Assembly (NCBI GenBank): GCA_964354285.1
Contig: CAYGYR010000004.1
Span: 10,284-74,283, forward strand
Direction: 5' to 3'
Length of the DNA stretch: 64,000 bases
Source: an uncultured Methanosarcinales archaeon
GTDB taxonomy: Archaea; Nanobdellota; Nanobdellia; Woesearchaeales; ARS49
The notes beneath the pieces are model-generated. The model saw nothing but the letters and a program-made list of their open reading frames with translations, was not told where the DNA came from and made no database searches. Position 1 is the first letter of the stretch. Every line of letters starts with the position of its first letter. Shown in pieces: positions 1 to 64,000 of the stretch. The translations under genes were made by a program, and so were the position numbers.

Positions 1-19
1 CAAATGGTATCTTTTTGCC

Positions 20-211
20 ATGCTTGGTTTTATTGGATTGCTGCCAATAGTTTTATCTGTCAGGGCAATGGTTATTGAGCTGCCGACAACACCTTGGGCA
101 ATACTTATCTTTGGCCCATTTATACTGATTGGGCTTTATTTTCTGAATCTTCCTTATGCAAGAATACTTAGCTATTACAAATATGAAAAACCATTAAAAG
201 AGAGGAAGTGA
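20..211 (+). CDS. small hydrophobic membrane protein (hypothetical)
   Basis: 63-aa ORF with two hydrophobic spans; ends 1 nt before dnaJ start; no recognisable motif. Confidence 0.35.
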
Positions 212-212
212 A

Positions 213-1337
213 TTGGCAAAAGACTATTATGATACTCTCGGAGTAGGAAAAGATGCATCTCAGGAAGATGTAAAAAAAGCTTATAAGAAATTAGCTAAAA
301 AATATCATCCTGACCTGAATAAAAACCCAGATTCTGCTGATAAGTTCAAGGAAATAAACGAGGCAGCATCAGTCCTTGGAGATCCCCAGAAAAGGCAGCA
401 ATATGACCAGTTCGGAACAGCTGGCTTTGGCCAGGGCGGGGGGGCAGGAGGGTTTTCTGGATTTGACTTCCGTGATTTTGCAGGCCAGGGGTTTGACTTT
501 GAAAGCATATTTGACGGTCTCTTCTCTGGAATGGGATTTGGCGGCGGAGGCGGAAGAAGGCAGAAAAGAAGCGGCCGCGGAAGGGATTTAAGCGCTGAAA
601 TAACAATAACACTTGAGGAAGCTGCTAAAGGATTAAAGACCAAGCTTGATATTGACAGGCAGACTGTCTGCGATCACTGCCATGGAAAAGGGGCAGCAAG
701 CGATTCTGCAATGCAAACCTGCGATGAGTGCAATGGAACAGGAGTGTCAAGGCAGACAAGAAGAACTCCTTTCGGCATATTCCAGACACAGACAACCTGC
801 AGGAAGTGCGGCGGAAGAGGAGAATTCATTGACAAGCCATGCCCAGAATGCGATGGGACAGGAAGGCATGAAGAAGAAAGCGAAATAGAAGTCAAGATAC
901 CTGCAGGAGTTGATAACGGAACAACACTCCGCTTGAAAGGGCAAGGTGAAGCAGGATACCAAGGAGCAGCTGTAGGTGATTTGTATTTAAGAATCAATAT
1001 CAAGCCGCACAAAATATTTGAAAGGCAGGGCAATGAGCTATACATCAATGCACCACTGCCTTTTGCAACAGCATGCCTTGGCGGAGAACTAGAGGTTCCA
1101 ACGCTTGACGGCAACAAAACAATCAAGATACCTGCAGGAACACAAAGCGGAGTGATTTTCTGCATAAAAGAAGAAGGAATGCCTGACTTGCATGGCTATG
1201 GAAAAGGACACTTAAATGTCAAGATATTTATTGATGTTCCTAAGAAAGTAAGCTCAAAACAAAAAGAATTATTGAATGATTTTGACAAAGAAGCCAAGAC
1301 AAAAAAGAAATGGTGGCCTTTCTTTGGATTGTTCTAA
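213..1337 (+). CDS. dnaJ: molecular chaperone DnaJ (type I Hsp40)
   Basis: J-domain with HPD (KKYHPDLNK), G/F-rich linker, four CxxCxGxG zinc-finger repeats ([32 protein letters not shown]); TTG start preceded by AGGAAGTGA SD-like. Confidence 0.95.
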
Positions 1338-1345
1338 CGCAGGAA

Positions 1346-2062
1346 TTAGAATAACACCAATATTGAATAATAAATTCCAACTAAAATAAATATGCCTGCT
1401 GCAATTTTTCTTGTCCATTTCTCAAATGTTTGCACTTTGTCCAGTATAGAGCTTAGCTTTGAAACACTATAAACCAGAATAAATGAAAACAATATCACTG
1501 GCAGCCCTGTTGCGAAGGCAAAAACAGAAGGAATGATTAAGCCATCTCCTGTTTTTATTGCAAGCGGAATAAGCATTCCAAAGAACAGCACTGCGCTGAA
1601 TGGGCAGAATGCCAAAGCGAAAATTACTCCTAGCAAAAATGCTCCCAAAAATCCTCGAGTCGCAAGCTTTTCTTTTAGTCTTATGATTTGCGTGTTTTCT
1701 TTTAGAAAATGAAGTTTAAATATGTCCAGCATGACTAATCCTATCAGAATGAGCAAAGGCCCAATAATTTTTTCTCCATACTTCTGCAGGAACAGAGAGA
1801 TTGCCTGCGTGTTTATGCCAACCCACACTATTAAAGAAGCGATTACTACATATGTTAGCATTCTTCCAAGAGTGTATAAGAAACCAACAGCTAAAGTGTG
1901 TTTGCTGTTGCTAATTCTTTTGCTGGTATAAGCAATGGCTGTTATGTTTGTTGCTAATGGGCATGGGCTTATTGCAGTCATTAATCCGATGAAGAAGGCC
2001 GCAACTATGGCTATGTTGCTTGTTCCCATTGCTTCCATGAAAGCCATTAAACTCATTTTCAA
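1346..2062 (-). CDS. DsbD_2/CcdA-like transmembrane thiol-disulfide transfer protein (ArsG-like)
   Basis: Polytopic membrane protein with SPCPL and AFCPFS motifs typical of the CcdA/DsbD_2 fold; 4-nt overlap with the upstream thioredoxin-fold gene. Confidence 0.7.
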   Translation of the reverse strand: MKMSLMAFMEAMGTSNIAIVAAFFIGLMTAISPCPLATNITAIAYTSKRISNSKHTLAVGFLYTLGRMLTYVVIASLIVWVGINTQAISLFLQKYGEKIIGPLLILIGLVMLDIFKLHFLKENTQIIRLKEKLATRGFLGAFLLGVIFALAFCPFSAVLFFGMLIPLAIKTGDGLIIPSVFAFATGLPVILFSFILVYSVSKLSSILDKVQTFEKWTRKIAAGIFILVGIYYSILVLF

Positions 2063-2553
2063 TTGCCTGCTAACTTTTGCTCAATAACTTCTTTAAGATA
2101 ATTCATGTATTCTTCCTTATTGCTTATTTTATACCAGACATTGGTGTTCTGTTCTGGATGAAACCCATCTTTGTCATAAACACCTAACCAAAGCGAAGCA
2201 CTGCTTATTCCATATTTCATTGCTAAATCCTTATTTTCAGGCAGTTCTGCATTTATGTGCCCAAAAACGATTTTTCCTGATTTTAATTCGTCAGCAAAAT
2301 AAGTGTTTACTGTTTCTTCTGCATAAGCACCGACTGTTTTGCAAGAATAGCACTGGTGTGTTCCATGAAAATGATAAATCTCAAGCTTTTCAACACTAGT
2401 GCTGGAAAGCGTATTCTCTGTTTGAATAACATCTCCAGTTGGAAGTGCTTGTTTTTCATTGATGTTTGAGCATCCAACAAGAAGCATCATCAAGGTTATA
2501 GCGATTGTCATTAAGTATTTCAAATTCACCACCTCATCTGATAAAATACCCAT
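2059..2553 (-). CDS. thioredoxin-fold lipoprotein with CxxC (ArsF-like)
   Basis: Lipobox LLVGCS, redox motif HQCYSC, size and context next to the DsbD_2 protein; alternative start at 2511 (MTIAITL). Confidence 0.6.
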   Translation of the reverse strand: MGILSDEVVNLKYLMTIAITLMMLLVGCSNINEKQALPTGDVIQTENTLSSTSVEKLEIYHFHGTHQCYSCKTVGAYAEETVNTYFADELKSGKIVFGHINAELPENKDLAMKYGISSASLWLGVYDKDGFHPEQNTNVWYKISNKEEYMNYLKEVIEQKLAGN

Positions 2554-3601
2554 AGATTAGGCCAGAGATTGTTGCAAAAACAATTATTAGCCCAACATAA
2601 ACTATTGTTTTCTTGTTTCCGATAAGTTTCCTTATGACAAGTATGCTTGCCAGGGAAATTACTGGGTCTGCAAGCAAGTATGCTAAAAGAGGCCCTTTTG
2701 CCATGCCTAATCCTAAAAATAGTTTAGCCATAGGAACTTCCACAAGTGTTGGGAAATACATAAACACGCCAAATATTACAGCTATAAAATTAGCAAATAC
2801 TGTGTTTTCTCCCATAACAGTTGCAAGGAAATTTTCAGGAATAACAGATGAAAGCATACCTGCAACAAATATTCCTATCAGCAAAAGAGGGAATATTTTC
2901 CTTGTGAACGCCCAAGTTTCAAATAACCAAGATTTTAATTCATCTTGCGTAAAGAATAATTTGAAAATTATTGCTACTGCAAGAACAAGAACGCCAATCC
3001 AAACATATCTCCATACGCCTGGCACTCTTGTACCGACAACAAGTATTCCGATAAGCAATGCAAAGAAGATCCAAAGCCTGTGCCTTTCAAGAAAAGAAAC
3101 ATTTTTTTTATGCTTCATTTTCTCAGATACCAATATCTGGCATACATCTTTTTCTTCAAGTTTATCATTTTTTCTAAAAATGTAAGCTATAATCATGCCA
3201 ATCAGTATAGCAAATAAGACTGAAAGAACAATTCTGGCTAATGCAAAATCCCAACCAAGAACACTGCCTGTAAAAAGTATTGCAAGAATATTTGTGGCAG
3301 GAGCAGTATAAAGAAATGCCAGAGCAGGCCCAATCCCAGCGCCATTCTTCTTTATCCCTGCAAATAACGGCAGGACTGTGCAAGAGCAAACAGCAAGCAA
3401 AAGGCCTGCTATTACTGCTAAAGGATACGCCTTGTATTTAGGAACATCCCTGCCAAGATATTTAATAACACTTTCTTTAGGAATCAAAGCAGACATTGCG
3501 CCAGCAATAAAAAAAGCAGGGATTAAACAAGTCAGCACGTGCGCAGAAGCGTATTCTACAACTGCTTTCAAACCCGCAATAAATAACTCCATAAATATCA
3601 T
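2534..3601 (-). CDS. ArsP/DUF318-type permease
   Basis: About 10 TM segments, vicinal-Cys membrane motif AVCSCTVLPL resembling the ArsP_1 permease family; lies in the ArsR operon. Confidence 0.7.
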   Translation of the reverse strand: MIFMELFIAGLKAVVEYASAHVLTCLIPAFFIAGAMSALIPKESVIKYLGRDVPKYKAYPLAVIAGLLLAVCSCTVLPLFAGIKKNGAGIGPALAFLYTAPATNILAILFTGSVLGWDFALARIVLSVLFAILIGMIIAYIFRKNDKLEEKDVCQILVSEKMKHKKNVSFLERHRLWIFFALLIGILVVGTRVPGVWRYVWIGVLVLAVAIIFKLFFTQDELKSWLFETWAFTRKIFPLLLIGIFVAGMLSSVIPENFLATVMGENTVFANFIAVIFGVFMYFPTLVEVPMAKLFLGLGMAKGPLLAYLLADPVISLASILVIRKLIGNKKTIVYVGLIIVFATISGLIYGYFIR

Positions 3602-3611
3602 GCAAATATCC

Positions 3612-3842
3612 TCACTTCAAAAATTTCTTAATCTCTTGAGCTGTTAAGACCTTGCCGCAAGAGACAATCTTTCCATTAATCCCTAAAGCAGGAGTCAGCA
3701 TTATGCCTGCGGCAACAATCTTTCCAATATCTGTGACTTTTATAATCTCTGCCTTAATCTTAAGTTCCTCAACAGCTTTCTTTGCATTTGCTTCAAGCTG
3801 CTTGCATTTCAGACAACCATTTCCAAAAATTTCAATTTTCAT
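3612..3842 (-). CDS. small thioredoxin-fold redox-active disulfide protein
   Basis: 76 aa, MKIEIFGNGCLKCKQL CxxC at the N-terminus, typical glutaredoxin-like MTH895/TM0996 family layout. Confidence 0.8.
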   Translation of the reverse strand: MKIEIFGNGCLKCKQLEANAKKAVEELKIKAEIIKVTDIGKIVAAGIMLTPALGINGKIVSCGKVLTAQEIKKFLK

Positions 3843-4141
3843 TTTTTCACCTCACAGCAAACTTGCCATATTTTGCCTTTTGAACTGCCCAATGCATTGA
3901 ATATATCACAAACCCTGAAATCTTTTATTGAATAAAGTATCTTCTTGCCATCCCTTCTAAACTTCAAAACACCTGAATCAACGAGTTTCAGAAGATGCAT
4001 AGATGTATTAGACTGAGTCCTGTTAATCAAAGAAGGGATTTTACATGCGCATTTCTCTCCTTTAAGAAGAACTTTGACTATTTTATACCTTGTTTCTTCA
4101 GAGAGCGCTTTCAATAAAGTTAAATCTTCTTTCATGGACAT
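3839..4141 (-). CDS. ArsR/SmtB family metalloregulatory transcription factor
   Basis: wHTH with EETRYKIVKVLLKGEKCACKI (CxC metal site in helix 3) and SMHLLKLVDSGVL recognition helix; 4-nt overlap with the downstream gene. Confidence 0.85.
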   Translation of the reverse strand: MSMKEDLTLLKALSEETRYKIVKVLLKGEKCACKIPSLINRTQSNTSMHLLKLVDSGVLKFRRDGKKILYSIKDFRVCDIFNALGSSKGKIWQVCCEVKK

Positions 4142-4170
4142 ATCAACAAATACTGATATGTCATATATAA
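4139..4170 (-). promoter_or_regulatory. arsR operon TATA box plus inverted-repeat operator candidate
   Basis: CATATCA-N8-TGATATG inverted repeat (4139-4160) overlapping the arsR ATG, with ATATATAA box at 4163-4170 about 25 nt upstream on the minus strand. Confidence 0.45.
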
Positions 4171-4267
4171 AGTTTACTAAACTTGTGTAAAGAGGTGAAT
4201 ATTTGCTTTTTAGTTAATCCGTGATTCTTTCCAAAGCTTTAAAAACATCTTTCGTTTGCATAGATGT

Positions 4268-4903
4268 ATGATTATTTTCAAGATGATCAAGGATGTGCTC
4301 ATAAGGCCTTCTTATTTTTTTGAAAGGATTGAGAAGCAAAAAGGAATATCTAAAGCATTTTTCTATTTTGCAATAATTTACTTATTTTACACAATCATTC
4401 ACCTGATATCAGGATTTTTCTTTTTGAAGTATTATTCAGGCATATTAACTAATATCTGGGGATCTGTATTGCCTTCATTGCTTCCTCAGCCGCAAATGAC
4501 TTTTTTCACACTCTTTTTGTTTCCTTTGCTGAACTATATTGCAGGGCTTTTGATGATTTTTGTTGCTGCAGGCCTGCTTCATGTCTGGATTTATATTTTC
4601 GGCGGAAGGGCAGTGTTTGAAAAAACATTCCAATTACTTGTTTACTCAAGCACGCCCATGTATCTTTTAGGCTGGATTCCTTTCCTGAGTTTCTTGGCAC
4701 AGATATATTCCATAGTTCTTCTTGTGATTGGCACTCAGAAGCTTCATAAGCTTTCGCTGGCAAGGTCAATTCTTATTTATGTGATACCTTTTGCAGCAAT
4801 GGTTCTGCTTGTATTGTTTAGCATGGGTCTTGTGATGTATTTCGTTGCATCTAATCCAACACTAATCCAGCAGGCTATTGTAAATCAGCCAATTATCGGC
4901 TAA
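4268..4903 (+). CDS. Yip1-domain membrane protein
   Basis: N-terminal IRPSYFFERI segment followed by 5 TM helices, Yip1/DUF1282-like; ATG at 4268 sits 30 nt from TTTAAAAA box at 4238. Confidence 0.55.
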   Translation: MIIFKMIKDVLIRPSYFFERIEKQKGISKAFFYFAIIYLFYTIIHLISGFFFLKYYSGILTNIWGSVLPSLLPQPQMTFFTLFLFPLLNYIAGLLMIFVAAGLLHVWIYIFGGRAVFEKTFQLLVYSSTPMYLLGWIPFLSFLAQIYSIVLLVIGTQKLHKLSLARSILIYVIPFAAMVLLVLFSMGLVMYFVASNPTLIQQAIVNQPIIG

Positions 4904-4956
4904 TCAGCAAAATTCAATAAAAGCATTTTTAAACAAGTAAAATAAGAGTGTTTATC

Positions 4957-5181
4957 ATGAAAGGATACGAAGTTAAAGTGCCAACATGGTATGCAATGAT
5001 TAACCTGCTTGTTGTAGGAGCATTTGCAGTATTGTTCTTGTATTCTGCAGTGAATTTTCTTGACAAGCCAGTTGGGATTATGTTTTTAATTGTATCAATA
5101 CTGTTCATGTTTTTCTTCCTCGGGGTGTCAATCTATGTTGTAGCAAAAGGAAGATACCCTATGAGCTTCAGGCCAAGATAA
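4957..5181 (+). CDS. small two-TM membrane protein (hypothetical)
   Basis: 74 aa, two hydrophobic helices; ATG 31 nt downstream of TTTTTAAA box at 4926. Confidence 0.45.
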   Translation: MKGYEVKVPTWYAMINLLVVGAFAVLFLYSAVNFLDKPVGIMFLIVSILFMFFFLGVSIYVVAKGRYPMSFRPR

Positions 5182-5184
5182 TTC

Positions 5185-5970
5185 TTATTTTTTCAATTCT
5201 TTCCCAAAAACATCTTCTCTAAGAATCCTGTCCAGTTCAGTATAATCTGGCTTTTTGACAGGAGAATCAACTATCCACTTATTCAAGTCTTCAAGCTTTT
5301 CTGCGATAAAATTGTCCAAAGCAGAATCATGAGAGCCCATGCCAAGCTCCTGTCCTGAGATTTTTTCTTCAAACAGCTTGTTGATTGCAGAATATACCCC
5401 AGAATCAAGCTTCAGTCCATTGGCAACATCCATGAACTTGACAGGCGGAGTGCTGTCTTTTGACTTTATCCAGTCAAGGCAGAGCAGTGGCCTTAGGACA
5501 TAAAGGTATTTTTTCCTGAGCACCTCTGGCTTGTCTTTGATGTAAATCTTGAAGTTTCCCTCTGCCATGTGAAGGTAATGATAAGCGCTTGCCCTGTTGG
5601 AATAATGGTTTGCAACATACTTTCGCATGCTTTCTGCTGCAGTCCCTTTTTCTATGTAGACAATCGGTGAGAAGAGCCATTCCATCAATGGCGGGTTTGA
5701 TTTGGCTAGCAAATCCATTGCCTTGAATATGTCCCAGCCACCAAAATCAAGGTCTTTTTCAATAGGAACGTCATCTGCATCAATCACATCCCTTTTCTTT
5801 TTCACGGAAACATAATCTGCAAGAGGCCTCTTGAAGATAAACCTGCAGTCCCAGTCACTGTCTTTAGAGGCAAAGCCCCATGCCCTGCTTCCAGACTCTA
5901 CTGCATAAATGACTGTGACATTAAATCTCTTTTCAATTTCCTTTATTTTCTCAAGGATTGCTTCTTTCAT
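5185..5970 (-). CDS. Pol-beta superfamily nucleotidyltransferase (COG3541-like)
   Basis: GSRAWGFASKDSDWD matches the G[SG]-x9-D-x-D NTase motif; start moved to 5970 (MKEAILEK), 29 nt from a TTTTTAAA box. Confidence 0.7.
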   Translation of the reverse strand: MKEAILEKIKEIEKRFNVTVIYAVESGSRAWGFASKDSDWDCRFIFKRPLADYVSVKKKRDVIDADDVPIEKDLDFGGWDIFKAMDLLAKSNPPLMEWLFSPIVYIEKGTAAESMRKYVANHYSNRASAYHYLHMAEGNFKIYIKDKPEVLRKKYLYVLRPLLCLDWIKSKDSTPPVKFMDVANGLKLDSGVYSAINKLFEEKISGQELGMGSHDSALDNFIAEKLEDLNKWIVDSPVKKPDYTELDRILREDVFGKELKK

Positions 5971-6061
5971 GCACCTACTTAGCAGGTGTTTGTTTAAAAA
6001 GTTTGGCAAAAAACAGGCTTTTCCGCAAATCTGTATTTTTTCTCATTCTGGCGTAGTAAGA

Positions 6062-6069
6062 TTTATAAA
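6062..6069 (+). promoter_or_regulatory. TATA box (TTTATAAA) for the 6094 gene
   Basis: Palindromic TTTATAAA 32 nt upstream of the ATG at 6094. Confidence 0.5.
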
Positions 6070-6093
6070 TAAATCTATCTGCCTTGGCAGATT

Positions 6094-7479
6094 ATGGCAA
6101 AACATCGTGAAGAAGACGCAGATGATACTGATTCTGCTGAAGAAAATACAGAGCCTGAGACAAAGAGAAAGTACAGAATAACGCACAATCTTGCTGATGG
6201 CGGAATAATTGCTTTAAGGAAAAATATCCAGAGAAAACTATACGGCAGGCCTGGCGAGGAAAAGATTTCTCTTGGCATGGTTAACAAAAAGGGGGATGCT
6301 GGCATTTATTTAACTGCAACAAAAACAGAGCTAGCAGACATAATTAAAAAATTTGAAGAACGGGCAGCTGACTGGAGCTATAATAACCCGCATTTTGCTT
6401 TTGAAGAAGTTGATGAAGAACCAGAGGGGATAATCCCTGGCGAGGATTTGGACAGGATAGAAGCTGCTCTTGAAAGCGGTGTTGTTGAAGAAAGAAACAG
6501 GCAGTATGTGGAAGTAGGCTCGCTAAATGCAAAATTAGATGCAGCGAAAAAAGAAATCACTGGGCTTGAAAACAAGTGCAAGGACTTTGATAGCCAGAAC
6601 ACAAAACTGACTTCTGCGTATGATGCGCTCAAGGAGCAGGTTACAGCGCTGAAGAAAATTCAAGAAACATTGAAGGCAGGCAACTTAACAGATTCGCTTA
6701 TTGCATTCCTTAAGACCCGGGCAGAAAGCCTGGAAACACTGGATATGATACTGCAGGAACTGAAAGAATCTGGGCTTGATGTCATGTTCATTTTAAACCC
6801 GCCTGAAAGCGCTGAAAAATGCGCAAGAGACAAAGTGATGGGGCAATTTAAAATAGATTACCAACAGCTGCTGTCCAACCTAGAGCTGGGAAAGATTGAC
6901 GCCTGGCCAAAATGCAGCTTTTACCAGCCAGAGTCAGAGATCGCGGATGTCAAGCAAAAGATACAAGGGCTGCAAAAAGTAATAGATTCTGCTGACCCGC
7001 ACGTGAAACAGATTGTTGAGGAGAGCCTGAAAAACAGCATCGGGCAATTTAATGAAGCGCTGCACGCTTACCAGTTAAAATTAGAGAACTGGGAGACTGC
7101 GCACAAAGTATCTGCCATGTATCATGCATCTGTGGCTGAATTCCAGGAATCTATTGCAAAAGCAAAAAAGCTCCAGTCCCTGCCTGCAGATGTCAAGCTG
7201 ACAAAGGTGCCTGTATTCGTGCAATACGAAACAGACTGCGCCGCCCTTTACACGCCAGTTGAACAAGGCATTGCATATGAATCATTGAAAAAAGCAATAG
7301 ACAGGCACGCAAAAATAGTAGCAGAAGAGTGCCTGGGCAAATGCATGCTGGTAAAAATAGCTGCAAAAAATGGCGACGAATGGAAGCCGATTGAAATCCT
7401 GAAATGCATAAAAGAATCTTACCTGTCAACAGAAGCTGGAATGCTGGGCAGCAAATTAGGATTGATTGTGCAGTTATAA
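6094..7479 (+). CDS. acidic coiled-coil protein (hypothetical)
   Basis: 461-aa ORF, acidic N-terminus, long heptad-like K/E/L/Q stretches; no catalytic motif seen. Confidence 0.6.
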   Translation: MAKHREEDADDTDSAEENTEPETKRKYRITHNLADGGIIALRKNIQRKLYGRPGEEKISLGMVNKKGDAGIYLTATKTELADIIKKFEERAADWSYNNPHFAFEEVDEEPEGIIPGEDLDRIEAALESGVVEERNRQYVEVGSLNAKLDAAKKEITGLENKCKDFDSQNTKLTSAYDALKEQVTALKKIQETLKAGNLTDSLIAFLKTRAESLETLDMILQELKESGLDVMFILNPPESAEKCARDKVMGQFKIDYQQLLSNLELGKIDAWPKCSFYQPESEIADVKQKIQGLQKVIDSADPHVKQIVEESLKNSIGQFNEALHAYQLKLENWETAHKVSAMYHASVAEFQESIAKAKKLQSLPADVKLTKVPVFVQYETDCAALYTPVEQGIAYESLKKAIDRHAKIVAEECLGKCMLVKIAAKNGDEWKPIEILKCIKESYLSTEAGMLGSKLGLIVQL

Positions 7480-7500
7480 GTTCTCGCTTGCCGCAAAACC

Positions 7501-7508
7501 TTTATAAA
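7501..7508 (+). promoter_or_regulatory. TATA box (TTTATAAA) for the 7531 gene
   Basis: TTTATAAA exactly 30 nt upstream of the ATG at 7531. Confidence 0.5.
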
Positions 7509-7530
7509 CGCTTCCAACTTTTTAAATTAC

Positions 7531-8205
7531 ATGGCTGGACAAAAATCATTAGACATTTATCTTATCAGGCATGCTGAAAGCATAATGAATGTTGAGCATC
7601 CAGAGCTGATAAATGGAAGATCAAACGAGAGCCCGCTTTCTGACTTAGGAAGAATACAGGCAGGCAAATTAGGGCTGTATCTTGCTGCCGAAGAAGTGCA
7701 TTTTGACGAGGTATATTCCTCGCCTGCTGTCCGGGCTATCGGCACTGCAAACCTGGCTTGCTATTATGTCAAATACCCGCTTGAAAAAATTGTTGTTTGC
7801 GATGAGCTGCAGGAGCAGTCGCAGGGTGACTGGGAAGGAAAGCCAAGAGCGCCTTTGTATACCCCTGATGTTATTGCCGCAATGAATTCTGACAACTGGA
7901 ACTTCAAGGCGCCAAATGGGGAGTCACAAAAAGATGTTGAGGAAAGAATGCTGGAATGGGTAAATGATAAGCTGCTCCCAAGATATGAGCAGGGATTGAC
8001 CGTTGGTGTTTTTAGTCACGGAATGTCAATAAGATGCTTCTTCCGCGGCATAATGGAGTCTTCTCCAAAAAATACTTACAAGATAGAGATTGACAACACA
8101 GCCATAACAAGATTCAGGTATGCAAGAAACGGATGGCACCTTGTTACATTAAATGACACAACGCATCTTACTGGAATGAAAAGCAAGCCGTCACCTTATT
8201 TTTAA
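7531..8205 (+). CDS. histidine phosphatase family protein (phosphoglycerate-mutase-like)
   Basis: IYLIRHAES (RHG-type catalytic motif), later SHGMSIR second His motif. Confidence 0.85.
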   Translation: MAGQKSLDIYLIRHAESIMNVEHPELINGRSNESPLSDLGRIQAGKLGLYLAAEEVHFDEVYSSPAVRAIGTANLACYYVKYPLEKIVVCDELQEQSQGDWEGKPRAPLYTPDVIAAMNSDNWNFKAPNGESQKDVEERMLEWVNDKLLPRYEQGLTVGVFSHGMSIRCFFRGIMESSPKNTYKIEIDNTAITRFRYARNGWHLVTLNDTTHLTGMKSKPSPYF

Positions 8206-8206
8206 C

Positions 8207-8740
8207 ATGGAATGGACAACAATCGACAGGCCAGGATTTGCTGGAGGCAAAAGAGACCAGCTCAGGGAGATGTATGACAATACATACGGAAGAGAGAACT
8301 GGAGGATTGCCTGGCAGTGGAAAGATGAAATAATTCTCAAAGAAGGTGCTTATAAAATATATGAAGAGGCATATTACCAGGATTCTTTCAAACGAGAAGA
8401 TGTGTGGAAAGAACTGCTTGAGAACGCAAAAGATGTCTATGATATAGAGCCAAGAGATGTTGAGTCAGGGCTTGACTATCTGATTCAAAAAGGAAATGCA
8501 ACGCACCTTCAGGACATTGCAATAAGAAATGTCATGAAAAGAAGAGGATGGAAGTTCCAGGGCAGTGAGCTAATACAAGTAAGAAGCCATAAGTCATACT
8601 GGGGAAAATTATTCAGCCCAGGAAAAATCATGTTTCACATGCCAGAACTGATAATCACTCCGCATCTCACAGGATGGTGGGATGAGGATTCAATAGAAGA
8701 CTGGTACCAGAGCAACAAGATTCTGCAAATATTTGCTTGA
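8207..8740 (+). CDS. hypothetical protein
   Basis: 177-aa ORF starting 1 nt after the previous stop; W/Y-rich, no motif recognised. Confidence 0.55.
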   Translation: MEWTTIDRPGFAGGKRDQLREMYDNTYGRENWRIAWQWKDEIILKEGAYKIYEEAYYQDSFKREDVWKELLENAKDVYDIEPRDVESGLDYLIQKGNATHLQDIAIRNVMKRRGWKFQGSELIQVRSHKSYWGKLFSPGKIMFHMPELIITPHLTGWWDEDSIEDWYQSNKILQIFA

Positions 8741-8804
8741 AAAAAGGTTTGTGGGCAGTTAATTAATAAAAAAGTTTAAATAATAGAATTATTTTTTATA
8801 TTGT

Positions 8805-9371
8805 ATGAAAGAGAAAAAAGAGGAAACAGTTACTTTAAAGCATGAAATCAAGATGCTCCAGATGTCTGAGATAAGCCTGCTGGTAAATGACTATAATGAT
8901 ATTTTCTCAAGTTTTGACCCGAGGCCTTATTCGCAAAGAGCGCTGTCAGGCGATTTTCTTACAGAAGCGCACAAGGCAAGCAAAGACAAAGACGATAAAA
9001 TAGAGCTCAAGCTTCTCCTTCCCAAAAAGAAAAGAGACCCGCACAAGGAAATTGTGATCAAGGAGAGATTAAAGGGGCATTTTGAGAAGCATTTACATCT
9101 TATACAAAAAGAAAAGACAAACATGATAAAAGAAGGAGTGATTTTTGTCATGATTGGAATGATACTCATGCTCATCGCAACATTCATCCTGTTCAAATAC
9201 GCAAAAAAAGATTTCCTTTTGAACTTTCTCATAATTCTTCTTGAGCCAGGCGGATGGTTCCTGTTCTGGGAGGGACTTAACCAGATAATTTTTGAGTCAA
9301 GAAAAACAAGGGCAAAACTCGAGTTTTACAGGAAAATGTCTAGGTGCGAGATAACTTTCTTGTCATACTAA
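8805..9371 (+). CDS. hypothetical membrane protein
   Basis: 188 aa, soluble N-half, two C-terminal TM helices; TTTAAATA box 30 nt upstream. Confidence 0.55.
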   Translation: MKEKKEETVTLKHEIKMLQMSEISLLVNDYNDIFSSFDPRPYSQRALSGDFLTEAHKASKDKDDKIELKLLLPKKKRDPHKEIVIKERLKGHFEKHLHLIQKEKTNMIKEGVIFVMIGMILMLIATFILFKYAKKDFLLNFLIILLEPGGWFLFWEGLNQIIFESRKTRAKLEFYRKMSRCEITFLSY

Positions 9372-10117
9372 TGGATTCAAAAAATAATCATGCCAACCAC
9401 GCTGTGAAAGAGCAACGCAAACCACCTTACATAGACAAAATAACCACAGTCTCTGACTTTGACGTGTGGATCGTTGATGGGATGCATGTACGAACGAATA
9501 TTGACAGGGAATTCACTAATTTTGGCCAGTACTACCGCTTCAAGTTTATACCCAAAAATGAGTTCTGGATAGACAAGGAAAAAATTGGCGGAGAGGAAGA
9601 CTTTTACATAGAGCACATGCTTGTCGAGAATAGGCTGATGGAAGAGGGCATGCCCTATGAGCAGGCAATTGACAAAGCAAACCGTGCAGAGAAAAAATTA
9701 AGGAAAGAGGTTTTGCTTGCAAAAGAAGAAATAAAGCCTGATATGACCAAGGCAGAGTACATTGAGAAAGCGCACAAAAAAATGCTTACGAAATACAGCA
9801 ATGGCGTAAAAGTCTGGATTATCGATGGAGCGCTTGTCAGGACTGTCTTTTTCATGGACTTCACAGAAGGGGGACATGACAAGGTCTACAAGTTTGTCCC
9901 AAAAGGAGAGGTATGGCTTGATGATGACCTCTCTGAAAAAGAGATAAAATTAGTTTTACTGCACGAGCTGCACGAGAGATACCTCATGTCAGAGGGCTGG
10001 GACTATGACCCTGCGCACAGGAAAGCAAGCAGCCTGGAATACCACTGCAGGCATCACCCAGAAGAGACTGACACTAAACTGGATGAAGAAATGAAAAGAA
10101 ATAAAGAAAAAATTTAG
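9371..10117 (+). CDS. hypothetical protein with internal domain duplication, HExxH in the second copy
   Basis: TAATG stop-start overlap with the upstream gene; repeats FDVWIVDGMHVRT...YRFKFIPKNEFWID and VKVWIIDGALVRT...VYKFVPKGEVWLDD; LLHELHERYLM in copy 2. Confidence 0.55.
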   Translation: MDSKNNHANHAVKEQRKPPYIDKITTVSDFDVWIVDGMHVRTNIDREFTNFGQYYRFKFIPKNEFWIDKEKIGGEEDFYIEHMLVENRLMEEGMPYEQAIDKANRAEKKLRKEVLLAKEEIKPDMTKAEYIEKAHKKMLTKYSNGVKVWIIDGALVRTVFFMDFTEGGHDKVYKFVPKGEVWLDDDLSEKEIKLVLLHELHERYLMSEGWDYDPAHRKASSLEYHCRHHPEETDTKLDEEMKRNKEKI

Positions 10118-11349
10118 TTCTCTTGGCCTGCCCTGTATCCAAAGCGCCCAAAGCGCCCGCGGCCATAATTATTCTTGCTTCTTTCAAACCTTCCGCCAAA
10201 CTTTGAATACTGCTGCGGAGCGCTTCTTGCCCTGAATGATATGCTTGGGAAGTCCTCTTTTGGAAGAAGATCTATCTTCAGGTTGTGGCTGCGCAGAATG
10301 CTGTTGAAGGCATCGTGGTCTTTCTGGCTCAGCAACGTGATTGCCTTGCCTGATTCCCCTGCTCTTGCAGTACGCCCAATCCTGTGGATGTATTCCTGAG
10401 GATCATGCGAGAGGTCAAAATTGAATATGTGCGTGACATACTTGATGTCAAGCCCTCTTGCAGCGACTGCTGATGCAACAAGGATGTTTGGGTTGCCCTT
10501 ATTGAAGTCGTCAAGCACTCTTTGCCTTCTATTCTGGCTCAGCTTTCCGTGAGTCATCTCTGCCTTTATGCCGTTTGTATGAAGGTTTTTCGCGACAATC
10601 TCAACAGTTGACCTTGTTGAACAAAAGATTATTGCCTGTCCAATCTGCTCTTTCTTTAGCAGGTGAACGAGCAGCGAGAACTTTTCGTTAGGCAGGACGT
10701 TGTAATAGTACTGTTTCAGGTATTCTTCCTCAACCTGTGCCTCTGCTTTTGCTATTTCAGGATTATGCATGAATTTTCGCTTGAGATAATCAACTTCACT
10801 AGAAATTGTTGCTCCAAACAAAAGCATCTGCCTGTCGCTTGGCGTCTGGCTTATGATTCTTGTTATGTCTTCAATAAAGCCCATCTCAACCATCTTGTCT
10901 GCCTCATCAAGGACAAGGCAAGCGATTTTTGACAGGTTAATAGTCCCTCTTTGGAGGTGGTCAAGCAATCTTCCTGGGGTTCCGACAACAATATCTGCCT
11001 GCTCAATCTGCCTCATCTGAGGGCCGATTGCGACACCGCCATAAACTGTTGCGATTCTGCACTGCAGGTATTTTCCGAACTTCTGCATCTCCTGTGAGAT
11101 CTGTATTGCAAGCTCCCTTGTCGGGCCCATTATAAGAACCTGAAGCCCGTTTCCTGGGCTTATTTTTTCAAGTATTGGAGCGCCAAAAGCAGCTGTCTTT
11201 CCAGACCCTGTCTTTGACATTCCTATCAAATCTTTGCCTGCTTTGATTATAGGAATTGCTTTTGCCTGAATATCTGTTGGCTCTACTATTCCCATCTCGT
11301 TCAGTGCTTTAACTATCTCTGTTTTTACATTTAAGTCTTCAAATTTCAT
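10114..11349 (-). CDS. DEAD-box ATP-dependent RNA helicase with RGG tail
   Basis: Q motif (PTDIQ), SKTGSGKT, PTRELA, VLDEADKM, GATIS (SAT-like), HRIGRTARAG; C-terminal GRFERS...GRGRFGRFGYR; start set at MKFEDL (11349) rather than ORF-track 11511. Confidence 0.93.
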   Translation of the reverse strand: MKFEDLNVKTEIVKALNEMGIVEPTDIQAKAIPIIKAGKDLIGMSKTGSGKTAAFGAPILEKISPGNGLQVLIMGPTRELAIQISQEMQKFGKYLQCRIATVYGGVAIGPQMRQIEQADIVVGTPGRLLDHLQRGTINLSKIACLVLDEADKMVEMGFIEDITRIISQTPSDRQMLLFGATISSEVDYLKRKFMHNPEIAKAEAQVEEEYLKQYYYNVLPNEKFSLLVHLLKKEQIGQAIIFCSTRSTVEIVAKNLHTNGIKAEMTHGKLSQNRRQRVLDDFNKGNPNILVASAVAARGLDIKYVTHIFNFDLSHDPQEYIHRIGRTARAGESGKAITLLSQKDHDAFNSILRSHNLKIDLLPKEDFPSISFRARSAPQQYSKFGGRFERSKNNYGRGRFGRFGYRAGQEN

Positions 11350-11581
11350 TTTATTTATTTCTCCTTGGAATGTGCAAAATCGCTGTAATAAGCATCCAAG
11401 ATGCCAAAATAGCGTCTCAAGCAATTTGCTGAGATTCAAAACCAGTAGGTTTTGTGAAACAGAATTAGCATAAGTTTTGTTTATACTCTCTGTTTCTGCC
11501 TTCCAATGCAACTAAGTAGTTTTAGGGGGTTTATAAAGCTTGCGGTTTGGGCTTTGAAAATAAGAAGACTGAGAAAATTTT

Positions 11582-12172
11582 TCAGTTCAGTTTCTCGCCA
11601 TACCAATCTCCAGAACAAAACTTTTTATCACTAAACATTCCGAGCTGGAAAGGATAACCCTCGAGCTGCCAGCAGTTTTCCCCTGCTGCAATTTCTCCAA
11701 AATTAGTTATAATGTTCTTAGAATTAAAACAAATAAGAAGCGCAGCATTGCAATTTATGCAGCGGCTGGTGTTCCATTTTCCTTTAATTGGATAATAACA
11801 AACCCTATCACCGAAAACACGCGTTTTGGTTTCTGAAGTATTCCCTGTGCTTAACTGGTTTAAAATTTCAGTCATGGTTAATTTAATGCAAGATTCAGCC
11901 CCTTCATTAATTCTCTCAGAGTATTTATCTGAATAAGAATGAACATAACCCTTACAAGAAGAAATATTTTCGTTAAGAACATTGTAATCGTATTTTAGGA
12001 CTGTGTCACCGCCAGACCTTGACAGGTAAGCAAAATAACGAACATCATATTCAGATGGAATTTTTGCATTCACTAAACTTTTTTCTAAATATTCCTGTGG
12101 AGATAATTGCGGAACGCACGCAGAAATAAATACAATTATTGCAAAAACAGCCAATGCTACAAATATTCTCAT
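11582..12172 (-). CDS. secreted Cys-rich lipoprotein (hypothetical)
   Basis: Signal/lipobox VFISAC after M at 12172; about 9 Cys in the mature part; longer ORF to 12220 possible. Confidence 0.5.
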   Translation of the reverse strand: MRIFVALAVFAIIVFISACVPQLSPQEYLEKSLVNAKIPSEYDVRYFAYLSRSGGDTVLKYDYNVLNENISSCKGYVHSYSDKYSERINEGAESCIKLTMTEILNQLSTGNTSETKTRVFGDRVCYYPIKGKWNTSRCINCNAALLICFNSKNIITNFGEIAAGENCWQLEGYPFQLGMFSDKKFCSGDWYGEKLN

Positions 12173-12378
12173 CTTTAATATTGTAAGAATGAGTATCTTT
12201 TTAAAGATATGCTTAATCATTTAAAGCATATTGCTTTTTATTGGCACGTTTGCTGGAGGTGAACTCACCTTTTTCATACTTTTTCCAGGCTTCTTCTGTT
12301 CTCCTGGCAAACTCAAGGTCTTCTTTCAGATTCTTCTCAAGGGCAGTTGCTTTTTTCATGATTATTCTAGTCTTGTTC

Positions 12379-12708
12379 CTAATATTTGAATCTTCGTTCG
12401 TATTCTTTGTGGTCGAACCATTCGAGAATAATCGTGATTATTTGCACTTCCCCATTTGCAACAGAATAAATCAGCCTCCATCCATTTGGCAGGTCATATT
12501 TCCACAAATTATCTATCTGGTATTTATCAAAGTATGTTGCGGGAATTAATTTTTTAGGCACTTGTGTCCCGCAAAAAGCGTCTTGTTCTAAGTCAGTTAT
12601 TGCTCTGGTTATCCATTCATAAAGCTGCTTGTCCTCAAATTTTGAGTTCTTAAGCTGTTCATAAGTTTCTTTGATTTTTTCGTCACCAAAATGAACTACA
12701 GACTTCAT
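12379..12708 (-). CDS. RelE/ParE-superfamily toxin-like protein
   Basis: C-terminal LWKYDLPNGWRLIYSV...IITIILEWFDHKEYERRF resembles the RelE/StbE core; 4-nt overlap with the upstream small gene. Confidence 0.65.
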   Translation of the reverse strand: MKSVVHFGDEKIKETYEQLKNSKFEDKQLYEWITRAITDLEQDAFCGTQVPKKLIPATYFDKYQIDNLWKYDLPNGWRLIYSVANGEVQIITIILEWFDHKEYERRFKY

Positions 12709-12983
12709 TTTGCCCTCAGATGCGGCTTGCTCAGGTATTTCTTAACAAGCTCGGGATTCCATATCCAGCCGATTTTGCCTTCTCTGTCAATAGCAATCTT
12801 ATTAATGCTTTGAAGATAGTCCAGAATTACTAGAAACGTCTGCCACATGACTTTTCTTGGCAGGCTTTTCCATAGCTCTGTTCGATTGTATTCCCCGCTG
12901 TGCTCTTCGATAGTTCTTTCTACCATTAAGACTGTGTCTAAAGTTGGTGACCTGACAAACGGATTTTCCAGTATTTGTGCCAT
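12705..12983 (-). CDS. putative cognate antitoxin / small wHTH-like protein
   Basis: 92 aa, upstream of and overlapping the RelE-like gene (ATGA junction); no strong motif. Confidence 0.5.
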   Translation of the reverse strand: MAQILENPFVRSPTLDTVLMVERTIEEHSGEYNRTELWKSLPRKVMWQTFLVILDYLQSINKIAIDREGKIGWIWNPELVKKYLSKPHLRAK

Positions 12984-13010
12984 AATCTAATTATATATCA
13001 ATTGATATAT

Positions 13011-13532
13011 TTAAAGGTTTCGGTTTATAACGAACCTAAGCACTAACAGCCAAACAGTGCCTATAGCAAGCCCCCCTATTACATCACTTAACCAGTGGAC
13101 CCCTAGATAGAGCCTGCTGAATGAAACTAACAACACTAAAAATATACTGGCTGCTATGAATAAGTATCTCAAAAATAGGCTCTTTATGTCATCTTTTACA
13201 GTATATATAAGAATCGCGAAGAAAACAAGAGTCATCATCGCATGAGCACTGGGAAAGCTATAGCCAGTTGCCTCAGCCAAGGCACTTTCTGGCCTCTCCC
13301 TCTGGATAATTGCCTTTATAGACAGCTCAATCAATAAGCCGCCAAGCATTCCGAATGCAAGCAGAAGAGATTTATGGTATCGTTTCTTGTAAAGCAGGAA
13401 ACAGAGCAGGAGTATTGAAAGAACTGCGAGGCATATTTCGCTTCCAATGCCTGTAATAACAGTCATTATTTTAGTCAGAAAAGGATTCTGAAGCAGAGCC
13501 ATTTTTGAGTTAATTAGCAGGTCTAAGCTCAT
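13011..13532 (-). CDS. PAP2-family phosphatase (phosphatidic acid / undecaprenyl-PP phosphatase-like)
   Basis: KAIIQRERP, SFPSAHAM, SRLYLGVHWLSDV = the three PAP2 signature motifs; start at 13532, 30 nt from a TTTAAATA box. Confidence 0.85.
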   Translation of the reverse strand: MSLDLLINSKMALLQNPFLTKIMTVITGIGSEICLAVLSILLLCFLLYKKRYHKSLLLAFGMLGGLLIELSIKAIIQRERPESALAEATGYSFPSAHAMMTLVFFAILIYTVKDDIKSLFLRYLFIAASIFLVLLVSFSRLYLGVHWLSDVIGGLAIGTVWLLVLRFVINRNL

Positions 13533-13604
13533 ACAGTAAGAAAGCTTGCTCTGATATTTAAATATTAGTAAAGATTTTATAGTGCGGTGCAAACATAATA
13601 CAAA

Positions 13605-13976
13605 ATGAGATATTACAGAGTGAAAGAACCAAATGAGCTTAAAAAGCTAAGCGAGGAAACGCTCCTTAACCTCCTTCAAGATATAGAAAACAGAAAAGTC
13701 ACTGTTACGCTTGATAGAGCCAAGTCCAAAGAGGCGATCGAGGATGAGAATGGGATATACCATTTTGAAACATCGAACAAATGGAAGATAGGCGTTTCTG
13801 TTGACTGCGGAAGATTTGACTATATACAATACATCTCGCACGGAGGAACAAACATAGATTTCGATAAGATTTGCAGGTATTATCCAAAAGTAGACCAGTA
13901 TTCTGAAAAATTCAGAGATACTGATTTAGCCAAAAAAGTATGGGGTATAGAAGCAGAAATATTTGCAGATGTGTAA
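13605..13976 (+). CDS. hypothetical protein
   Basis: 123-aa ORF, TATA-like box 30 nt upstream; no motif. Confidence 0.5.
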   Translation: MRYYRVKEPNELKKLSEETLLNLLQDIENRKVTVTLDRAKSKEAIEDENGIYHFETSNKWKIGVSVDCGRFDYIQYISHGGTNIDFDKICRYYPKVDQYSEKFRDTDLAKKVWGIEAEIFADV

Positions 13977-14025
13977 CTGTTAAAACTACGTAACTTTATA
14001 AATATCTGGCCTTTTATTTGGCAGT

Positions 14026-14310
14026 ATGAGCGATCCAACTATGTACAGGATTATGTATCAGTCAGTTACAAGAACACCAGATTCCCACGTTTCTATCACC
14101 AACAGTACTCCAGACTTTTACAGGGATACTCCAATGTCCAAGCAAAAATTCACAGCTTTGGTAAAAAAACTCTTTAACAAATACAATAACGAGTCAGACA
14201 TATTAAATGTGGTTTGTGATGAGCTGGTTAGTGAGCATGGATTTAGGTGGGCGCCAATGATATCTTCTGCAGTACAGATAAATCTCGAAAGAAAAGTCAG
14301 TGTTAAATAA
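14026..14310 (+). CDS. hypothetical protein
   Basis: 94-aa ORF; TTTATAAA at 13995, 31 nt upstream. Confidence 0.45.
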   Translation: MSDPTMYRIMYQSVTRTPDSHVSITNSTPDFYRDTPMSKQKFTALVKKLFNKYNNESDILNVVCDELVSEHGFRWAPMISSAVQINLERKVSVK

Positions 14311-14378
14311 ATCACAGTTTTCTTGTGAATACTAAATAATAGAAATTAATATATATCTGCAGATTACAACACTGCTTT

Positions 14379-15545
14379 ATGGCAGAGCGCCAGATAAAAG
14401 AGGTTATGGCATTGGTAGGCGGCTATAACCCCAAGGCCATAGAGCGCTTAGAGCAGCAGATCACTGAAATACTAAATAAATTTGCCGCACAAAAAGAAGA
14501 TGAAAAAGAGCACAAAGGAGAGACTTCTCTTGTTCACGTATTGAATGTCCTGAAAACAATTGACACCCTTCTTAAAACATTAAAGCAGGAAAAAACAGAA
14601 AGCCACATCGCGCAATTAGAGCAATTTCTAACGCAATTTCCAAGGCTTGACAGAGTGCTTGAAGAAGAAGGCAAGCCTGCTGGAATGCACACAAGAGAGG
14701 AGCTTTTGTTTTTTGCAACACTCTTCCATGATGTAGGAAAATTATATCACTTCAAAGGCCTTGAAGAGAAGTTTGAGGATGCAAAAAAATTCAAAAGGCA
14801 CTCTTTTCTTGGAAGATGGCTGTTTGCGCACTCTGAAGAAAAAGACCTGATACAAGCACAAATTGAGAAAAATCAAGCTGAAGTGCAGAAACTTGAGGCA
14901 AAAAAAGACAAATGGAAAGAGAGCCAAGCATTAGAATATGAAGAGAGACTGCAATTAGTTGAGATACTAAAAGAGATAAAGAACTTATTTGACCAATACC
15001 AAAAGATGTTTCAGGAGCTTGAATTCACCAAGCAAGAAGTTATATTCATGCAGCAGCTTATAGAGCAGCATATGAAATGGCTGGAGATTTTCAATCCTTA
15101 TGAAAAAAAATTGATTGCAGAAAAATATGACGAGACACTTAACAAGCAATTAAATGATCAAATCAAAAAACTCATTACATCAACAGCAGACCGCTTTTTT
15201 GAGTCACTGCTCCTTTCAGTATCAGATATGGCAGGAACAGCAAACAAAGGAATCACAGAAAACGTGTTTAATTTCTTCAATATTGTGCTGAAAATAAGAG
15301 CAAACACTAGCAAAGAATTTAACCTTGTGACAGGAGATGAAATAATAAACGAAGCTAAGAAAGAGCCATATAATTTCAAGGCAATATCAGCTGAATTGCA
15401 GCAAAAGTTTGATAAGCCATCTACGGGCAGGATAATGAGCCTGATTAAAAAAGGCAATACAGCAGATGAGCTTGCAAAGGCAAAGTTCAGTGAAGAAGAC
15501 ATCAAAACCATTTTGGATGTAATGAATGCGCATAAACTGCCGTAA
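14379..15545 (+). CDS. HD-domain protein with coiled-coil insert
   Basis: SLVHVLNV ... ATLFHDVGKLYHF ... LSVSDMAG pattern fits the H..HD..D metal-dependent phosphohydrolase superfamily; central K/E/Q coiled-coil. Confidence 0.55.
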   Translation: MAERQIKEVMALVGGYNPKAIERLEQQITEILNKFAAQKEDEKEHKGETSLVHVLNVLKTIDTLLKTLKQEKTESHIAQLEQFLTQFPRLDRVLEEEGKPAGMHTREELLFFATLFHDVGKLYHFKGLEEKFEDAKKFKRHSFLGRWLFAHSEEKDLIQAQIEKNQAEVQKLEAKKDKWKESQALEYEERLQLVEILKEIKNLFDQYQKMFQELEFTKQEVIFMQQLIEQHMKWLEIFNPYEKKLIAEKYDETLNKQLNDQIKKLITSTADRFFESLLLSVSDMAGTANKGITENVFNFFNIVLKIRANTSKEFNLVTGDEIINEAKKEPYNFKAISAELQQKFDKPSTGRIMSLIKKGNTADELAKAKFSEEDIKTILDVMNAHKLP

Positions 15546-15612
15546 GCATACAACACTCATGACAAATTATTGCAAGTAAGATATAACCATTCTACAACAC
15601 CTTTCTGTATTT

Positions 15613-15981
15613 ATGCCTGAACTTGAAGAATTTGTCAAATTATATGTGCTGGCTGAAGTACAGACTGTATTTCATCATGACACTCCCGCAATAGGCATTT
15701 GCACAGAAGTCTGTGTTGGTGAAAAGAAATATGGGCCTTTCACAAAAGAAGATGCTGAAATTAAAAAAGCGAAGAGGATTAAAAAATGGTTAAGCAGACT
15801 GCCTTTCGTAAAAGACCCAATTTATGTCAAGGAACTTTATGAAACAAAGACCGGGCTCTCCTGCGGCTGCTCTTTTGAGATAAACTACGGATTTGTGGAG
15901 AAATATATCCCTAAAAGCAAAATTTCTGTTTCAGATGGAAAAATCGTGATTCAAGATGGAGGTGATTGTAATGAAATATGA
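15613..15981 (+). CDS. hypothetical protein
   Basis: 122-aa ORF; overlaps the next gene by 11 nt. Confidence 0.5.
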   Translation: MPELEEFVKLYVLAEVQTVFHHDTPAIGICTEVCVGEKKYGPFTKEDAEIKKAKRIKKWLSRLPFVKDPIYVKELYETKTGLSCGCSFEINYGFVEKYIPKSKISVSDGKIVIQDGGDCNEI

Positions 15982-16753
15982 AATTCCTGGAAAAGGAGTA
16001 TATGATCTGGATGCAATACTATCGCAGGGCGTGGCTAAAAAAGCATTGTTTGAGCCTGCAATGGCCCCTGATGCTGAGGAGCATGTAACTGCCAAGATAA
16101 AAGAGCGGCAGGGCAAATTACAGAAGCAGATGCAGAGCATCCTGACAGATGTTTTCATGCCGTCTGAAGCAAAAGGAAGGGCAGAAACAATAAATTATCT
16201 TGCACAAGAATATATCTTGAATGAATTCGGGGCAAAATATGATGAGCTGTCACCCCAGCTTTTCGAGCTAAAGCGAGCGATTAAACTGAATGAGAATTTG
16301 AGTTCAATAAAAATACCCTTGTTTGCGCATGCTTCTCTTTTGGGAGACGGCTACTGGAAAATCGATGAGCGCGTGGAAGAATTAGGATTTGGAAGAGATG
16401 CGAGGACACAACATGTAACCATTGAATCAAAAATGCCTCCAATCTCAAGAGAGGCAAAAGAAAAAGCAAGGCAGGCAAATGCAGATTACCTTCAGGCATG
16501 CAGCAATGCGCTCAGGGAGCCTGTGATAGGAGACTGGCTGCTTAAAGACCCTAATTTCCTGCACATTGGGAAAGAATTCCTCCATGTCTACTGGATACCA
16601 ACGCCGGATGAACTAAAAATCACTGTCAAAACAGTGGAAAAAGACCCCTTGCTTGTCGCAAATGTCTGCGACACATATTTTCTTGTCGCAAAATGGAGCC
16701 TGAAAGGTGAAGAGCCATTTGAGCACTATCTTGCAGAATACAAAGTAAGGTGA
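15971..16753 (+). CDS. hypothetical protein
   Basis: ATG at 15971 preceded by GGAGGTGA (15958-15965); 260 aa, no motif. Confidence 0.55.
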   Translation: MKYEIPGKGVYDLDAILSQGVAKKALFEPAMAPDAEEHVTAKIKERQGKLQKQMQSILTDVFMPSEAKGRAETINYLAQEYILNEFGAKYDELSPQLFELKRAIKLNENLSSIKIPLFAHASLLGDGYWKIDERVEELGFGRDARTQHVTIESKMPPISREAKEKARQANADYLQACSNALREPVIGDWLLKDPNFLHIGKEFLHVYWIPTPDELKITVKTVEKDPLLVANVCDTYFLVAKWSLKGEEPFEHYLAEYKVR

Positions 16754-16757
16754 TTTT

Positions 16758-17138
16758 ATGAGATGCATACAAGAGAAAACAATAGAGGAAATAATCGAAG
16801 GCAAAGAGCTAAATTTTGATGGAATTAAGATAGACAAGGAAAAATACACGATGCACATAAAAAGCGAAACAGATTATTTCGTCATCAGCTTCTGCAAAGG
16901 AGAGGATTTCAATAATTCTGAGTTTGAGATACGCATAGACAAGAAAGGTATAAGATTTGAGAGATATGCCAGCAGGCCAAATCATGACCATGATGACAGT
17001 CAATCATTACAGACTGTTGTTGGTGATTTAACAGGCAGGAAAAAAGGAGAGCTTGAATGGAGAGCAAGATGGCCATACCCAGGGGAAGGGTATGATTTAT
17101 TTTACATTCCCTTCGGAAGCGTAAAAGTAGATTACTGA
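16758..17138 (+). CDS. hypothetical protein
   Basis: 126-aa ORF 4 nt after the previous stop. Confidence 0.5.
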   Translation: MRCIQEKTIEEIIEGKELNFDGIKIDKEKYTMHIKSETDYFVISFCKGEDFNNSEFEIRIDKKGIRFERYASRPNHDHDDSQSLQTVVGDLTGRKKGELEWRARWPYPGEGYDLFYIPFGSVKVDY

Positions 17139-17149
17139 GGTGAATTGAA

Positions 17150-17347
17150 ATGATGAAATACCTGGCAAAATACAATGTGCTGCTGCCAATGTGCGAGGGC
17201 AGTCTGGCGCACACTCCAGAATACTTTTTTGAGGCAGGCACCAAAACAGAAGCTGAGAAAATAGCAGTAGAGCACAAGGAAGCAATACTGAAAGAATATT
17301 CATATCCTGTGTCAGTATATCTTGAAAACATAATTGAGGTGAAGTGA
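17150..17347 (+). CDS. MCDGG mini-domain protein, single copy
   Basis: 65 aa, MMKYLAKYNVLLPMCEGS...; GAGGTGA SD; homologous to both halves of the next gene. Confidence 0.55.
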   Translation: MMKYLAKYNVLLPMCEGSLAHTPEYFFEAGTKTEAEKIAVEHKEAILKEYSYPVSVYLENIIEVK

Positions 17348-17853
17348 TGCCAAAATACCAAGCAAAATACACTGTGAAAGCAATGATGTGTGACGGAGGG
17401 TGCTGGGTTCCTGACCTTGATTCTCACAATCCAGAGCATAGCTTTGATGCAAAAGATGATGATGAAGCCCAAAAACTGGCTGAAGAGCACAAAAGTGTGC
17501 TAAGAAAAGATTACTTTGGCCCCAAAATAACACTTGATGAGCTTTTAAAAGTTGAGAAAAAGATTGAGCTCAAGCCAAAAGGGCCAATGATGAAGTATAG
17601 GGCAAGATACACTCTTAATGCGCAAATGTGCGACGGCGGAGCATGGCTGCCATGCCCTGAAAATGACAGGCAAACATACACTTTCGATGCAAGAACAGAT
17701 GAAGATGCAAGGCAGATTGCAGAAGATTACAAGCACACGCTAAAAGCGAATTATTTCAGCCCAACAGCAGACCTTGACGCGCTTGTAAGATTAGAGAAAG
17801 AGATGAAGATGATGGAGGTTGAGAAAGAAGTTAGGCTGGATGATAAAAGCTGA
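17347..17853 (+). CDS. MCDGG mini-domain protein, two tandem copies
   Basis: MPKYQAKYTVKAMMCDGGCW... and MMKYRARYTLNAQMCDGGAW... repeats; TGATG overlap with the upstream paralog. Confidence 0.55.
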   Translation: MPKYQAKYTVKAMMCDGGCWVPDLDSHNPEHSFDAKDDDEAQKLAEEHKSVLRKDYFGPKITLDELLKVEKKIELKPKGPMMKYRARYTLNAQMCDGGAWLPCPENDRQTYTFDARTDEDARQIAEDYKHTLKANYFSPTADLDALVRLEKEMKMMEVEKEVRLDDKS

Positions 17854-17912
17854 CTATTAAGCAGCAGGGATTGCTCCGAAACTTTATAAATATCAAGCGC
17901 TTTAATTACTGC

Positions 17913-19451
17913 ATGAATCCTGAAGAATGCAGTATCTTGAATGAAATTCATGCATGCCAAGAATTATCCCAGGTTAATACATGCCTGATTCAGGCAAAGA
18001 ACAAAGAAGCTCTTCGCAATATACTTCCTTATACACGTGCTGATTTCCTGAACAGTCTCCTTCCTAGCAGCAGCATCAGTACAATAAATGAATTTCTTGA
18101 ACACTTGATAACGCTTGATCCTAAACAAGCAAAAAAAATTGTTGAATCTATGCACACTGGCGCCTTGAAACAGCTCATTGACCAGGAACAGGATGCCTGG
18201 CAGATATCCAATTTGTTTTATACCCTTGTGCATAGGCTCTACGCACTTTCTTTTTTTAAAAAAATGGCAGATTTTGAAATCCTGCGCAAAAAGAAGTGGT
18301 CTATGCATCAATTCTCCCAGCTTTATGGATACCTCTACTGTGTCAAGAAAATTGATAACACTTTCAAGGTCACGCTTGACTTTGAGATGCTTGCCAATGC
18401 TCTTAAAGATGTGGATGTGAATCAGCTCGTAGTTGACATTGATGCTGTCTTCACGCATTCAAAAGAGTTTCTTGAGAACCTGTTCGGGGTGCTTGAGACA
18501 GAGCGAATACTTTCAGACCCTCAGCTTACACTAAAAAGCATGGAAAAATTCCTTGACATGATATACGAAACAGACCGCGAACTGTTCAGCAGAGTTGTCA
18601 AAGAAAATATCCGCATTATCAAGGCAAAATTGCGTGAATGCCTTGTCTTGCAGACAGAGGATGCAGGTAAGCTGGTTGATTTCATGTACAAGGCTGCCCC
18701 TAAATATGCAGAGGAGCTTATCGAAAAAGATGCCCTGAAAAGCCTGCTTGATTCAGAACTGCCAGATATTCACGATGCATCTGACCTTGTAATGGTGCTT
18801 CTTAAAAGAAATCCTTCACTTGGAAAAGAGCTTGTCCCATGCATCCTGCGAAGCAGAGCATTCCTTCATTTTTTTAATTATGATGAATACTTCGAAATCA
18901 CAGATGCCAGGCAAAGACTAAAGCTCCTGCACTTCACACTTGAAACATTGTTCAAGAAAAACAAAGAAGGAAAATTCTTCTACTTTTTTTCCTATTTTGC
19001 AAGATCAGAGCTTCTTAAAATTGCATCTGAAGGGTGCAGTAGCATAAGGATTGTTTTTCCTGAATTCCTGGACATACAGCTTGAAGAGAGCTTTGACAAT
19101 ACCTTTTCAATTACCGACGAGGCAGAGGAATTTAACCTGCGCGAAATGGGCGGAAGCAGCCTTGAGACAAAAGAAGAAATCCTTCTTGACGTACACATGG
19201 AGAGCGAGAAAGATGATGGGACAAAGATCTTTTTTGAAATGCTTAATGAAGAATCAGACAAAATTGATGAAAAATTCAAGAAACGCCATGCAGAATGCCT
19301 GTTAAAGCCAAACAATGCTGAAAAGCTGATAATACTTGCTGACCTTTTTTCAGCAATGTACGCCAGAAAGCATTACTATGCAGATGTTCCTTACCAGGAA
19401 TTGATCAATGAATTGGGCGTGCTGGCTGAAAAGATAGAGATTGATTTATGA
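17913..19451 (+). CDS. large alpha-helical hypothetical protein
   Basis: ATG at 17913 is 30 nt from TTTATAAA (17883-17890); 512 aa, helical-repeat-like composition. Confidence 0.55.
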   Translation: MNPEECSILNEIHACQELSQVNTCLIQAKNKEALRNILPYTRADFLNSLLPSSSISTINEFLEHLITLDPKQAKKIVESMHTGALKQLIDQEQDAWQISNLFYTLVHRLYALSFFKKMADFEILRKKKWSMHQFSQLYGYLYCVKKIDNTFKVTLDFEMLANALKDVDVNQLVVDIDAVFTHSKEFLENLFGVLETERILSDPQLTLKSMEKFLDMIYETDRELFSRVVKENIRIIKAKLRECLVLQTEDAGKLVDFMYKAAPKYAEELIEKDALKSLLDSELPDIHDASDLVMVLLKRNPSLGKELVPCILRSRAFLHFFNYDEYFEITDARQRLKLLHFTLETLFKKNKEGKFFYFFSYFARSELLKIASEGCSSIRIVFPEFLDIQLEESFDNTFSITDEAEEFNLREMGGSSLETKEEILLDVHMESEKDDGTKIFFEMLNEESDKIDEKFKKRHAECLLKPNNAEKLIILADLFSAMYARKHYYADVPYQELINELGVLAEKIEIDL

Positions 19452-19469
19452 TTTTTTAAAAAGAAAAAG

Positions 19470-19491
19470 CCCTGCCCAAACTCAGGCAGGG
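19470..19491 (-). terminator. hairpin plus T-run terminator between convergent genes
   Basis: CCCTGCC-N8-GGCAGGG 7-bp stem; on the minus strand followed by TTTTTCTTTTTAAAAAA. Confidence 0.45.
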
Positions 19492-19498
19492 GTTCTGC

Positions 19499-19699
19499 TT
19501 ACTTACCGCTGCAGCCGCAGCCAGTAATGCCGCAACTGCCGCCGCACTGGCCTGCGCATCCGCAAGCAGTGCATGCTGGCTTTGCTGCATCAGGCGTGCT
19601 TGCTTCTTGCACGTTGCCAGGCGAGAGCTGTGCTGTCACAAATATCGCCCCGAACAGAAGCAGAGCGATAAGCACTCCAAACAAAACTGTTTTTTCCAT
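19499..19699 (-). CDS. secreted or membrane-anchored Cys/Gly-rich small peptide
   Basis: 66 aa: N-terminal hydrophobic helix, then ACTACGCAGQCGGSCGITGCGCSGK (9 Cys in the last 25 residues); local GC spike. Confidence 0.55.
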   Translation of the reverse strand: MEKTVLFGVLIALLLFGAIFVTAQLSPGNVQEASTPDAAKPACTACGCAGQCGGSCGITGCGCSGK

Positions 19700-19814
19700 T
19701 TTTGTTAAACCTCCATTGTTTTTGAAGTAGAAAGAGGGTGTTTGATATATTTTTAAGCCGTGAAACCGAGTGCACTAAAATGGCTAAAACTCAAGAATTC
19801 GCGGTTGTCAGCGT

Positions 19815-20330
19815 TTATAACCTGATTTTAAGGAAAACCTGCTTTGTCTTGCCTTTTTCCTTTCTTGCAACAAGGCCTTTTTTCTCTAAGCTGTCAAGGA
19901 CAATGCTCAGCTTTGATTTGTGCATGTCTGTTCTCAGCCGTAGCGTGTGCTGTGTTATCCCATCCTGCTCCTTGACTGCCTTGATGACTTTTTGCTCATC
20001 TGCTGTAAGCCCTTTAAGAAGCATGCTGAACCTCTCCTCCTCTGTCTGTATCTGCTTCTGTTTTTCTAAAGTAGAGATTATTGCTTTCTGCGACCTCTCA
20101 AAGAAAATCAAGTAAACTCCAAGAGCAAATATCACGCTTGCCAGAATGATTCCCAAGTAAGTCAGCCAGGGTGTTTTTTGCTCGTGCGGGCAGACACCAC
20201 CTTCTTTCATCTCTTCACAAGAGCAGCTTGTCTCTGCCTGTTTGCTTAACTGATTATTGAATGCAAATACGAGCATGCCAAGCAGTATGCAAGCGATAAC
20301 CATGATTATTCCAAGCTTTTTATTATCCAT
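19815..20330 (-). CDS. membrane-anchored winged-helix (MarR/TrmB-like) regulator with extracytoplasmic Cys/His loop
   Basis: Two TM helices flanking CSCEEMKEGGVCPH; C-terminal ADEQKVIKAVKEQDGITQHTLRLRTDMHKSKLSIVLDSLEKKGLV wHTH. Confidence 0.65.
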   Translation of the reverse strand: MDNKKLGIIMVIACILLGMLVFAFNNQLSKQAETSCSCEEMKEGGVCPHEQKTPWLTYLGIILASVIFALGVYLIFFERSQKAIISTLEKQKQIQTEEERFSMLLKGLTADEQKVIKAVKEQDGITQHTLRLRTDMHKSKLSIVLDSLEKKGLVARKEKGKTKQVFLKIRL

Positions 20331-20331
20331 T

Positions 20332-20970
20332 TTACTTCAGCACCTCTCCTGTTTTCATGCACCACATGTAAAGGTCAAGCTCTGCAGGCGGCATATTTAC
20401 TTCTTGTGCAAGATTAATAAATTTCTTTTCAATTGCAAAATAGTTCTTCTTTGAAAGGCTCTTTGGCTTTTCTTTAAGCAGTTTGTCTTCAATCATCAAA
20501 TTTAATATGTGTCTGTCAAGTATTGCAAGATTTTTGAAGCCAACATTTCTCAAGAAATGAGATGCTTCTTTGTAGCCAAGGCCTTTTACATTATTTACAA
20601 GCCACTCTCTTGCTCCCTGTTCTCCTGACTCTTTGATTAGTTGCTGAATTTTGTTTTTGATATCAATGCAGTGCCTTGCTTCAACAATATATTTTGATTT
20701 GTTGTTGTGAAACCTGTGCTTATTCTTTCTAATAGTATCTCTTATCTCTCTCTGGCAGAGTGTGCAGAATCCTTTTGAGCCAAGCTCTTTTTGGATAGCA
20801 AGCGCAGTAACTGCTTTTGAATTGGCAGTAAGGATGCAGAAGCACAGCTCAGAAAACCAATCTTTTGTGCCTTTGCTCTTGAAGGACTCAAATTCTTTTA
20901 GTCTTCTCTTTACAGTTTCTTTTACTGATGAATTTTTCAGAGCTTTGATTTCTTTTACAAGATTTTTCAT
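20332..20970 (-). CDS. ogg: archaeal-type 8-oxoguanine DNA glycosylase/lyase (Ogg2-like, HhH-GPD)
   Basis: ELCFCILTANS, VKGLGYKEASHFLRNVG helix-hairpin-helix with catalytic-type Lys, ILDRH Asp motif; about 210 aa. Confidence 0.8.
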   Translation of the reverse strand: MKNLVKEIKALKNSSVKETVKRRLKEFESFKSKGTKDWFSELCFCILTANSKAVTALAIQKELGSKGFCTLCQREIRDTIRKNKHRFHNNKSKYIVEARHCIDIKNKIQQLIKESGEQGAREWLVNNVKGLGYKEASHFLRNVGFKNLAILDRHILNLMIEDKLLKEKPKSLSKKNYFAIEKKFINLAQEVNMPPAELDLYMWCMKTGEVLK

Positions 20971-21020
20971 ACTTATTCTTATTGTATGAATAATCCTTTT
21001 TATAGTTTCTGTTTTACAAG

Positions 21021-21120
21021 CTGTGGTCCTGCGGGACAGTGTGTGCTTGCCACGAAGTGGCTCGCAGTTGTATATTCTGAACTGTTATTCAGGCTATGCA
21101 AATGTCACTGTGCCCCTGGC
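21021..21120 (+). ncRNA. GC-rich intergenic element, copy 1 (candidate structured sRNA)
   Basis: Nucleotide-level homolog of 38950-39045; hairpin GCCAC-GAA-GTGGC (21049-21061), ACAGTG/CACTGT long-range pair (21036-41 / 21106-11); strand not established. Confidence 0.3.
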
Positions 21121-21142
21121 ACCCCTGCAAGATGGCTAATAA

Positions 21143-21430
21143 CTATTTGCTGTTAACTGCTTCATCCAGCGCCTTGATGTCTCCCTTGACTGCGCCCACA
21201 GGATCTTTTGCCAGGCCTTTTGCAGCTTCATAATCTCCTTTCATGCGCTCGCAGAACCAGGCACTGTTATCTTTGGCTATCCCTGATGCATCATGTTGCA
21301 CGCGCCTGTATATCCCTTTTGGGTTTTCTTTTACAACACTGTATGCATACAAGGCTCCTGCTGCAGCAGCTGCTGTGAACAAAACACCGCAGGCAATCTG
21401 CTTAACTAATTTATATTTTTCTTCTTCCAT
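21143..21430 (-). CDS. hypothetical protein with one TM helix
   Basis: 95-aa ORF, Ala-rich hydrophobic segment. Confidence 0.45.
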   Translation of the reverse strand: MEEEKYKLVKQIACGVLFTAAAAAGALYAYSVVKENPKGIYRRVQHDASGIAKDNSAWFCERMKGDYEAAKGLAKDPVGAVKGDIKALDEAVNSK

Positions 21431-21544
21431 TTTATATCACCAAGAAAAAATTAGAGAACTGAAGATATAAACTTAAGTTGTAACAGGGCAAACAACCCAA
21501 AAAGTTTCCGGAAAGAAATAGAAAAAAATAAAAAAATTAAAAAT

Positions 21545-21838
21545 TTAGTTGTGCTTGTGCAGTACGCAGTGCCATATCACTGAGAACAGCCAGCCAGCCA
21601 CATACCCAAAAATAAATGTCATCACAACAAGGAAAACCGCGTTTCCTATGCTGAAAGGCATTATTGCAAGCGGCATGCTTATGAAGTGCAGTCCCATTAT
21701 CCAGTCAAGGAATTTTGCTGCAACTCCTATTTTTACCATGATGACCCATATCAGGTGCACTATTGCGAAAAAGCTACCTAGCGCAAGACCAATCTTGTTA
21801 GGCCACATTTTGTATTTTTCCGAATCATTTTTAGCCAT
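21545..21838 (-). CDS. small integral membrane protein
   Basis: 97 aa, three hydrophobic helices. Confidence 0.5.
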   Translation of the reverse strand: MAKNDSEKYKMWPNKIGLALGSFFAIVHLIWVIMVKIGVAAKFLDWIMGLHFISMPLAIMPFSIGNAVFLVVMTFIFGYVAGWLFSVIWHCVLHKHN

Positions 21839-21862
21839 TTTAATTGCCTCCTTTTTTTATGT

Positions 21863-22063
21863 TTATTTTTTGTTTTTTGCCAGCCAATTATGTGTCAGCC
21901 AGAATATTGCTGAAAATATAAACGCAGCCACTGCAAAATAGACTAATCCTATTATCATGCCCATTCCTGAGCCGCCTCTATCATAGCCCATCAAGCCTGT
22001 GGTCTGTGCAAAAGCAACAGAGCTTAACAGAACCAATCCAATCAAATAAACTACGCTTTTCAT
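21863..22063 (-). CDS. small membrane protein
   Basis: 66 aa, signal-like N-terminus plus a second TM; ends KNKK. Confidence 0.45.
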   Translation of the reverse strand: MKSVVYLIGLVLLSSVAFAQTTGLMGYDRGGSGMGMIIGLVYFAVAAFIFSAIFWLTHNWLAKNKK

Positions 22064-22084
22064 TTTACACCTCTTTTTTATCTT

Positions 22085-22459
22085 TTAAGCTTTCCATAAT
22101 CCATGAACATTACAGTATTCCCTGACTGTCATCTTTTTAGGATGTATCTCAAATTCTGCCTCTGGAGCAATGCCTGGCTTCATGAACTTTCTGTAAGCTA
22201 TTCCATCTGCAAGAATCTCTATCCATTCTATATAGTGTGCTGGCTCCATTGGGTGAGGCATAGACCCAACTTTCACCTTTATCCCTTTGGCTGTCTGCTC
22301 AATCACAGGAACATGCTTTTCCATGCCAACATCTTTAGTTTTCTCTGCCAGAAGCTCCATGGGCTGACCGCAGCAGACAAGCTGCCCTTTGCCTGCATGA
22401 AGCACTTCAACTATGTTGCCGCAGATATTGCATTTATATACCTGGCTTAACTCTGTCAT
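22085..22459 (-). CDS. dfx: desulfoferrodoxin (2Fe superoxide reductase)
   Basis: N-terminal desulforedoxin CNICGN...VCCG, then [26 protein letters not shown] = SOR centre II ligands. Confidence 0.92.
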
Positions 22460-22492
22460 ATACTGGGATTTAGCTATTCCCTTATATAAATT

Positions 22493-23044
22493 TTACTGAG
22501 ATAATTCTCCTTTATCCAAGAATTCTTTCATCTTCTCAAAGGCAAGATTTCTCATTGAAATCTTGTCTTTTATGTGCGGTGGAAGCTCTGCATATGTCTT
22601 TTCATAGCCATCTGGCATGAATATAGGGTCCCAGCCGAAATTAGTCTCTCCCCTTGGCTTCTTAACAATCCTGCCCTTTACTTCGCCTGTAAAGACCTGA
22701 TGTGTTTTTCCATCATAAATGCCAATGCAGGTCCTTACAACAGCGGTCCTGTCATAATCACCAAGGATTTTGCATATCCCCTCATTTCCCAGGCATTTCA
22801 GAAGCCATTTAATCAAAGCTCCAGGAAAGCCGTTCCATGCCTTGATATATAATCCAGTGTCTTCGACAAAAACAGGCTTTTTGACAGCATCAAATGCCTT
22901 GTGCGCCTTGTTTTTGACAACCTCTTCAACATGGATTGTCTGGATTTCCTCAATATCCAAGCTTATATGTTTAAGCTTTACTTTTAGGATGCGCTCTGCT
23001 TCCCTTACCTTGTTTGTATTAGATGTAACGAAATAAAGCTCCAT
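22493..23044 (-). CDS. non-canonical purine NTP pyrophosphatase (HAM1/RdgB/ITPase)
   Basis: MELYFVTSNTNKVREAE start, FVEDTGL, FPGALIKW, FGWDPIF motifs; start moved to 23044. Confidence 0.88.
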   Translation of the reverse strand: MELYFVTSNTNKVREAERILKVKLKHISLDIEEIQTIHVEEVVKNKAHKAFDAVKKPVFVEDTGLYIKAWNGFPGALIKWLLKCLGNEGICKILGDYDRTAVVRTCIGIYDGKTHQVFTGEVKGRIVKKPRGETNFGWDPIFMPDGYEKTYAELPPHIKDKISMRNLAFEKMKEFLDKGELSQ

Positions 23045-23070
23045 AAGCAGAAATAAAGGGCAGGGGTTTA

Positions 23071-23643
23071 TTAAATTTTGTCTATTACATCCTTCCAAGA
23101 CTTGACTTTTGTGATTAACGGATGCTCTTCCATTGACCTGTTCCAAGGAGCATCAAGCAAATAAGCCTGTATGCCAGCATCTGCACACTCTTTTGCGTAG
23201 ATAGGGGAGTCCTCAATGATTACGCAGATTCCATTCTCTTTACATACTTCTGGCTTTGTTTTCCTGTTTCCATTTTGTGCATAAAACTTTGAAAAAAGAA
23301 TATCCTTGAACTTGCCTTTAAAATAATGGTCTATCCAGCATTTTGTCTCTTCAACAACAGTCCCAAACCTGGAGGTTATCACGAAAAGCTCATGCCTTTT
23401 TGCAAGCGCATCAACACACTCAACAGCATGCTCAACAGGCCTGATTTCCCTGAAATGCCTTGAATCATAAAACTCACCAATCCGCCTGTTTGATTCTTCT
23501 TTTTCGCAACCAAAAGTTGCCCAGAGATCATAACTTCTGAAATCTTCTTTTGTTAAAGAAGTGCCATACTTTTCATTGTGGAACAGGCATAATGCAGAAT
23601 TCATATCTGCAAGAACATCATCAACATCTATTCCCACAAGCAT
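23071..23643 (-). CDS. HAD-superfamily 5'(3')-deoxyribonucleotidase-like protein
   Basis: MLVGIDVDDVLAD (DxDxV nucleophile motif), VITSR, IIEDSP; start moved to 23643. Confidence 0.7.
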   Translation of the reverse strand: MLVGIDVDDVLADMNSALCLFHNEKYGTSLTKEDFRSYDLWATFGCEKEESNRRIGEFYDSRHFREIRPVEHAVECVDALAKRHELFVITSRFGTVVEETKCWIDHYFKGKFKDILFSKFYAQNGNRKTKPEVCKENGICVIIEDSPIYAKECADAGIQAYLLDAPWNRSMEEHPLITKVKSWKDVIDKI

Positions 23644-23699
23644 ATACGCAAAGAATAGGTGCCTGCTTAAAAAGATTTCCTCAAAGAAAACTGAGCATG

Positions 23700-23891
23700 T
23701 TAATTGACTGTAAAATAATAAAGCACGCACAATGCTGTGCCTGCAGCCAATGCAGCAGCTATCCCTGCATAAAGAACTTTCTCATGATATGCATGCATTG
23801 ATGCATTTATAATGAGCATCCTTTCTGATTTTGCCTTGTGATATGCCTCAGTAAGCGCAGGCAGTTTTGCTTCAAGATTTTCTTCTTTCAT
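23700..23891 (-). CDS. small tail-anchored protein (hypothetical)
   Basis: 63 aa with a C-terminal Ala-rich TM. Confidence 0.4.
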   Translation of the reverse strand: MKEENLEAKLPALTEAYHKAKSERMLIINASMHAYHEKVLYAGIAAALAAGTALCVLYYFTVN

Positions 23892-24103
23892 CTGGCATAA
23901 TACCTCTGGGAGCTGAAATAGCCATTAAACTGCCGCATTGCCTCACCAAAAGGATTGCTGCACAAAAACTCATATGCAAGGTAAGTCCCTAGAATTGTTG
24001 CGGCCCCAATAACCAGCACTCCAACAATCTTCATCACAAGAAAATCCCTATCTGTAAGCCGTGCTTTTTGGTCCAGTACCCTGCTTTCAAGGCTCTCAAC
24101 CAT
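23888..24103 (-). CDS. small membrane protein (hypothetical)
   Basis: 71 aa from MVESLESR; one TM; 4-nt overlap with the downstream gene. Confidence 0.4.
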   Translation of the reverse strand: MVESLESRVLDQKARLTDRDFLVMKIVGVLVIGAATILGTYLAYEFLCSNPFGEAMRQFNGYFSSQRYYAR

Positions 24104-24188
24104 GATATATTTACTGTTTTTAAAGTTTAAAAAGGTAGTGACATATTTTAAGGAAAGCTTTAAATATTTTTGAAAATTATTTAGTTTT

Positions 24189-24602
24189 ATGAAAATCGTA
24201 AGTGCATGCCTTGCAGGCATGAAATGCAGATATGACGGAAAAGCAAATTACAGCCAGCAGGTCATTGAGCTTATCATGAAAGGGGAAGCAATCCCCGTCT
24301 GCCCTGAGCAGCTTGGCGGCTTGACAACACCAAGGCCTCCTGTAGAGCAGAGGGATGGAAGGTGTTACACTGATGCTGGCAAGGATGTCACAGATGCTTT
24401 CGAAAGAGGAGCAGAGGAAGCTGTTCATATCGCAAAACTGGCAAACTGCACCGAGGCAATACTAAAGGCAAACTCCCCTTCCTGCGGCTGCGGCAAGATT
24501 TATGACGGAACTTTTTCCAAGACTCTTGTGCAGGGAGACGGTGTTTTTGCAGCACTCCTGAAAAGAGAAGGAATAATTGTTAAGACAGAGAAAGACGTTT
24601 GA
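24189..24602 (+). CDS. DUF523 family protein (2-thiouracil desulfurase-like)
   Basis: MKIVSACLAGMKCRYDG, VCPEQLGGLTTPRPP, NSPSCGCG are the family hallmarks. Confidence 0.75.
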   Translation: MKIVSACLAGMKCRYDGKANYSQQVIELIMKGEAIPVCPEQLGGLTTPRPPVEQRDGRCYTDAGKDVTDAFERGAEEAVHIAKLANCTEAILKANSPSCGCGKIYDGTFSKTLVQGDGVFAALLKREGIIVKTEKDV

Positions 24603-24618
24603 TTGTTGGAGAGATTAT

Positions 24619-25071
24619 TTAATTGTCAAGAACTTTTTTTAATTTTCTAAAAGCATCCTTATTATTATCCCATTTCAGCAGCTTTATCGCTTCTTCAAAA
24701 GAAACCCATCTGTATTCTTCATGTTCAGCACAGTTATTCTTAGCTATGTCAACTTCTGCGTCACTTTTCGCTTCAAAGCCCAAAACAAACTCCTCAACAG
24801 GCTCCATTGGCTCATTTGTAAGATAATGCTTGCTCATAACAAAATAATGGACATTCTCTATGACTCGCAGTATTTTGCCTTTTGAAATTCCAGTTTCCTC
24901 AAAAACTTCCCTATATGCAGCATCCAGTTTTGTCTTATCAGTATCTTCCATGCCCCCGCAGGGAGGCTGCCAGAATCCGCCTTTCGCAGGAATCCTTTTC
25001 AGCAGAAGATACTCATACTTATTTTTATTTTTCCTGAAAACAATGCATTCAAGCTGAATTCTTTTTCTCAT
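24619..25071 (-). CDS. NUDIX hydrolase
   Basis: Nudix box GGMEDTDKTKLDAAYREVFEETGI. Confidence 0.85.
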   Translation of the reverse strand: MRKRIQLECIVFRKNKNKYEYLLLKRIPAKGGFWQPPCGGMEDTDKTKLDAAYREVFEETGISKGKILRVIENVHYFVMSKHYLTNEPMEPVEEFVLGFEAKSDAEVDIAKNNCAEHEEYRWVSFEEAIKLLKWDNNKDAFRKLKKVLDN

Positions 25072-25169
25072 CTGAACCGTTGAAATCGCCTAAACTTATA
25101 AAATTACTCCTTTTTAAACAATATAAAAATCGAAAGATAAATAAATACTTCTGTAAAGTATATATTAAA

Positions 25170-25961
25170 ATGAGCAATGCATTCAAAATAGCGGCAGTTC
25201 AATTGAAGTTCAGCAAAAACCCTGCAGTGCTGTTGAAATCAGTCAAGAAATTCATTATCCAGGCAAAAAAGAAAGATGTTAAAATAGTCTGCTTTCCAGA
25301 AGATACCTTCTATTCAGGCGCGAAAAAGAATAAAGCGCTTGTTGCGCAAGTCCAAAAAATTTGCAAAGAGCAGAGGATGTGGGTTGTTCTCGCAGCGCAC
25401 CTGCCTGAAAAAGGAAAGACCTACAACACAGCAGTGCTGATAAACGACAAAGGGGAGATACATGGCGCGCACAAGAAAGTCCATATCTATGATGATCCTC
25501 ATATCAAAGCAGGCTCAAAATTCAATGTGTACAAGACTCCGTTCTGCAAGATAGGAATCGCAATATGCTGGGACATATCCTGCCCAGGATCAATCAGGGC
25601 AATGGTGAAAAAAGGAGCAATGATTGTATTCTGCCCAATGGACTGGGGATATGAGGAATGGGCATACCACAAAGGCCTAAAGAAAAAAGAGTCTGAGAAA
25701 AAAATACTAAAATCACTGATACTGACAAGGGCATTTGAAAACCAGATATATTTTGTGTTCTGCAACCAATATGACCCCAAATTAAAAGACCAAATACCTT
25801 ATTCATTAATAGCAGAGCCGCACAAGGTAGTCAAGGAGATTTACGGCAAGGAAGGAATGATAATCGCAGACATAGACCTGGACCACATAGAGGATGTAAG
25901 GAAAAAATACGTAAAAGAGTGCGGGTGGCCGCTTCTTAAGAAATCAGCTCTTTTTGCATAA
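25170..25961 (+). CDS. carbon-nitrogen hydrolase (nitrilase superfamily)
   Basis: E-K-C triad contexts CFPEDTF, HKKVHIY, GIAICWD; start at MSNAFKIAAVQ (25170). Confidence 0.85.
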   Translation: MSNAFKIAAVQLKFSKNPAVLLKSVKKFIIQAKKKDVKIVCFPEDTFYSGAKKNKALVAQVQKICKEQRMWVVLAAHLPEKGKTYNTAVLINDKGEIHGAHKKVHIYDDPHIKAGSKFNVYKTPFCKIGIAICWDISCPGSIRAMVKKGAMIVFCPMDWGYEEWAYHKGLKKKESEKKILKSLILTRAFENQIYFVFCNQYDPKLKDQIPYSLIAEPHKVVKEIYGKEGMIIADIDLDHIEDVRKKYVKECGWPLLKKSALFA

Positions 25962-26828
25962 TTTAAATAGATAATCAGCCAGCAGAGTAACTAATCTTTT
26001 CTCATCAGCATAAATAAAGTCAAGCGCAGGACAGCTGTTTGCCTCGATGATAAACCAGTTCTTGTCGCGTTGCAGCAAGTCAAGCCCGCAGACATCCATG
26101 CCAAAAATTTTCGTGGCTTTCTCGCAAAGCTTCTTCAGCTTGGGGTCTATCTTAATTGTCCTAAAATGCTCCACAGGATTATTGCCGCTCTGCTTCCACG
26201 ACTTTCCAATCTTCTCAACAAACTGCACAAGCTTGCAGCCAATCAAGGTAGCCCTGTAGCTCCTGTTGTTGTTTGGTATGAACTCCTGAGCAATAATAGG
26301 GGATGCAGGATTCTTCTTTATTATCGTGTGCAGCTTTTTCAGGAATGAATGATAATCCTTTGCCTTATAGACGCATTCGCAGTTGTCTGAAAAAATAGCT
26401 TTCACAATCAGCGGGCGCTCTGTAAGGATATGCTTTATCTCCCTCGAGTCATACTGCCGCTCTTTCGGGATGAAATAAGTCTTTGGCGTAGGAAGATTAT
26501 GGTTAAGGCAGGTCAGGTAAAAAAGCCAGCGGTCATCCTCATAAAAAAAAGAGTGCGAGGAATTAACAACCTTTTTCCCAAGCTCTTCCAGTGTTTTAGA
26601 CAGCTCAATTGACTCAAACTCAATAGGGCCGAAAACCGCATTGTTCAGGATAACCTGGCAGTCTTTTGTCCTCTCTTTCAGAATCTCAAGCTCTATCTGG
26701 TCCTCAACAGGAAGAAGAACCACATTAAGGTCTATATTTTTTAATGCCTTCATTATTCGGTCATTAGTCTTATCATAATACGTCTTGTAGTATACATAGC
26801 CAATAGAATACTGCCTCTTTTTTGCCAT
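25944..26828 (-). CDS. RimK-like ATP-grasp ligase
   Basis: PLIVKAIF, IAQEFIP, GLDLLQRDKNWFIIEANSCPAL ATP-grasp signatures; start moved to 26828 (MAKKRQYS). Confidence 0.75.
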   Translation of the reverse strand: MAKKRQYSIGYVYYKTYYDKTNDRIMKALKNIDLNVVLLPVEDQIELEILKERTKDCQVILNNAVFGPIEFESIELSKTLEELGKKVVNSSHSFFYEDDRWLFYLTCLNHNLPTPKTYFIPKERQYDSREIKHILTERPLIVKAIFSDNCECVYKAKDYHSFLKKLHTIIKKNPASPIIAQEFIPNNNRSYRATLIGCKLVQFVEKIGKSWKQSGNNPVEHFRTIKIDPKLKKLCEKATKIFGMDVCGLDLLQRDKNWFIIEANSCPALDFIYADEKRLVTLLADYLFKLCKKS

Positions 26829-26963
26829 ACCTTCTAAAGCACTACTGCAATATTTATATTTTTCTATTTCTTTCTTCTTCAAATGGTTCCAGCGCCCAAA
26901 AAAGGAATCCTTTATAAAGGGCTCCCTGTTATTTACTACAAAATTTGATGAGGTATTGAGAAA

Positions 26964-27278
26964 ATGAAAGGAAAAGTAAAGTTTTTTAACGCAGGAAAAG
27001 GATTTGGGTTCATAGCTGGCGAAGATGGCAAAGAGTATTTTGTCCACCAGACAGGCTTGAAAGATGGTGTAACATTGCGAGAGAATGATGCTGTTACATT
27101 TACTGTAGAGCAAGGCGACAGAGGCCCAAAAGCAGCCAAGGTTGCTCTTGAAGGAGCTGCTGGAAAAAAAGCTGCTAAAGAAGAATCTGAAGAAGAAACT
27201 GAAGAATCTGAAGAAGAATCTGAAGAAGAAACAGAAGAATCTGAAGAAGAATCTGAAGAAGAAGTAAAAGAAGAGTAA
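26964..27278 (+). CDS. csp: cold-shock domain protein with acidic E/S/T repeat tail
   Basis: KGKVKFFNAGKGFGFI (RNP1) and YFVHQ (RNP2); C-terminal EESEEETEESEEESEEETEESEEESEEEVKEE. Confidence 0.9.
   Translation: MKGKVKFFNAGKGFGFIAGEDGKEYFVHQTGLKDGVTLRENDAVTFTVEQGDRGPKAAKVALEGAAGKKAAKEESEEETEESEEESEEETEESEEESEEEVKEE
27178..27270 (+). repeat. tandem GAAGAATCTGAAGAAGAAAC(T/A) coding repeat
   Basis: Near-perfect tandem repetition encoding the acidic tail of the CSD protein. Confidence 0.8.
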
Positions 27279-27387
27279 GTACAAGAGTTCTTATTCTTAT
27301 TTTTTTATTTTATTTTTTAAATATAGCGAGAGCTGCAACTGCAAACAGTTAGATTTAATAAATGAAACTGCTTTCTTTTTTAAGAAT

Positions 27388-27603
27388 ATGAGAATAATAC
27401 TGCTTTTACTGGCACTTGCTTTAATCACTGGATGCGTCTCTGACTGCAAAGACTATGCTGTTGAAAAGTGTCCGGATAAATGCACAGTCTGCCCGCCCTG
27501 CGAGGTGTGCAGCTCAATAAGCTGCCAAACTGAAGAATTCTGCAAAAACATTGGTTTTGACAAGAGCTGGTATGAAGAGATTAAAGCTAGATTGACAGAG
27601 TAA
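27388..27603 (+). CDS. small Cys-rich lipoprotein
   Basis: Lipobox LITGCV, then CKDY..CPDKCTVCPPCEVCSSISC. Confidence 0.5.
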   Translation: MRIILLLLALALITGCVSDCKDYAVEKCPDKCTVCPPCEVCSSISCQTEEFCKNIGFDKSWYEEIKARLTE

Positions 27604-27661
27604 TAAGCAGATAAGCTGCACTTACCACAGCTTTTTAAATTATGTTCTGCTCATTAAATGC

Positions 27662-28147
27662 ATGGGATCTTTTACAAGGCTAAAAACAACAGACATACTG
27701 CCCAGAGAACTTTCTATTCCGAAAACTGATATGCGATTTTCTTATATCTGGATGCTGATTGATTGCTACTTGGCAAAGGATGGAGATTCAATTGTTGCTC
27801 CTGCAGTAAAAAAGTTAGATGACCTTAAGTATGTTACAGTAGATGGGCATCATAGATTACTTGTTGCTGATTTGTTCCTGGGGGAATCTAATGTATATAT
27901 TCCATCGCACAAACAGGATTTCTTTACAGAAGAGATGATACCTGGCGTGCCTGAATTCATGAGAGATGACCTAAATTATACAATTGAGCATTTGTTGGAT
28001 ATATCTGATAAGATATATCATATAACAGAAGGAACATCTTTTTCTGATATCAGGCAGTTAAAAGGATGGCTGTTTTTGAAAGATATCAAATCTGCCAAAA
28101 GATTTTATGAAGAATGGAAACCTAAAATTAAATCTCGCAATAAATAA
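27662..28147 (+). CDS. ParB/sulfiredoxin-fold domain protein
   Basis: YVTVDGHHRLLVADL matches the DGxHR ParB N-terminal nuclease-like motif. Confidence 0.5.
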   Translation: MGSFTRLKTTDILPRELSIPKTDMRFSYIWMLIDCYLAKDGDSIVAPAVKKLDDLKYVTVDGHHRLLVADLFLGESNVYIPSHKQDFFTEEMIPGVPEFMRDDLNYTIEHLLDISDKIYHITEGTSFSDIRQLKGWLFLKDIKSAKRFYEEWKPKIKSRNK

Positions 28148-28189
28148 TTTTATATACTGATTATCATAACTTATTCTTGGGGTGATCAT

Positions 28190-28495
28190 ATGAAACTAAT
28201 TAAAGAATTTATGGAATTTTTGAAGGAGTACAAAATAATTGCCTTGGCAATTGCTTTTGTCATAGGCGTTGCCGCAACTGCATTGATAAAATCTTTAGTT
28301 GATAATGTTATCATGCCGATAGTGACGCCATTTATTCCAGGCGGAGCATGGAAGACAGCAACATTTGCTTTAGGACCAGTAGTTATTGGCTGGGGGCCTT
28401 TCTTAGGAGAGCTGATAAACTTTGTAATAATCGCATTTGTAGTGTTTATGATTGCGAAAATAGTGATGAAAGAAGCAAAAGTTTCTAAAAGATAA
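28190..28495 (+). CDS. mscL: large-conductance mechanosensitive channel
   Basis: IKEFMEFLKEYKIIALAIAFVIGVAATALIKSLVDNVIMPIV N-terminal signature, two TMs, about 100 aa; GGGGTGA SD. Confidence 0.88.
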   Translation: MKLIKEFMEFLKEYKIIALAIAFVIGVAATALIKSLVDNVIMPIVTPFIPGGAWKTATFALGPVVIGWGPFLGELINFVIIAFVVFMIAKIVMKEAKVSKR

Positions 28496-28498
28496 TTT

Positions 28499-28954
28499 TT
28501 ATTTTCTTTTTTTAGATATCTTTTTTTTCTGATACCAATTAATCAAGAATAAGAGTCCTATAAGAAATGCAGGCCCTGCAATAGTCATAGACCAAGATAG
28601 AGCAATATGCCATTCAACCCGCTGTATTGTCATGCAGATGTATGCTAAACCAGCAAGAATAAAAACAATCCCTCCAACAATCTCATGCTTCCAGGAGATT
28701 ATCAGGACAATTAATAAGACGAAAACAGGGATATTATGCATGAACAATCCAAGAACAGTTCCCCAGAAATCATATTGTGCATCAAAAATATCCAAAGAAA
28801 ACATGGCAAGGAAAAGAAGAAATAAAATTGATAAAATTCTTGGTGTCCAGTACACAAATCTGTTAATTTTTGGCTTCGTTGCGGATTTATTCTGTTGTCT
28901 TGCCATCAAATTCAGCTTCATGCGCCTCTGCCTCTGCTTTTGTGGCGCGGACAA
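28499..28954 (-). CDS. integral membrane protein (hypothetical)
   Basis: Four TM helices; basic N-terminus; true start may be 28921 or 28906, reducing overlap with the cupin gene. Confidence 0.5.
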   Translation of the reverse strand: MSAPQKQRQRRMKLNLMARQQNKSATKPKINRFVYWTPRILSILFLLFLAMFSLDIFDAQYDFWGTVLGLFMHNIPVFVLLIVLIISWKHEIVGGIVFILAGLAYICMTIQRVEWHIALSWSMTIAGPAFLIGLLFLINWYQKKKISKKRK

Positions 28955-29285
28955 TGCCGTCTTTGTGATGCGCAGGAGAATAGATTGTGTACATTTTTAG
29001 CTCTTCTTTGTCTGATGTGTTGATAATGTTATGCTTGGCTCCTGCAGGCACCACAATAGCAACGCCATCACCAAGAACATATTCGTGGCCGTCAATGATG
29101 CATTTGCCCTGGCCTTTTTCAAAACGGAAAAACTGGTCATTGTCAGTATGAACTTCCATGCCAATCTCTTCCTTTGGCTTCAGGCTCATCAATACCAGCT
29201 GGCTGTGCTTTGACGTGTACAAAACCTTGCGGAAATTCTTGTTTTCCAAGGTCAATTTTTCAATATTTGCATGGAATCCTTTCAT
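28887..29285 (-). CDS. cupin domain protein
   Basis: GMEVHTDNDQFFRFEKGQG ... VVPAGAKHNIIN two-motif cupin pattern. Confidence 0.8.
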   Translation of the reverse strand: MKGFHANIEKLTLENKNFRKVLYTSKHSQLVLMSLKPKEEIGMEVHTDNDQFFRFEKGQGKCIIDGHEYVLGDGVAIVVPAGAKHNIINTSDKEELKMYTIYSPAHHKDGIVRATKAEAEAHEAEFDGKTTE

Positions 29286-29401
29286 AAGATTGAATTTAAT
29301 TAAAGGGTATATAAATTTTTTCTTTAAAACGCATAGTGCTAAACCTGATTAAAACGCAAAGATTTAAAAAAAGAGGCATATTTTAGAACTGATGATGTAG
29401 A

Positions 29402-29731
29402 ATGCCAAAAAGTTTTAGTGCAAAAATCCCAAATCGAGAATTACAAGTTAGAATAGACGTTATGGATATGAACGAATATGAACTAGCTTTCCTGGGCAAG
29501 GAACCTGAAAAAGCAGTGCAAGAGCATAAAATTCCTGACCAAGTAATCCGCATGTGGGATTTGGATGAAGACCCACAAGGCTCTGAAGCTGAAAAAGTAT
29601 TTATTCTTGCAGTGCAACTACTGGAAAAAGGAAAAACCATAGAAGAAGTATTCAAAAAAATTGTGTGGTTAGTAAGACAAATAATGGAAGAAGAAAAAAA
29701 GATTGATGAAATGATCAGAAGCATAAGATAA
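29402..29731 (+). CDS. hypothetical protein
   Basis: 109 aa with ordinary soluble composition; preferred over the low-complexity antisense ORF. Confidence 0.45.
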   Translation: MPKSFSAKIPNRELQVRIDVMDMNEYELAFLGKEPEKAVQEHKIPDQVIRMWDLDEDPQGSEAEKVFILAVQLLEKGKTIEEVFKKIVWLVRQIMEEEKKIDEMIRSIR

Positions 29732-29875
29732 ATTATACATTACCCCAGAGTTCTGCTTTGTAGACCTGTTGAAATTGTGCATTTATAGAACTTGATTCTT
29801 CTTTCATCAAAAATATTCTGGAAACATCTACGTGTATATTTTTTTCAGTATCATTTTTTAGCAGAATTTCTTCTG

Positions 29876-30349
29876 TTAATTTACAATCTCTTCAAGCCTA
29901 GCTGCGTTCTGCTGGAATTGGTGCAAGTCAGATTCAGTGTAGAGTGCAGGCTGTTTAGAACAGTATTGTATTAAATTTCTAAAGAATTCCATTCTCATCT
30001 TTGCATAATCTTGCTTTATTTCATCTGGCACTAATTTCAGCTCTTCGTCCAATGCTTTTGTGCATCTGTCTGGAGTGTCTATGCCTATTTCAGTGAACTC
30101 TATGACTTCATGCGCAACAGCATATTGCCTGTATTTTTCATCAACACTGTCAGAAATACCGAAAACACAGCCATCATCAGGCTCTCCTGTCAGTCTAATC
30201 ACAAAATCAGGCAGATCTTTTTCTATGGCTTGCGGAACAACAAAATAGCTGAATTTTCTATTGCCAAGAGTTACATTTACTTCCGGATATCCCTTGCCCT
30301 TAAAATATGCTCTTGCCCCATTGATTTCAGCTTTTGTGAACTTCTTCAT
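29876..30349 (-). CDS. hypothetical protein
   Basis: 157 aa; TTTATAAA at 30375-30382, 33 nt upstream. Confidence 0.5.
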   Translation of the reverse strand: MKKFTKAEINGARAYFKGKGYPEVNVTLGNRKFSYFVVPQAIEKDLPDFVIRLTGEPDDGCVFGISDSVDEKYRQYAVAHEVIEFTEIGIDTPDRCTKALDEELKLVPDEIKQDYAKMRMEFFRNLIQYCSKQPALYTESDLHQFQQNAARLEEIVN

Positions 30350-30408
30350 ACTGTTACTTATTAGTAGTGAATAGTTTATAAAGGTTTTGGTTTTGTGCCC
30401 GATTGTAT

Positions 30409-30933
30409 TTAACCTAGCCTCTTCCTTAACTTTTCAAAGAAATCATTCATTTTAACACAAAATTCTTTATGCTTTTCAAAGTTTTCTTTAAACTCCTTAG
30501 ACTCAATTTGCTCGAGTCTTTGGCTTTCTTCTGGAGTGTGCATCTTGGCATATTTAACAGCAATTTCGCAGTTAGATTTGCCATCCCATTTATTGAACTT
30601 GGGAAGTTTAGAATCATTAGTGCAGTCCAGCACTATCCAATTACCGCTTAATTTGATCTCTAAAAATAGATGTTGGCCAGTTTCATCAGGAGATTTTGAA
30701 GTTATTTCTTTAGGAATTCTTTGTTCAGCCCATTTAAATTCGCAAACTCTAAACCTAACCTCAAAACCCATCTTTCTTAATTCTGCATAAAGAATTCTGG
30801 TTTTACCCCAGCATCTATAGTCTTTATCTTCTAATGATTCTGGGCAGTGAAAAGGCAAATCTCTTATCTTTTCAAAAACTTGAATGATATCCATATGCAC
30901 AGGTAAAATAAAGAATGTTATATAGTTTTGCAT
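30409..30933 (-). CDS. transglutaminase-like cysteine protease-fold protein
   Basis: C...H...D order: YRCWGKTRIL, GQHLFLEI, IVLDCT. Confidence 0.55.
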   Translation of the reverse strand: MQNYITFFILPVHMDIIQVFEKIRDLPFHCPESLEDKDYRCWGKTRILYAELRKMGFEVRFRVCEFKWAEQRIPKEITSKSPDETGQHLFLEIKLSGNWIVLDCTNDSKLPKFNKWDGKSNCEIAVKYAKMHTPEESQRLEQIESKEFKENFEKHKEFCVKMNDFFEKLRKRLG

Positions 30934-30997
30934 TGGTTTGTTCCTAAAAACAAAAGTATTTAAACAAAAGATTTTATTCTAAACAAAGGGTGATTTT

Positions 30998-31909
30998 ATG
31001 AAATACGCAATTGTGATATTATGCTTAATCTTGATTATGGTTAGCGGATGCGGTAACACTTCCAAAACTGCTGAGACTGATGATGATTCTGACAAAGCAG
31101 CTGCCGCTAATTCTGATAATTCAGACAAGGCAACTGCTGCTACTTCTGATACTTCAGATGAGGTGCCTGAAAGCTCTGGCTCAGAGCCTACTAAATCAGA
31201 GCCAACTAAAATGGCGCTTACTTCAACCAGTGATTTGCTGTCGCTCTGCCTCGGCTTTCAGGACCCAAGATACGGCACTTCCTGCGCAGCTGCTTTTAAT
31301 AAAGATGTAAAGATGTGCGATAAAATAGTAGACAAATATGGCAGAGAAATTGATGAAAAATATGAGGAAGCACACTGCAGGGGCCTCGTGGCTGTCACAA
31401 AAAAAGATATTACTGTCTGCGATTCTGTAAGCGACTCTGCATACAGCACTGATTCCTGCTATGAAGATTTTGCAATAGGCACCAAGCAAAAATCAATGTG
31501 CGACAAAATATCCAGCGAAAACGGAAAAGTCGGATGCAAAGTAAGATTTGATGCTGAACATTCAGATGTAAGTGTTGAAGGCTGCAAGGATATTGGAGCT
31601 GAATGCTACCTTAAGCAGGCATGGAAAACAAAAGACAAGGCATACTGCAAAGCATATGGCGAAGATGCTGCAGATATCCTAAAAGAGGCTTCAAGAATGG
31701 CTTGTGAAGCAATGATTATTGCAGACGAGAGCATCTGCACTCCTTTGAAACAAGTCGGAGTTGATGAATGGTGGTACTGCAAGCGGCTGGGACAGTTAGG
31801 CAAAGCAAACCCTTCAGAAGGGCAGTTTTATCCTGAGAATTGCGGAGATAACTGGGACTGCCAGCAGGGGCTTGTGCAGTCAATGGTCTGGTATGCTGGC
31901 TCAAGATGA
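30998..31909 (+). CDS. secreted Cys-rich lipoprotein with low-complexity D/S/A linker
   Basis: Lipobox MVSGCG; repeated DSDKAAAA/NSDKATAA linker; more than 20 Cys in the mature domain. Confidence 0.6.
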   Translation: MKYAIVILCLILIMVSGCGNTSKTAETDDDSDKAAAANSDNSDKATAATSDTSDEVPESSGSEPTKSEPTKMALTSTSDLLSLCLGFQDPRYGTSCAAAFNKDVKMCDKIVDKYGREIDEKYEEAHCRGLVAVTKKDITVCDSVSDSAYSTDSCYEDFAIGTKQKSMCDKISSENGKVGCKVRFDAEHSDVSVEGCKDIGAECYLKQAWKTKDKAYCKAYGEDAADILKEASRMACEAMIIADESICTPLKQVGVDEWWYCKRLGQLGKANPSEGQFYPENCGDNWDCQQGLVQSMVWYAGSR

Positions 31910-32755
31910 TTTTGAATGCTTTTGAGAATTCATTTTAGAAAACAGCATTTTATCAACCCAGTCCACAAAACCAGCGTGATTTTTGAATTCCTCAAATAAA
32001 CTGCGGTAATAGCTTATTTCTTCCAGTGAGCCGTTCACAATAGCAGTATACTGGATTCCTGGCTTGCAGAATTCAAGAAGCTTCATTTCATTCATTGAGG
32101 CAATATCCCACTTTTCCCATTGTTCATTGATTAAAATAATATCTTTAACAGGACTGATTTCTTTCTGCTTGTGTTTCATCAGTGTGTACAGCCACTTGAT
32201 TGAGTGCGGATTAACCTTCTCGAAACTGAACTCAAATTTTCTCTCAATCTTTTCAGCATCCTTAAGAACATGGTTTATCTGCTCTTCCAAAGATTTGTCA
32301 ACAGAATACGGGCCAGTTATGCGCTGGTTAAATGTGCCTGCTTCCCATAAATGGCACGCATCTTCGTGAAAGCACACCCATTCCTCCCTTTCCTCAATCC
32401 ATAAGAAGTAATGGCTTTCATTGGGAGCAGCACCGCCAGGCAGTTTTGTTGTTATCTCCACAGGATTGTACTTCTTGTCAAAACAGGCAGAGCCTTTTCT
32501 GCCATGAATGATGTATTCTATGTCCATGCTTGCGGGCGGCAGTTTGCCTTGCAGTGGAATCTCAAAAATCTTTTCAGCCATGCGGTAGCCGCTGTGCCAG
32601 GAGCATTGGCCTATATCCTTCATTTCAAAAGCTTCAAGAAATTTCTCCTGCGAGACATGAGGGCACTTATACTCTGAACCGCACCCATCGCCTGCCTCAG
32701 GCATGTAACTATACTGGAATTCAGCCCTTATAGAAATTGATTTTTCTCCCATCAA
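31901..32755 (-). CDS. hypothetical protein
   Basis: 284-aa ORF, W/H/C-rich; no motif recognised. Confidence 0.55.
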   Translation of the reverse strand: MMGEKSISIRAEFQYSYMPEAGDGCGSEYKCPHVSQEKFLEAFEMKDIGQCSWHSGYRMAEKIFEIPLQGKLPPASMDIEYIIHGRKGSACFDKKYNPVEITTKLPGGAAPNESHYFLWIEEREEWVCFHEDACHLWEAGTFNQRITGPYSVDKSLEEQINHVLKDAEKIERKFEFSFEKVNPHSIKWLYTLMKHKQKEISPVKDIILINEQWEKWDIASMNEMKLLEFCKPGIQYTAIVNGSLEEISYYRSLFEEFKNHAGFVDWVDKMLFSKMNSQKHSKSS

Positions 32756-32859
32756 AAAAAGGTATAGATTTGCATGAATTTATATTTCTTTCGGTATAAC
32801 CCCTTCAGTTAAATGCTCTTTACATTAGCTTTATATTCTTTGCAGATTACTGCTTGTGC

Positions 32860-33252
32860 ATGGATGGAGTTATGGTTTTTATCAGGAAAGAAGGCAAGTT
32901 CCTTTTAGGTGTAGAATCTAAAGAAACCCCTATCAAAGGACAGTGGAGGCTTTTAGGGGGCAAGGTTGATGAAAATGAAACCCTTGAAATGGCAGTGCAC
33001 AGGGAAATTTATGAAGAAGCAGGAATATCTGTCAAGATAATAAAGCAGTTAGGTGAGCGTAAGGCATATACCTGGAAGGACCACAAGCCGCTTACTGTTC
33101 ATATATACTTATCAGACCAGATGCAAGGGCAACCTATCCCTAAGCTGAATGAGATAGGAGAGCTAAAATATTTTTCTTTAGAAGAATCAATTGGGCTGGA
33201 CTTGGATAATATCAGCAGGTCTGCTTTTGATGAGTACAAAAGCATAATCTGA
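32860..33252 (+). CDS. NUDIX hydrolase
   Basis: Nudix box GGKVDENETLEMAVHREIYEEAGI; first ATG 30 nt from a TTTATATT box. Confidence 0.85.
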   Translation: MDGVMVFIRKEGKFLLGVESKETPIKGQWRLLGGKVDENETLEMAVHREIYEEAGISVKIIKQLGERKAYTWKDHKPLTVHIYLSDQMQGQPIPKLNEIGELKYFSLEESIGLDLDNISRSAFDEYKSII

Positions 33253-33539
33253 TTGCCAAGCCTGATTTCTGAAATGAAGCCTGGGCTCGAGCCAAAGGCA
33301 GGGAGGCATGGCGAGTCTATATATACATCAGTGAGCCTGCATTATTTCTTCTTAAATTTCATGACAATATCAATAACTGCAAGAATCACTCCAATTCCAA
33401 GCAAAATATAGCCCATACTGCGATAGATATAGCAATGTAGATTTGTGATGCATCCATAATATTACTGGCATTATTGAAATATATACTGTTATTGCATTTT
33501 TTGTTTAACAAAGTTTTGCGAAGCAGAGTTTCACATAGG

Positions 33540-33547
33540 TTTATAAA
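33540..33547 (+). promoter_or_regulatory. TATA box (TTTATAAA) for the 33570 gene
   Basis: 30 nt upstream of the ATG at 33570. Confidence 0.5.
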
Positions 33548-33569
33548 GGGCCTACTTTATTCATATAAT

Positions 33570-33950
33570 ATGAGCGATTTTCAAAGAAGCAGTGAGAGAA
33601 GGTCATCTGGAAGATTTGGCGGCAGATCAGGAGGAAGATTTGGCAGAGATTCTGGCGAATCATCTGGAAGATTTGGCGGCAGATCAGGAGGAAGATTTGG
33701 CAGAGATTCTGACAGATCAAGCAAGTCCCCACCAGAAATGCATGATGTTGTGTGCGATAAATGCGGCAAAGAATGCACAGTGCCATTCAAGCCAACAAGC
33801 AGCAAGCCAGTATACTGCAGTGATTGCTTTAGGAAAAATGACGCAGGCTCTGGCTCAAGCAGAGGATCAAGCTGCTCTTACTCTGCAGAAGAAATTGCAA
33901 AAATCAACCAGAAGCTTGACAAGATCATGCTTGCATTGAAGATTGAGTAA
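33570..33950 (+). CDS. RGG-repeat protein with CxxC-x17-CxxC zinc ribbon
   Basis: SSGRFGGRSGGRFGRDS x2, then CDKC-17 residues-CSDC. Confidence 0.75.
   Translation: MSDFQRSSERRSSGRFGGRSGGRFGRDSGESSGRFGGRSGGRFGRDSDRSSKSPPEMHDVVCDKCGKECTVPFKPTSSKPVYCSDCFRKNDAGSGSSRGSSCSYSAEEIAKINQKLDKIMLALKIE
33604..33711 (+). repeat. perfect 51-nt direct repeat, 57-nt period, inside the RGG gene
   Basis: CATCTGGAAGATTTGGCGGCAGATCAGGAGGAAGATTTGGCAGAGATTCTG at 33604-33654 and 33661-33711. Confidence 0.9.
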
Positions 33951-34042
33951 TTCTTTTTAATTTTAATATAATTATACAATTTTGATGAGCTTTTTCAGGG
34001 CGAGAGATGGAAGCGCGCATCTTAGAACTAAAAATGATTCAT

Positions 34043-34621
34043 TCAGGATAGCTTCTTCTCAAAAAGATAAATCCCATTATACGCATGAAAAAGATTAATC
34101 AACCTTGCTTTTAATTGTTTTGATGGTTCTTTAACTTCGAAGAATAGTCTTTTGGCATCTGCATAATTGGTTTCTTTTATTATCTTAAATCCACTTATTG
34201 AAGTATAGTTTTGAGGGAGTTGACTGTGCTTTATTTGCAAAAATAATATTGGTTTGTATCCCTTTCTGAGATAAAAAGCCTCTGCTTCTTCAAGTGCTCC
34301 AGTAACAATTTTTTCCTTGCCTATTTTTGCGGCCCGGTTCTCAAAAAACACCAGTAATTTAGAACCAACGCCCATCTTCCTAAATTTTTGGTCAATCGCC
34401 AGCTCTCCAAGAAGAACATTACATTTCTTAACATAACCAAAGGCTATGCCAATTATTTTATTATTTTTGTATACACCAACAAACAGCTCAGAGCGTATTT
34501 CATATTGTCTTTTTATGTAACTAAATGGCCTGTATCTCTTTTCGTTTTTAGGATTAAGTATTTTCTGTTGAAATTCATCAGCATCTTTTAATTCATCAGG
34601 AGATATAGTTCTAAAGTTCAT
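34043..34621 (-). CDS. GNAT family N-acetyltransferase
   Basis: LGELAIDQKFRKMGVGSKLL (motif A R/QxxGxG/A), downstream YLRKGYKP. Confidence 0.8.
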   Translation of the reverse strand: MNFRTISPDELKDADEFQQKILNPKNEKRYRPFSYIKRQYEIRSELFVGVYKNNKIIGIAFGYVKKCNVLLGELAIDQKFRKMGVGSKLLVFFENRAAKIGKEKIVTGALEEAEAFYLRKGYKPILFLQIKHSQLPQNYTSISGFKIIKETNYADAKRLFFEVKEPSKQLKARLINLFHAYNGIYLFEKKLS

Positions 34622-34797
34622 AATTTAATAACGAATAACCTTTTTTATTAAGTTATCGTTTTCGTGCGCGCTTCTGTCTGGGTGGGGATATTAAGCAGGT
34701 TATCAAATTGCAACTAACTGTGCAATTATATGAAGTCTTGCAACTAAAATTCTCTTGGCTAACAAGCTTTATAAATCAACATATTTTCTGATATTAC

Positions 34798-35352
34798 ATG
34801 GCTGGAACAGATTTTTATTATGTAGATCATCAAGAGCAAAGATTTCAGTTAGGTCATATGTGTGGTTATTTAGACAATATAATTGCATGCCTAAAACACG
34901 CTCCTGATTCGATTAAAAAGCTGGATGAGATTCATACGCAAACTCTTGGTGAAGCATTATTTGATCCTGGAAACTTTCCAAAAGTCCCGGAAGAATTGAC
35001 CATTGACACAATCAGGCGTGTTCTTGGAATGCTGAAGGAGCCAGAAAATGAAGTATTATCCTATTGGGAAAACCGCAGCGCTTATAGAAAGCTGAACTAT
35101 AAAACACTAGAGACTTCTATCGACATAGAAAGCCCTATACCAGAAATCAATAAAAGTTTAAAGGCAGAGTGGAAAAGTGAAGATCCTGGTGGAGAAGAAT
35201 TTCCTACAGTAAAAGATTATCGAAGAGCACAAGCATCTGGAAACGGGGTTGTTATAGTAGATTTCCGTAATAAAACTTTGACTTACATGTCAACCTATTT
35301 TACCATTAACAAAAAAGATCTTCCAAAAAATTGGAAATTGATCAGGGCATGA
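34798..35352 (+). CDS. hypothetical protein
   Basis: 184 aa; TTTATAAA at 34768, 30 nt upstream. Confidence 0.55.
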   Translation: MAGTDFYYVDHQEQRFQLGHMCGYLDNIIACLKHAPDSIKKLDEIHTQTLGEALFDPGNFPKVPEELTIDTIRRVLGMLKEPENEVLSYWENRSAYRKLNYKTLETSIDIESPIPEINKSLKAEWKSEDPGGEEFPTVKDYRRAQASGNGVVIVDFRNKTLTYMSTYFTINKKDLPKNWKLIRA

Positions 35353-35563
35353 GTTTTTCTATCTGAAAAATATTGGCTTCTGGATTGACCCGCAAACCTT
35401 TCGAAAGTATCCTTGTTTTGGCTGTTAAAATCGAAAATCTTCTGAAGTTCTTGATTGAGTTTCCGGAAAAATCTGGCAAAGGCATATTAAGAGTAAAAAT
35501 AAGAAAAAAGAAAGAAATGATGTGCGTAATGCAATGTGGCGTGGAGCCTGCTAGACAAGCAAG

Positions 35564-35830
35564 ATGATAAAAATACCAAAATATTTATATAGTCAATTAT
35601 ACTACACTAGTGTAATATCATTATATTTTAATGCTATACAGCCAACTGAACACTATCTTAAAGAACACGCAAAGGATGTCCCTTGGCACAAGGCAGTAGA
35701 AATAATATTAACAACCAAGAATCCAAGGAAAAAAGATAATAAGTTCGAGATAGAAAAAGACAACTATTATGTTTTGTTTGAAATACAGAACAAAATATTG
35801 TACATAATAAATGCTAAGAAAATAAAATGA
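35564..35830 (+). CDS. small hypothetical protein (possible toxin partner)
   Basis: 88 aa, ATGA overlap with the downstream Zn-ribbon/AbrB-like gene. Confidence 0.4.
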   Translation: MIKIPKYLYSQLYYTSVISLYFNAIQPTEHYLKEHAKDVPWHKAVEIILTTKNPRKKDNKFEIEKDNYYVLFEIQNKILYIINAKKIK

Positions 35831-36141
35831 GATGCCAAAACTGCAGTTCAAGCCTGAAGAAACAAGAAGTTAAAGTATACGGTGCTGAAAGCAAAATAGT
35901 CAGTTACCAATGCCCTAAATGCGGCTACTTTGAATTTGAGCCAGACTCTTCAAAAAAAGTGATTGAAGAATTAAGAGAAACTCCCTTAAAAATAAAACAA
36001 AAAATAGTAAAATTATCCAAGGACCGGCTAGGAATGTATTTCAATAACAATGTAGTCAGATGCTTGAATCTTAAGAAAGGCGAAGAAATATATATTTCTG
36101 TGCCAGACAAGAAACACATAGTTCTTGAAGTAAGTTCTTAG
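35827..36141 (+). CDS. zinc-ribbon plus AbrB/SpoVT-like small DNA-binding protein (antitoxin-like)
   Basis: CQNC...CPKC ribbon; C-terminal LGMYFNNNVVRCLNLKKGEEIYISV swapped-hairpin-like. Confidence 0.5.
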   Translation: MRCQNCSSSLKKQEVKVYGAESKIVSYQCPKCGYFEFEPDSSKKVIEELRETPLKIKQKIVKLSKDRLGMYFNNNVVRCLNLKKGEEIYISVPDKKHIVLEVSS

Positions 36142-36201
36142 AATCAAGAAAACATTTATATACCTACTAATCTGATTAAGCATTACTAAAAGAGGTTTAC
36201 C

Positions 36202-36933
36202 ATGAGTAACTATTGGCTTTTGCTTGCACCTATTGCAATATTTGCTTTTCTGCTCTACACAGATTCTCCTGCTGGGCAGGTAATAGGCCCGATGCAGCAC
36301 TTTTATTATGTATCAGAAGGGCCTGCCAGGCAGATACTGATTGAAACACCAGGAGCAATAGCTGTAAGGGGGTATGTTCCGCGGTCAAAAGTCATAAGGC
36401 AGAATATTCTTGATTATTTCCCCAATGAAATAAATCCAGCTGTGAGGGATATTGACAAGACAAGAGTATATGCCATACGAAGGGCGCTTTTGGAAAACCT
36501 GAAAGAAGAAAATTATCTGGGAACAAGAATTGGCTGTGATGTCATGGATTTCTTTCAAAGAGATCAAGATGCTGCAATCGCTCTTCTTGAGCTTGGCTGC
36601 CTTGCTGAGATGCAGCTTCCAGGCGCAGGCGTTTATGGTGATATCAATGTGGTCAACCCAACTAAACTTGGCGGCTACTACCCATTTACAGATATTGGCT
36701 ACATTCCCTGCAATGAAAACCTAAAAGAAGTATCAAGGCAGGCTCTTGGTGATTTGCTTGAGGTAGACAGGCTCATTGCAGAGGGAACTGTTGGCGTGGC
36801 CAAGTGCAGGGAAGCTGATGCGAAGTTCAGCCTGGCGCTTGCTGCAGGAAGCAGGGCAAAAGGAGAGCCTCTTGCAGAGCTTGACAGCTACCTCGCAGCC
36901 GTAAGAAAATCAGTGAGTTGCTATTGCAGATGA
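36202..36933 (+). CDS. secreted hypothetical protein
   Basis: N-terminal signal/TM, 243 aa; ATGA overlap with the M50 gene. Confidence 0.55.
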   Translation: MSNYWLLLAPIAIFAFLLYTDSPAGQVIGPMQHFYYVSEGPARQILIETPGAIAVRGYVPRSKVIRQNILDYFPNEINPAVRDIDKTRVYAIRRALLENLKEENYLGTRIGCDVMDFFQRDQDAAIALLELGCLAEMQLPGAGVYGDINVVNPTKLGGYYPFTDIGYIPCNENLKEVSRQALGDLLEVDRLIAEGTVGVAKCREADAKFSLALAAGSRAKGEPLAELDSYLAAVRKSVSCYCR

Positions 36934-37511
36934 AATTCTCAAAAATAGAGATACAAAACTTGCTAAGGGCATGGATTATAATCTCACTTGCTTTTGCAAT
37001 AGCTTTTTTCAAAGGATTTAGCTTCAGCAATGAATTCCTTGCTGCAGTGCTTGTTTCAGCATTCACAGGGGGAATAGGATTTATTCTTCATGAGCTTGGC
37101 CACAAATTCCTTGCGCAAAGGTACGGGTGCTGGGCTGAATTCAGGGCAAATAACTTCATGCTCGGGCTTGCTTTGATATTTTCTTTCTTCGGATTCATAT
37201 TTGCTGCACCTGGAGGGGTTTTCATCCAAGGTTATGTCACGAAAAGAAAGCATGCATACATTGCAATGATGGGACCCATAATAAATTTAGTTCTTGGAAT
37301 CGCTTTTGGGCTGCTTGCTTTTTTTGTGCCAGTAATAAAACCCATAGCACTTCCTGGAATGATGATAAACTTCTGGCTTGGCTTGTTCAATGCGCTCCCT
37401 TTCCCTATGTTTGACGGCCATAAAGTTTATGTCTGGAATAAAATTTGGTATTTTGTGCTCTTAGCTGCGGCCATAATTCTTACTTTTGGGAGCGGAAAGC
37501 TATTTGTTTAA
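36930..37511 (+). CDS. M50 (site-2 protease) family metalloprotease
   Basis: ILHELGHKF HExxH in a TM helix and FNALPFPMFDGHKV (NxxPxxxxDG). Confidence 0.85.
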   Translation: MKFSKIEIQNLLRAWIIISLAFAIAFFKGFSFSNEFLAAVLVSAFTGGIGFILHELGHKFLAQRYGCWAEFRANNFMLGLALIFSFFGFIFAAPGGVFIQGYVTKRKHAYIAMMGPIINLVLGIAFGLLAFFVPVIKPIALPGMMINFWLGLFNALPFPMFDGHKVYVWNKIWYFVLLAAAIILTFGSGKLFV

Positions 37512-37558
37512 GTCTTGACTTTTGCAGGGTATATAGGAAAATAGGCAAAAATCAAGTA

Positions 37559-37605
37559 AGTTAACTTTTGCATCCTATCAGATATATGAACTGCAAAAGT
37601 TAACT
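37559..37605. repeat. perfect 14-bp inverted repeat, 19-nt loop
   Basis: AGTTAACTTTTGCA (37559-37572) / TGCAAAAGTTAACT (37592-37605), downstream of the M50 gene. Confidence 0.8.
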
Positions 37606-37655
37606 AAGTCAACAGCTTTTTAAACCACCTTCATCTATACCTTATTGGTGTAAAA

Positions 37656-38033
37656 ATGAGCAATGAACTTTGGTACAAATTAAATGAAGCGGAAATGGAG
37701 CAGCATAGCGCTTGGCTCAAAGCGCAATTTAAAAATGGCATGCTACGCCAATACGAATCTGTTTACTACCTAAAAGGCGGATCTTTCCTGCACAAATACT
37801 ACGCATATCTGTGCCATAGTGCAACTAAATCAACAAGCCTGAATCTTTATTCTAAATCAGACGCACCAGTTTATATACAAAACAACTCAAAAACAGCACA
37901 ACTTGCAGATCGTATTAAAAAAATTCTAAAAGGAAACCAAAAAAGCCTGGCAAGCTGTGAGCTTCCAGAAAATGCAGATCCCTTCTTAAAACGCGAATGG
38001 ACGATGATTCGCGATTGGCTATGCCTTGTTTAA
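37656..38033 (+). CDS. hypothetical protein
   Basis: 125-aa ORF. Confidence 0.5.
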   Translation: MSNELWYKLNEAEMEQHSAWLKAQFKNGMLRQYESVYYLKGGSFLHKYYAYLCHSATKSTSLNLYSKSDAPVYIQNNSKTAQLADRIKKILKGNQKSLASCELPENADPFLKREWTMIRDWLCLV

Positions 38034-38081
38034 TAGGATTTCAAAACATTTTTAAACCCAGTATCAAACCTTTCTTCTGGG

Positions 38082-38540
38082 GTGAATATTATGAAATATG
38101 TAATTGCATTGTGTTTTGTATTGTTAGTTCTGGCTGGCTGCGAAAAAGCAGCTGAAAAGCAGATGGAAGCAAAGATAGAGGCAGAGACAGGCGGAAATGC
38201 AGATGTTGACATCAATAAAGGAGATATGACCATAAAGACAGATGAAGGAACAGTTGAAGTGACTGGAATAGAGGGAGCAACTCCAGGAGACTGGTGCAAA
38301 GAAGGTGCTGAATGGAAGTTCACATCAGCTGAAACAGCACAACAAGATGTTTCTGCAAAATGGATAATTAAAGGAATGGGCTCTGGAGAGTATAGCGGAT
38401 TATGCCACGTGGTTTATACCATGCAGTCAAGCCAGGGCACTGTAGACATGGATTATTACTTTGCCAAAGACGGCAAATCAGGATATGCCGTGATAAAGCT
38501 GCCAAACGGACAAACCATGAAGCAGGAGTGGAAAGGGTAG
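38082..38540 (+). CDS. lipoprotein (hypothetical)
   Basis: Lipobox LVLAGCEK; GGGGTGA-like SD. Confidence 0.6.
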   Translation: MNIMKYVIALCFVLLVLAGCEKAAEKQMEAKIEAETGGNADVDINKGDMTIKTDEGTVEVTGIEGATPGDWCKEGAEWKFTSAETAQQDVSAKWIIKGMGSGEYSGLCHVVYTMQSSQGTVDMDYYFAKDGKSGYAVIKLPNGQTMKQEWKG

Positions 38541-38635
38541 AGTTTTTTTATTTTTTTTCATATATTAACTTTTAAATTAGAAATCTTCTATAGAAAATAA
38601 ATAATTTTATATACTTCTAAAAAAGTATTCATATT

Positions 38636-38899
38636 ATGAATCAAAAAGAGATTGAAAAAGAGCTTAAGCAAATAAAAGAGAGAAATAAAAGAGTAGAATT
38701 AGACAAAGCCTGGGAAACAAGTTTGGCAAGAAAAATTCTCATTCTGATATTTACTTATCTTGCTATTGGAATCTATTTATGGGCTATACATATTCCTAAA
38801 CCTTGGTTAAATGCAATAGTTCCTGCTGTGGCTTTTGTATTGTCAACATTGACTATGTCATTCTTTAAGAAATTGTGGGCAAACAAAATCTATAAGTAA
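38636..38899 (+). CDS. small two-TM membrane protein
   Basis: 87 aa, charged N-terminus then two TM helices. Confidence 0.5.
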   Translation: MNQKEIEKELKQIKERNKRVELDKAWETSLARKILILIFTYLAIGIYLWAIHIPKPWLNAIVPAVAFVLSTLTMSFFKKLWANKIYK

Positions 38900-38949
38900 T
38901 ACTCTCTGGCTTTTTCTAAGAAAAGATAAAAGTTAAATGTGTTGGCAAA

Positions 38950-39045
38950 GATCTGTCCTGAGTGTGGCTCGCACGAAGTGCTCGCGGTTACATATGCAGA
39001 ACAATAGCCAGCATATGCACTTGTCTCTGTGCGAAGCACTTCATA
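38950..39045 (+). ncRNA. GC-rich intergenic element, copy 2 (candidate structured sRNA)
   Basis: Homolog of 21021-21120; hairpin GCAC-GAA-GTGC (38971-38981), CATATGC/GCATATG (38991-97 / 39011-17), GAAGTGCT/AGCACTTC (38975-82 / 39035-42); strand not established. Confidence 0.3.
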
Positions 39046-39099
39046 TTGACACAAAATAATCAAAAGATTTAAGTACATTAAAAACATATATTAATCTCA

Positions 39100-39378
39100 A
39101 TGGAGCAATACAATATGACTAATTTAAGGCCCGATTCACCTAGAGATGAATCTGAACGAGCATACATCATAGGGAGAATTGAGGAAAAAGAAAAACAAAC
39201 AGGCGGCCTTGAATGTGTTCTAACTTTTGAGTATCATCATACAGGAGGATTCCGCTTTAACACAAGGACGCTAGCTGAGGCAGAAGAAAAGCAAGATGAT
39301 TCTGCACCAAAGATTGTTAGGTATTGGAAAAAAGAAAAATTCATGGCAGCGAATCAAAATTTAATCGGTTCTATCTAA
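39100..39378 (+). CDS. hypothetical protein
   Basis: 92-aa ORF. Confidence 0.45.
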   Translation: MEQYNMTNLRPDSPRDESERAYIIGRIEEKEKQTGGLECVLTFEYHHTGGFRFNTRTLAEAEEKQDDSAPKIVRYWKKEKFMAANQNLIGSI

Positions 39379-39413
39379 TAACATATGTTCTAAAACGAAA
39401 CTGATTATCTTTT

Positions 39414-39477
39414 CACTAATTATATAAACCTCTTATTATTTCTAGGTATTGTAAAAAACACTAATATTTATTTTCAA
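39414..39477 (+). repeat. 64-nt promoter/leader-like direct repeat, copy A
   Basis: CACTAATTATATAAACCTCTTATTATTTCTAGGT...TTTTCAA; 59/64 identical to 40409-40472. Confidence 0.85.
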
Positions 39478-39530
39478 GTAAGAGTTAATATCCGCAATCT
39501 TTAAAAACAGCATTACTCTTTTTTTATAAA

Positions 39531-40010
39531 ATGATTCACTTAGACTGCCAGCAATTCCATGAAAGAATTGGTTCTTTGCTGAACAAATTTAAGCCAAATA
39601 CTGAGGTTTTTGAAGAAATAAGGCAAAAAGAAAAACTGCAAATTGATCCAAGCCAATGCAAAGACATTGATTTAATAATTTTAAAAGAACAAGAGCTTGG
39701 CACTGTTATATCTGTTGAAGGATCTGGATTGAGGAAATATCTGTTACGAATAAATAAAGGAACTTTTGATATCTGGCAAAATCCGAAAGCTAACGGCTTA
39801 AGAGGCCCTCTGGAATGCATTATTTCATTTCTTGAAACTGGCAAGCATGAATCATTTGATCTTGAAGAAGGTGTAATGAAAAAAACATATGGATTTAGCC
39901 TGCCTCTCTTTCTATACAACGGAACCAAGCCTCTTGAAAGAAGCGCTATAAAACCCCAGGGCCCATTGCTAGATAAATACGAGCATATCTACGTTTGGAA
40001 GAAAGCGTAA
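39531..40010 (+). CDS. hypothetical protein
   Basis: 159 aa; own CTTTAAAAA box 30 nt upstream. Confidence 0.5.
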   Translation: MIHLDCQQFHERIGSLLNKFKPNTEVFEEIRQKEKLQIDPSQCKDIDLIILKEQELGTVISVEGSGLRKYLLRINKGTFDIWQNPKANGLRGPLECIISFLETGKHESFDLEEGVMKKTYGFSLPLFLYNGTKPLERSAIKPQGPLLDKYEHIYVWKKA

Positions 40011-40089
40011 TGCAGTTGTCTCTGTGTCATTAGCGCTATCATAAGGAATTAGCATAAAATATATAAAGTAGATTTATTTAATTAAATTT

Positions 40090-40392
40090 ATGACAAATAA
40101 TTGGTTTATCATTTATCCTCACAAGGATAAGACCATAATTAAGGCGGAGTTTGAAAAATTAAAATTAAAAGAATTCGAAGTAAATATAATCATAGTTAAT
40201 GATAATATTTCCAAAAAGGAAGCAAATGAATATGTTGAATTTATTAACAAGAATTTAAAATATTCTGGCTTAATTAATACATCTTCTGATACAAAACTGA
40301 TTGATACTATCGAAAATCTGGGCGGAGTAGATAATGATGTTTTGTACATATTTAAAGATGGAAAGATTACAAGTAAAAATCTTACTTTCTAG
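40090..40392 (+). CDS. hypothetical protein
   Basis: 100-aa ORF, very AT-rich. Confidence 0.45.
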   Translation: MTNNWFIIYPHKDKTIIKAEFEKLKLKEFEVNIIIVNDNISKKEANEYVEFINKNLKYSGLINTSSDTKLIDTIENLGGVDNDVLYIFKDGKITSKNLTF

Positions 40393-40408
40393 GTGCTCTG
40401 ATCCTTAA

Positions 40409-40472
40409 CACTAATTATATAAACCTCTTATTATTTCTAGGTGTGGTAAAAAGCACTGATATTTGTTTTCAA
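40409..40472 (+). promoter_or_regulatory. 64-nt promoter/leader repeat, copy B, directly upstream of lhr
   Basis: Contains TTATATAAA box about 58 nt before the lhr ATG; ends 1 nt before the start codon. Confidence 0.6.
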
Positions 40473-40473
40473 T

Positions 40474-43362
40474 ATGGAAACTAAAGAAGAAAGTAAGATA
40501 ACTGTAATGGAGAAGCCATACAAGGCAGAAGAGATAGAGACAATACTAAACCCAACTGTAAAGCAATGGTTCTTCTTCAGATTCAAGGAGTTCTCGCTTC
40601 CGCAATTATACGGAGTGATGGAGATACACAAGCGAAAAAACATACTTGTCTCAGCACCAACAGGAGCAACAAAAACACTCACAGGATTCTTATCCATACT
40701 TAATGAATTAGTTGATTCAGCTGAAAAAGGAATACTCCAAGACAAGATTTACTGCGTATACATCTCTCCATTAAAAGCATTGAATAATGATATCCAGAAA
40801 AATCTCAAAGAACCATTAGAAGAAATAGAAAAAATAGCAGGCAAAAAACTAGGCATAAGAGTTGCTGTAAGGACAGGAGACACAACAGCTTCTGAAAAAT
40901 CAAAGATGCTGAAGCATGTTCCGCATATCTTAATCACAACACCAGAATCACTATCCATAGTTCTCTCATCAATCAAGTTCAGGGATCACCTAAAGAATGT
41001 AGAGTGGTGCATAATTGACGAAATACATGCATTGGCTGAAAACAAAAGAGGAACACACCTCTCATTATCCCTTGAAAGATTAGACTACATCTCTGCTCAC
41101 ATGTGCAGGATTGGGTTATCAGCAACAGTCGCTCCTTTAGAAGAGGTTGCAAAATTCCTTGTCGGGCCAACAAGAGATTGTGAAATAGTTGATGTGCAGT
41201 TCATAAAAGAAATGGATTTGCAAGTGATTAGCCCTGTTGAAAATTTAATAGACACAACTCATGAATCACTGCACTACAAAATGTATGAGTTGATTGATGA
41301 ATTAATCCAAGCGCACAAGACAACTTTAATCTTCACAAACACAAGAGCTGCAACAGAGAGAGTCGTAGACCACCTCAAAAATAAATTCCCAACAAAATAC
41401 GCAAACAATATTGGTGCGCATCATGGAAGCTTAAGCAAAAGGCACAGGTTACTGATAGAAGAAAGCCTGAGAAAAGGAGAGCTAAAAGCAGTTGTCTGCT
41501 CAACATCATTAGAATTAGGAATTGATATTGGTTACATTGATCTCGTCATCTGTTTAGGCAGCCCGAAATCAGTCGCAAGATTCCTGCAAAGAGCAGGAAG
41601 AGCAGGCCACAGGCTGCATGAAAAAGTCAAAGGAAGAATAATAGTCATGGACAGGGATGACTTAATCGAGTGCGCAGTCCTATTAAAGTCAGCTGTTGAA
41701 AAGAAAATAGACAAGCTTCACATACCAGTAGGAGCTTTAGATGTTCTTGCGCAAACCATTGCAGGAATGGCTTTAGAGCAAGTGTGGGATGAAAAGGAAT
41801 TATATGAAACCATAAAGAAAAGCTACTGCTACAAAGACCTTGACAAAAAAGATTTCAGTGAAGTCCTGGACTATCTTGCTGGAAAATTTGTTGACCTTGA
41901 AGACAGGCATGTCTATGCAAGAATCTGGAGAGACGAAGGAAAGATAGGAAAAAGAGGCAAGCTTGGCAGGGTCATTTACATGACAAACACAGGAACAATC
42001 CCAGACGAAAGCTTCATCACAGTAAAAATAGGGGAGCAGGCAATTGGAAAACTAGATGAGGCATTCCTTGAAAAGTTAAAGCCAGGAGATGTATTTGTTT
42101 TAGGCGGAGATACTTACATGTTCAAGTTCTCAAGAGGAATGGTAGCTCAAGTCCAGGCATCAAGCAGCAGGCCTCCAACAGTGCCAAGATGGGTATCTGA
42201 AATGCTTCCACTAAGCTTTGACTTGGCATTAGAGATAGGGCGGCTAAGAAGATTGATGTTTGAAAGGTTCAATGCAAAAAAATCAAAAGTAGACATACTC
42301 AACTGGCTCCATGAATACCTGTATGTTGATGCAAAAGCAGCAAAAGCAGTCTATGAATACATGAGAGAGCAGTATGATTATGTAAAGCAGATACCAAATG
42401 ACAAGATGATTCTTATTGAGCACTATGACGATGACAGGCAGAAAAAAATAATATTCCATTCCCTGTTCGGAAGGAGAGTAAATGACTGCCTCAGCAGGGC
42501 AGTTGCATATGCAATCTCAAGAAACGAGCACAAAGATGTAGAGATGGGAATAAATGACAATGGCTTCTACATAACAGGAGACAAGAAAATAAACGCAGTG
42601 CGGGCGCTGAAGCTTTTGAAAGCAGAAAAGCTTGACATGATCATGAGGCTGGCAATAGAAAACTCAGAGGTTTTCAAAAGAAGATTCAGGCACTGCGCAA
42701 CAAGAGCATTAATGATTTTAAGAAATTACATGGGGCATCAGAAAAATGTCGGAAGGCAGCAGGTAAGCTCAATGATACTGATGTCTGCCTTGAAAAGAAT
42801 AAGCAATGACTTCTCAATCCTAAAAGAGACAAGAAGAGAGGTTCTAGAAGACCTTATGGATATTGGAAGCACAAAAAAAGTAATCAAAGGAATAGAAGAT
42901 GGTAGCATAAAAGTGGTTGAGATAGATACAAGAATACCAACTCCGTTTGCCTTCAATTTAGCAATCCAAGGATATGCTGACATAATGAAAATAGAAGACA
43001 AGCACGAATTCCTCAAAAGAATGCATGAAATGGTCCTTGTAAAAATCGGATTAAAAAATCCAGAAGCTGAAATAAAATCAAAAATAACTCAAGTGAAAGA
43101 CTACAAGGAAATATTTGATGAAATAGAGCAAAAGCAATTGACGGAAGAAGAGCAGAAGCAGAAAGACTTGAAGCGAATGGTCTGGGGCCTAAAAAGAGTC
43201 CCAATGTTTGCAAAAGACGAATTAATCAAATTAATTGATGGAGACAAAGAAATAAGGCAGGATGTAATCAGCTCAATTGATAGATACAAATCAGAGATAA
43301 AAAAGACCTGGCCAAAAGAGCTTCAGGAGTTTGTTTTTAAGAGGATTAAGGAAATAAGCTAA
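40474..43362 (+). CDS. lhr: Lhr-family ATP-dependent DEAD/DEAH-box helicase
   Basis: SAPTGATKT, IIDEIH, LSATV, LELGIDIG, QRAGRAGH, plus a long C-terminal DEAD-associated region; 962 aa. Confidence 0.93.
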   Translation: METKEESKITVMEKPYKAEEIETILNPTVKQWFFFRFKEFSLPQLYGVMEIHKRKNILVSAPTGATKTLTGFLSILNELVDSAEKGILQDKIYCVYISPLKALNNDIQKNLKEPLEEIEKIAGKKLGIRVAVRTGDTTASEKSKMLKHVPHILITTPESLSIVLSSIKFRDHLKNVEWCIIDEIHALAENKRGTHLSLSLERLDYISAHMCRIGLSATVAPLEEVAKFLVGPTRDCEIVDVQFIKEMDLQVISPVENLIDTTHESLHYKMYELIDELIQAHKTTLIFTNTRAATERVVDHLKNKFPTKYANNIGAHHGSLSKRHRLLIEESLRKGELKAVVCSTSLELGIDIGYIDLVICLGSPKSVARFLQRAGRAGHRLHEKVKGRIIVMDRDDLIECAVLLKSAVEKKIDKLHIPVGALDVLAQTIAGMALEQVWDEKELYETIKKSYCYKDLDKKDFSEVLDYLAGKFVDLEDRHVYARIWRDEGKIGKRGKLGRVIYMTNTGTIPDESFITVKIGEQAIGKLDEAFLEKLKPGDVFVLGGDTYMFKFSRGMVAQVQASSSRPPTVPRWVSEMLPLSFDLALEIGRLRRLMFERFNAKKSKVDILNWLHEYLYVDAKAAKAVYEYMREQYDYVKQIPNDKMILIEHYDDDRQKKIIFHSLFGRRVNDCLSRAVAYAISRNEHKDVEMGINDNGFYITGDKKINAVRALKLLKAEKLDMIMRLAIENSEVFKRRFRHCATRALMILRNYMGHQKNVGRQQVSSMILMSALKRISNDFSILKETRREVLEDLMDIGSTKKVIKGIEDGSIKVVEIDTRIPTPFAFNLAIQGYADIMKIEDKHEFLKRMHEMVLVKIGLKNPEAEIKSKITQVKDYKEIFDEIEQKQLTEEEQKQKDLKRMVWGLKRVPMFAKDELIKLIDGDKEIRQDVISSIDRYKSEIKKTWPKELQEFVFKRIKEIS

Positions 43363-43700
43363 AGAATCTTATACGCCTCAGCATGCCTTCTCAACAGAGT
43401 ATTGTTCCTTACATCTTCTTTTGTAAGAATTCTCTTTACAACCCAATACTCTCCTGTTATTGAATTCCTCTGCATATAACCAAAATTAATAAGTTCCCTT
43501 CTCAGAAGAGTATAATCATCAAAATATTGCTTAATTATATCAGTTACTTCCTGTTCTTTATATTTCCTGTTGTCTTCAAACTCTTTTAGCAAGACAAGAA
43601 GGACTGCTTGCTTCTCAAAATCATTCCTTGGAAAATTCTTGTGCTTAACACACTTCTTGAAGAACTCTTCTGTGTCAAAAGGAAATTTGATTTCTTGCAT
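43359..43700 (-). CDS. DUF2087-like small regulator
   Basis: YKEQEVTDIIKQYFDDYTLLRRELINFGYMQRN resembles the DUF2087 core. Confidence 0.6.
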   Translation of the reverse strand: MQEIKFPFDTEEFFKKCVKHKNFPRNDFEKQAVLLVLLKEFEDNRKYKEQEVTDIIKQYFDDYTLLRRELINFGYMQRNSITGEYWVVKRILTKEDVRNNTLLRRHAEAYKIL

Positions 43701-44747
43701 TCACTCGCTCGCATAAAGATTTCTTGTCAATCTATGGATATCAACAATGTCAGAGAGCATTGCCTTCAGCTTTGCGACTATCTGGGCAATCTCTATTGTT
43801 TTGTTCTTAAGGAAGTATGCATCAAGAGAATCAGCTATCTCCCCCCTGGTTAGCATGACAGAGCATTCTGATTTCTTGGTATAATACAAAGTCATTGTTG
43901 TGCAGTATTCCTGGTAAATCCTCTCAATCAATTTTTTTAATCCAGGAAGGTCTGCATTCTTTTTCTTCTTCACAATACTCAGGATTCTCGCAATCCTTTT
44001 TGCCTGGTCTGCAACCTTCTCAATCCTTATCTGAAGCTCCCAGTAGCCAAGTGCCTCAAGATTAGAGATATGCAGCGCCTGCTTCACAGACGGATCTGTG
44101 AAAGCAGTCTTGAGTATCTTGAGAATCAGGAAGGTTATCCTGTTCACATCAAAATCCCGGTTGACTATAAGCTCGTGAATATCATCCCCCGTGGTCATGT
44201 TAATCGTATCAAGAATCATAGACCTCGTTATGTTATCAATGCGCCTTGTGAGCTTGTCAAGCGAAACTGTCTTTATGTCAATGAAGCTGTCTGCAACAAG
44301 CTTTGTCGATGACTCGTCCACAATCTCGAGCGCAAACAAGCCTGCAATCTCTTTTTTTATAAAATCAAGATGCTTTGGAATGTCTTTTCCCTTGAGAACA
44401 ATGATGCTGTAAGGATTAAGATACGCAGAGACAAGCTCCCTGTGGATGCAGTGCTGCTCTTTATTATCTACATTTATGACAATTTCCTTCTGCTGGACAG
44501 TAGATGCCTGGTATTTTGTTGATACGACAAGCTCATTATCCCCTTTTTCCTCTATGTAGAGCTTGTCACCTTTCTTGAGCTTGTTCCTTTCAATCCAGTC
44601 CTTTGGAATCGCAACTGTGTAAGATGCCTTTCCTGATTTTACTATTGTCCTGACGTCCATATTCTCAGGGAGAGGCGGCTTGCTTATAAAACTTTCGTTC
44701 TGGACTGTATAAAACGTGTTTTCTTCGCTCTCTAACGTGTTTTCCAT
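43701..44747 (-). CDS. AbrB/SpoVT-PhoU fusion regulator (archaeal phosphate-uptake-regulator type)
   Basis: ASYTVAIPKDWIERNKLKKGDKLYIEE AbrB-type N-domain followed by two PhoU-like helical repeats. Confidence 0.8.
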   Translation of the reverse strand: MENTLESEENTFYTVQNESFISKPPLPENMDVRTIVKSGKASYTVAIPKDWIERNKLKKGDKLYIEEKGDNELVVSTKYQASTVQQKEIVINVDNKEQHCIHRELVSAYLNPYSIIVLKGKDIPKHLDFIKKEIAGLFALEIVDESSTKLVADSFIDIKTVSLDKLTRRIDNITRSMILDTINMTTGDDIHELIVNRDFDVNRITFLILKILKTAFTDPSVKQALHISNLEALGYWELQIRIEKVADQAKRIARILSIVKKKKNADLPGLKKLIERIYQEYCTTMTLYYTKKSECSVMLTRGEIADSLDAYFLKNKTIEIAQIVAKLKAMLSDIVDIHRLTRNLYASE

Positions 44748-44780
44748 TTTTTGATAGCTTTCGCCCTTTTTGCCGCTTTC

Positions 44781-45530
44781 TTAAAAAAAAAGATCGTCTT
44801 TCACGCTCTGCAGGATTGTATAAACCACTGCTTTTTTTGCCTGCCCTTTTGAAAGGTATTCAAGTGCAGTCTCCTGTGTATTCTTGTTTGCATTCGCAAA
44901 ATAGATATCTGTGGCAAGAAGATACTTCAGGTCACGGATATTCCTTGCATTAATCGCAGTTTCCTTGATCTTGTTATACTTGAACAATGAAAGGTATTTC
45001 TCAGTAACAAGCTCGCAAATCGGGCTTGGCTTCCTGAACTCATAAAATGCATCATCCCGCACCTGCGAACGATGGTTGCTCTGCGTCATCATCTCAAAAA
45101 GCGCATCTTTTCCTGTATCTTCAGGAGCTGCGACCATACTCTCCATCGCAGTCTGCATAAGCTGGAGGGCAAAATACTGGCTGAAGCGCTTCATGCTCAT
45201 CTTTTCAATGTCATATTTCTCTTTCCTGCAGCCAGTTATCTCAACCAGAACATCAAAAAGAATTGTCTTCTTGATTGAGTCATCACTTGTGTTGGCATCA
45301 ATTTTTGCGCGCCTTATAACGTCAACATCAACAAAAGTGTCAAGCAGGCAGGATTCAACAGGGTCAAGGGCGCCATAGTAGTGGGCTTTTGGCGAATAAT
45401 TCTGCCCGATAATGTATTTTACCTTGTCCTCGTATGTCCTAAAGCGCTCCTGCTTCTCACGGGCAGCCTGCTTTTCCTCATGCGTTTTGGCTTCTTCTGA
45501 AACCAGCATGCATAAATCAACTTCTTTCAT
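44781..45530 (-). CDS. alpha-helical hypothetical protein, last gene of the Ubl/E2/JAB/E1 operon
   Basis: ATG at 45530 follows the E1 stop as TAAGATG with AAGGTGGT SD; ORF-track start 45548 also possible; no motif recognised. Confidence 0.55.
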   Translation of the reverse strand: MKEVDLCMLVSEEAKTHEEKQAAREKQERFRTYEDKVKYIIGQNYSPKAHYYGALDPVESCLLDTFVDVDVIRRAKIDANTSDDSIKKTILFDVLVEITGCRKEKYDIEKMSMKRFSQYFALQLMQTAMESMVAAPEDTGKDALFEMMTQSNHRSQVRDDAFYEFRKPSPICELVTEKYLSLFKYNKIKETAINARNIRDLKYLLATDIYFANANKNTQETALEYLSKGQAKKAVVYTILQSVKDDLFF

Positions 45531-45531
45531 C

Positions 45532-46980
45532 TTAACCACCTTTTGCATAGAGCTTTCCCATCTTCCTCAGCCATGCCGTGTAAAAGTCCTTTGGCTTTGT
45601 ATGGCAGTCACATGCCCCTCTTGAGCCAAGCATTCCAATGCGCACAGGTTCTGTGCTAATGTACTTCAAAATACCCCTGATTGGCTCCCCATATTTGTGG
45701 CTCTCAAGCACTGCGCCTGCCTCATTCACAATCATTCCGCCAACAATCTGGTTGCTTATGATGACACTCGGCTCTGCAGCATGAATGCAGCGCTGAGGCT
45801 TGAAGTTCTGCAGGGCAAGATCATCGATAGTGAGCTGGCACTGCAGGCAGCTTGTCTTTCCAGGGACATACACAGTTGCCTGCCCTGACTTGAAATCAGT
45901 GCCGCCGCTGATCAATGGAATCTGCATGGTGCGTGCATAATAATTCAGCAGTGCCCTTGTCTTGAAATTGTCAACACTATCTATGATTAAAGCAGGCCTG
46001 TTTGCTTTCAGGTATTTGCCAAAATTCGTGCCTACACGATTAAAGCTATACTCCCACTCCATGCCTGGATTGATTTTCTTAAGCTTTTCAACAAGCGCCT
46101 CTGCCTTGCGCTTTCCAACAGAGTCATAGAACAGCACCTGCCTGTTAAGGTTGGTCTCCTCAACAATATCATCATCAAAGATTGTTACCTTGCTTGCGCC
46201 GCGGATTGCGAGCCCAAGCCCAACAAAATTCCCAAGCGCGCCAGCACCAACAAGCACTACATTGCCATTGTTCTTCTGCGTTTCAGCAGGCATCTCCATA
46301 TTGTTTGCATAGCCTGTCCTTTCCTTTGAGAGCAGATTATATGAAACAATCCTGTCAAGAGGCCTGTCATTCAATGGCATGATGAGCTTTCTTGCCTCGT
46401 CAGCAACCAGGCCGCCAATCACCATGCTTGTCGCAGCGCTCTGCTCTTTTGCCCTGTATTCAGGAAAAAGATACTTTTCATCAAGCCTGCCAAGCGAAAC
46501 AGCAATCTCGCTGCTTTCAGCAGAGCTGGCTGCTGATATCACAGGCTTTCCGATTCTCTGCCCGTAATCAAGCGCGATGAGCTTTGAGCACGGGTCATTT
46601 GTGCAGTCAATAATCAGGTCAAGGCCGCCGAGCAGGCTTGCCTGGCTTGCGTAATCAAAGCTGATGCTAATTCCTTTCACATCAACTGTGGGGTTTATCT
46701 TCTTCAGCATGTCCTCAAGAGATTTTGCCTTGCTGCTGCCTTTTCTTGACCAGGAGCAAAGAAACTCCTCTCTGTTCTTAGGGTCTGCCCTGCCAACGTC
46801 GTATATCTCAATGTGGCCAAAGCCAAGGGCAGTGAGGGGAAGCGCAACAAACTGCGCAAGAGAGCCTGACCCAATTATGCCAACCCTTGCATTCTCAAGC
46901 AGGGCCTGGTTCCAGCCCTCAATCCTGTTCTGCCTGTCATACCTTGCGATTTTGCTTATTTCTGGGAAGATTGCTTGCAT
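45532..46980 (-). CDS. E1-like activating enzyme with tandem ThiF/MoeB Rossmann domains
   Basis: Domain 1: RYDRQ..VGIIGSGSLAQ but KNREE instead of NLNRQ. Domain 2: VLVGAGALGNFVG..FDDDIVEETNLNRQ..IDSVDNFKTR..CLQC..RCIHAAEP..CDCH. GGAGGTGGAGGA directly before the ATG. Confidence 0.88.
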   Translation of the reverse strand: MQAIFPEISKIARYDRQNRIEGWNQALLENARVGIIGSGSLAQFVALPLTALGFGHIEIYDVGRADPKNREEFLCSWSRKGSSKAKSLEDMLKKINPTVDVKGISISFDYASQASLLGGLDLIIDCTNDPCSKLIALDYGQRIGKPVISAASSAESSEIAVSLGRLDEKYLFPEYRAKEQSAATSMVIGGLVADEARKLIMPLNDRPLDRIVSYNLLSKERTGYANNMEMPAETQKNNGNVVLVGAGALGNFVGLGLAIRGASKVTIFDDDIVEETNLNRQVLFYDSVGKRKAEALVEKLKKINPGMEWEYSFNRVGTNFGKYLKANRPALIIDSVDNFKTRALLNYYARTMQIPLISGGTDFKSGQATVYVPGKTSCLQCQLTIDDLALQNFKPQRCIHAAEPSVIISNQIVGGMIVNEAGAVLESHKYGEPIRGILKYISTEPVRIGMLGSRGACDCHTKPKDFYTAWLRKMGKLYAKGG

Positions 46981-49895
46981 TCCTCCACCTCCGCAATTGC
47001 TTTTGCGAATTTTTCAAGAACAGCATCAGGGTCTTCAGCGCCATTGCTGCGGTACGCATTCACGAAATCCACCAGGAACTCCCTCAGCTGCTGCTTTTTT
47101 CCAGGCGCAATAAAGCAGGTCAAGTCAAGCAGAAGCTGGTTTGCAATCATTTTCTTGTCTTTTTCTGTATAAAAGTAGTCAGTGCTCCATTCCAAGTCTG
47201 ATTTGAGCTCCCCTGCTGACTTAAGCGCACTGTCAAAGGCCACAAACTTTTCAGGCCCTATTATGTCTTCAAGGACGCTTCCTGCCCATGAGCAATATTT
47301 CCTCTTGCATGGCTTCTTGTCAAAGCACCATCCTTCCATTGTGTAATCAGATACTGCTTTGGCAAATGCATTCGCAGCCATTGAATCGCGGGCAAATTCA
47401 GTCATCTGGCCATAAAACTCTGGAATCTTCTCTGGCTTGAAGCCGGCAATGAATTCAAGGAACAGCCTGTCCTTTATCTCTGCCTCAGATGGCTTGCCCT
47501 CGCTGCACCAGTCAAACCGCTTCCTGACTTCATCTTCTATCGCAACATTTTCCTCCAGCACTTTTTTTGTGCCGTCAGCCAGTGCCTTTTTAAAAGGCTT
47601 CTTGATATCATCCTCTTTCTTGCCTGCCAGCTTTATGAGGAAGCTGCCAAGCCATGCAGCATATTCCCCGCCATTGAACATGTATTCTTTTGCTGACTGG
47701 AAGAAAGAATCAAAAATCCCGCCATACACCTTTTCAAATATCTCCTTGCGCTCTTTCTCTGTCGGATCAAAGCTTGGCTTTGCAGGAACAAATTTGTGCT
47801 CATAGCTGCTGTGTTTTGCCGCAATATGCAGGTCTTCTGTAACTGCTCCTGGCATTGCTGCCCTTGGGCAATCATAAAAATCCCAGTCAACCGCGTGTTT
47901 TGCTTCTTTTTCATTGCCCTCTGCTTCTTTCTTGAAATATTTCTCAAGAACAGAATCTTTGTCTTTTTCTTTAAGGAACTCTGCCACAAACTGCCTGAAT
48001 TCAGCGCTATTCAAGAGCTCAGCAGATGCCTTCTCAAGCATCTTGTCCCTCCCCCAGCTATTATAGCTGGGCCTTTTAAGACTGGATTTCTTGAATGTTT
48101 TCAGGTTGCACCTGGCTGCACGCAGGAAACTATCGCCGCGGCCAGTATATCCGTGCTTGAAATCCTGGAATGTGTCGACAGCCCACTCGTTATACTGGTA
48201 TGGCTTCTTGTCTGCATAGCTGTCTTCTATGTACGCAGTGAATGCATCAAGAAAGTGCTCTGCAAGCCCAGAAGCGTTTTCATTTTGCTTTGTGATATCT
48301 TTCCTGACAAGCGCAACAAGAGGGTCATCGCTGCCATTCTTTTCTGGCTTTTCTTTAATTATCCTTACAGGAATCTTCACAGCACTATCTTTCTTTTTAT
48401 CTTCAGCATCTGCTTTTTCTGATGGCTTTGCTTCTTTTTTTTCAGGGGGCTCTTCATTTTCTTCAGTATCTTCTATTTTTGCGCTTTTGTATTCATTTAA
48501 TGCATTGATGGCCTTCACTTTTTCTTTTCCATCAATAAATCCCTCTACGAGCTGGCAGAGTGTCTGGCTTTTTGACAGCTCTTCAGCAAATCTGGGGACA
48601 AATTTGCGCCTGTGCTTCTCTTTGGAGTAGCTTATGACGAAATATGTTTTTGCGCTGTTTGCGAAATTAATTGATTCAACAAAATCTCTCTGGTCTATTA
48701 TGTAATTCGTGAAGACCCTGTTAAGCCACTTCCGTGAGGCTTCTTTCTGGCTATTGTCTGTGATATACTCTTTTGCAGCTTCATAGAACTGCTCTGCAAG
48801 CTTGCTGAAATCAGAAGGCTTTTCTTTCTCTTCAGCAGACTTCTTTGCTTCTTCTTCTTTTTCTTCTTCTGCTTTCTGCTCCTCTTTCTTTTCCAGCTCT
48901 TCCTGCTTTTTTCTTTCTTCCTCTGCATGCTTCTTGTCTTCCTCTACTTTCTTCTCATATGCTTTTTTCTTATGCTCCTTCAGGCTGTTTAGCTCTTTCT
49001 CAATCTTTTCATTGATTGAGTCAACTGCATCAGGCTTTTTGCTGTCTCCGCAAAACCAGCCGACAACATAATCAAAAAAGTCAAACCAGCCCCAGCGCCT
49101 TGCATCCTTCGCCTTGGAGACTGCGATTTTTGTCACAGGCGCGTATCTCCCGACCTTCAGTTTCTTATAGACTTCGTCTTCCATCAGCTTTGCATCAATG
49201 CTGACATCAGTCTCAATTTCACTTAGCATGAAGCCCGCTGCTTTTTTTGGATTCTTAAGAACCCACTTGTTGTCAGGCCCAAGCTCTTTTGCCTGCACTT
49301 CAGTATAGACATCGCCCAGTATATTAACGACAACAGAGTATGCCCATGAGCTGGAATTCTTTTTCTTCACATCAGCATCTTTCAGGTGCTCTGCGTTTAT
49401 TGCATAGCCTCCCAGGTCAAGCTTTCCGTTTTTTACAAGGTCCTCAAGCTTCACGTCTTCGTATTCTGTCTTTAAAGTATTTGGTGCAACAGAGTGCACG
49501 ACTGTCTCGAAATTATTAACATCTGTGCCTGAATGGAACACGCCAAAGCGTGCGTGAGAATGCCACCATCCAACAATCTTGTAGCCTTTTGGATCAACTG
49601 CTTCAGCAGCCCTTACAACATCCTCACCATCAATTTTACAGTACCCGCCTGAATATACCTGGTTGTCTGCAAGATATGCGTCAACAACAAGGTCTGTATC
49701 ATCATCTTTCATTGCAAGCAAAAAGCCATAGCACTCATTTGCAGAGCCAGTTATCCTCTCAACAAGCCTCGCGTATGTCTTTGCCTTTAGCAATGCGCCA
49801 GGAGTTATGTTCACTTTCGCAGGCCCTGCCTCTTTTTTAGCTGCCTCCTTTATGGAATACGGCTTTGAGTTCAATACTTCATCAAGATTAAACAT
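46956..49895 (-). CDS. giant JAB/MPN+ (JAMM) metalloprotease-domain protein
   Basis: ANECYGFLLA (Glu) and HSHARFGVFHSGTD (HxHx7Sx2D) at 49521-49562; K/E-rich linker; about 600-aa helical C-terminal region; TAATG junction with the E2-like gene, GGAGGTG SD. Confidence 0.85.
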   Translation of the reverse strand: MFNLDEVLNSKPYSIKEAAKKEAGPAKVNITPGALLKAKTYARLVERITGSANECYGFLLAMKDDDTDLVVDAYLADNQVYSGGYCKIDGEDVVRAAEAVDPKGYKIVGWWHSHARFGVFHSGTDVNNFETVVHSVAPNTLKTEYEDVKLEDLVKNGKLDLGGYAINAEHLKDADVKKKNSSSWAYSVVVNILGDVYTEVQAKELGPDNKWVLKNPKKAAGFMLSEIETDVSIDAKLMEDEVYKKLKVGRYAPVTKIAVSKAKDARRWGWFDFFDYVVGWFCGDSKKPDAVDSINEKIEKELNSLKEHKKKAYEKKVEEDKKHAEEERKKQEELEKKEEQKAEEEKEEEAKKSAEEKEKPSDFSKLAEQFYEAAKEYITDNSQKEASRKWLNRVFTNYIIDQRDFVESINFANSAKTYFVISYSKEKHRRKFVPRFAEELSKSQTLCQLVEGFIDGKEKVKAINALNEYKSAKIEDTEENEEPPEKKEAKPSEKADAEDKKKDSAVKIPVRIIKEKPEKNGSDDPLVALVRKDITKQNENASGLAEHFLDAFTAYIEDSYADKKPYQYNEWAVDTFQDFKHGYTGRGDSFLRAARCNLKTFKKSSLKRPSYNSWGRDKMLEKASAELLNSAEFRQFVAEFLKEKDKDSVLEKYFKKEAEGNEKEAKHAVDWDFYDCPRAAMPGAVTEDLHIAAKHSSYEHKFVPAKPSFDPTEKERKEIFEKVYGGIFDSFFQSAKEYMFNGGEYAAWLGSFLIKLAGKKEDDIKKPFKKALADGTKKVLEENVAIEDEVRKRFDWCSEGKPSEAEIKDRLFLEFIAGFKPEKIPEFYGQMTEFARDSMAANAFAKAVSDYTMEGWCFDKKPCKRKYCSWAGSVLEDIIGPEKFVAFDSALKSAGELKSDLEWSTDYFYTEKDKKMIANQLLLDLTCFIAPGKKQQLREFLVDFVNAYRSNGAEDPDAVLEKFAKAIAEVEECKQSSQK

Positions 49896-51367
49896 TAATC
49901 CCACCTCCGTTGTTCTTGGTTCTTGCGTATCTTGACAATATTTTTATTAAAGACAGGAATGTTGTTTTTTTGGATGCGCTCTTCTGAAATCACGTAATCC
50001 CCGAAATGATAATCATCAAGATTTGCCATTGGCGTATGATGTGACATGTCGAAATAGCCCTGCAGAACCACTCCTTTTGCATCAGAAAGAAAAGTCAGCA
50101 CGCTCTCTAATGAAGGAAGCCTTCTTGTGCGCTCATAATCATAGTTTCCTAAGCAAATACGCCCGTTAACTGCATTTAAGCCAGTAAAAGGATGCGGGTA
50201 ATTTCCAAGGACAATTGGGTCCTGCACATAAATTCCATTCCCATCATTTACCAATTGAACAGCAATCTTTCCTTTTTTGAACAGGTAATACTTGCCGTTA
50301 TGCGGGCTCTGAAGCGCATACTGCTCAGGCGTCTCGACATAGACATAATACTTGTTATCCTTTTTCAGGAATCCCACGCCTGATTTTTCATAATTATTTG
50401 ACTGAAGAATCTCCCTTAATGCCTGCCTTTCTTTTTGAGCTTCTGTAAGCGCAGCTGACTGGACGCCATTATTCCTTAATGCATCTATCTTGAACTTCTT
50501 TGCAAGCCTGCGCACATAGCTCTGGTATATTTCAGGCATCTGCTGGTGGGACCGCTGAAAGCTGAACTTTTGGGCGCCTATGAATACGGAAACGCCGTTC
50601 TGCTCCTTTGCTTCTGGAACAAGGTCATAGACACGCCCCCCGAAAATGGCAATAGAACCATGCAAAAGGCTTCCAAAAACAGAGCTGTCTGTGCTGTCCT
50701 CCTCTTCGAGCAGTGTTTTTCCAGGGGCATACTCCTGCAGGATGCTGATAATCTGGTTCTCTGTTTGTTTGCTTCTGGCAGGCATGTAATTAACATTGCC
50801 ATATTTTGCTCTTAAGAGATCCTCGATATTTCCTGCTTGCTGCGGGGCCTTTTCTGCCTGCTGCGCACAAAGCTCAGAGTCTAAATACTCTTTCTCAACT
50901 TTTCTTATCAACTTTTCAATGATTGCATTGTTTTCGCGTATGTCAATGTCAGAAACAGCGTCGCTAAGCGCGGCCTTAGGCGCTTTTTCCTGCGCGCCTG
51001 CTTTCACGCCGAGCAGATCCTTTATCTCCTTCTCCTCATATGCCCGCGTCAGCGCAGGAAGAACGTCTCTCACAATAAAAGAAAGAACTGCATTCTCTTC
51101 AAGAGCTCTTTTTGCAGCATCATTCTCCTTTACTTCCTTCTTGATTGTTGCTTCCAGAAAAGACTTCTGAAAATCCGCTATTTCCTGCTTTGCGCGTTCG
51201 AGAAAAATATTTTCATGAGTCCCAATGTCATCAAGCTTTGCCAGGCTCAGGCGCTTGCTGTAAGCCACAAGGCACCCGTCTTCCTGCCTCTCCCCAACAA
51301 CATAGATTTTCCCGTTGTGGAATATCACAGGATCCCACTCAAGCAAAAAATACGGCTTTAGCTCCAT
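49895..51367 (-). CDS. E2/UBC-like protein with large N-terminal extension
   Basis: C-terminal YPHPFTGLNAVNGRICLGN (50147-50194) resembles the HPN-x8-11-G-x-I-C-L E2 active-site signature; GGAGGG SD. Confidence 0.55.
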   Translation of the reverse strand: MELKPYFLLEWDPVIFHNGKIYVVGERQEDGCLVAYSKRLSLAKLDDIGTHENIFLERAKQEIADFQKSFLEATIKKEVKENDAAKRALEENAVLSFIVRDVLPALTRAYEEKEIKDLLGVKAGAQEKAPKAALSDAVSDIDIRENNAIIEKLIRKVEKEYLDSELCAQQAEKAPQQAGNIEDLLRAKYGNVNYMPARSKQTENQIISILQEYAPGKTLLEEEDSTDSSVFGSLLHGSIAIFGGRVYDLVPEAKEQNGVSVFIGAQKFSFQRSHQQMPEIYQSYVRRLAKKFKIDALRNNGVQSAALTEAQKERQALREILQSNNYEKSGVGFLKKDNKYYVYVETPEQYALQSPHNGKYYLFKKGKIAVQLVNDGNGIYVQDPIVLGNYPHPFTGLNAVNGRICLGNYDYERTRRLPSLESVLTFLSDAKGVVLQGYFDMSHHTPMANLDDYHFGDYVISEERIQKNNIPVFNKNIVKIRKNQEQRRWD

Positions 51368-51380
51368 ATAGTTCCCTCCA

Positions 51381-51409
51381 AAAAAAATTAAGCCCCAAAA
51401 TTAAGGGGC
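51381..51409 (-). terminator. hairpin plus T8 run between the Ubl and E2 genes (attenuator candidate)
   Basis: Minus strand GCCCC-TTAATTTT-GGGGC immediately after the Ubl stop, then TTAATTTTTTTT. Confidence 0.4.
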
Positions 51410-51808
51410 CTAAATTTTGTACTCCAGACCTCCTTCCTGGACACTTGCGACTGCTATCTCAGCAAGGCCATACTGCACCTTGTTGCCGTCCTCAAGATCC
51501 TTGTTTTGAGGCTTGATGTATTTCTCAAGAATCTCTTCTTTTATCTTCTCTGCAGTCACAGAGTCAACCCCATTAAGCATTATGACGTATTTTCCTGTCT
51601 TTTTCATCTCCTGCTTGATGGAGTCTGCAATGCTCCTCTCCTTGTCGTCCTTCAGCTGGTCTGGCCTTGTCGCATACTTTATTGCGTCGTCCAGCGACTT
51701 CTTTTCCAGCTCAGGGGGAATTCTCCTAACGATTGCTTCCTTTGACATTCCGCCCCTGACACTAATTATCTGCGGTATATCGACCGCAACTGCTTCTTCT
51801 TCTGGCAT
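51410..51808 (-). CDS. ubiquitin-like modifier candidate (Gly-Gly plus 5-residue tail)
   Basis: 132 aa from ATG at 51808 (GGAGGT SD, 7-nt spacer); ends ...ASVQEGG-LEYKI; C-terminal about 55 aa have a beta-grasp-like alternation; first gene of the operon. Confidence 0.5.
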   Translation of the reverse strand: MPEEEAVAVDIPQIISVRGGMSKEAIVRRIPPELEKKSLDDAIKYATRPDQLKDDKERSIADSIKQEMKKTGKYVIMLNGVDSVTAEKIKEEILEKYIKPQNKDLEDGNKVQYGLAEIAVASVQEGGLEYKI

Positions 51809-51904
51809 TTTGGTTACCTCCAAACATTTTTTATTTTTGAGGGCTCACAAATGTGTGTTACCTCCCAGAGCTAAAGCTATATGTCTTAGCCCTGAATTAT
51901 TTTT

Positions 51905-52068
51905 TTGAAGAGCCCGAAGATGTTGCGGCTTCAACGCACAAATTTTAAATACTTGAAAAACCCAAATATCTGCGTTGAAACCTGCCCCGGTTTCTTCAGG
52001 TTCCTCCTGGCCCCTGGCTAGGAAGGAACTTTCTTTTCGCGTAACTAAAAAGCTATTTGCTTTTTAGT
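51905..52068 (-). promoter_or_regulatory. GC-elevated multi-hairpin intergenic region upstream of the Ubl operon
   Basis: 10-bp perfect hairpin 52044-52068; 52000-52029 stem; GAAACC/GGTTTC 51977-51994 overlapping the 9-bp pair TTCAACGCA/TGCGTTGAA (51930-38 / 51971-79). Confidence 0.35.
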
Positions 52069-52082
52069 ATCAACAGAACTCG

Positions 52083-52577
52083 CTAATGCGAGTTTGTTGT
52101 ATCCCAGTCAAGGTGAATTTGATTTATTGCGCATTCAAGATCTTTAACTTGAGCATCAATGAATTCATGCAGCTTATTCTGATCTTCATACTCGCATCCC
52201 TCTTCTGACTTAAATTGAGGTATGAGGAATTGTATTGTCTCAACAGACGCTATCTCTCCGATAAAATTGAGGCAGGCGATTGCGTATCGCAAGTCCTTGA
52301 TTGCGCCTTCATAATCTTTTTTCATCCATTTCTTTCCATAGCCTTCGCTTGGGTCTGAGTAGTATTGTATTTCCTTGAATAACTGCTGGATTGTCTCTGG
52401 CCCATACTTCACGCCGCAATCAGGGTTGAAATCAGCCATAACTTCTTTGAAATCTTTCACTTCTTTCTGCAGCCTGTCAAGAAGAGTGGCCTTTTGTTCT
52501 TTGGGAGCTGGAATGCCAAGTATATCATAACCTGTTTTATCTTTTTGCTGTTGGTACTGGCCGGTTTTTCTTTGCAT
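52083..52577 (-). CDS. hypothetical helical protein
   Basis: ATG at 52577 preceded by GAGGAGGT; 164 aa. Confidence 0.5.
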   Translation of the reverse strand: MQRKTGQYQQQKDKTGYDILGIPAPKEQKATLLDRLQKEVKDFKEVMADFNPDCGVKYGPETIQQLFKEIQYYSDPSEGYGKKWMKKDYEGAIKDLRYAIACLNFIGEIASVETIQFLIPQFKSEEGCEYEDQNKLHEFIDAQVKDLECAINQIHLDWDTTNSH

Positions 52578-52641
52578 TTTTTTTACCTCCTCATAAAACA
52601 TATACAGATGTTATTGTATATATTTCTGGTGCATGTGTATC

Positions 52642-52776
52642 CTAGTTAACACGTTTTGAACATGTTTTTGCAAAGCTGTTATTATTATCATGCACGACCC
52701 ATTCATAACATGTTTGATGCATGGCATGGCAAATAACTTTTGAATATTCTTTATATTCTGCATATTTTTCGCTCAT
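52642..52776 (-). CDS. possible 44-aa Cys/His small protein
   Basis: MSEKYAEYKEYSKVICHAMHQTCYEW...; sits in an otherwise empty 375-nt gap; weak support. Confidence 0.25.
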   Translation of the reverse strand: MSEKYAEYKEYSKVICHAMHQTCYEWVVHDNNNSFAKTCSKRVN

Positions 52777-52976
52777 TTTTGTTGTATAACTTAAGTAAAA
52801 ATAAAAAATGCTGTTGAATACTTTTCTACACCGCAGCTTAATAAATGCCTGGCAGAGTCTGGTTATGTTAAACATATCAGGTACATATTTTTTTCTCTTT
52901 AAACATGTTATAACATCAGTACTGTTGTAAAATACTTAATTACTACTGACGCCTTTTTGTCAGCAGTGATGCACAT

Positions 52977-53978
52977 TCATCCAATTTGATGCTCGCTTCC
53001 TTCTTTTGCAAACTCTACGCTAAGGCAGCAGTGGTTTCTTCCATCCATTCTTTGATAGAGATACTCTTTTGCCCTTTTCTCGAGGTCTTTTACTATCTCA
53101 TCTGTGCTTGTTGGGTCATGGTGGGTGAAGATTATTTTCTTCACTCCTGCTTCGAGGGCAATGTCTATTCCTTTCTCGTAAGTCGAATGGCCCCAGCCTT
53201 TCTTTTTCTCATAAATCTCTGGAGTGTACTGGCCGTCATAGATTAAAATGTCAGCTCCTCTGGCCCAATCTATGAGCTTCTTGTCATTTCCTTCTGTCAC
53301 AAGCGATGCATTGCTGTCATGCTCATAATCTGTTGCAAAAACAACTGCATTGTCTTTTTCAGCTATCTTGTAGCAAAAGACTCCGTCTGGATGATTCATC
53401 CTTTTGTAGCTTACCTCAACTCCATTGCTTACCTTTACTCCTTCTGCAATGTCCTTGAAGCAGAGCTCTGCTCCCATCTGCTTTATTTCAACAGGGAAGT
53501 ATGGCTTTGTCTGCTGGTACTGGAACATTGCTTTTGCCTTGTTCATCTCTCCGTTCTTGTTAGTTATGATTGCAGTCTCTTTTGTGAGCCTGTCTGTGAG
53601 GTCTCCTTTTGTTATTCTTCTTGTTTCAACACCGTCCTGCTTTCTCTGGACTCTCTCAAGGTCTTCTTTTGTCACATCTGCATCTCCTGAGTAGACATCC
53701 AGCTTGTTTCCAGGAATGTATGCTGGAGTGAAAAAAGGAAATCCCTGGACATGATCCCAGTGCTTGTGGCTCAGGAAGAGCTTTGCATCAAGTGTCTTGC
53801 CTGCATACCTTTTCATAAGGTCTGCTCCTAGCTCTGTTATTCCTGTTCCTGCATCAAAGATATACTCGTCTCCTTCGCCAGATATCACTTCCAGGCAGGT
53901 TGTGTTTCCGCCATACTCAATAGTGCTCTTTCCTGGCTTTGGAATTGATCCTCTTGTTCCCCAAAATTTTATTTTCAT
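52977..53978 (-). CDS. MBL-fold metallo-hydrolase
   Basis: LSHKHWDHVQG (HxHxDH), downstream His/Asp ligands (FTHHD); GGTGATGA SD. Confidence 0.85.
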   Translation of the reverse strand: MKIKFWGTRGSIPKPGKSTIEYGGNTTCLEVISGEGDEYIFDAGTGITELGADLMKRYAGKTLDAKLFLSHKHWDHVQGFPFFTPAYIPGNKLDVYSGDADVTKEDLERVQRKQDGVETRRITKGDLTDRLTKETAIITNKNGEMNKAKAMFQYQQTKPYFPVEIKQMGAELCFKDIAEGVKVSNGVEVSYKRMNHPDGVFCYKIAEKDNAVVFATDYEHDSNASLVTEGNDKKLIDWARGADILIYDGQYTPEIYEKKKGWGHSTYEKGIDIALEAGVKKIIFTHHDPTSTDEIVKDLEKRAKEYLYQRMDGRNHCCLSVEFAKEGSEHQIG

Positions 53979-54169
53979 TTTTCATCACCAATCATATTAT
54001 GGTGCCAGAACTATTAGAAACCATGGCTTGGATTTTGCGCGTTTTCAGCAAAAAAAAGGCTGTTTTTGGGCAAAATGAGTAATCTAGGAACACAATCCCT
54101 CTATTTATTCGCGTTCTAGAAAAGTATTTAAATAGGTTTAGTATATTCGCTTAAAAAACAGCAGTATAT

Positions 54170-54177
54170 TTTATAAA
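54170..54177 (+). promoter_or_regulatory. TATA box (TTTATAAA) for the 54201 gene
   Basis: 31 nt upstream of the ATG at 54201. Confidence 0.5.
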
Positions 54178-54200
54178 TACAGAGGTATTATATACAAAAT

Positions 54201-55205
54201 ATGAGAGTACTTCAAACAGCACAGCCAGAGCAAAGGGTCGAGCTAGACACCTATGACAAAAAGATACTCTTTGCCTTGTCCCAGAACTCAAGGACACCAT
54301 ACAGCCAGATAGGCAAAAAAGTAGGCCTGAGCAGGGATTCTATCAGGTATAGGATACAGCGACTGACTAAAAACAATGTAATACAAGGCTATAGAACAAT
54401 CATAGATATAACAAAACTGGGCTACATGAACTTCCATGTCTTCCTCCAGCTAAACCAGCCAGACCCAGAGGCTGAGAAAAAGCTAGTTGAGATATTCAAG
54501 GCATACCCTTTTGTCAGGGCAATCATAAAGTTCAGCGGGAAATATGACTTTGAGCTTGCAATCATCGCAAAAACAGTCAAAGATCTTGACACCATACTTT
54601 CCCAGATAATAACAGACTGCGGAGAGACCTTGCAGCACTATGAGTTATTGATTATCACAAAATCTTTTGCAGGAAAGAGCTTTCCAGACAATTTTTACAA
54701 GGCTCCTGAGGCAAAAATAATTCCGAAGCCAGCAGCTGCAGAGCCAAAGCTTGATGAAAAAGACCATCTTCTGCTTTCTGTGATATCAAACCAGGCAGAC
54801 CTTCCTTTGTATTCTGTTGCAAAAAAAGTCGGGCTTTCATCAGATGCTATAAAGTACAGGCTCAGGAAACTCAAGGAAAGCGGAGTCATTGTCAGCTACG
54901 TGCCTGTCATCAATTTTGAGAAGCTGAACTACAATGTTTATGCTATTTTACTCAGCATCGCCAACTTCACTCCCAAAAAAGAAGCTACTTTGAAAGAATT
55001 CCTCTCAACAAACAAAGACACTTTGTTCGGGGTAAAAACATTCGGCAAGTATAATGTCCTCCTTTACATCTGCACAACAAACCCAGATGACTTGATCAAG
55101 ACAACAGCAGAATTAAGAGGGCACTTTATCGGGGACGTAAGAGATTACGAGACCTTGATAAATTATGAGGAGTATAAGTATACTTATTTTCCAGAACAAG
55201 AATGA
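54201..55205 (+). CDS. fused double Lrp/AsnC-family transcription regulator
   Basis: Two complete HTH_AsnC+RAM units: DKKILFALSQNSRTPYSQIGKKVGLSRDSIRYRIQRL and DHLLLSVISNQADLPLYSVAKKVGLSSDAIKYRLRKL. Confidence 0.85.
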   Translation: MRVLQTAQPEQRVELDTYDKKILFALSQNSRTPYSQIGKKVGLSRDSIRYRIQRLTKNNVIQGYRTIIDITKLGYMNFHVFLQLNQPDPEAEKKLVEIFKAYPFVRAIIKFSGKYDFELAIIAKTVKDLDTILSQIITDCGETLQHYELLIITKSFAGKSFPDNFYKAPEAKIIPKPAAAEPKLDEKDHLLLSVISNQADLPLYSVAKKVGLSSDAIKYRLRKLKESGVIVSYVPVINFEKLNYNVYAILLSIANFTPKKEATLKEFLSTNKDTLFGVKTFGKYNVLLYICTTNPDDLIKTTAELRGHFIGDVRDYETLINYEEYKYTYFPEQE

Positions 55206-56159
55206 TTATTTAATTTTTGCCGAAATAGCCTCTGGAAAATATGCATATCTTGCAAGCGGATAAAGATAATCCCGCAGTATTAATAACCTGCTTGTGATGA
55301 TTGCATCTGGAAAGCCGCCTTTGCGCAGTATGTTTTTAATTGGCTCTTTCAATGATTGAACCCTGCACTTGTATTTGTAAAACGCTTCAAGACAGGATTT
55401 GTTTTTGTAAAGCGCATAACTATGCTCAATCAATTCAACAATCTGCTGGTATATTTTCAAAGTTTCAGGCTTGAGTCTTATGTTTTGTTTAACACCGACA
55501 AGCTCCATGCAAATACTTTTTAGCTCAAAATTCATGTGAGCTAAACTTCTAATAATAGAGTATGTGGAGGTTATTGAATAATATGAAGATATTCCTTGTT
55601 TATCGGCATACCCTCTTTTGTTCAGTATTCTGAGGCATAAATATCCGAATTTAACAGTGATTTCAAAAACCGTGCTCAGCCCATCTAATTTCTGATAATC
55701 CCCTGCCTTAATTATTTCAAAGCTTTCCTTGGCAAAGGTAATTACGCTCATATAAATTTTATTAATGAATCTGTCCAGATCTTCTTCATATTCCTCGGCA
55801 ATGTTTTTTATCACGCAATGCCTTGGGCCCTGTTCAACAGTCACAAATCCTAAGAAACTTTGCGCTAATGCCTCGTTAATCTTGGTAAGAACCGCAGGGT
55901 TTTCAAATGTTATGTACAGTTCATCATATCCTGCAATATACGGCCTAGTCAGTATCCTTGAAAGAAAATATTCTGCATCTTTAATGTGAATCTCAAGCTT
56001 GTTGTAACTTTTTTCTGTTTTTGCATTTATTATCAGTTGCCTACCATTTTCTGTGACTTCAATCTCTTCACCCTTATGCAGATTCAACTGTTTTGCCCAC
56101 TTTTTTGGTAAAGATACCATTAATGTAGACGGACCTATTTTAGCAATTTTTCTCTTCAA
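55206..56159 (-). CDS. AbrB/SpoVT-PhoU fusion regulator, second copy
   Basis: KIGPSTLMVSLPKKWAKQLNLHKGEEIEV AbrB N-domain plus PhoU-like helices; TTG start after GGGGGT. Confidence 0.8.
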   Translation of the reverse strand: MKRKIAKIGPSTLMVSLPKKWAKQLNLHKGEEIEVTENGRQLIINAKTEKSYNKLEIHIKDAEYFLSRILTRPYIAGYDELYITFENPAVLTKINEALAQSFLGFVTVEQGPRHCVIKNIAEEYEEDLDRFINKIYMSVITFAKESFEIIKAGDYQKLDGLSTVFEITVKFGYLCLRILNKRGYADKQGISSYYSITSTYSIIRSLAHMNFELKSICMELVGVKQNIRLKPETLKIYQQIVELIEHSYALYKNKSCLEAFYKYKCRVQSLKEPIKNILRKGGFPDAIITSRLLILRDYLYPLARYAYFPEAISAKIK

Positions 56160-56283
56160 TTTTACCCCCCTTTATTAAGTAATAATAACTCGTAATATAT
56201 AAATCTTTTGAAATTATAATAATTATAATCAATTAATATAATATAATGCGAAAATATATATGCTTGTAAATAATAACAGTTTT

Positions 56284-58971
56284 ATGGGGAAACTACAAAC
56301 ATTCTTTTTTTTGTGTCTATTGATTTTTATATCTGCTCCCGCAGTATCAGCAGCCGGAGCCATCGTTTATAAAAATGCAGACTGGGTAAATGATACAAAT
56401 ATCGTCCTAACTGATGATAATTGGGACATAGTTCCGGCAGAGGATTTCCATGCTTATCAAGCGCATGAAGAGACACAACTTTTGTATTGTGATGATGCTG
56501 CAGAAGAGTGCAGGCCTTTGTGGAGGCTTGCGCTGCAGGATTTAGGAATAACTAATCTTGTTCTCGGCTGGTATGATAGCTTGAGCTCGAGAGGAGATTG
56601 CGAAAGGGGTGTTTGCGCAAGATACCTGACAGATGAAGAGAAAAGCATTCTAGAAGCAGATGGCTTCCAAAAATACTGTGATACTTCCTGGTCGTATCCC
56701 TGCAGCGGAGTTGGGACATACACTGATTGTGTTGCTTGTGTTACAAATCATGTAACAGACTGTCAGTATGACTTTTATAGGTGGGCAGTCAGGTGCCAAG
56801 GCACATGCAAGTATGGTGGTTATGATGTTGGGGCATGCGAACTGATTGATAATTTCTGCTTTGACCATAGAACAGAAGTTACACTTGATGATACCTGCAG
56901 ATATTATAAAGATCACTTGAGCGAGGAAGATGTTGCTAGAGTATATAACCACACAAGCTGCTGGATTGAAGGCTCATCATTAAGGTGGTCAGGAAATGAT
57001 ATTTCAAAATATTATAAAATAGTGGGGGCACCATCCATACATGAAGGCTATATATCTTGCTTGATCAATTATTCTGACTGGCAGGAACAAGCCAGTGATG
57101 ACCAGAACCATGCTGCAGACCAGATAGGCCCTGGGAGCAAACTTTATTTTGACTTTACAGGCCAGATTAACGCAGAGCCTGATTGCTATGAGAATTCTGA
57201 CTGCGGTGAAACATACTGGACAGGAGATTCAGGATGCTGTAATGATGAAGGATGGAACATCTGCAGAGCATATCACGGCTACGAATGCAGAAACCCAGGA
57301 GAGGAGAATGCATACTGCTTTGAATGGGATGGGTACAAACAGGTTGAAGAATGTTTTAATCAATGCCAAAACAACACGTGCCAAGCAGACATCGAGCCTG
57401 AAGAGCCCTCTAATGAAACAAACATAACAGACCCCCCTGTTGTGCCTGAGGAACCTGATGAGCCAGACTGTGAAAACTGTGTTAATGTTTCTGAAATTGC
57501 AGATATAGGAATTGAGGCGATTACTTCAATCAAGCAGGAACTATTGCTGGCTGCACAAGTGACTGATGCAAAGGTTGGGGGCACTGCATTTGAGTTTAGT
57601 GAGTGCTTCTATAATCTATTTATTGACTCAAGCAATCCCGCAAGCCTTGGGTTTAAAACTGTTGTTGCAAAAGATATTTTTCAGGAATTCGTTTTTGATG
57701 CATTAAAAGGCGTCTTTTACGAAAACGCTTATGAGGCTGCTGTAAATGACGTGTATATACCTGAACTTGAGAAGATTGCAAAAGAAATTCAGGGGATGAA
57801 TTTTACACAGGTAAATAACACAGAATTTACCCAAGATGTTAAAACTTATTTTGAATATCTTAAAACTGTGATAAAGTCAAATAGAGAGAGCACAGAAGAG
57901 ATTGTTGCTTCAGCAAACCAATTAAAATTCAAGATTAAATTAACATTACTGGGCAGTAAAATTATAAGAATGTTAGTAGTAGGATCTGTTGACGCAGCAC
58001 CGAGTGTTATTCAATCTTTGAAATTTGCAAATGAAGCAGGCTCAGACATTGAAAGCTGCTTCTGGGAAAACTACTACACTCAAGTAAATGTCAATTATGT
58101 TTTAAGCATGCAAATGAAGAATAATATGGAAACAGCAATATCTGCAGCACGAATAATTAAAGAAACAATGGATTACCTTAACTATAATACAGAGACTCCT
58201 TCTATCACAGTAGCAGGTGGTGCATTTGGAGGATCACAATATGCCATTAGGAACGAGTTCAGCGACCTGTTGTCTCTTTCAGTTTATTCAGATATTAATG
58301 ATATAACCGTACAGCCATACTGTGGGGCTGTTGCGTCTGGACTGCCTTTGCTAAATTTTTCATCAAAATTAGAAAATGGAACTACCATGCAGATTAATGA
58401 AAGCCAAATATACTCTGTAGAGTATGAACCTCTGGTTAAAGAAGCGCTTGGCAAAATAAACCTGCAGTCATACTGCCCGGTAGACAGGTGTTATGGATCT
58501 GCAGCGGATATAAGCGTGAAGATTGTCTCAAAAGGAGATGTATACGTAGCATACGGGGATGGCAGGCCAATGGCTGCAAAAAGAATGCCGTTCACGCAGT
58601 ATTATACAACTTATCTATGCAAAAAAGCAAGTGTCACACCCAGTTCAGGAGGCGGCGGTGGCGGAGGCGGGGGCAGCCCTAACTCAGTAATGACTAAGTC
58701 TCAGCCCCCAACAAGCACGGCTCCAGCAGTAACAGGATTGTTTGGCGGTTTCACTGGCAGTGATAAAACTGATGCAAAAACAAATACGCCAAAAGTTTCT
58801 CAGGATAAAAAAGAAGTAAAGACAGAGCCTAAGAAAGAGGAACAGAAGCAAACCGCACCGAAGAAAGAAGTTGTTAAGCAAACTAATCCTGTCATAGAAA
58901 CAGTTAAATCAATCAGTAATTTCTTTTTTCAACCAGTTATTCAGTTGCTAAAATGGTTTAGAATTATTTAA
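56284..58971 (+). CDS. large secreted Cys-rich surface protein with Gly-run and K/T/P-rich stalk
   Basis: Signal peptide FFFLCLLIFISAPAVSA; about 40 Cys in the N-half; SSGGGGGGGGSP, PPTSTAP, KKE repeats; hydrophobic C-terminus. Confidence 0.65.
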   Translation: MGKLQTFFFLCLLIFISAPAVSAAGAIVYKNADWVNDTNIVLTDDNWDIVPAEDFHAYQAHEETQLLYCDDAAEECRPLWRLALQDLGITNLVLGWYDSLSSRGDCERGVCARYLTDEEKSILEADGFQKYCDTSWSYPCSGVGTYTDCVACVTNHVTDCQYDFYRWAVRCQGTCKYGGYDVGACELIDNFCFDHRTEVTLDDTCRYYKDHLSEEDVARVYNHTSCWIEGSSLRWSGNDISKYYKIVGAPSIHEGYISCLINYSDWQEQASDDQNHAADQIGPGSKLYFDFTGQINAEPDCYENSDCGETYWTGDSGCCNDEGWNICRAYHGYECRNPGEENAYCFEWDGYKQVEECFNQCQNNTCQADIEPEEPSNETNITDPPVVPEEPDEPDCENCVNVSEIADIGIEAITSIKQELLLAAQVTDAKVGGTAFEFSECFYNLFIDSSNPASLGFKTVVAKDIFQEFVFDALKGVFYENAYEAAVNDVYIPELEKIAKEIQGMNFTQVNNTEFTQDVKTYFEYLKTVIKSNRESTEEIVASANQLKFKIKLTLLGSKIIRMLVVGSVDAAPSVIQSLKFANEAGSDIESCFWENYYTQVNVNYVLSMQMKNNMETAISAARIIKETMDYLNYNTETPSITVAGGAFGGSQYAIRNEFSDLLSLSVYSDINDITVQPYCGAVASGLPLLNFSSKLENGTTMQINESQIYSVEYEPLVKEALGKINLQSYCPVDRCYGSAADISVKIVSKGDVYVAYGDGRPMAAKRMPFTQYYTTYLCKKASVTPSSGGGGGGGGGSPNSVMTKSQPPTSTAPAVTGLFGGFTGSDKTDAKTNTPKVSQDKKEVKTEPKKEEQKQTAPKKEVVKQTNPVIETVKSISNFFFQPVIQLLKWFRII

Positions 58972-59569
58972 TTTTCTTATACCTTTTGTATGTCCATTCT
59001 AGCTTACCGGAATTATGGTAAGAATCAAAGTCCATATGAACTGCCTTGTCTAAGCTGTATTTTGGCTTCTTGCCGTAGAACAAAATCCCCCAGTGCTCAA
59101 ATATCTTTTTTCCGTCTGTGTCATGCCATCTCTTGTCTAATTCATCAAAAGAAAGGTAAGTCCTTACAAAGCAGGCAGGATCTGCAAAATAAAACTTTTT
59201 ATTGCCATAGCCTATGGGAACTACATAATGGCCTTCATCCCAGTGCTTCTTCCAGTCTGTTACTTTCTCGCATCTCCACGCCTGCAATACAATAATTGCC
59301 GGCTTTCCTTCATCAATATACTTCTTCAGCAAGGCAATATTCATTCTGCCTTCTTTGAATTTCAATCCAAATTTCTTTGCAACCTTTTTCAGCCCAGAAA
59401 GCGCTGTCCCTTTTTTTACAGTCCCTGCAATCTTCAGTATTTCTTCCTCACGAACATCAAACCCAAAATAAGCAAGAACCGATTCCATGGCGCTTGCGCC
59501 GCAGTCATATGTGTATGCCTGCCTGAATTCTGGAAAATTATGAATAAGCACAAGTTTTTTGGATTTCAT
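58964..59569 (-). CDS. C39-like papain-fold cysteine peptidase
   Basis: YTYDCGASAMESVLAYFG (catalytic Cys context) and EGHYVVPIGY (His). Confidence 0.7.
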   Translation of the reverse strand: MKSKKLVLIHNFPEFRQAYTYDCGASAMESVLAYFGFDVREEEILKIAGTVKKGTALSGLKKVAKKFGLKFKEGRMNIALLKKYIDEGKPAIIVLQAWRCEKVTDWKKHWDEGHYVVPIGYGNKKFYFADPACFVRTYLSFDELDKRWHDTDGKKIFEHWGILFYGKKPKYSLDKAVHMDFDSYHNSGKLEWTYKRYKKIK

Positions 59570-59686
59570 CTCTTTTAGTGTTTATTTTTATTTTGTATTT
59601 AATAACTTTTCTACTCTCTTTAAATTGTTCCACATTCACATTAACTTTAAAAACTATCCATACCTCCTAGTATCTGGTGGGATGAT

Positions 59687-60451
59687 TTGCCAGCAAAATG
59701 GATAAAAGTCGGCAGGGATGGCTTAGTAGGAAAAGTACTTGCATACGTTAAAGAGCCAAATGCGCAGGGCAAATATGAAGCAGTGATAGCCGCAAGCAAA
59801 ATGCCTGACTTGATCAAGCTGTATATGCAGCTGCTTGGAAAAGAAGAGACGCCAGAGGCACAGGAATTTCTCGAATCTCTTGAAAGCGCTGAAACAAAAA
59901 CTGAGCGTGTTGGAGCCGCAAATTACAGGACGACACTTGACAATATTTGCGGTCTGAAGGAAAAATTTGACTGCGACATAATTGAAGTTTACAGAAAAGA
60001 AGAACCTGGAATGTGCACTCCGCAGCCAGTGCAGGAAGGCATGCTTGATATGCGCGAAGAGCTGAGCATTTCACAAATGTATCTTGCTCTTGAGGATTAC
60101 TTTTATAAATATGAAGATGCTTCTGAAGCAGAGCCAGAGCCATATCCAACATATAATGATTGCACACGCGAGGAATGGAAGAATCTGCTTTTGGAAGCGC
60201 ATGAAAGCCTTGTTGACCCATCACAGATTTTTGACTATTGCGCTATTGAGAGAGACCTTCAGCAGCTCTGCAAAGGCTCAGGAGTTCCTGCCAAAATAGT
60301 TTCAGACATGTGCGAAGCTGCAAAAAATGGATTTAATGAAAAAGTGAAACTGCTTTGCTGTTATAAAGATCTTATTTTTGCGATTGAAGAAAAAAAATAT
60401 GAAGATGCAGCTGATTTGAAAAGCAGAATAATAAAACTAAAAAAAGAGTGA
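59687..60451 (+). CDS. hypothetical protein with C-terminal UVR-like motif, paralog 1
   Basis: TTG start after GGTGG; ends FAIEEKKYEDAADLKSRIIKLKKE; KEKFDCDIIEV shared with paralog 2. Confidence 0.55.
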   Translation: MPAKWIKVGRDGLVGKVLAYVKEPNAQGKYEAVIAASKMPDLIKLYMQLLGKEETPEAQEFLESLESAETKTERVGAANYRTTLDNICGLKEKFDCDIIEVYRKEEPGMCTPQPVQEGMLDMREELSISQMYLALEDYFYKYEDASEAEPEPYPTYNDCTREEWKNLLLEAHESLVDPSQIFDYCAIERDLQQLCKGSGVPAKIVSDMCEAAKNGFNEKVKLLCCYKDLIFAIEEKKYEDAADLKSRIIKLKKE

Positions 60452-61188
60452 TTGATTTGAAGGCAAATTTTGTAAAAAGGAAAAATAAAGAGCTTTTAGA
60501 AGGGATAGTTCTTGCTTACACGATAGATGAAGAAGAAGGCAAGTATTCAGCAATAATTGCAGCTTATGATTTCATTAGTTTTATCAGGATTTATTCAAAG
60601 CACCTTGAATGCACTGGTGTTACCTCTTCTAAATTAGATGCTCTTTTAGACGCAGTTAACATGATAGGGCTCATCAAGAGCCAAAAAGAAATTCATCTTG
60701 CATTGATAAAACTGGACAGCATAGATACTTTGAAAGAAAAATATGATTGCGATATAATAGAAGTCACTGCAGAAAATCCACCCTCTGTACTCGCAAACGA
60801 GTTTATTTTTATCAAGAACAAAATACTTATTGGCGTGATTGATGATTATTTCCGCACATACAATAAAAACGCTGAGCAAAACCTGCAGTCATATGACAAA
60901 AGCACTCGCGAAGCATGGAAAAAATTATTTTTAGAGAGATATGAATGCCTGGTTAAGCAAGAGTCTGGCAAGGCGTATGATGTTATTGAAAATGAACTAA
61001 ACATAATCTGCAAGAACTCTCCTGTTCCTGAAAATCAGATTAAAAACATGTGCGGCTTTGCAAAAAGAGAACCGAATAGGCGGGTAAAAGAAAAAGGGCT
61101 TGAGCTGTATAAAGACCTGATATTCGCTTTAGAAGCGCAGGAATATGAAAAGGCAGCAAAAATAAGGGATTTATTAAAGAAATACTAG
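60448..61188 (+). CDS. hypothetical protein with C-terminal UVR-like motif, paralog 2
   Basis: GTGA overlap with paralog 1; ends FALEAQEYEKAAKIRDLLKKY; KEKYDCDIIEV. Confidence 0.55.
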   Translation: MIDLKANFVKRKNKELLEGIVLAYTIDEEEGKYSAIIAAYDFISFIRIYSKHLECTGVTSSKLDALLDAVNMIGLIKSQKEIHLALIKLDSIDTLKEKYDCDIIEVTAENPPSVLANEFIFIKNKILIGVIDDYFRTYNKNAEQNLQSYDKSTREAWKKLFLERYECLVKQESGKAYDVIENELNIICKNSPVPENQIKNMCGFAKREPNRRVKEKGLELYKDLIFALEAQEYEKAAKIRDLLKKY

Positions 61189-61192
61189 TAAA

Positions 61193-62122
61193 TCACTTCT
61201 TCTTTCCAAAAATCCTTGCAATCTCTTCAACAGTTGTCTTCAAGCCATACTCCTGCTCAAGCAGGTCAACAATGTATTTTGCCCTTCTCTGGTCGCTCTC
61301 AGCGGAATTGAATTCCTCAACCACTGGCTTGATTTTTTTCTCCCAAAAAGTATCAAACTGGTCTGCAGCAAGATTCTCTTTTGCCCACCATGCTTTGAAT
61401 TGAGTATATTTTGAATCAATGTATTCCTGCCCTTCCCTGCTCTTGAAATAATCCTCTGCACTTTTGATTATGTTCTCTGGCTTAAGGTTTTGCTCTAGTT
61501 TTTTTGCGCTTTCGTAGAACGTGCTCTCAATGTTTTCTGCTTTTTTCTCAAAACTCTTTATTTGGATGTAGCTTGCAGCCTGAAATGCAGCAATGCCTAA
61601 ACAGATTGCTGTTAAGGAAGCACCCCATAGATAAAATGGCCATAATCTGTGTTTCTTTTGACTTTTTTTCTCTAAATACGCAATATAGCAGTTATTCACA
61701 ACAGTCTCTCTGTCTGCAGTATAGCTCTGCCTTATCGCCATATACTGCTTCTGCCTTACAATGGTATCTGCAGCATCGCATATGCCATCAAACTTCTTTT
61801 CATTGAGCAGTTGAAGAAAACGGTCTTTTTCAGGCTCAAAATACCTGAGCATTGCAAGATTTGGCTGTTCATGCATGGCAAAATGCATCTCGCAGCTGCC
61901 AATCAATTCATTTATGCTAAGCAGGAAGCTATTCATCACATCTGCCCTTATGAATCCGCTTCCATCTGCACCAGGATTATCTTTCCTGATTTCAGAGACA
62001 TTTTCCAAGTCATTAATGCAGTCAAAAGTCCTGACAACTGAACCGCAGGCATCACGGGCACTTAATCCTAGTTTTTCCTCTAAAGAAGAAGATTCTACTA
62101 TCTTTTCAGTCTCTTTTTTCAT
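61193..62122 (-). CDS. hypothetical protein with one central TM helix
   Basis: 309-aa ORF. Confidence 0.5.
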   Translation of the reverse strand: MKKETEKIVESSSLEEKLGLSARDACGSVVRTFDCINDLENVSEIRKDNPGADGSGFIRADVMNSFLLSINELIGSCEMHFAMHEQPNLAMLRYFEPEKDRFLQLLNEKKFDGICDAADTIVRQKQYMAIRQSYTADRETVVNNCYIAYLEKKSQKKHRLWPFYLWGASLTAICLGIAAFQAASYIQIKSFEKKAENIESTFYESAKKLEQNLKPENIIKSAEDYFKSREGQEYIDSKYTQFKAWWAKENLAADQFDTFWEKKIKPVVEEFNSAESDQRRAKYIVDLLEQEYGLKTTVEEIARIFGKKK

Positions 62123-62227
62123 TCAATCACATTATAGTAAACTGAGTATAAAAAGGTTTTGACTGATATGTGTAGCATTTTCCACTGGTTACAAAAGTTT
62201 TTTAAATTGGTACCTACTTTCAGTTTA

Positions 62228-62803
62228 ATGGTGAGTGAAGTGGGAGAAAAATCAACACAACCAACACTGGCTGAAATAGAAAAAATCCTTGTTGAAAATA
62301 ATGATAAAGCAGTGGAAGGATTCTACGTAACCGGTCATATTCTTGATAAAAAAATAGACCAAAGAGGCGCAGACCTTGATTCTGCAAAAGACATAATTGA
62401 GTCTTTTAATGCAATTAGGGCAACAAGAGAAATCCAGACAAACTATGTTGTCACACAGGAAAAAGATGGTCATTATCACAAGATAACCATGAAAGCAATC
62501 GGCTTAAATGGCAATGCTTTACATGACGTAGATATTAATTATTTCATGATGGATGAAGAGAAAGACAAGGCAGAGAAAGAAGAGCTTGAAGAGCTTATTG
62601 AGAAAGAAGACCCTTTTGTCTTTCCAAATAAAGAAGCAAAGCACGGAATACTTGATGCAAGAATTGTGAATAAGTATGAAATTGTTTCAAACCTCGGAGC
62701 AATGTTCGGCTATGCAATCTCCTTTGGCAATAAAGAGTATGCGCAATTGATGGGAGTCCGCTTTGCATTAATGGCAGAAAAGTTTTTTGGGAAGAAAGAA
62801 TAA
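62228..62803 (+). CDS. hypothetical protein
   Basis: ATG at 62228 about 28 nt from a TTTAAATT box; 191 aa. Confidence 0.5.
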   Translation: MVSEVGEKSTQPTLAEIEKILVENNDKAVEGFYVTGHILDKKIDQRGADLDSAKDIIESFNAIRATREIQTNYVVTQEKDGHYHKITMKAIGLNGNALHDVDINYFMMDEEKDKAEKEELEELIEKEDPFVFPNKEAKHGILDARIVNKYEIVSNLGAMFGYAISFGNKEYAQLMGVRFALMAEKFFGKKE

Positions 62804-62809
62804 TTTTGA

Positions 62810-63478
62810 TTATTTTTCCTTTCTATATGCAAGATATCCTGCAATGAATGCACCAAACACTGAGAAAGCAGAAAAAGTTAAAAATCCATTTTCGTAAAAT
62901 AAGAATGGGAAGCAGAAGATCGTGCTTATCCCAAAGCCTTTCATTGCTGCCATAAACATCCTGCCTTCTTTGGTTTTTTTTCCTTCAAAAGGAAAAGTAT
63001 CATAATTTTCAAACATCTTTTCTAGATCTGCTTTTATTTTTTCCCCTTCAGCGTTAATATTTTCTAGTGCAGAAGTATATGACTTTATTTTAGATGAAAT
63101 CAAATTCGCAACTTTCTCAGAAGAGGGAATTACAGAAACAATTGCAGAATACGCACTAAGCATGTCTAATGCACGCAAAACTTGTTTTTCATTTGCTTCT
63201 GCTGCAGAAGGCAGATCATAAATATTCTGTTTAATTGCTCGTAAATCTCTTTCATATCTTTCAGAAATTTTTTCTTCAAGCTCTTGGAGATTATAATCTT
63301 CAGAAGATATTTTTGATTTTAGTTCATTTATTTCTCTTATCTTTTCAAGCGGAAGCGGGTATTCTTTTTTGGCATTGATGATCCCATAAATCTTGCAAAA
63401 TTCTTGCGGCAAATCCTGTTTCATCAGAATTGTCTTCAAGATTTCTTCAAGATCTGGTTTTTCATTCATTTTTATCAT
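62810..63478 (-). CDS. hypothetical protein, coiled-coil with C-terminal TM pair
   Basis: 222-aa ORF; 4-nt overlap with the upstream gene. Confidence 0.5.
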   Translation of the reverse strand: MIKMNEKPDLEEILKTILMKQDLPQEFCKIYGIINAKKEYPLPLEKIREINELKSKISSEDYNLQELEEKISERYERDLRAIKQNIYDLPSAAEANEKQVLRALDMLSAYSAIVSVIPSSEKVANLISSKIKSYTSALENINAEGEKIKADLEKMFENYDTFPFEGKKTKEGRMFMAAMKGFGISTIFCFPFLFYENGFLTFSAFSVFGAFIAGYLAYRKEK

Positions 63479-63957
63479 TTGATTTGATCGGCGATCTTTA
63501 ATGAGGTATACCTGCCAAGAACAGCACCCGCTATGCTACTTGCCATCAATTTTAGGCCAAAATGAAGATTTGAAGTGGGGATTGAATAAAGTATTGTAGC
63601 ACAAATAGCTCCACTTATCCCAGCCAGTATTAATTCATATTTTTTCATAATCCGCCCATCAGGAAAACTTGCGCCAACTATAGAACCAAACACAGCTGCA
63701 CAGGTGTGGCCTGCAGCATAATACAAACTCAGCAAACCGACTGCCGAAACACCGGTAAGGCCTGCACCAATTAAAACCCCTTTGGCAATGCTCCATTTTG
63801 ATTGCTTTGTTGCTTCTAATTGAGATTTATACTCTTGTATTTTATAGTCAATCGCAAGCCCAAACTCAGCATCATCCTTAAAAAAGATAATATACTGCTC
63901 AAGATTTTTAAGCCCATTCTTAAGCTGACTCCTTGTTAAAGTCTCTGCGGCAGGCAA
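63475..63957 (-). CDS. Gly/Ala-zipper membrane protein (hypothetical)
   Basis: 160 aa, several GxxxG/A-rich TM helices; start near the window end is uncertain. Confidence 0.45.
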   Translation of the reverse strand: MPAAETLTRSQLKNGLKNLEQYIIFFKDDAEFGLAIDYKIQEYKSQLEATKQSKWSIAKGVLIGAGLTGVSAVGLLSLYYAAGHTCAAVFGSIVGASFPDGRIMKKYELILAGISGAICATILYSIPTSNLHFGLKLMASSIAGAVLGRYTSLKIADQIK

Positions 63958-64000
63958 ATTTGATATATGCTGTTGAACAAGCTGAGGATTATAATTTGAT

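Follow-up and report, generated by a model that had tools for sequence, protein, structure and literature searches.

The locus analysed here raises the question of what a 490-amino-acid protein of an unclassified family contributes to a gene cluster in which it lies between the gene for a candidate ubiquitin-like (Ubl) tag and the genes for the enzymes predicted to trim and to activate that tag. The window, as the term is used below, is the whole 64,000-nucleotide stretch of DNA that was analysed. The original prediction had described a 490-aa protein with an E2-like active-site motif at its C-terminus. Its minus-strand reading frame is present, with a GGAGG ribosome-binding site 8 nt 5' of its ATG, and the motif region translates as claimed; the longer string quoted with it is Y390-E412 and spans 50132-50200, the range given at the time covering the H392-G407 core only. 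The genes and the motif are as follows.

52083..52601, minus strand: 172-aa protein directly 5' of the Ubl gene (synteny with close relatives)
51410..51823, minus strand: Ubl-precursor candidate, 137 aa (GG plus tail; position directly 5' of the family gene)
49895..51367, minus strand: 490-aa protein, unclassified Woesearchaeota family with one conserved cysteine (ORF finder)
50147..50194, minus strand: motif HPFTGLNAVNGRICLG (translation; Cys405 codon at 50153-50155)
46956..49904, minus strand: JAB/MPN metallopeptidase with a helical extension of ~840 aa (Pfam, motif)
45532..46980, minus strand: E1, tandem-ThiF (IAD-AAD) (Pfam, PDB sequence matches)
44781..45548, minus strand: accessory protein, 255 aa (synteny)

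From the Ubl candidate through to the accessory gene, the reading frames lie on one strand and overlap or abut. The ORF finder starts the Ubl candidate at a TTG (137 aa); translation more probably begins at the ATG at 51806-51808, which gives 132 aa. The protein ends in an invariant ...VQEGG (Gly-Gly codons 51428-51433) followed by the five-residue tail LEYKI. Among NCBIfam models the ThiS-like PRK06437 matches it weakly and below threshold (E 1.2e-3), and hhalign gives no significant match to Ub, ThiS, MoaD or SAMP1; we infer a beta-grasp fold. The metallopeptidase matches Pfam Prok-JAB (3.4e-8) and JAB (6.2e-5), and weakly PADLOC BilC (0.0029) and desampylase. Its catalytic motif consists of Glu57 (49734-49736) and HSHARFGVFHSGTD at residues 115-128 (49521-49562), and its likely start is the ATG at 49893-49895, in a TAATG overlap with the stop of the 490-aa gene.

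The start of the E1 overlaps the JAB gene by 25 nt. The E1 matches Pfam ThiF over two stretches (2.6e-58) and the PDB sequences of MccB, UBA3, UBA1, SAE2 and Uba4. It contains GAGALGN (245-251), TNLNRQ (276-281), a Zn-type C378xxC381 plus C457xC459 and a crossover-loop Cys398 (45787-45789), all invariant across eight cassettes; the ATP-binding and arginine-finger motifs are intact in the second domain only, and ~22 residues separate CxxC from the PSV motif, with no helical CYS-domain insertion. Most cassettes have the accessory gene (248-299 aa) after the E1, and its product matches no family and is unrelated to the 490-aa family; considered as a candidate E2, it was rejected, its Cys178 not being kept in distant homologs. 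The 172-aa protein is conserved in close relatives and absent from distant cassettes, and its place in the system is uncertain.

The same arrangement recurs in seven close loci, three of which lie on cut-off contigs where just the Ubl or the gene at the JAB position is visible, and, at 20-29% identity, in the distant cassettes L008/L009, L010, L011, L012, L014 and the contig-limited L013. A small GG-ended protein lies directly 5' of the family gene in 12 of 12 cassettes, close and distant, four of which are on cut-off contigs, and 11 also carry a JAB/MPN peptidase, a tandem-ThiF E1 or both. The termini at the Ubl position read (Q/D/T/K)(E/Q/-)GG plus a variable tail of 4-13 residues. One full-length distant cassette, L015, has an E1 and no recognisable JAB; among the others, each cassette whose contig continues past the family gene has a recognised JAB. 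The E2-position proteins are 400-600 aa long with variable N-termini, and some cassettes hold three to six family paralogs (three in L011, six in L014), all with the cysteine, next to Mpa/ARC-like or ClpX-like unfoldases.

By itself the motif is close to chance, the relaxed pattern HP-x(6,14)-[LIV]-C-[LIVM] occurring twice in the 44,349 residues of the window's stop-free stretches; it is meaningful because it is conserved across the family. That family comprises at least 371 sequence clusters or representatives (E<=1e-3), its named members all being hypothetical proteins from Woesearchaeota-like DPANN archaea. Cys405, singled out in advance as the active-site residue, proved invariant in seven close homologs and is present in 147 of 148 diverse members. 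Its column is tied for the most conserved of the family, and it is the sole conserved cysteine among the 148 aligned members; Pro393 is kept in 97%, and His392, Phe394 (at the position equivalent to the HPN asparagine) and Gly407 in 84% each. In the remaining ~16%, several tandem paralogs among them, N, D, S or G takes the place of His392. The paralogs retain Pro and Cys while His varies to N, D or S, and the cysteine is kept in all 12 aligned cassette proteins, including the three paralogs of L011 and the six of L014. Elsewhere in the cassette a conserved cysteine is found in the E1 only. Cys405 is the hallmark residue of the family, and its preservation in every paralog amid variable surroundings looks, from the alignments, like the pattern of a nucleophile.

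The gene neighbourhood, with the Ubl 5', the JAB and the IAD-AAD E1 3' and translational coupling between them, is that expected of an E2. Given this position and the one near-invariant cysteine, the protein therefore most likely passes the tag to targets in an E2-like manner. We accordingly consider it reasonably probable, judging from sequence, that the 490-aa protein is a thioester-carrying conjugating enzyme, a functional E2 or E2/E3, of a Ubl-tagging cassette in a Woesearchaeota-type DPANN archaeon. The JAB peptidase would cut the five-residue tail off the 132-137-aa Ubl precursor and so expose Gly-Gly; the single-chain E1, with its inactive and active adenylation domains, would adenylate the terminal Gly and load the Ubl onto Cys398. 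From there the tag would move to Cys405 and then onto lysines of target proteins, chosen by the variable N-terminal half of the 490-aa protein, and the JAB might also undo the modification. The large size of the E2-position protein, its variable N-termini and its tandem paralogs would fit an E2 that recognises its targets itself. Against this reading, archaeal SAMPylation in Haloferax runs on an E1 alone, and a dedicated E2 is therefore not strictly required. Also against it speak the missing helical CYS-domain insertion of the E1, the lack of a recognisable JAB in L015, the Phe that 84% of members have where E2s have the HPN asparagine, the replacement of His392 in ~16% of them, and the comparisons with E2 sequences, profiles and structures given below.

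An AlphaFold2 model of the protein, built with the 148-sequence alignment, has a pLDDT of 86.3 and a pTM of 0.75, with pLDDT mostly >90 in the C-terminal domain. The following parts are distinguished.

51014..51361, minus strand: N-terminal repeat unit 1, residues 3-118 (DSSP of the model, hhalign self-comparison, conservation)
50402..50689, minus strand: repeat unit 2, residues 227-322 (hhalign homology to unit 1; model)
49958..50401, minus strand: C-terminal cysteine domain, residues 323-470 (AlphaFold model)

In unit 1 the model shows a beta module of four strands (14-47) that leads into a long helical hairpin (48-118), which holds the family-conserved motif FIxxxVxPxL with Pro104 at 93%; unit 2 repeats the plan with a beta module of four strands (239-272) and a hairpin (277-322), at pLDDT >90. 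The N-terminal duplication that had been proposed is borne out by comparison of the sub-profiles 3-64 and 227-293 (hhalign probability 96.6%, E 6.7e-10), and the N-terminal half also contains a coiled-coil linker. As before, this region matches no known family. The C-terminal cysteine domain is the best-conserved part of the family and stands alone as a 222-aa paralog in L014. It is predicted to form a beta-meander of ~7 short strands, then His392-Pro393-Phe394, then Cys405 in a loop 13 residues after this conserved triplet, followed first by a short helix (411-415), then by a long one (419-436) and finally by two more at 452-458 and 462-467.

In the model, the motif and the secondary-structure order (helix, beta-meander, HP, Cys, short helix, long helix, two or three helices) resemble the active-site region of an E2, and the order of elements appears compatible with a UBC core plus two or three extra strands. 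The protein may be a genuine but very far diverged UBC/E2 superfamily member, with two or three strands inserted into the canonical core (alpha1, four-stranded meander, HPN loop, Cys, alpha2-alpha4) and a duplicated N-terminal extension, a possibility we regard as tentative and which, as a claim on descent, overlaps functionally with the conjugating role. The E2-type genomic context favours such an ancestry, as do two collinear hhalign alignments: the best local one, not significant, places HPF-x-IC-x-helix on the E2 HPN-x-IC-x-alpha2, and the next places YYVYVETPEQYALQSP on the beta2 segment FPxxYPxxPP. The scores speak against it. When the family profile was compared with a profile of ten E2 sequences, P was ~0.07-0.1 (0.07-0.095), only marginally better than a reversed-profile control (0.62) and far weaker than the divergent E2 UFC1 (3.2e-4), UBE2V2 reaching 1.4e-12. 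The Pfam UQ_con and Prok-E2_A-E models did not match the query at E<=1 and matched 0 of 92 family members at E<=0.01; PADLOC E2 models likewise matched none of the 92, and the 490-aa protein itself had no match in Pfam, PADLOC (BilB and Cap2 included), NCBIfam or PDB sequences. Foldseek found no PDB match to the model better than E 0.45, and no E2, UBC, UEV or RWD structure was among the 50 matches listed, despite the high pLDDT of the domain; the HPN asparagine is also missing. The original proposal is thus divided: an E2-like function is strengthened by the cysteine and the gene context, but homology to UBC/RWD is not upheld, Pfam, hhalign and Foldseek all being without a significant E2 match. 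These comparisons do not place the domain demonstrably in the UBC/E2 superfamily; it could be either a very distant E2 or a separate invention.

Other roles for the cysteine were weighed against that of tag carrier. The conserved His...Cys pair could mark a cysteine peptidase, a second deconjugase or Ubl-processing enzyme with a His392/Cys405 dyad, conjugation being left to the E1 in a SAMPylation-like manner; Ubl systems frequently encode more than one protease, and E1-only conjugation has an archaeal precedent. We judge this unlikely: the replacement of His392, also in paralogs that keep the cysteine, would be unusual for a catalytic dyad, no Foldseek or HMM likeness to papain-like, clan CE, clan CD or other Cys-peptidase folds was found, a JAB is already recognised in all cassettes with enough contig except L015, and three to six paralogs with variable N-termini better suit substrate-selecting ligases. 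A structural, redox or metal-binding cysteine in a non-catalytic scaffold, adaptor or principal target, as the long coiled-coil and helical-hairpin segments, the duplicated modules of the model and the lack of an enzyme fold recognised by Foldseek would allow, seems similarly improbable, for a cysteine that stands alone in an exposed loop, near-invariant together with Pro393 and Gly407, could not by itself bind metal, and its retention in every paralog points to a nucleophile.

Least probable, and in our judgement very improbable, is sulfur transfer by a carrier of the ThiS/MoaD/CysO/QbsE type, which the JAB would trim and the ThiF-like enzyme would adenylate before its conversion to a thiocarboxylate, with a persulfide on Cys405. 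The closest NCBIfam models to the E1 are ThiF and MoeB, and the layout is common to the CysO-Mec and QbsE-QbsD sulfur-transfer systems, in which a GG-plus-tail carrier, JAB trimming and MoeB/ThiF activation were reportedly described by Iyer et al. 2006. Against it, the E1 has no rhodanese domain, and no ThiG, MoaE, CysM or other sulfur-acceptor enzyme occurs in any cassette; the linkage to Mpa/ARC-like and ClpX-like unfoldases and the tandem paralogs point to protein tagging. Protein-conjugating E1s, moreover, are built in the same way, with one inactive and one active adenylation domain in a single chain (PMC10557695).

Among known systems, the cassette has the gene order of the bacterial BilABCD operons (Type I/II): Ubl, E2-position protein, JAB, E1. 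Bil operons are said to be the operon classes 6D/6C of Iyer et al. 2006. The E1 is likewise a single chain of inactive and active adenylation domains, and its CxxC...CxC site resembles the published Zn site of BilD (PMC10557695). As in BilA, where a conserved Gly precedes a short removable tail that BilC trims (PMC10557695), the GG of the tag is followed by a variable tail. Neither system encodes an E3; the Bil E2 is thought to recognise targets directly (PMC11601596), and the E2-position protein presumably selects them here. Unlike Bil, the present cassettes come from archaea (Woesearchaeota). Their E2-position protein, of 400-600 aa, matches no BilB or E2 model and is not recognised as UBC by Foldseek; in their E1 a short crossover-loop Cys replaces the helical CYS domain of BilD and eukaryotic E1s, a conserved accessory protein of ~255 aa is added, and some cassettes have three to six paralogs and an unfoldase; the PADLOC Bil models had no matches here except the weak one to BilC.

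With canonical UBC domains (UQ_con), Prok-E2_A-E and the Cap2 E2 domain, the cysteine domain shares a Cys ~10-13 residues past His-Pro at the end of a beta-meander, a short then a long helix after it, and gene linkage to E1, Ubl and JAB. It differs in having no significant sequence, profile or Foldseek similarity to E2s, HPF for HPN, a longer loop from motif to Cys, a meander of ~7 strands against four and a duplicated N-terminal region of 320 aa. Archaeal Ubl systems, namely SAMP/UbaA/HvJAMM1 of Haloferax and the Ub-E1-E2-RING-Rpn11 operon of Caldiarchaeum subterraneum, which is eukaryote-like, share with the cassette the tagging of proteins with a GG-ended modifier, a ThiF-type E1 for activation and a JAMM peptidase for trimming or reversal (PMC2948915, PMC5654768, PMC6043591). 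The SAMP system lacks any E2-position protein, and in Caldiarchaeum the operon encodes both an E2 that is recognisable as UBC and a RING E3; the present cassette has the unclassified family as its only candidate carrier, and its E1 is a single tandem-domain chain. Finally, the gene directly 5' of the Ubl in L011 and L014 encodes a 502-504-aa AAA+ protein that aligns end to end with Mpa/ARC (TIGR03689; E 1e-120 and 1e-114), with scores under the model's curated cut-off. No Pup, PafA or Dop accompanies these two cassettes, unlike the Pup-proteasome system, and the window's own cassette has no adjacent unfoldase. By analogy, the Mpa/ARC-like neighbour in L011 and L014 suggests that tagged proteins may be passed to an unfoldase.

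The cassette is a same-strand run of overlapping or abutting genes, all on the minus strand of the window:

51410-51823, minus strand: small protein of 132-137 aa in the position of the ubiquitin-like tag precursor (Ubl), with an invariant VQEGG and then the tail LEYKI at its end
49895-51367, minus strand: the 490-aa protein in the E2 position, with Cys405
46956-49904, minus strand: JAB/MPN protein of 982 aa (Prok-JAB, 3.4e-8), with Glu57 and the motif HSHx7SxxD
45532-46980, minus strand: tandem-ThiF E1 of 482 aa (ThiF, 2.6e-58, in two stretches)
44781-45548, minus strand: protein of unknown function of 255 aa, which matches no family

The ATG of the JAB gene overlaps the stop codon of the gene upstream as TAATG. 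The 490-aa gene has GGAGG as its ribosome-binding site, 8 nt 5' of its own ATG. The ORF finder assigned the Ubl gene a TTG start (137 aa); because the homologous proteins open with MPEEE or MAEEE, which corresponds to Met6, translation probably initiates at the ATG in 51806-51808 (132 aa).

All ten distinct Ubl-position sequences retrieved share an invariant GG and, after it, a tail of 4-13 residues that varies between them; in most, the residues up to the tail read QEGG, DEGG, SQGG or QQGG. Judged by sequence, the GG plus variable tail is the hallmark of a putative Ubl precursor trimmed by a JAB peptidase. A beta-grasp fold is weakly indicated: a ThiS-like match to the Ubl is sub-threshold (E 1.2e-3), and comparison with Ub, ThiS, MoaD and SAMP1 using hhalign yielded no significant similarity. 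In an alignment of eight E1s, GAGxLGN (ATP-binding), TNLNRQ, Lys292 and Asp337 are invariant and all lie in the second domain; equally invariant are two paired-cysteine motifs, CxxC (378-381) and CxC (457-459), together with Cys398, which stands alone in the crossover loop. Only about 22 residues lie between C381 and the PSV motif. The best 25 of 33 PADLOC matches of the E1 are all Cap2-type E1-E2 models, and a tblastn search of plasmids with the E1 returned only MoeB/ThiF-type genes. Apart from the Zn cysteines, Cys398 of the E1 and Cys405 of the 490-aa protein are the only conserved cysteines of the cassette. Two neighboring proteins were considered and rejected. The 255-aa downstream protein cannot be related to the family by sequence, its distant homologs keep no Cys, and it gives no E2 match, all of which speaks against its being the true E2; conservation of a 172-aa upstream protein is confined to close relatives.

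The JAB protein bears a C-terminal extension of about 840 aa (residues ~140-982; 46956-49490, minus strand). Part of the extension is rich in Lys and Glu, and a helical unit occurs in it four times, at ~373, 551, 734 and 847, each time with the motif (F/Y)xx(A/S)xxxY and then Trp. A BLASTP self-comparison of the protein did not detect these four copies. Since the JAB proteins of distant cassettes measure only 273-313 aa, the extension is lineage-specific.

The ORF at 49895-51367 (minus strand) encodes 490 aa, and bases 50147-50194 of that strand translate to HPFTGLNAVNGRICLG, with the Cys405 codon at 50153-50155, just as the original prediction of an E2-like C-terminal motif had it. The motif by itself is unremarkable, since a relaxed version has two occurrences among the stop-free stretches of the window, which total 44,349 residues; its weight comes from conservation. 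A word-indexed homolog search with the single protein returned eight close relatives, the seven full-length ones all keeping HPF...ICLG, and a 92-sequence profile used in such a search added one further partial sequence. Exhaustive HMMER searching with the close-relative profile gave 371 cluster representatives at E<=1e-3, including 214 at E<=1e-10. Family members with a source name are all hypothetical proteins; Candidatus Woesearchaeota is the source of seven and 'Euryarchaeota archaeon SM23-78' of one, so that the window itself probably derives from a DPANN archaeon of Woesearchaeota type. A diverse alignment of 148 members (17-30% identity) has Cys405 in 147 sequences; the residue ties for the top conserved column and is the sole conserved cysteine of the family, so that its expected conservation among homologs holds well beyond the close relatives; Pro393 (97%), His392 (84%), Phe394 (84%) and Gly407 (84%) accompany it.

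The predicted duplication in the N-terminal half was likewise upheld. Sub-profiles of residues 3-64 and 227-293 align in hhalign with a probability of 96.6% (E 6.7e-10), and by this profile comparison the two units are homologous. The best-conserved feature outside the Cys domain is FIxxxV(F/L)PxL in the first helical hairpin, whose Pro104 (codon at 51056-51058, minus strand) is found in 93% of the 148 members; the E1 or the Ubl may dock at this motif.

The gene linkage of the family is conserved. Close relatives (49-82% identity; loci L001-L007) have the same neighbors up to their contig ends. Distant members (20-29% identity) occur in the order small protein, family member, JAB and ThiF protein (466-520 aa), an arrangement seen in full in L008/L009, L010, L011, L012 and L014. 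L013 ends at a contig edge, and the next gene there shows the JAB motif; the small protein, the family member and the ThiF E1 are all present in L015, where no JAB is recognizable. Family paralogs stand in tandem in two of these distant cassettes, three in L011 (2024-11668) and six in L014 (2713-16053), one of the latter being a 222-aa protein that consists of the C-terminal domain by itself. The Pro and the Cys are kept in all L011 and L014 paralogs, and the His is variable. An AAA+ gene of 502-504 aa precedes the Ubl in both loci and matches the Mpa/ARC proteasome-ATPase model TIGR03689 end to end, with scores (E 1e-120 and 1e-114) that fall under the curated cut-off. In L012 a ClpX-like ATPase (E 1e-97) follows the accessory gene.

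Sequence comparisons of the 490-aa protein did not connect it to any known E2. It gave no match at E<=1 in Pfam, UQ_con and Prok-E2_A-E included, and nothing in PADLOC (which includes E2, BilB and Cap2 models) or PHROGs; its only NCBIfam match, dihydroorotate oxidase (E 0.011), is at chance level. None of 92 family members matches the Pfam E2 models at E<=0.01, and PDB sequences searched by phmmer and with the family profile gave chance matches only. For profile-profile comparison, the E2 reference was built from hand-entered sequences of 10 canonical eukaryotic E2s. Against it, the C-terminal family profile gave hhalign P values of 0.07-0.095 over 38-40 columns around the Cys; under the same conditions UFC1 scored 3.2e-4, UBE2V2 1.4e-12 and the reversed family profile 0.62. 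The best local alignment places HPF...IC...helix on HPN...IC...alpha2 at a P that is not significant. The position of the E2 Asn is Phe in 84% of family members, and the spacing from motif to Cys is 10-16 residues in the family versus about 8 in canonical E2s.

AlphaFold2 returned a pLDDT of 40.6 from a 7-sequence input and of 86.3 (pTM 0.75) from a 148-sequence input, with most of residues 323-470 above 90. From N to C terminus, the model comprises a helix (301-322), about seven short strands (325-387), His392-Pro-Phe, Cys405 in a loop, a short helix (411-415), a long helix (419-436) and helices at 452-458, 462-467 and 475-489. As modeled, this succession would fit a UBC core with extra strands; the domain has about seven where the UBC meander has four. 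A Foldseek search of the PDB with the whole-protein model gave a best E of 0.45 and no E2, UEV or RWD among the 50 matches listed. Against BFVD, Foldseek matched one viral protein, A0A1B0WLX5 (420 aa; E 0.011, probability 0.99, 149 columns), which may, on the predicted structures, be a viral relative of one domain of the 490-aa protein. Because neither sequence, profile-profile nor structure comparison tied it to E2s, we keep the 490-aa protein out of the UBC family; the UBC/RWD-like fold of the original prediction was not borne out, and we regard homology to the UBC/E2 superfamily as possible, if unlikely. What stands of the E2-like interpretation is its functional part, which conservation and gene context favor.

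The 490-aa protein is most likely an E2-like carrier of the Ubl. We model the simplest pathway on Bil (PMC10557695; PMC11601596, section 5) and infer each of its chemical steps. The JAB would trim the Ubl tail after GG, and the E1 would adenylate the Ubl and then receive it on Cys398. Transfer from the E1 to Cys405 of the 490-aa protein would precede attachment to lysines of target proteins, with target choice presumably arising from the tandem paralogs and from an N-terminal half that is both variable and duplicated. In some lineages the tagged proteins would be substrates of the neighboring unfoldase, Mpa-like or ClpX-like.

Other roles can be imagined for a protein with one conserved cysteine in this position. 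It is highly improbable that the 490-aa protein is a cysteine peptidase, and very unlikely that it serves as a non-catalytic scaffold or target. The cassette could be read as a sulfur-carrier relay, but no rhodanese domain, ThiG, MoaE or CysM was found in the window cassette or related loci, and the E1 is built like a conjugating E1; we consider such a relay barely credible. Returning to the carrier reading, a more far-reaching version is that the non-UBC Cys domain evolved independently as a Ubl carrier, a new E2/E3-like structural class confined to DPANN (Woesearchaeota), in which arrays of 3-6 tandem paralogs with differing N-terminal modules are target selectors and Mpa/ARC-like or ClpX-like unfoldases receive the tagged proteins; with ubiquitin-proteasome and Pup-Mpa there would then be three tag-and-unfold pathways, this one archaeal. 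We hold this version only tentatively, and that the carrier has a categorically new fold is likewise doubtful.

The surroundings of the cassette offer further observations. Two genes upstream of the Ubl lies a metallo-beta-lactamase-fold gene (52977-53978, minus strand; Lactamase_B_2, 1.4e-10), which is syntenic in the close-relative loci L001, L002 and L004 and absent from distant cassettes. Class 6a E2-E1-JAB operons almost always have such a gene adjacent (Iyer et al. 2006). The NCBIfam '6A-MBL system cap2_3' model matches the cassette E1 weakly, at 70 bits against a cut-off of 320. Two AbrB/MazE-PhoU-type regulators and a tandem-AsnC/Lrp gene flank the cassette (43701-44747 and 55206-56159, minus strand; 54201-55205, plus strand). 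An AbrB-PhoU gene also stands beside the cassette in L001, L002, L004 and L008, and the flanking regulators could therefore control the system. The cassette region (44001-52000) has a G+C of 0.43-0.47, above most of the window (0.34-0.42), and its GC and AT skew are negative throughout; either the make-up of its proteins or a separate origin could be the cause. The ORF at 56260-58971 (plus strand) encodes a Cys-rich protein of 903 aa with a signal-peptide-like N-terminal hydrophobic segment, nine consecutive glycines and a tail rich in Lys, Thr and Pro; it is probably a surface protein. Scans for tRNAs and Rfam families found no tRNA, tmRNA or Rfam family in the whole 64 kb window.

The locus is probably a cassette for Ubl conjugation whose putative carrier represents a new family, one absent from the libraries and literature that we searched. 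A GTDB genome scan found no relative, nor did an IMG/VR scan with the close-relative alignment; tblastn of phage genomes with the C-terminal domain gave chance matches alone, to tail-sheath genes (E 0.3-0.4), and full-text literature searching found no description of the family or of a DPANN Ubl system. Ubl conjugation outside eukaryotes is an active field that takes in Bil, Bub, CBASS Cap2/Cap3, SAMP and the Caldiarchaeum and Asgard operons, and DPANN archaea are small-genome episymbionts. To the best of our knowledge, all E1-plus-carrier systems described so far use a recognizable UBC-fold protein as the carrier. The present cassette, complete in Ubl, JAB and E1 and widespread in Woesearchaeota, holds an undescribed family at the E2 position, with a near-invariant Cys in a confidently predicted domain that, as modeled, finds no match among solved structures (50 PDB matches listed). 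Were the protein a very divergent E2, the known range of the UBC fold would be extended and DPANN archaea would gain a protein-tagging system of their own; were it not UBC-like, the E2 step would have been invented convergently. The paralog arrays, and the proteasome-type and Clp-type unfoldases linked to some cassettes, make a possible degradation-targeting role directly testable by reconstitution.

Among known systems, SAMP/UbaA/HvJAMM1 operates without an E2, the Caldiarchaeum Ub operon has a canonical E2 and a RING protein, and Pup-Mpa offers a further comparison. PADLOC Bil models gave a weak BilC match alone (E 0.0029) and none for BilA or BilB. The closest known system is bacterial BilABCD: it and the cassette have the same order of genes, an E1 of the same domain plan with a Zn site, a Ubl with GG plus tail, and no E3. 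The BilD E1 has an inactive-plus-active adenylation architecture with a Zn site (PMC10557695); the cassette E1 lacks the helical CYS-domain insertion of BilD and, like ThiF and MoeB, has a short crossover loop, which is where Cys398 sits. Order, coupling, JAB and tandem-domain E1 all match Bil; the E2 slot holds a protein without recognizable E2 identity. Unlike Bil, the system has an archaeal host, a large unclassified family at the E2 position and an extra accessory gene, and some cassettes add paralog arrays and unfoldase linkage.
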